A stretch of 63,878 nt of DNA, counting the filler, from Octopus bimaculoides (Eukaryota), in NCBI RefSeq assembly GCF_001194135.2. It is 7 parts of 6 records of this genome, joined end to end, with 100 filler letters (N's around TTAATTAATTAA, not from the genome) between each part and the next. Parts side by side here need not be neighbours in the genome. Positions count along the whole stretch, not along the records: positions 44,965 to 55,769 come from NC_068998.1; 6 more parts are not named here. One strand, written 5' to 3'. This document shows positions 1 through 63,878 of the stretch, piece after piece; position 1 is the stretch's first letter, and every line of letters starts with the position of its first letter. A program made the translations under genes and the position numbers. Under the pieces are notes generated by a model that was not told the DNA's origin, did not search any database, and worked only from the letters and a program-made list of their open reading frames with translations.

Positions 1-27705: not shown

Positions 27706-28419
27706 GAAAGCGTTTTACAGTACGTTGACAATTGGACATCCTGGTTATCTCCATTCTGAGGTTTAGCATCTAGAAATCAGTTTTCCCCCCATTCGGTGCC
27801 ATATCTCCCGAGGGTTTCCTCTTTTGCAGGCTCTGTACACTTTGAGAGCCCCACACATCCATACACATCACATGCTCACATCAATGTAATCTTCTCTCTT
27901 TGCAAACTACATCCAATTTCTCTTATACACAGTTTTTTTCTTTTTTTTTTCACTCAGGTCATTTGGTCTCTTTTGTTTGCCTACACTAATATCAAACATG
28001 TACAGAAGCATGCTTGTTTCTTTTCTCTCTAACCTTCACAAATCCTCTGCGTTCAAAGTCCATGTTTCATAATCATGTAGCATAGCACTTCACACACAAG
28101 CATCATGCAATTTGTTCTTCACTCACTGGGAGAGACCTTTTGTTACTTAGCATAGTTAGTTGCACACTGAGCTTTTTTTTTTAACCTGTTTCTACTCTGG
28201 CTAGTATGTTTACTGGGCACTCACCACCACTGCTGACTAGGTCACCTAGGTAACAGAAACTATTGGTTACTTCTAGGAAGTCATTAAGGCAGCTGAAAGA
28301 ACCTATTTCATGAGTGATGTTCATTCTTATAAATATTTAAGCATATGTGTGTGTTTGTGCATGTGTATGTATGTATGTATGTATGTATGTATGTATGTAT
28401 GCATGTATGTATGTATGTT

Positions 28420-28450
<31 letters not shown>

Positions 28451-28705
28451 TTGTATGTTTGTATGTATGTATGTATATATACGTTTGTATGTATGTTTGC
28501 TTCTTTTCCTTTTTATCTCTGCTATGTTTATAGAGAAACTTCCTTTGGTCATGAATGATCATGGGATTACACCTGGAAAGTTCCTCTCCAAGTTACAAGT
28601 CTGGGAAAGGTTGTTTATGGAAGACCAGCAGTCATCCATGCATACCAGCCTCCCCTCTCCATACCACTAATGTTATCCAAGGAAAAGGAAAATTCTTCCT
28701 CTGAA

Positions 28706-29040
28706 GAAGGAGCTGGTTTATTAGAAAGATACAAAGCTCTTTCATTGGGATGTAAATAATGAAAACAACGTCACATTTTAAACCTGAGAGAATTCTAGCA
28801 TAGCTTCTCTGTTCTGATTACAGATTGTATTTGTTATGTGCGAATCAGTTGGTTGACTTCTTTTACTGAAAATCCAAGCTTGTGTGTGTGTGTGTTCTCT
28901 TCTATTTTTAATTATTTAAATTCTTCTTTTGCAGAAGGAACTGGTCCCTAACAAAGGTAGAAAGCTCTTTCATTGGGATGTAAATAATGAAAACAATGTT
29001 GCATTTTAAACCTGAGAGAATTCTAGCATAGCATCTTTGT
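28706..29040 (+). repeat. About 105-bp direct repeat pair
   Basis: aaagctctttcattgggatgtaaataatgaaaacaa...aaacctgagagaattctagcatagc occurs at about 28735 and about 28962. Confidence 0.85.
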
Positions 29041-29134
29041 GTGTGTGTGTTTGTGTGTTTGTGCGTGTGTGCATGCATGCATGTATGTATGTATGTATGT
29101 GTATATATATATATACACATATATATATATATAT

Positions 29135-29360
29135 ATACTACGTATGTGGGAAATTCTGCCTGTGGGTGTGTTTGTCTGCGGAGTTGTTAGCTAACTCTTC
29201 CTACATCGTTTTATCGATTTTGATGAAACTTGACACGTGAGTAGAACTCATGTCTGGAAACCTCATGGCATACTCTGTTGAAAAAATCGATAATAGGGCA
29301 CCTTGAAGGGATCCTTATATATAACTAATATATTTTATTTTAACAGCCAAGGGAAATAAC
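29135..29360 (-). mobile_element. Second copy of the 23.4-23.9 kb repeat
   Basis: Reverse-complement match, for example gagtagaactcatgtctggaaac, aaaaaatcgataatagggc and aagggaaataacc. Confidence 0.65.
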
Positions 29361-31549
29361 CTATTTATTTTCCTATATTATTTGGTATAAATCAAATTGA
29401 GTATGCTTATTTTTTAGTATTTGAACTGTTAGAGATATTTGCGCAACTTATCCAGTACTACTCTTAAACAAGTAAATAGAATTTTTCTAAACAATAGATC
29501 CACTTATTCGTGAATATACCATGAATGACGATGCTTTTCATGTTACTTCAGCCAATTGACAAGCGCTGCATGAAGAACTGTTCTACTTTTAGACGAATGC
29601 ACTGTCAACACAAAGGCCACACCCTGTTTACATGTAGGAACACCTTCTTAAAATCTATCTGTACATCTTGAAAATGGCCAGTGTGTATATTTCACAGAAG
29701 ACAATGCTTGAAATGTAGTTCTGAATCCAAGAGAAACCACTTTGACAACTTTCTTCAAATTATGCCAATATGACCTGTTTGCCTGAACTTATTCTATTGG
29801 TCTCTTTTGCCAAACTGCTAAGTTACAGGGACATAAACACACCAGCATCAGTTGTCAAGCGATGGTGGTGGTGGGGTGGGGGGTTTGGGGCAAACACAAA
29901 CACACACACACACATCTGTATATATGACAGGCTTCTTTCATTTTCCATCAACTAAATTTGCTCACAAGGCTTTGGTTGGCCCAAAGTTATAGTAGAAGAC
30001 ACGTGCCCAAGGTACCATGCAGTGGGACTGAACACAGAACCACACAGCCACTCCTGCATCACACACACTGCACCTTATCATATATATACCCTCAGCATGT
30101 CTGTTTGTAATACTATATTCACCCCTATATAACTCTCACCTTATTCACTCTGTTACTACAAGTCTTTTTACCCCCTCAAACTCTTGCAACCATTACCCAC
30201 TTACTCCCACCACCCACCCCATCAAATTCTAATCTTTACCCTATCTACAGTTTCATTATTAATTTGCTTCTTTTCACTAAAACAAGTAATATATATATAT
30301 ATATATATCATCATCATCATCGTTTAACGTCCGCTTTCCATGCTAGCATGGGTTGGACGATTTGACTGATGACTGGTGGACCAGGAGGCAACACCAGGCT
30401 CCAATCTGATTTGGCAGAGTTTCTACAGCTGGATGCCCTTCCTAACGCCAACCACTCCGATATATATATAGGGGAAAAACAAAAAGAAAATGGAGAAGAA
30501 ACAGAATGTATGAATAATTTTTTTTTGTATGTTGCAAAAAGGTGAAAATTACTTTTAAAAAACATAACAATACAAATAAATTGATTACAGGCTAACAGCT
30601 CAAAAAATGAAATAAAATAAAATAATGAACCTACATATATGTTTCAGTCCTATCACTGAACTGATCAGAATTTCCAAGCTAAGAAAGGTACCATATTCTA
30701 ACTATATGGTGGTGGGACTTCTTCAGGGTTAGTATAGAGCTCTTGGGACTTAGGTAAAAGTAACTTTCATCTTTTTGCAACATACAAATAAATTATTCAC
30801 TCAACTATTTCTTCTTGTTTTTCCCCCAATATTAATTATTTCAATAACCCTAACATATACCAATGACTTTCGCATTATATGACAGGGATTAAACCAGTGG
30901 AATACATGGGATTATATAATCCCTAATGAGAACTTAACTTCCTCAAATTAACTATATATATACATATAAATCATTTTGATGCGACTCTACCCTATGCTGT
31001 TTTCTCCCCCTATCATTTTCTCTCACATCTTTTCTCTAATTCCTTTTGTTCTCCCCTTCACCATTGTCTATCAGTTCCCCTTCTTTCTCCTTTACTCTCT
31101 CTTGTTGTGCACACGTGACCATTGTCCATCATTCTTTTCCTCACGTGATCATCTTTCTTTTCTTTCAGGGTTGTCCTAAAGACTAGACGTATTCTGTCTC
31201 TCTCCTACCTTTTCTTTTGTCAAAGAAAATATTTCTCTAGCGTTCGCTATTTTACCGTCATTCTGGTCTAATGACACTCCAAGTTTGTTTTCTTTCGGTT
31301 TCCTTGTATGTCTCCACTGTCCTGTTTTTGTTCTCAACTTTGACCATCCATAAATCCCAAATTTTATTTTGGTACTTATGAGAGCAACTGTCTTTGAAGA
31401 CTCATATTGTCGTTCAGCGCTTGAAATGAGGAGTAGAGATAGGCAGCCGACAACTGATGAAGGGTCGTTCTTTATGTTACTTGTCCTGTACCCATATATG
31501 CATATATATATATATATATATATGTGTATGTGTGTGTGTGTATAAATGA

Positions 31550-31580
<31 letters not shown>

Positions 31581-31915
31581 GGTACAGGTGTGGCAAGAAA
31601 TTTGCTTCCCAACCACATAGTACCAGGTTCAGTCCAACAGAGTACCACCTTGGGAAGATGTCTTCTACTATAGCCCTAGGCTGACCAAAACCTTGTGAGT
31701 GGCATTGGTAGACGGTAACTGAAAGTGTGTCGTATATGTCTTTGCGTCTATGTTTGTCCTCAACTACCCCTTGACAACAAGTTTTGGTTTGCTTACCTCC
31801 CCGTAACTTAGCGGGTCAGCAAAAAGAGGCTGCTAGAATAAGTACCAAGTTTAGAAAAAAAAAAAAAAGTTCTGAGGTCAATTTGGTCAACTTAATCCGT
31901 AAAGCAGTCATTAGA
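31581..31915 (+). mobile_element. SINE family B
   Basis: Head plus body matching the other B copies. Confidence 0.75.
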
Positions 31916-33676
31916 CTGTAGTCTAATGAATAAAACAAATGTGTGTGTAGATGTATGTATGTATGTGTGTGTGTATACGCGCATATGTTCATTTATATTT
32001 TTGGTGTCGTGTATATGGCTAAATTTCTGCATGGTATTCTTTTCTTTCTGTTTTCAAATTTAAACTGCTTAAGATCCAGCCAATGACCGGCTTCATTGGG
32101 GGAAGAGCCTTTCTGTTGATGGTATATATCGAAACGTTCAACTGTAAAAATAAAAAGAAAAAAGAAAAAAAAAACAGGTTTGTGCTGTGGTCTAATTTCG
32201 AACTGGAAAAATATTGTATAAGCGAGCTGTTGAGATAAAATAAAAACATAAATAAATAAACCCACTTGCTACCCAAACCAGCGTAACCTTTTGTTCAATA
32301 CAATAGTCAGTGACTCATGGTGCATAACAGCTTCCCAGCGGCACGGTGTTTTCTGTGTGTGGGAGTGACTATCATAAATAGTCGGTCCTATTACAGTAAC
32401 TATTATAAGCTATGAAGTGTTACAAAACAACAACAATAACGAGAAAAAAGATACAAACAACTAAAAAACAAAACTAAACAACAGAAAAACGAAACACGCT
32501 CGCACGCACACGCATACAGCACAAATAAAAAATTTAAAAAGCAGAAAAAAAAGAATGCAGCCGGTTTCTCCGGTGTGTATATTTGGTTAAATTGAACTCA
32601 AGAGTTTAGAGGCCATCGTTATTAGACAACTTTCTTAATGTCAAGAAAGGTACGTTAAGAAAGTAAATTTAAGAAATGACACATGCGTACATGGTTTCGT
32701 TTTCCTTTTCTTCTCTTTTTTTTTATTCCTTTGATCTTGTCCCTGGCATTCAACCACTTCAAATGACGATGCGACCAATGTTACTTCCCTCAAATAACAT
32801 TGGAGGTCTATCACTGTTAACTGGTCCTACAGACCCGGTTTCCCGCCTCAAGGAAGCCGGTAATAGATATTGAGGTGGGAGCGAAAAGAATTTGAAATTG
32901 GAGCGCAGAGCCGGGACAGGTACCGGAAGGTACTTCGTCCGACTTTCTAATAATTCCGTTACATACCCTCAACTTGGTACTTAATGTAACTAGTCTAATA
33001 TAATGAAAGGCAAAGATAGCTTAGGCGAAATTTGAACTCAGAACATATAGAGCTTGGAAAGAATACCGCAAGGCTGATGCACTAACAAATCTGTCCAATG
33101 ACACACATCGACATGAATACTTGATAGGAGTGAGTAAAAAGGAATTGCGCTCAACCGGCGCTCAACCACCTGTTCAACTTAGAATGCTTGTGTAGTTCCT
33201 ATACTTTTGTATATACAATATACTTTTGTATATATAATAATTATGTAACAAACACACGTATATGTATATTTTAATGAATACCATTATTTATGCCTGAATA
33301 CAAGTTTCACTTGGATTGGCTTAAAATTTTTTTAGAGGGAAATACTTGCGTTCCCCATTGTAGTGTGCGATTGAGGGAGAGTAGTAATCCTTTGTTGGGC
33401 ATTTTTATTGTCCATGTACATTTGTGAATTACATTCTTAATGAATAAAGGGATTCTGTTTCTTCCCGCTTCTCATCTTTTCTCTGTTTATATTCATATAT
33501 ACCCACTGTGCGTGTGTGTGTAAGTTCGTATGTGTCTGTATGCATGGGTGCATATAATCATAAGAGTGCCTTCATTAAAAGAATTCACCTTAGTTATATA
33601 TATACAGTTGTTTTTCTTGTTTACTCCAATCGGACAGCTTGGTCTTTACCAACAGTGATCATACGGGCCTTTTTTT

Positions 33677-33822
33677 GGTAAATTTTCAGATTAACACCCG
33701 CACGATTTTCACTAGGGTAGGAATTCCGTCCCTAACCCTAGCCCTAACCTTAACCCTAAAACACTAACCGTAACCCTAACAGCCTAGTGAAAATCGTGCG
33801 GGTGTTAATCCGAAAATTTACC
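33677..33822. mobile_element. Merlin-like MITE with CCCTAA-like repeats in the spacer
   Basis: 40-bp TIRs (33677-716 / 33783-822, 1 mismatch) starting GGTAA. 8-bp TSD CTTTTTTT on both sides. The spacer is degenerate (CCCTAA)n. Confidence 0.8.
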
Positions 33823-34449
33823 CTTTTTTTATTGTAAGATTGTATTTTTACTTTTCAGTTTTGGGGTTATTGGGAGTGAAGGAGATATCAGTTCGATCAG
33901 AAACGAGTGCTGCGTGAACTTGTAACGGAAAACTTGATCGTGTTACCCACGGGGTCCATTTCTGTCTGTCTGTCTGACTCTCTATTTATCTCCTCCTTTT
34001 CTCTCGTCGGTTTTTAATGAAATAAATTAAATGAAAACTTTTCAGGTAAGAAATGAACGATTAGACGAAAGAACGAAAAAACAACAAAAAAACTACTTAA
34101 AATTATCCCCCTCCTCCGCACCGATCAAAAGAAATAATTTGTAGACTTAATGTGGTACTAATAAACAATATACAGAACCCTGTATATCATTGATAGATGC
34201 AAAAGTCGGATTGAAACATAAATACATAAGTATAGAAATGATGGTATTTGTTGTCTAGCTCTTGATGCCCCCAAGCAAAGCTTTCTACACCCGACAATTT
34301 CATCTTATTTTCCGACATTGTATCCAGGATAACATTATCCAATGTATTTTTCCCTGTTTTTTAAACAGTTACAATATGTTTGAAGTAGAATTTGACTGTT
34401 GTTTCTAGCACTTCGAGTGACCACGTTGAGTCTGGTCTGATAAACAGAC

Positions 34450-34455
34450 GAAAAG

Positions 34456-34512
<57 letters not shown>

Positions 34513-34773
34513 CAGACAGATAGATAGACAGACAGATAGACAGACAGATAGACAGGTAGATAGATCGATAGATAAATAGAGAGATAGATAGATAATAGAT
34601 AGATATATTTCTTTTATTAGCCACACAGGGCTCAACGAAGATGGGACAAATACAATGTAGAGCTTTTCTTTTTGGGAGGGGGAAGGAAAAAAAAAAAAAA
34701 AAAAAAAAAAAATTGGTGGTGTCGATCAATAGATAAATAGATAGATAGATAGACAGACAGACAGATAGACAGG

Positions 34774-34806
<33 letters not shown>

Positions 34807-34910
34807 GGATAGATAGATAGGTAGGTAGGTAGATAGATAGATAGATAGAGGGGTAGGCAGTTAGACAAATAGATAGATAGAAAAGGAAATAGAGAGAGAG
34901 ATAAACTGAT
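34450..34910. repeat. (AGAT)n/(AGAC)n microsatellite blocks
   Basis: Directly visible; the source of the spurious LSIY ORFs. Confidence 0.95.
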
Positions 34911-36954
34911 AAAAAAAGATATGACGACTCAATCGATAGGTAGATAGATGGAGAGAGGAAGAGAGAGAGAGGGGGGAAAGAAAACGAAAGCAACAAGCAA
35001 TCATTGAGAGGAATAGTTTGAGTTGACAATAATAACCACACACACACATGCATAATATGGGTGGGGTGGAAGAATAGGGCTGAAAAGAGAGAAACAGAAA
35101 ATGTAAAAGATGTGTAGGAGGTGGATAGTGAAAAAGTAAAGAAATAAAGCAATTAATACGGAGGGGGAGAGTGGTAAGAATTAGAAATAGAAGTAGAAGG
35201 AGGAGGAGGAGAAGAAGAAGGTGAAAGAGGTGTGTATATGTATACAAAAGGAAAGGCGAGACGGCAATATATGACAACGACAATCAAAAAGTAAAAAAAC
35301 AGTAAGAAAGAAAGAAAGCGAAAGGTGAAGTGAAAGAGGAAAAAGAAAAAGAAAAAAAGATTGGCAGTTAAGCAAGAATTTCATTCAATGGTCAGCAGCA
35401 ATGGAGAGAAGAAACAACCGGAGGTCTGTGCTTGGAGAAAGGAGGAGTTTCGTAATGGACAGTAAATCTGTGGATAAAGAAGGTAGGGATATGTAGATAT
35501 ATATATTTATGTGTATATTTATTTATTTACTTACCTATATCTATCTATCTATCTATCGTATGTTGGCTATCCCTGATAGAAGGATGTTTTTGTTGTTGTT
35601 GTTTAAAGGGTTTATTAGGGGGTAAGAAAAAGAAAAAAACAGGGAGAAGTTTCTTTTTCTTTCTTTCTATCTCTGTATATTGCGCGTGTATGTATGTATA
35701 TATATATTTGTATATATAAATGTATGAAATGAAGTATGTATAATTTTCAAGAGCGAATTAAAACGAGAATTTATATGCGCACATCTCTGATACAATGTTT
35801 CTAATTGTCCGCATGTACACAGACAGTATATATACGTGCATGTAATGTGTGTTTAGCATGCATACTTTTGTCTGCATGTATAGCATTTTCAAATACGTAC
35901 AAAAATAATTTGAGTTGCTCTGTACATATTTTCATTATCTATCTATCTATCTATCTATCTATATATTTATCTATCTATATATCTATCTATCTATCTATCT
36001 ATCATCTATGTGTTTATAAACATACACACGTTCCTCTTCAGATTTTATCACACTTTCATCCCAACAACACCGTTTCTCCTTAAAACGGCATATAAGCCCT
36101 AATTAATATCGTTTATAATTAGGAAGCATCACACCATTTCACCTGTAGTTGTTATTTTTAGTCAAAAATGAACTGAGTTTCTCTTTTAGCCCCAACTATG
36201 CTTTGATAAAACGGACCCCTTACTAGAAAGCGTTTTAGTCTTAGCCATCCCGTCTTTGTTTTTCAGATAGAACTTCATAGTCCTTCCTACATGCCCAAGA
36301 ATTACCATTTCCACATCTCAGCCTTTTTTTATATATATTTTTTTTAAAGAATGATTGTAAGGTGTGATTTAAGGAAATTTTGTCGACATTCATAACCGGT
36401 TTTGCGATTACGTAGAGACAAAGTAAATACAAAACAATGCTGGTTGTGTTATATACTCCAATCATACACCGCTGTTTTATTATAATTCCCTTCACATCTA
36501 GGATGTTTTATAGAAATATTAAATTTTTCTCCCCACTTGTACATAATTTTATCGATACCGGAAGAGTGTAATGCAATGTAAACCCCGGCGGAATTTGAAC
36601 TCAGAACGTCAAGGGCCGTAACTAAATGCTACAGGCATTTAGTCCGACGCTGAAACCATTCTTTAAATCTACCACCTGTTCAAATTGTATTTATATTCTG
36701 GTGTTACTGATGTTACGAATGATTTTGATGATGTTGTTGTTATTACTGTTGTTTGTGTATATTACGGAATCTGCAATTATTATTCCTGGGTTGGGTGGGA
36801 TGGGTTGCCGAAAACTAGGCGTTTAGAAACCCGGTCTAAATGTATTATACAACATTCCACTACTTTCTTTTCTTCGTTATTTTTCATGTCTCTGGTGTTT
36901 CATTTAGTGACTTCGAAGTTTCGGTTTGCTCACCTTGCTGAGACTACATACGCA

Positions 36955-37023
<69 letters not shown>

Positions 37024-39084
37024 GCGTGTGCGTGCCAAGTTGTTAGAACGTCGGGCAAAATGCTTCGTGGTAGCTTCCGACCCTCTACACCTTGAGTCCA
37101 AGTCTCACCGATGTTATCTTTGCCTTTTCATCCTTTTGAGTTCGATGAATGAAAAAGTACCCATACCAACCAAGGCTCTGGATTGCTGGATTGGATGCCC
37201 TGCTATGGCCTACTTGGTTGGTCAACTTAACCCGTCACTTGGTTTAACAGTACTACCTGGCCACCTTAAGTGCTTTTAGCGGAGTCCACTCTTGGTGCAG
37301 CCATTCGGGCCAAGCTTCCGGTTTGAGGATACCTTCTTCCTTCCTCCTCCTCATCCTTCAATCCCGGACATACCCTTACTCTTTACAATAAAAAATTCAC
37401 CCTGTTTCAACGTAAGAAACTAATATAACAAGTGGACTAAACGAAAAATTCCCTGCCTGCGAGAGATCACATCGCTTTCTTTAATAAAGAACGTATTCTA
37501 TATTGTAGTCCTGCATATGGGACAGTCCGTAGAATCTGGTTGATTAAGATTGACCTGGGACTAAGCAAATACTCGAATGCTAGAAATATAGAAATAGTGA
37601 CTGAATCTGCCTCAAATTACACCCATTTTAACAAAGGAAAAGCTACATAGTCATTCACAGCCTTTGGTTACGGCAGCAAAGCTTATGTCTAATCGGCTTG
37701 GTTGGTCATGGTTGATTTGGGGTGTAAACAACGGCTGTAGCAACTAATATCATACTTGTGGAAATGCCGGTGACAGTTGCTGGCCGACGCAAGTTAGTGC
37801 GCCGGACGAACAGTTTTTGTTACATTCATCTCGTTATTCTATTCTTTATTCAACTTCTCGCCGGGTGTAGTAGTAGAAATAGATCTAACCGACGTGTCAT
37901 CAAAAGATTTGAGTTTTGCTCAATCAAAATAAATATATTACGTTGAAGATTGTTTAGGTCCAGGTCAGTCTTAGCTGAGTAAACCTTGTAATTAAAAGCA
38001 TTCCAGCCGTGAGCTTCTAGCCTTTTTGTAATATGTTGTCCATCCATAACTCCATTTATAAGACATTAGGGTGTGATTTGATGACGATTTGTCTGCTTTT
38101 TCTTCTAGCTTGTCGTCGGAGTGAGCTTGTTATGTATCAATGTTAGACAATATTTGTTGTCAGCAGTTGGGATATGCAACAATTGAGAGTAATTTATCAA
38201 CAAACCGAAACTGCGAACCATTTTCGATTTTCGATAGTTAATATTTACTTCTCTTCACCTACATCGGGCACCGATTGCTTTAATAACCTGAGTCTACTAC
38301 TTCTTTTTTGTGTGTGTTTCTCTTTTAAGAAATAACGGTTACTGATTATAAAGTAGTAGATTCTGTGGGTGCAAGCTCATCGTTAACCGAACCTACCTGG
38401 CTATAATATATTTTCATTTACGTCTATATTGATCTTGGGACACGTACGAATATAAAATAAAGTGCCAGTCGAGTACTTGGTAGCTTCAATATTTCTTTAA
38501 AAGCATCTTAGACGTGAATGGAATTATATCTAATACAAACAGAAACAGCGCACTGATCAGGTGTAGATATAATGCAGACGACACGGGAGAAAATACGGTA
38601 AATGAACTTAACGAACTCGCATAAGCAATTTACGTTAGTATCTTCGATCGATTGTTCATTGTTTTGCGTTCAAATCTTGCTGAGCTTTCCGTTTCTCCCT
38701 GTTCTGTAAAATAAGAATAAGTTATTTGATTGTAGATCAGTTATGCTCGAAGAGATCTGCTATAAAATGTTCCATACGTGACCATCACGTCTTTTTTTTT
38801 TTTTTAAATCAATCACGCAGTCATCTTGATTCAGTATATTCCCACCCACCCCATCCTTTTACTTTAGTCCGTTTGATAAGAATCAGTTGACGGTGGGACG
38901 ATCGTATCTATTTACCATTCGAATGAGTGATGCTCCGAAAAAAAAAAAAAGAAAAAAAAAGTCTGCCATATGTTGAAACCAGAATGATAAAAATTAAAAG
39001 AAACTGCGCTCCTGCTCTGTTTTTTTCTTCTTTTTTCTTTTTGTCAGCCTTATGGCTATAATAAAGAAATGATTACTTATCAGG

Positions 39085-39335
39085 ACTGAGTACATACATT
39101 TTCCGGAGGGATATGCTGCCCTTCAGTAAATTCGTTGAAAGGTGGTAGAATGTGGATTGAATAAGGATGGCCCAAGTGAACGGTCTACTCCAAATTGGCA
39201 CCTGTAGACTTAGGAATAAGGAGGAGAGAGACGCACTGGCTATGGTACTCCGATAGATAGCGTGACTCAGTATCTGTGAGGTTCCTTGGTTATCCCCTGG
39301 GTGACGTTTTCTCTCCACCTACTGGGGATTTTGTT
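39085..39335 (+). mobile_element. L1/Tx1-like LINE 3' end relic
   Basis: Reads LPFSKFVERW*NVD*IRMAQVNG (the F..RW terminal motif), followed by a UTR and a T-rich tail. Confidence 0.4.
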
Positions 39336-40884
39336 AAGTTTTTTTTTAAAATTATTGTTTTATTGGTTACGTTTCTATGTAGGTCCAAACCCTCTCTTGT
39401 CTTTGTGTGGAGATTTCACAGCTCTTGTGACCATTAAAGAAACTTACGTATATGTTTATTTATTGCTATGGATAACCCTTTACGTTCTAAGTTCAGATCC
39501 CGCCTAGATAGACCGGAATCGATTCAGATCTACAATAGATATTTTGGACTTGTCCCAAAATGTGAGAAATTGTTGTTTTTGTTGTTGCTATAGGTAGCGT
39601 GTTGGCAGAAATATCAGGTGTGTCGGACAAAATATTTCACAGTATTTTATTTTATTATCATTATTTCACTCCCTCTCTTTCTACATTTCCGAATTAAGAT
39701 CCTAACCGGATTATCTTTGTCTCAATTTTCTTGAAGTCAGGAATGCGAGGTACAAGTTATATAGTGATGACAAATTGACTCTTCCCTACCTTAGAAATTG
39801 ATGGCCATGCGCCAATGTAAACCGTTTTCGTTTGTTATTGATGTTATTGTTAAATGCTATTGTTTTTGTATTTGAATTTTCTGTTTTACATTTCATTGTT
39901 TTTATGGATATTAAAATCAATATATGCCTTATCAGAAATCAATATTAACATTATTGTTATTATTATTATTGTTGTTGATATTGTCGTTGCATGTTTATTG
40001 TTGATGATTGTATTTATGATGATGCTGGCTACACATAACAACCAGTCTTGTGTATTTTTGTTTTTATTATTTTTGTTCCTGTAATTTTTATATATTACGT
40101 TTATTTTTGCATCCTTTTTTTCTTTCTCGCATGTTTTGTTATCTGTTTTGCTGCTGACGATGTTTTAAAATGTTTATATGATGATGTTTTAACGGTGAAT
40201 TTAATATATCTGTTTACATTATAATATAATCTATATCAGCATCTTTTAACTTGGGAGAAGGGAAAAATTGGAGAAATTTCTCCACAGGAGAAAGAAGGAA
40301 TACATTTCAAGATGCCAAATGGGGAAAGCATTCATTGGTTGGAATAGAATCCTTTGTCATTATTTTACACCGTTTTTACGAGATTTACTTTCCTTAATGT
40401 CAATTTCGAGGATGTTTAATATTAATATTTTAGTCTGTTAATGGTATTCGCAACCCATAAGACATATGTCACTCTTAAACTTGATACTTTGTTAAAAATT
40501 GGTCATGTTAGGTAGGATTCCTCGATTGAGTTGCAATTAACAGATTCTGCTACTTCTCTGCACTGCATAGAAAGCGCCACATAAAAAGCACCCAGTACAC
40601 TCTGTAGAATGTTTGGTGTTAGGAAGGGCATCCAGGAGTAGGAGTCATACCAAAGCAGACAATGAAACCTGGTGTAGCTATCCAGCTTACCAGCTCCCAT
40701 GAAACCGTCCAACCCATGTCATCGTAGAAGATATGCATTAAATGATTATATGTATCAAAAGGATGTGTTATAATACTATTCTACAGCCATACCAACAATC
40801 CAACATACCTCCATCATCAGCTGCCCCTTGAATATCATTATGGTTTCAACACCTGAGCAGTACCATTCAATTCAGCATGTATGT

Positions 40885-41120
40885 ATATATATTTGAAAGA
40901 ATGAGTAGAGATGGCTTTCTTTTTTTCTGTATGTATACTTGTAAGAAAAAACTTTTTGCTATTTAAGCAACTAGTAAAACGTACATTTTTCAGTTTCAAA
41001 ACACCTACTTAAAGCTTGAAACTCATATCAAAGCAACTCATTGTAAACATTATTATTGACATTAAAATAAAAACTATCCCCTCAAAAAAGCCATCTCTGC
41101 TCATTCTTTTAAATATATAT
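40885..41120. mobile_element. TA-flanked MITE
   Basis: TIRs TATTTGAAAGAATGAGTAGAGATGGCTTT and AAAGCCATCTCTGCTCATTCTTTTAAATA. Confidence 0.7.
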
Positions 41121-41164
41121 AACACTGTACCAAGAAGTTTCACTTTATTATTTTACTCTATCGC

Positions 41165-41635
41165 AGTCGTGCTGGGCTAGCCATGTCATCAGTATGATTG
41201 CTGAAAAAACACCCAAAATCCCCATGTACTGTCAGCTTGAGAGTGGGCACAGGAATATTGGTTGACCATGGCTCAAATATAAGGACAAGCTACAGAGTAA
41301 CCTCTTAGAGATGAAGATAACTCACAACACCTTTGAGCGAACAGCCTTGGAATGAACAAAATGGAGATCGTTGTGTCAAAATGGTATAAAACACTTTGTT
41401 GCAACCAGCATTAACAGGCTTCGGGGTGTAAGGCAAAAGAGAGAAGCGGCTGCAAATATACCACCTGCATTGACCTGTAATCCTCGTACTTGCAACATCT
41501 GTGGCCTTCTTTGCAAATCGTTGGCAGGACTTAAATGTCACATTCGACATAAGCATTATGACTGACAAAAAAAAGAGTACATTGCTGGAGCCTCATACGT
41601 TGAAACTGACAGGAAAGTCCATCATATACATAATG
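41165..41635 (+). mobile_element. RTE/BovB-like LINE ORF2 C-terminus with terminal C2H2 finger (decayed)
   Basis: Reads WASHVISM...PK..MY..L..GHRNIG*PWLKYKDKL...KWRSLCQNGIKHF...CNICGLLCKSLAGLKCHIRHKH, with in-frame stops. Confidence 0.75.
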
Positions 41636-42075
41636 TGAGGTGTCTCTTCCTCCTTTGAAGTTTTAATTTTTGAAGGTAAAACTCCATTGTGTATTATATT
41701 AATAACAGTACACTGGAACCAATCAATTGACAATGCTTATATATGTCACATTGAATGGTTGAATGGTTTTTAAGTTTACTTTGTTATCACAAAGTCCAGG
41801 GTTCAATCTCAATGTGTGGAACCTTGTGCAATGTCTTTTATTGTAACCATGGGTTGCCTAAAACACGTGTAAAACTGTGGGAAATGTGTGGAAGCATGTC
41901 TGATGTGTTATACCTGTAATTTAAAGGCCCTTGTCACAGTGCCACACCAATTCTATCCAAGAATTACATTAAAGGTACACATCTTATAGGTACAGGTATG
42001 GCTTTGTGGTAACCACATGGTTCCAGATTATTTGGATTTGTGGATTTCATAGATGGATACTGAAAGAAGTCCATT

Positions 42076-42107
<32 letters not shown>

Positions 42108-42182
42108 ACATATATAGATGTCATCATCATCATTTAATGTCTGCTTTCTATGCTGGCATGGGTTGGACGGTTTGACTGAGAA

Positions 42183-42406
42183 CTTTAGCATTTAAACTGG
42201 CCATATTTGGCCAAAATGTTCTATCTGTTTTATGTTCACACTGACCAGATCCTGCCACTAACACCTACCCTACAATGGCATTTTAAAACTTAAAACAATC
42301 ACATTATCTAGATCTTGAAGCTACAAGATAATACATGGTTAATTCAAAACAATGTGAATAAATAAGTGTTGCATTCGACAGATTAATCTGAATCCTAAAG
42401 ACTTAA
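42183..42406. mobile_element. piggyBac-like MITE (degenerate)
   Basis: Ends tttagcattta and ctgaatcctaaagacttaa resemble TTAA-CCCTTTAG termini. Confidence 0.35.
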
Positions 42407-43285
42407 ATACTTGATAGATAGTTGACTGTACATGGATTTTCATGGAGTTCTAAGCATCAGTTAAGTGTTATGCTGTCTCATATGAAATAGCAGAACTTAC
42501 GTTTTTTGGTTATGTTATAACTCAGTCCACTGTTTATTAAAAAATAGAATTTGTGTTACTTTGTATGAAATATATCTGGCAACCACTGTAAAGTGGTTGG
42601 CATTTGGAAGGGCACCCAGCCGTAAAAACAATGCCAGAAGTGACCTCGCCTGCACTTGTGCCACATAAAAAAGCATTCTGTCCATTGTACTGGGTGGTTG
42701 GTGTTAGGAAGAGCATCCAGCTGTAAAAACCATGCCAAAATAAACACAGACGTCTGGTGCAGGTTCCTGTCTGGCCAGCTCCTGTCAAACCATCCGACCC
42801 ATACTAGCATGGAAGGGGGACATTAAAAGCTGATGATGACAATGATGATGATGAACTCTGGTTTGCTTTTATTTCTTCTACCAACTTTCAAGTCCAAATA
42901 TATTAAGACATGTATGTATAAGAGTGTTCTCTGATTGGCAGTTAACCAAAGAAGCTGTTGAAGTGCTTCTCTATAAATCCTGTAGAGCTAGTTTGAGGTG
43001 CTAATTTATTTATTTATTTTTTTTGCATTGACACGAAGAATGTAATTTTAACTGTCAAACAATATGTGACTGACCTGACTTATGATTGTTGGGTGTCATT
43101 TAAAACTTTGAAACCTTTATTCAATATTTCTTTCAACACATGTTCATGTACAATTAGACAAGGATGGCTGCACAAAAATTTTTAGGTTTGTTTTTTTTTG
43201 TAATCATGGTTACCACATATGCTCATATACATACATGTATATATATGTGCGTGTGTATACATGTATGCGTGTGTGTATGTGTGTA

Positions 43286-43331
<46 letters not shown>

Positions 43332-43731
43332 TGTGTATGTGTATATGTGCGTGTGTATATATGTATAGGTGTATGAGTATATATTTATAAGATTTATTTA
43401 TGGTGTATACCATTACACCATAAATAACCTACTACATGATTTGGGCAAGTGTCTTCTGCTATATCATGGGGCTGGCCGATGCCTTGTGAGTGGATTTGGT
43501 AGACACAAACTGAAAAAAGTCCATGTGTTTGTGTTCGTACCTACCACCATTTGGCAACCAGTGTTGGTTTGTTTATGTCTCCATAACTTAGTGGTTTGGG
43601 AAAAAGAGACCTGTACAGTAAGTACCAGGCTTGGGGGGGGGGGCGTAAAAAAAAGTACTGAAGTTTATTTGTTCAGCAAAATCCTTCAAGGTGGTGTTAC
43701 TGCATGACAGTAAAAAGTAGGATATTTATAA

Positions 43732-43784
<53 letters not shown>

Positions 43785-43788
43785 TATA

Positions 43789-44380
43789 CATGATTTGATC
43801 AGTAAGTGTCCAGACTGTTGCTACAGTAATGAAGCTCAAGCACGCAGAGTGAAGCTGTTTGGCACAGATTGACCTTGAACTCTGCTGTGCATGTGCACTA
43901 AGTTTTAACCTTCTTGCTCACTTCTGCTGTTTACAGCAGTGTTTGGAAGGAAGGTGTCTATCATGTGATCATTGCATTGACAATGACAGAGAAAGTTGAG
44001 CAGAGAATCTGCATCTAATTTTTCCCAAAATCTTGGCGATACCTGCTCAGAGGACTACTCAATGTTTTCAAGAAGTTTTCATTGTTCTCGACACAATCAA
44101 GGAGATCTTGTGCAACTGAAACCCGATTGTCTTTTTGGTCAGCTGAAAGCAATTTTGACACAAACTTGGCAGACATGCGTCTCATACCCAAATCTTCAGT
44201 GACAATGGACTCAACTGAACCATAAGTAGTCTGCACATCCTCTGATAACTCACGGATGGTGATTCAACGATTTCCTCTCACAGCTGCATGCACAGCTGCA
44301 ATGTTTTTTCTCAGTTCTGCTGGTTGCGGTTCTCCTAGAATGTTTGTCAGAATCGACATTTTTCAGCCATCTTGGAAACG
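43789..44380. mobile_element. Mariner relic with internal inversion
   Basis: The + strand has a TIR and MTEKVEQRICI*FSQNLGDTCSE (43983-44065). The - strand has DSDKHSRRTATSRT...ITIRELSEDV...EDLGMRRMSAKFVSKLLSADQK (44380-44066). Confidence 0.8.
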
Positions 44381-44965
44381 TGAGCCTCATGAGTGGATTT
44401 GGTAGACAAAAACTGAAAGAAGGCCATTATATATACACATACACACATATGTGTGTGTGTCTCTGTTTGTTCCCCCCCCCCTACCAACGCTTGACAACCA
44501 ATGTTGATGTGTTTAAGTCCCCATAACTTAGCAGTTCAGCAAAAGAGACTGATAGAATAAGTACCAGGCTTACAAAGAATAAGTCCTGGAGGTTGATTTC
44601 TTTGACTAAAAACCCTTTAAAGCAGTGCTCCAGCATAGCCACAGTTAAATGATTGAAACAAGTAAAAGAATATATAGGAGCAGTTGTGTGGTAAGTAACT
44701 TGCTACCAGCTACATGGTTCCAGGTTCAGTCCCACTGTATGGCACCATGGGCAAATGTCTACTATAGCATCGGGTTGACCAAAGCCTTATGAGTGGATTT
44801 TGGTAGACAGAAACTGAAAGAAGCCCGTTGTGTGTGTATATTATATATATATATATATATATATNNNNNNNNNNNNNNNNNNNNNNNNNNNNNNNNNNNN
44901 NNNNNNNNTTAATTAATTAANNNNNNNNNNNNNNNNNNNNNNNNNNNNNNNNNNNNNNNNNNNNT

Positions 44966-46190
44966 TCAGTGTTATATGTGTTGGTGATTTTGCCCCTTAG
45001 TCTAATTAAAACCACGTCATATCACGTCGGTTCGTCATCGATCTCCATGCTAGATTTAAGGTATCTCTAGTGTATTTGGAAATTTATTGCAAGATGAATG
45101 ATAAAGGATTTGGAAGAGCAACTCGTGTCTGAAAAAATACTATTTCAAATTTGGCAAGCTTTTGCGGAAAATTTTCTGATGTTGTAACAAATCTATGGAG
45201 AGAGCTACATGAACTGTTCACAAGGCGGCAAACTGGCAGAATTGTTAGCACGTCAGGCAAAATGCTTAGCGGCATTTTGTCTATCTTTTCTAAGGAAGTC
45301 AAATCACTAAGTGCATGATTTTAAAAGCGAAATTGCAAATGCGTGGTGCTGCCGCAAAAGGAAAAGTGTGAGCAAAAGGAGAACCGAGTTACAGTCAGTC
45401 AGGAGTTATTTGATCGTTCGAATACTGATTGAAACTTTGTAGAAAGTATCATAAGATGTAATGAAATGTTGATGTATGACTTCTACGTCGAAACAAAAGG
45501 GCAGTTGTCATAGTATATTGGATAATTGTCGCTGAGACCAACAAAAATCGTGCCAAAGACACTGAAATGTGAAAGTGGTCGACTGTTTTTTTTTTTTTAA
45601 TGGAAGGACGTTCATGATGAATTTCTTTACATCAATGGTTCTTAACCGGGGCCACGTAAAGTTTTGCTGTTAAGTTTATGAGCAATAAATTGGTTATACT
45701 TCTATAATACATAAAATATTTTAACAAATCCTTAATAATATTTGATTATAAAAATATAATGGGGCTTTTTTAAACATTGAATGTTTGTTAGGGACCAGTA
45801 GAGTAAAGAGGCCCGTAGGCAAAAAATGGTCGGGAACCACTACTTTAGATGATTAATAAAGAGTTTTATTTGAATGTCAAAAGCTTTTTAATGAGAGCGT
45901 AGGCAGAAAGAGATCTGAGACATGGAGAAACAAAATCTAGATGTTGCACCATGAAAACACATCTGTTCATGCGTCATTTATATCTGTGGTGTTATGGTAG
46001 GTCACGAGATGATTCTCCTTCCCTAGCCAGACTTGGTAACTGGGGAAATTTGTTCTGTTCCCCCGAAGTTGATATCCAGCCTGAGATAACGCCGAATTCA
46101 GACAACAAAAGAACTCGAACATTCGTAATGAGAACTGCACTATACACATAAAATTACGTTCCAGTAGACATTCAAAAATAGTAGATAACA
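44966..46190 (+). mobile_element. Decayed mariner transposase, interrupted by a SINE fragment and a hAT MITE
   Basis: Successive degenerate segments: N-terminus (EQ.V.LK...KLGK.F), ENRVTVSQELFDRS...FYVETKGQ, VHDEF, INKEFYLNV...RKRSETWRNKI*MLHHENTSVH and a PDL-like/FPKL-like segment near 46020-46075. Confidence 0.7.
45633..45842. mobile_element. hAT (Charlie-like) MITE, 210 bp
   Basis: TIRs CAATGGTTCTTAACC and GGTCGGGAACCACTA. 8-bp TSD CTTTACAT (45625-32) / CTTTAGAT (45843-50). Confidence 0.8.
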
Positions 46191-46279
46191 AAAACATTAG
46201 AAACTGTGTATTTATGGCGGAGAAAAATTTGATTCAACAATAAGTAAAGCAGTAACTTAGTTTTTTTTTTTGAGAAAGA

Positions 46280-46470
46280 CGTGTTTTTTTTTTCTTTTTT
46301 GATAGACCTCATGCTTGTAGCCTGGTCTAGAAGTTCTGCATTGTGGTAGCACAATGTCTTGTGGTATTAAAACAATTTCCTGACAAAAAGCAACCTTATC
46401 TGCTGTGTGTGGTGCGGTTTGTTGACGAACAATTTCCTTTATGGTCATCCAAAAAGAAATAATCACAAAC
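46280..46470 (-). mobile_element. Highly decayed Tc1/mariner-superfamily catalytic fragment
   Basis: Reads RQQTAPHTADKVAFCQE...PQDI..PQ, resembling the FQQD.AP.HTA...WP...SPDLNP region. Confidence 0.35.
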
Positions 46471-46665
46471 CGAAAGGTCAGAAGATTGAGCAAATTATGC
46501 CATGTCACTGTATCATAAACAGATTTACATACATATCGAGAGAGAGAAATGTATAAAGGGAGAGAAAGAGGGAGAGAAAGAGAGAGAGAAATAGATAGAT
46601 TACAAGGCAATGTTTACTACCAAAATTTGTATTTGTGTGTTATGTGTATATAAGTATATATGTGT

Positions 46666-46945
46666 GTGACCGATATCCAGACGACAGTGGAGAAGGCTAG
46701 CCACTGGATTTGGTTAAAAAGAGACTATGAGCGATGGCTAGAGAAATATTGAGCTATATTTAATAACCAGATGATCTAGCAAGTGGGGCCTCATATCAGT
46801 GAGGGGGCCGGTGCGCATTGATGCCGTCGAGAGGTAGGCCCCGAAACGGCGCGCATTCTCTCCTGATGACCCTATACACTTGCTAGCTTCCGGTATGCGG
46901 AGTTCTCGACTGGTAGCACTTGCATGTGCAAGTTGTTTGCGAGAC
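46666..46945 (+). mobile_element. 3' end of an RLE-type non-LTR retrotransposon (Hero/R2-group-like), 5'-truncated
   Basis: Frame reads VTDIQTTVEKASHWIWLKRDYERWLEKY* (stop 46750-52), resembling the EKAS.W.WLKR terminus I associate with Hero-like LINEs. Followed by a structured GC-rich 3' UTR and a (TA)n tail. Clade assignment is from recall. Confidence 0.55.
46811..46878 (+). ncRNA. Candidate hammerhead ribozyme, non-circularly permuted (swapped-strand) topology
   Basis: GCCGU-C at 46823-28, then stem I GAGAG (46829-33). GAAA-CGGC at 46843-50. CUCUC-CUGAUGA at 46858-69. Stem II is imperfect (UAGG/CCUA). Enclosed by a perfect 10-bp helix (46776-85 with 46877-86). Confidence 0.6.
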
Positions 46946-48055
46946 ATTTATATATATATATACATACTTTATATATATATATATATATNNNNNNNNNNNN
47001 NNNNNNNNNNNNNNNNNNNNNNNNNNNNNNNNNNNNNNNNNNNNNNNNNNNNNNNNNNNNNNNNNNNNNNNNNNNNNNNNNNNNCATATACATATATATA
47101 AATGCATGTAAGTATATATTATGTATACGTGCGTACATGTGTACGTATGTGTATTTTTATCTATCTACACTCACTCTCATACATCTTCACGGTTGCACGT
47201 GAGTGAGTGTGTACATATGTGTGTGCGTGTGAATGTGTAACTGAAAGCTGAGTACACCTCATAGACGTTAAAAAGGAGTGCGAATGTGTGAGTCCCGGAA
47301 AACCTGATTGCGTTGATGGCTATTACGTCTATTGAACACACACTTTGATTTGCAGCTAACCATCAGCCCCGTACACTTATGCAACCAACTCTTAATATTG
47401 ACGTGTCAAGCGGAGGTTAAGTGGAGATGGCCACTTACTTCACATCCGAGACAACTGGACAACCTGGGTTTCGGGGTTCCCCAAAGGTCTCATACATCAC
47501 TGTGCAAGCCACTTTCACTTTTGAAATCTCCTCGTTACATAGGAGCTTCAACATCAAATATGCTTTTCTAGCCTGAGCCACGCTAGAAGTCTACTGGCTG
47601 CCACCTTCTGGGAGGCGGGGACTTACTGGATAGCCATGTTTGTATAGCTGTTTTTATGTTTCTCATATTCGTTTTACATATTCCATCAGCTCAACAATCT
47701 TTTTGGACAATTGTGAAATTGAGGAGTATGTATAGGTATTGCTGTTTCTGTTGTTGTTGCTGTTACTGTTGCAGATGCTGTTGCAGTTGTTGTTCTTGTT
47801 GTTGTTGTTATCGTCGTTGTTGTTGCTGTTGTTGTTGCAGCTACAGTGTCGACTGAAGTACAAGTTCATACTGTCTTGGCTCTATTTGGGAAGAAGCCTT
47901 AGGTGGTTGGTGTTATCACATGCTTGGAAACTACACCTTCTATTATCTCCCATACCGTTCAGTTGTGTGCCGTTTGACAATTTTATTTCGTATTGAATGT
48001 TTTCTGTTTCAAGTAATGTTATATAAATGATAAAATTGTTTAATTTATATCGCAG

Positions 48056-48201
48056 CTGGAGGCATTCGTGGCTTCACAAGGAGACTTGGGGTCATCAAAA
48101 AGAGCCTATCAGCAAGCAATAGAAGAGACTAAGACCAACATCAAGTGGATGAAGAAGAACTTTAAGCCAGTAAAAGAATGGTTGAAGAACACAAATACCA
48201 G
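48056..48201 (+). CDS. M1 aminopeptidase (aminopeptidase N-like) exon encoding the C-terminal helix of an ERAP1_C-type domain
   Basis: Acceptor cgcAG at 48054-55. Reads LEAFVASQGDLGSSKRAYQQAIEETKTNIKWMKKNFKPVKEWLKNTNT plus 2 nt (ag), which resembles the APN C-terminus (QA.E.TK.NIKW...N...V..W). Donor AG|GTAATT at 48202, phase 2. Confidence 0.85.
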
Positions 48202-48656
48202 GTAATTCATACACGTGTCCTTACGCATCAATACTAGAAAATGTGGGAACCTCTGTGTAATTGTCGTAACAGCTAGAAATAACAGCTAAATCTACTTATA
48301 GCCTATCATTTAAATGTGTGTGTGTGTGTGTGTCTATCTCTATGCCTAAGCGAAATATCAAAATAAACACATGCATTCATACATACATACATACATACAT
48401 ATATAGGCGGGTAAGTGGTGTTGACAAGCCACAAAAATGGCGAAACATACGGTGTCCATTACTCCCAAATGGGATTGAAGGTGAGTTATCTCGCCCGTCC
48501 ATGTCTCAGGTGTATTACACCCAGCGGTTTGAGAGTATAGATACTCCGCCAATCTATTGCATTCACCGGAAAATACACAAAACATATACATTAGTATATG
48601 TATTTAATAATGTGTGTGTGTGTGTAAATGTGAATGTGTGTGTGTATGTATGTGTG

Positions 48657-48696
<40 letters not shown>

Positions 48697-49123
48697 NNNN
48701 NNNNNNNNNNNNNNNNNNNNNNNNNNNNNNNNNNNNNNNNNNNNNNNNNNNNNNNNNNNNNNNNNNNNNNNNNNNNNNNNNNNNNNNNNNNNNNNNNNNN
48801 NNNNNNNNNNNNNNNNNNNNNNNNNNNNNNNNNNNNNNNNNNNNNNNNNNNNNNNNNNNNNNNNNNNNNNNNNNNNNNNNNNNNNNNNNNNNNNNNNNNN
48901 NNNNNNNNNNNNNNNNNNNNNNNNNNNNNNNNNNNNNNNNNNNNNNNNNNNNNNNNNNNNNNNNNNNNNNNNNNNNNNNNNNNNNNNNNNNNNNNNNNNN
49001 NNNNNNNNNNNNNNNNNNNNNNNNNNNNNNNAAAGAGAAATAAGAATGGAAGAGAGCACATGCACACACACACAAACATACATTATGTATACATATATAT
49101 ATATGCATACATACATACATATA

Positions 49124-49156
<33 letters not shown>

Positions 49157-49247
49157 CATTATTATTATTATTATTATCATTATTATTACTATTATTATTA
49201 TTATTATTATTATTATCATTATTATTATTATTATTATTATTATCTAA

Positions 49248-49404
49248 AGGTCACAATACATGTATTAAAGCCCTACTAACACATTCTTCCGGCGCAAACC
49301 ACATATCATAACATTATGACATGTGGTTTGGCCTGAAGAATATGTTTGGGTTCTCTCAACATATGAAACTATTTGTAGCGTTTAGAAACAATGTATTGTG
49401 ACCT
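49248..49404. mobile_element. Foldback MITE (Kolobok-like: AG..CT ends, CTAA/TTAA flanks)
   Basis: TIRs AGGTCACAATACA and TGTATTGTGACCT, with an inner palindrome caaaccacat-tcataa / ttatga-atgtggtttg. The superfamily assignment is tentative. Confidence 0.65.
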
Positions 49405-49470
49405 TTAAATAATAATATTTATCTCTCACCAGATAGAGTACTTTTTGCTGAAGTTTAACACATTGGAAGC

Positions 49471-49501
<31 letters not shown>

Positions 49502-49803
49502 CTTGGGCCTAAGACATCTGGTGACTTCGACAAACAAACTTACGTCCATGAAATTTCATAGTGGAACTAAGTTGAACTGTTGTTAACATGTGAATGTGTG
49601 TGCGCATGCGTGCATTCGTACCTCAGATATTGCGACAGCTGAATAGCTGAACATGTTAGTTTACTTGACCTCTGTTTCAGAGCGAATTATTGTATTATCT
49701 TGAACAAGGGCCTTTAACTATTCTGTAATTTGTAATCTATGTTAAACAGTTTCAAACGTCTCTATTTATTTACTTAACGTCTGTTTATGCACGTATTTTC
49801 CAG

Positions 49804-50008
49804 AAAAATAAAACAGTCCGTTGATGTGAGGTTACCCAAGTCCCTTGTTCCTCAGGTGTACAATCTGGAAATGAAGCCAAATATTTACTCTGGTAATCCT
49901 TCAAACTTCACATTCCAAGGGAAGGTTGACATCCGATTCTTATGCCAGAATTCAACTAGCAACGTCACCTTACATATCGTCAAACTGGAAATCCTCGGCA
50001 GTATCACT
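49804..50008 (+). CDS. M1 aminopeptidase N-like exon, start of the N-terminal domain
   Basis: Acceptor ttttccAG at 49802-03, phase 2. Reads KIKQSVDVRLPKSLVPQVYNLEMKPNIYSGNPSNFTFQGKVDIRFLCQNSTSNVTLHIVKLEILGSIT, with the M1 motifs RLP..P..Y.L and F.G.V.I and LH. Donor act|GTGAGT at 50009, phase 0. Confidence 0.93.
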
Positions 50009-50173
50009 GTGAGTCATTTTCGTGCGTTCAATATTCGTAAATTGTTTTTTTTGACTTGTTTCAGGCGCTGGACTGCAGCCATGCTGCTGCAGCGCCTTAA
50101 GGGGCTTTTAGTCAAACAAATGCAAATTGACCCTAATAGTTACCCTTTTTAAGTTTGGTACTTATTCTATCGG

Positions 50174-50433
50174 TGGAGGCGCGTGGCTTAGTGGTTAGGG
50201 TGTCAGCATCATGATCGCAAGATTGTGGTTTCGATTCCTGGACCGGGCGACGCGTTGTGTTCTTGAGCAAAACACTTCATTTCACGTTGCTCCAGTCCCC
50301 TCAGCTGGCAAAATTGAGTAACACTGCGATGGACTGGCGTCCCGTCCAGCTGGGGAACACATGCGCCATAGAAACCTGGAAACAGGGGCCATGAGCTTGG
50401 CTAGGCTTCAAAAGGGCGCATTTATTATTTTTA
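50174..50433 (+). mobile_element. Young tRNA-headed SINE family C with 15-bp TSD
   Basis: A-box-like TGGCTTAGTGG and B-box-like GGTTTCGATTCC. TSD TACTTATTCTATCGG at 50159-73 and 50434-48. Confidence 0.9.
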
Positions 50434-50677
50434 TACTTATTCTATCGGGATGTTTTGCATGTATTTGTGTTTGTGTTGTCCCCAACCACCACCTGACAAA
50501 CCAGTGGTGGTTTGTTTACGCCTCCGTATCTTAGCTGGACGGCAAAAGGGACCGATAGAATAAGTACCAGACTTTTAAACAAGTACTAGGATTGATTTCT
50601 TTGACTAAACCCTTCCAGGAGGTGCTCCAGCATAGCCACTGTCAAATTACTGAGACAAGTAAAGGATAAAACATATA

Positions 50678-50880
50678 CGAGTGGGTGCTGAAAAGTTCCT
50701 GCCTTTAAGGGTCTTGCGAAAGGCCTGGTTGGAAACCAAGTCTTCCGAGTTCTTTTACAGGGCTTAGAAAAATTGAAGTATGTGAATCTGAGAGGGGGAA
50801 TATGTTGAATAAAATCATAATTAACTGATCTTCTTGTATTTTCTTTTACCGAAAACCAGGAACATTTCAGCACACTCTTG
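50678..50880. mobile_element. Mariner-type MITE, same family as 11458-11682, no telomeric array
   Basis: TA flanks and similar TIRs. Shared internal motifs gtgaatctgagagg and gtattttcttttacc. Confidence 0.75.
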
Positions 50881-50951
50881 TATATGAAACAGTTTTGCTT
50901 TTTATTTTCCGCCGAACTTAGGCTATTTTTGTATTGCTATTCTCGTAAAAC

Positions 50952-51023
50952 TATTGGTATTGAACAATTAATTGGAACGAGTGCTGTTATTGGTATTGAA
51001 CAATTAATTGGAACGAGTGCTAT
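50952..51023. repeat. 36-bp tandem duplication
   Basis: tattggtattgaacaattaattggaacgagtgct occurs twice in tandem. Confidence 0.9.
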
Positions 51024-51327
51024 TAATGCAAGTGAGACAGAGGACACTGTTTCANNNNNNNNNNNNNNNNNNNNNNNNNNNNNNNNNNNNNNNNNNNNNN
51101 NNNNNNNNNNNNNNNNNNNNNNNNNNNNNNNNNNNNNNNNNNNNNNNNNNNNNNNNNNNNNNNNNNNNNNNNNNNNNNNNNNNNNNNNNNNNNNNNNNNN
51201 NNNNNNNNNNNNNNNNNNNNNNNNNNNNNNNNNNNNNNNNNNNNNNNNNNNNNNNNNNNNNNNNNNNNNNNNNNNNNNNNNNNNNNNNNNNNNNNNNNNN
51301 NNNNNNNNNNNNNNNNNNNNNNNNNNN

Positions 51328-51370
<43 letters not shown>

Positions 51371-52110
51371 TTTACGTTCGTTTATGTGAAATGTTTTGTT
51401 TGAATATATATATAAAAGCTCCTATTATATTATTCCGGCTACAGCCTAATGATGCCAACTGGCAATACCAGTTTTTAGGGGTTGCACCAACATGTAATTT
51501 GTGGAAATGCACGTAGATATGCATTAAAATATAAATTCCATCCAAGGATTATTATTGTTATTAATGTGTGTGTCTGTCTGTGTTTTTCCCCACCACTGAT
51601 TGACAACCGGTGTACATGTGTTTATGTCCTCGTAACTTAGAGATTCGGCAAAAGAGACTGATAGGATAAGTACCAAGCTTAAGAAAAAAAATAAGCCTTA
51701 GGGTTGATTAGTTCGACCAAAATTCCTCAAGGCGGTGCCCCAACACGACAGCAGTCTAATGACTGTATCATGTAAAAAAAAAAGATTAAAATGATTCCAT
51801 GATATTTACAACGAAATTGAATTTAAAAATACATTTATATAATTGTCTAATCTTACCAATCTTCTCAATGTAACACCACTTCATGGCAAGGATACTTTTG
51901 GTTGAATTTACTCAATTGTAAACATTTGAACCAAGCCCTATCTCCTTCTCCAAGCTCTTTTTTCCAGCAAACATTGACCAGCAGATATTCAAGCTCAACA
52001 GTGGCTGCATCAATACAGGCTTTATTCATTTATTCATGATTAACTTGCGATAAGAAACTGTAATTGAAACAAAAATTAACCAACTCTTTTAAATATTTGT
52101 GTTGTTGTAG

Positions 52111-52310
52111 GTGAAAGAACTGGGGATAAACAAAGCTATTACAGTGAGAAACTTCGAAGAAAACAAAGAGAAAGAATTCCTCGTTGTTTACCTAAATGAA
52201 GAGTTGGAGGCTGGACATCGTTATAAAATAGTGATACAATTCAAAGGGTCACTCCTTCCCGATCTCAAGGGATTTTATTTCAGTTCCTATGAATATAATA
52301 ACGAAACAAT
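52111..52310 (+). CDS. M1 aminopeptidase N-like exon (N-terminal domain)
   Basis: Acceptor ttgtAG at 52109-10, phase 0. Reads VKELGINKAITVRNFEENKEKEFLVVYLNEELEAGHRYKIVIQFKGSLLPDLKGFYFSSYEYNNET plus at, containing the GFY.S.Y motif. Donor GTATGT at 52311, phase 2. Confidence 0.93.
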
Positions 52311-52336
52311 GTATGTAACATTCATTATGCATTCTT

Positions 52337-52433
<97 letters not shown>

Positions 52434-52915
52434 TTTGATAACATTTTGATTTAGCTCTGTACAACTTAAAGTTTCGTAGGCTCATAGATCGAACCTATCT
52501 CGTCAGGCATCTAGAGAAAAATATGACACATATTCAAGAGGGCTTCCAGATGATAGGCTTCCATTGATCAATTCAAGCTACATGGTGTTATTGGTCTGAA
52601 AGCAACATCAATTCCTTTCGATATTATTAGAAGGACCTGAATTGAACAATGGCGGCCTATCTATCATCAAGACGTTCTCTTGAATTTATTTTTCCTCTAT
52701 GTCTCTTTATTCTTCTTTGGAAACCTGACGAAATAGGTTCGTTCTAAGGCCCTATGAAACTTTAAATGGTATGGAGCTGAGTCAAACTGTTATTAAATCA
52801 TATATGTACTCCTACCAAATGAGTGCCACTTTTTTCTTTGACCGCTCACACATATATGTGTATACATGTATTTGTGTATATATGTGTATGTATGTGTGTG
52901 TGTGTGTGTGTATGT

Positions 52916-63878: not shown

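What the first reader, a model, noticed from the sequence alone, without database searches (positions are those of the whole stretch)
48056..50008. C-terminal exon of one M1 aminopeptidase splices in frame into the N-terminus of a second: candidate tandem multi-module aminopeptidase
Seen: exon 48056-48201 encodes the last helix of an APN-type protein and ends AG|GTAATT in phase 2. The next exon has a phase-2 acceptor at 49804, giving ...EWLKNTNT-R-KIKQSVDVRLPKSLVPQVY.... The four exons join into 707 nt without a stop codon. No signal peptide or transmembrane first exon is visible in the 1.6-kb intron. Established: typical APN/ERAP proteins have one catalytic module after an N-terminal anchor. 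Inference: the gene encodes two or more concatenated M1 modules (a covalent tandem enzyme or polyprotein), probably from fusion of tandem duplicates. I cannot say whether this architecture is already annotated in molluscs.
Basis: partly seen in the sequence, partly recalled or inferred. Interest (0 to 1): 0.8.

Follow-up and report, generated by a model that had tools for sequence, protein, structure and literature searches.

The report
Two-module M1 aminopeptidase gene junction
This octopod DNA holds the point where the end of one aminopeptidase-N-type enzyme module is spliced in frame onto the start of a second, and such double enzymes are real but already annotated in many invertebrates, so this is an ordinary member of that group.

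Summary
Exon A (48056-48201) ends CAG|GTAATT in phase 2. It joins in frame to exon B (49804-50008), C (52111-52310) and D (53301-53456), giving 707 nt with no stop. The assembly gap lies inside the A/B intron between microsatellites, so it cannot disturb the reading frame. The interpretation, concatenated M1 modules, is supported by comparison, not by RNA from this species. The Argonauta hians orthologue has the same four exons (143/205/200/156 nt, same phases) and a gap-free junction intron of about 460 nt with no exon in it. Its protein is 79% identical to the window peptide straight across the junction, with dN/dS 0.09. Sepia esculenta RNA-seq contigs carry one uninterrupted 1932-aa ORF with both modules. 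In two bivalves (Mya, Solemya) the junction lies inside a single exon. The TAA after exon A is not diagnostic: any phase-2 GTAA donor gives it, including internal exon D. The architecture is not new. Two- to four-module M1 proteins are annotated in molluscs (including Octopus and Argonauta), echinoderms, arthropods, rotifers and others. I found no conserved cleavage site for a polyprotein. Low interest.

The parts
48056..48201 (+). Exon A: last helix of the ERAP1_C-type domain of module 1 plus the first half of the linker (LEAFVASQGDLGSSKRAYQQAIEETKTNIKWMKKNFKPVKEWLKNTNT-R). Starts in phase 0, ends in phase 2.
   Evidence: splice sites; 73% identical to Argonauta P0289 residues 709-759 (end of module 1) but only 33% to the end of its module 2; 74% nt identity to L003 36531-36678, ending at the splice sites.
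48202..49803 (+). Junction intron (about 1602 nt, length uncertain). Donor GTAATT, whose G-TAA gives an in-frame stop only if unspliced. Pyrimidine-rich acceptor ...cgtattttccag.
   Evidence: no candidate first exon. (microsatellites). (orthologous Argonauta intron about 460 nt, no N). (stops in all frames of that intron).
48697..49031 (.). Assembly gap (335 N, estimated) inside the junction intron.
   Evidence: flanked by (TG)43 at 48611-48696 and by ACAT/TAT arrays at 49072-49243. The two other gaps of the piece also abut (TA)n arrays.
49804..50008 (+). Exon B: second half of the linker and the first strands of the Peptidase_M1_N domain of module 2 (KIKQSVDVRLPKSLVPQVYNLEMKPNIYSGNPSNFTFQGKVDIRFLCQNSTSNVTLHIVKLEILGSIT).
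   Evidence: 80% nt identity to L003 37137-37357. Argonauta exon B' is also 205 nt.
52111..52310 (+). Exon C: Peptidase_M1_N continued.
   Evidence: Argonauta exon C' 37779-37978, also 200 nt. Pfam.
53301..53456 (+). Exon D: Peptidase_M1_N continued ([22 protein letters not shown]...). Its donor ACG|GTAATG is again phase 2 with an in-frame TAA on read-through.
   Evidence: Argonauta exon D' 38218-38373, also 156 nt. Pfam: Peptidase_M1_N E=1.9e-41 over residues 64-234 of the spliced peptide.

Best explanation
The piece covers the inter-module junction of a two-module M1 (aminopeptidase-N-type) gene of an octopod. This gene is the orthologue of Argonauta hians 'aminopeptidase N-like' (P0289) and of a 1932-aa Sepia esculenta mRNA product (P0252).

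Shown: exon A encodes the last helix of module 1. It is an internal exon, and its donor at 48201/48202 is in-frame compatible with the acceptor at 49803/49804. The junction is conserved, selected and transcribed in relatives.

Inferred by orthology, because those exons lie outside the piece: the product is a type II membrane ectoenzyme of about 1,900 aa. It would consist of an N-terminal signal anchor, module 1 (M1_N, catalytic, ERAP1_C), a linker of about ten residues (NTNTRKIKQSV, predicted flexible), then module 2. Each module keeps its zinc site HEXXH-X18-E.

Inferred: both modules trim N-terminal residues from peptides. They are tethered like beads on a very short string, so that they may pack as an intramolecular pair. 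Vertebrate APN is, from my own knowledge, a homodimer of single-module chains.

Inferred: the gene arose when tandem duplicates fused and the anchor-encoding first exon of the downstream copy was lost.
For: - Splice sites and open frame.
- Argonauta orthologue: 78.8% identity over all 236 residues, contiguous across the junction. Its exons are 143/205/200/156 nt against 146/205/200/156 nt here, with the same phases. Its junction intron has no N and stops in all frames.
- Selection: dN/dS 0.09 over 235 codons. In the linker plus or minus 10 codons, pN is 0.17 against pS 0.74.
- mRNA: 24 contigs of 6.2-6.9 kb each carry one uninterrupted 1932-aa ORF with two full M1 modules. Three of the six runs listed appear in the data-availability statements of two Sepia esculenta transcriptome papers, project PRJNA844162. 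This product is 59.5% identical to the window peptide across the junction.
- Single-exon junctions: in Mya arenaria and Solemya velum one exon encodes helix, linker and the start of module 2, and it starts at the same acceptor position as exon A.
- Paralogue: O. bimaculoides XP_014776693 has a junction intron of the same phase, with donor AA|GTAAGA.
- Linker: length is conserved across molluscs.
- Motifs and anchors in orthologues. Pfam architecture.
- AF2 model of the Dreissena junction fragment: both sides are confident, and only linker residues 91-100 fall below pLDDT 50.
Against: - No transcript or protein of the window's own species was available.
- The two searches that could have returned a model of 940 aa or more found no Octopus orthologue, so the junction is unconfirmed for this locus itself.
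- The 335-nt gap could in principle hide a small exon.
- An AATAAA lies 157 nt after the TAA (48362). At 12 AATAAA per 10.1 kb this is chance level.
- Only four exons of the gene are in the piece. Module number, anchor and catalytic motifs are taken from orthologues.
Confidence: 0.9

Rival explanations
1. Two separate tandem genes. Exon A is the terminal coding exon of the upstream gene (stop TAA at 48203-05). The downstream gene has its own anchor-encoding first exon hidden in the gap 48697-49031.
For: Read-through gives an immediate stop. Single-module and terminal modules of relatives also end a few residues after the '..WL' helix. An AATAAA lies at 48362. 335 nt are unread.
Against: - The orthologous Argonauta intron is about 460 nt, fully read and without any ORF. 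Its donor GTTAGT gives no immediate stop.
- Internal exon D has the same CGG|TAA configuration, so the TAA carries no weight.
- The linker residues on both sides of the splice are conserved and under purifying selection.
- The cuttlefish mRNA and the bivalve exons are continuous across the junction.
- The gap is bounded by microsatellites.
Confidence: 0.05
2. Both forms are made. The spliced product is the two-module enzyme. Intron retention or early polyadenylation after exon A gives a shorter, single-module, membrane-anchored isoform ending ...KNTNTR.
For: The stop lies directly in the donor. A poly(A)-signal-like hexamer follows within 160 nt. From my own knowledge, isoform choice in a two-domain peptidase gene has a precedent in somatic and testis ACE.
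Against: The arrangement is generic for phase-2 GTAA donors. It is not conserved in Argonauta, where read-through adds 15 codons. The hexamer density is at chance level. No short-isoform transcript was seen. Acanthaster planci RefSeq isoforms of different lengths exist, but I did not examine them.
Confidence: 0.12
3. The multi-module proteins are artefacts of gene prediction or read-through chimeras of neighbouring paralogues, and the window only mimics them.
For: Most database entries are automatic predictions. Some are flagged partial or low quality.
Against: Independent RNA-seq assemblies from many runs give complete single ORFs of 1,600-2,700 aa on contigs of about three times the ORF length plus UTRs. 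In Mya and Solemya the junction needs no splicing at all.
Confidence: 0.02
4. Polyprotein: the two modules are made as one chain and then cut apart in the linker by a proprotein convertase.
For: Basic residues lie in the linker: TRKIK here and in Argonauta, ERR in Sepia. The linker is predicted to be exposed and disordered.
Against: No furin-type R-X-K/R-R site is present. No basic pair is conserved across molluscs: bivalve linkers read VGVTSASRVK or VGTPHDARVK. From my own knowledge, no M1 enzyme is known to be processed in this way.
Confidence: 0.05

Closest known systems
Annotated two-module M1 aminopeptidases of molluscs: Argonauta hians 'aminopeptidase N-like, partial' (P0289, 1648 aa), the Sepia esculenta mRNA product (P0252, 1932 aa), Haliotis asinina XP_067653450 (1899 aa), and models from Mercenaria, Ruditapes and Mya (about 1,900 aa)
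   Same: Same junction: last ERAP1_C helix, a linker of 8-20 residues without a membrane segment, then '(D)VRLP...Y.LE..PN.Y' of Peptidase_M1_N. The match is 79% (Argonauta) and 59% (Sepia) identical straight across it. Exon sizes and phases are the same as in Argonauta.
   Different: Only four exons are visible here. The junction intron is larger (about 1.6 kb against about 0.46 kb) and holds a gap. In Haliotis the linker intron is phase 1, and in Mya and Solemya there is none.
Octopus bimaculoides XP_014776693 (LOC106873725) and the O. sinensis model named 'thyrotropin-releasing hormone-degrading ectoenzyme-like isoform X2' (1746 aa, taken here as its orthologue): a paralogous two-module gene of octopods
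   Same: In the O. bimaculoides gene, examined here: two M1 modules behind one signal anchor, and a junction intron of phase 2 with a GTAA donor.
   Different: Only about 37-40% identity to the window's modules. In both proteins module 1 has a divergent exopeptidase motif (xAGMEN), and in O. bimaculoides the helix just before the junction shows little resemblance to that of the other molluscs.
Vertebrate aminopeptidase N (CD13) and ERAP1/2, IRAP and APA, the M1 enzymes with solved structures
   Same: Same domain types. The best PDB matches are APN chains (E about 1e-221). The N-terminal type II anchor is seen in the orthologues.
   Different: Every solved chain is a single module of about 860-980 aa, or 1184 aa with an Fc tag. 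Here two modules are covalently joined.
Three- and four-module M1 proteins of other invertebrates: Ostrea edulis 3168 aa, Argopecten 2951 aa, Physella 3098 aa, Hymenoptera about 2,700 aa including Nasonia LOC100124285, ticks, spiders, rotifers, Chelonus 4087 aa
   Same: Head-to-tail M1 modules in one chain, also supported by transcript contigs.
   Different: More modules. Many insect forms start with a signal-peptide-like N-terminus and end in a hydrophobic tail instead of starting with an N-terminal anchor. They are distant in sequence (about 30-35%).
Somatic angiotensin-converting enzyme (M2 family), sucrase-isomaltase, maltase-glucoamylase and lactase-phlorizin hydrolase. Analogy from my own knowledge, not tested here.
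   Same: Ectoenzymes built from tandemly duplicated catalytic modules in one membrane-anchored chain.
   Different: Unrelated families and folds. This is a functional analogy only.

Membership tests
M1 aminopeptidase family (APN/ERAP type) | Peptidase_M1_N beta domain | tested here: met
   Pfam PF17900, E=1.9e-41, residues 64-234 of the spliced peptide, profile positions 1-165 of 186.
M1 aminopeptidase family (APN/ERAP type) | Zinc site HEXXH-X18-E and exopeptidase motif GXMEN in the catalytic domain | not testable with these tools
   The catalytic exons lie outside the piece, and no further exon was found up to 55769. In the orthologues both modules keep HEXXH-X18-E. Module 2 has GGMEN (Argonauta) or AAMEN (Sepia).
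M1 aminopeptidase family (APN/ERAP type) | ERAP1_C helical C-terminal domain | tested here: inconclusive
   Only its last helix (exon A) is in the piece, and alone it is too short for Pfam. It aligns to the end of the ERAP1_C region of P0289, P0252, P0080 and P0001.
Tandem (multi-module) M1 aminopeptidases | C-terminal helix of one module joined in frame to the N-terminal domain of the next by a short linker without a membrane segment | tested here: met
   (frame, splice sites). (contiguous alignment to 15 two-module proteins).
Tandem (multi-module) M1 aminopeptidases | The junction is present in mature mRNA | not testable with these tools
   No RNA data of the window's species could be reached. 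It is met in Sepia esculenta and in other transcript contigs.
Tandem (multi-module) M1 aminopeptidases | Gene structure collinear with an orthologue that has the architecture | tested here: met
   Exons of 146/205/200/156 nt against 143/205/200/156 nt, with the same phases and order, in Argonauta locus L003.
Tandem (multi-module) M1 aminopeptidases | A single N-terminal anchor and none before module 2 | tested here: inconclusive
   No anchor exon is in the readable intron or in the whole Argonauta intron. 335 nt here are unread. The anchor of module 1 lies outside the piece.
Conjoined-gene or read-through chimera | Two independently complete genes, each with its own first and last exons, between which occasional splicing occurs | tested here: not met
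   There is no first exon for the downstream module in Argonauta. The junction lies in one exon in Mya and Solemya.
Secreted polyprotein with convertase processing | A conserved dibasic or furin site in the linker | tested here: not met
   The linker alignment of 16 sequences shows no conserved basic pair.

The most novel reading that the evidence does not exclude
Tandem M1 enzymes may not be one old invention. They may have formed repeatedly, or their modules may be kept alike by gene conversion. Module 1 and module 2 are more alike within Haliotis (60%), Mercenaria (56%) and Acanthaster (53%) than any module is to a module of another class (about 35-50%). The cephalopod pair is older: 45% within a protein, but 56-60% between Sepia and Argonauta module for module. 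The junction carries a phase-2 intron in octopods, a phase-1 intron in Haliotis and no intron in bivalves. If the two modules also divide the work, as the change of the exopeptidase motif of cephalopod module 2 from GAMEN to GGMEN or AAMEN could suggest, and pack as an intramolecular pair, this would be a recurrent and so far uncharacterised way of building an aminopeptidase.
Probability: 0.3. Interest if true: 0.45.

Novelty: new member of a known kind. Interest (0 to 1): 0.22.

Why it matters
For genome annotation, exon A should not be closed as a terminal exon at the TAA. The locus should be modelled as one gene of about 1,900 aa. The searches returned no long Octopus model for this orthologue, so it may be split or missing in current annotations.

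More broadly, covalently doubled and tripled aminopeptidase-N-type enzymes are common in invertebrate proteomes and transcriptomes. Yet every solved M1 structure is single-module, and the paper searches I could run found no description of the architecture. Their enzymology is therefore open: are both sites active, do they differ in specificity, and do they pack in cis? The question is modest, and the window itself adds only one more member.

Tried and rejected
- The first protein search with the 236-aa spliced peptide returned only proteins of 413 aa or less. The tool appears to limit hit length to about 1.75 times the query, so long relatives were invisible. Searching with an alignment headed by a 1,899-aa protein and with P0289 solved this.
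I used the Dreissena fragment P0001 instead.
- The look-up of encoding contigs had no record for P0001 and P0243.
- blastn of the piece against the O. bimaculoides paralogue locus L001 found nothing. The window is not that gene.
- The exon preceding exon A (orthologue of Argonauta 35173-35256) and the exon following exon D were not found in the piece.
- A scan for a hidden first exon in the intron gave only microsatellite ORFs.
- Five literature searches for a description of tandem M1 enzymes found none.
- ARAGORN found no tRNA in the piece or in the Argonauta intron.
- All Rfam matches are below the gathering scores. The mir-297 and mir-3149 hits are microsatellites.
- I considered and dropped the idea that the TAA marks a terminal exon, and the idea that the junction acceptor simply reuses the exon-2 acceptor of an ancestral downstream copy. 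In the O. bimaculoides paralogue, intron 1 is phase 1 but the junction intron is phase 2.

Full report
WHAT IS IN THE SEQUENCE

The piece (44965-55769) is AT-rich animal DNA full of microsatellites, with three assembly gaps.
- Exon A, 48056-48201 (146 nt): cgcag|CTGGAG ... TACCAG|gtaatt.
- Exon B, 49804-50008 (205 nt): ttccag|AAAAAT ... ATCACT|gtgagt.
- Exon C, 52111-52310 (200 nt).
- Exon D, 53301-53456 (156 nt).

They sum to 707 nt and give one open frame: LEAFVASQGDLGSSKRAYQQAIEETKTNIKWMKKNFKPVKEWLKNTNTRKIKQSVDVRLPKSLVPQVY.... Residues 64-234 are a Peptidase_M1_N domain (Pfam E=1.9e-41). The first 48 residues align to the last helix of the ERAP1_C-type domain of relatives.

THE GAP

The gap 48697-49031 lies inside the A/B intron, so no reading frame passes through it. 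The question of whether the two sides are continuous and in frame therefore becomes a question of whether they are correctly ordered.
- The gap is bounded by a (TG)43 array on the left and by ACAT and (TAT)40 arrays on the right. The other two gaps of the piece also abut (TA)n arrays. This is the usual place for short-read assemblies to break.
- The exons on both sides have the same order, orientation, sizes and phases as in the fully read orthologous locus of Argonauta hians (below). This argues against a misjoin.
- The readable 1.27 kb of the intron contains no ATG-started hydrophobic exon with a phase-compatible donor.

IS THE SPLICE REAL? EVIDENCE FROM RELATIVES

No RNA of the source species could be reached, so the test is comparative.

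(a) An exhaustive HMMER search with a Dreissena fragment that spans the same junction (P0001, found, aligned) returned many proteins of 1,500-4,087 aa. In these the query matches as one stretch in the middle of the protein, for example Haliotis asinina XP_067653450 (query 3-413 on residues 904-1319). About thirty of the best 150 are 1,500 aa or longer.

(b) Profile and single-sequence searches listed well over a hundred multi-module M1 proteins with source names. They come from molluscs (Ostrea 3168 aa, Argopecten 2951, Physella 3098, Haliotis, Littorina, Mercenaria, Ruditapes, Mya, Solemya, Elysia), cephalopods (O. bimaculoides XP_014776693, O. sinensis, Argonauta hians), Lingula, Owenia, echinoderms, horseshoe crab, ticks, spiders, many Hymenoptera and rotifers.

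(c) The closest is Argonauta hians 'aminopeptidase N-like, partial' (P0289). It is 78.8% identical over all 236 window residues, aligned without a break across the junction.
- In its locus (L003) the orthologous exons are 36534-36676, 37140-37344, 37779-37978 and 38218-38373. That is 143/205/200/156 nt against 146/205/200/156 nt here, with identical phases.
- The junction intron is about 460 nt, has no N and has stops in all frames.
- Its donor is CAG|GTTAGT, so read-through there gives 15 more codons and no immediate stop.

(d) Between window and Argonauta, dN/dS is 0.09 over 235 codons (pS 0.63, pN 0.11). In the 22 codons centred on the splice, pN is 0.17 and pS 0.74. The linker is therefore read in this frame and is under purifying selection.

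(e) mRNA. The 1932-aa protein P0252 is 59.5% identical to the window peptide across the junction. It is encoded as one uninterrupted ORF on 24 contigs of 6.2-6.9 kb assembled from separate sequencing runs. Three of the six listed runs (SRR19578111, SRR20545814, SRR20545806) appear in the data-availability statements of two Sepia esculenta transcriptome papers, project PRJNA844162 (PMC10141105, PMC9538352). I checked the ORF of L009 myself. A second two-module mRNA (P0088, 1820 aa, on a 6,261-nt contig) resembles the paralogous octopod gene.

(f) In Mya arenaria and Solemya velum one exon starts at the acceptor position homologous to that of exon A. It runs through helix, linker and the first strands of module 2 without interruption. 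Here the fusion needs no splicing assumption at all.

(g) In the O. bimaculoides paralogue the junction intron is again phase 2, with donor AA|GTAAGA. In Haliotis the linker holds a phase-1 intron.

THE TAA

A phase-2 exon followed by GTAA always reads xxG TAA.
- The same is true of exon D (CGG|TAA), which is certainly internal.
- It is also true of the O. bimaculoides junction donor.
- It is not true of the Argonauta orthologue.

The TAA therefore says nothing either way. The AATAAA at 48362 is one of 12 in 10.1 kb.

WHAT THE GENE IS AND HOW IT PROBABLY WORKS

Exon A matches the end of module 1, not of module 2, of the Argonauta protein (73% against 33%).

By orthology the gene encodes about 1,900 aa: an N-terminal signal anchor (Sepia GFVLALLAIIIAIGVGIIVHF), module 1, a linker of about ten residues, and module 2. 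Both modules of the orthologues keep HEXXH-X18-E. The exopeptidase motif is GAMEN in module 1 and GGMEN or AAMEN in module 2.

An AlphaFold model of the Dreissena junction fragment is confident on both sides (mean pLDDT 86). It falls below 50 only in the ten linker residues, which suggests a short flexible tether. No basic cleavage motif is conserved in the linker, so I see no support for a polyprotein.

These parts are inference: that both sites are active, and that the modules pack against each other in cis. Vertebrate APN is, from my own knowledge, a homodimer of single-module chains.

ORIGIN

The pairwise identities of modules show that the cephalopod duplication predates the split of octopods and cuttlefish. 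Module 1 is 60% identical between Sepia and Argonauta, module 2 is 56%, and module 1 against module 2 is 45%.

Across classes there is no module-for-module orthology. Modules within Haliotis, Mercenaria or Acanthaster are 53-60% alike. Either the fusions are independent or the modules are homogenised. I could not separate these two explanations.

COMPARISON WITH WHAT IS KNOWN

All solved M1 structures are single-module chains. The tandem architecture is nevertheless widely present in RefSeq and UniProt predictions and in transcript assemblies, under names such as 'putative aminopeptidase-2', 'aminopeptidase N-like' or 'uncharacterized protein'. I found no paper describing it.

VERDICT

This is a new member of a known kind. 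The practical value is for annotation, since no long Octopus model of this orthologue appeared in the searches. The scientific surprise is small.

Noticed in passing
window 50179-50296 and 55194-55311: Two direct copies (86% identical, 118 nt) of a dispersed element that begins like a tRNA (ggcgcgtggcttagtggt...ggtttcgattcc). It is probably a tRNA-derived SINE. ARAGORN calls no tRNA in either copy.
   Followed up: partly
window 48403-48475 (+), inside the junction intron: Sub-threshold match to the hammerhead ribozyme HH9 model (30.3 bits against a gathering score of 52, full model length). The GAAAC part of the core is kept, but CUGAUGA reads UUGACAA and helix I is broken. It looks like a decayed relic, perhaps of a hammerhead-bearing retroelement.
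   Followed up: partly
window 46992-47084, 48697-49031, 51056-51327: All three assembly gaps of the piece abut microsatellite arrays: (TA)n, (TG)43 and (TA)20.
   Followed up: yes
window 44965-48055: The exon that should precede exon A was not found in the 3.1 kb upstream. Its Argonauta orthologue is an 84-nt exon 1.3 kb upstream of A', encoding SQENLFPVFYLFPSITDFFNCDHQLKQ. It may lie in the 93-N gap at 46992-47084 or beyond the edge of the piece.
   Followed up: partly
window 47739-47838: A (TTGCTG)/(TGT)n array of about 100 nt in the intron before exon A. It is open in some frames but is simple sequence, not an exon.
   Followed up: no
window 50540-50670 and 51625-51760: Two stretches share a motif (...cggcaaaag[ag]gac[ct]gatag[ag]ataagtacc...gtgc[tc]cca[ga]ca...), seen by eye only. 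They may be a second dispersed repeat in the B/C intron.
   Followed up: no
L011 19850-20260 (Mya arenaria) and L012 57202-57507 (Solemya velum): In both bivalves the inter-module junction lies within one exon. That exon starts at the acceptor position homologous to that of window exon A. The junction intron of octopods is therefore absent there.
   Followed up: yes
Proteins P0252, P0289, P0080, P0243, P0086 (module matrix): Modules of one protein are more alike within Haliotis (60%), Mercenaria (56%) and Acanthaster (53%) than to modules of other classes. Cephalopod modules are orthologous module for module. This suggests repeated fusion or concerted evolution.
   Followed up: partly
L001 (O. 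bimaculoides LOC106873725), proteins P0093, P0255, P0088: In the paralogous octopod two-module gene, module 1 has a changed exopeptidase motif (LAGMEN or NAGMEN) and a changed zinc-site context (HEVIHQWIGN). The helix before its junction also shows little resemblance to that of the other molluscs. Module 1 may have a changed or lost activity.
   Followed up: no
L003 36786-36860 (Argonauta junction intron): A tRNA-like stretch (ggcctaaatagcacaattggtagagcattgaactgaagatctaaaggtgttcggttcaatcc). ARAGORN does not call it, and it is probably a SINE head.
   Followed up: partly
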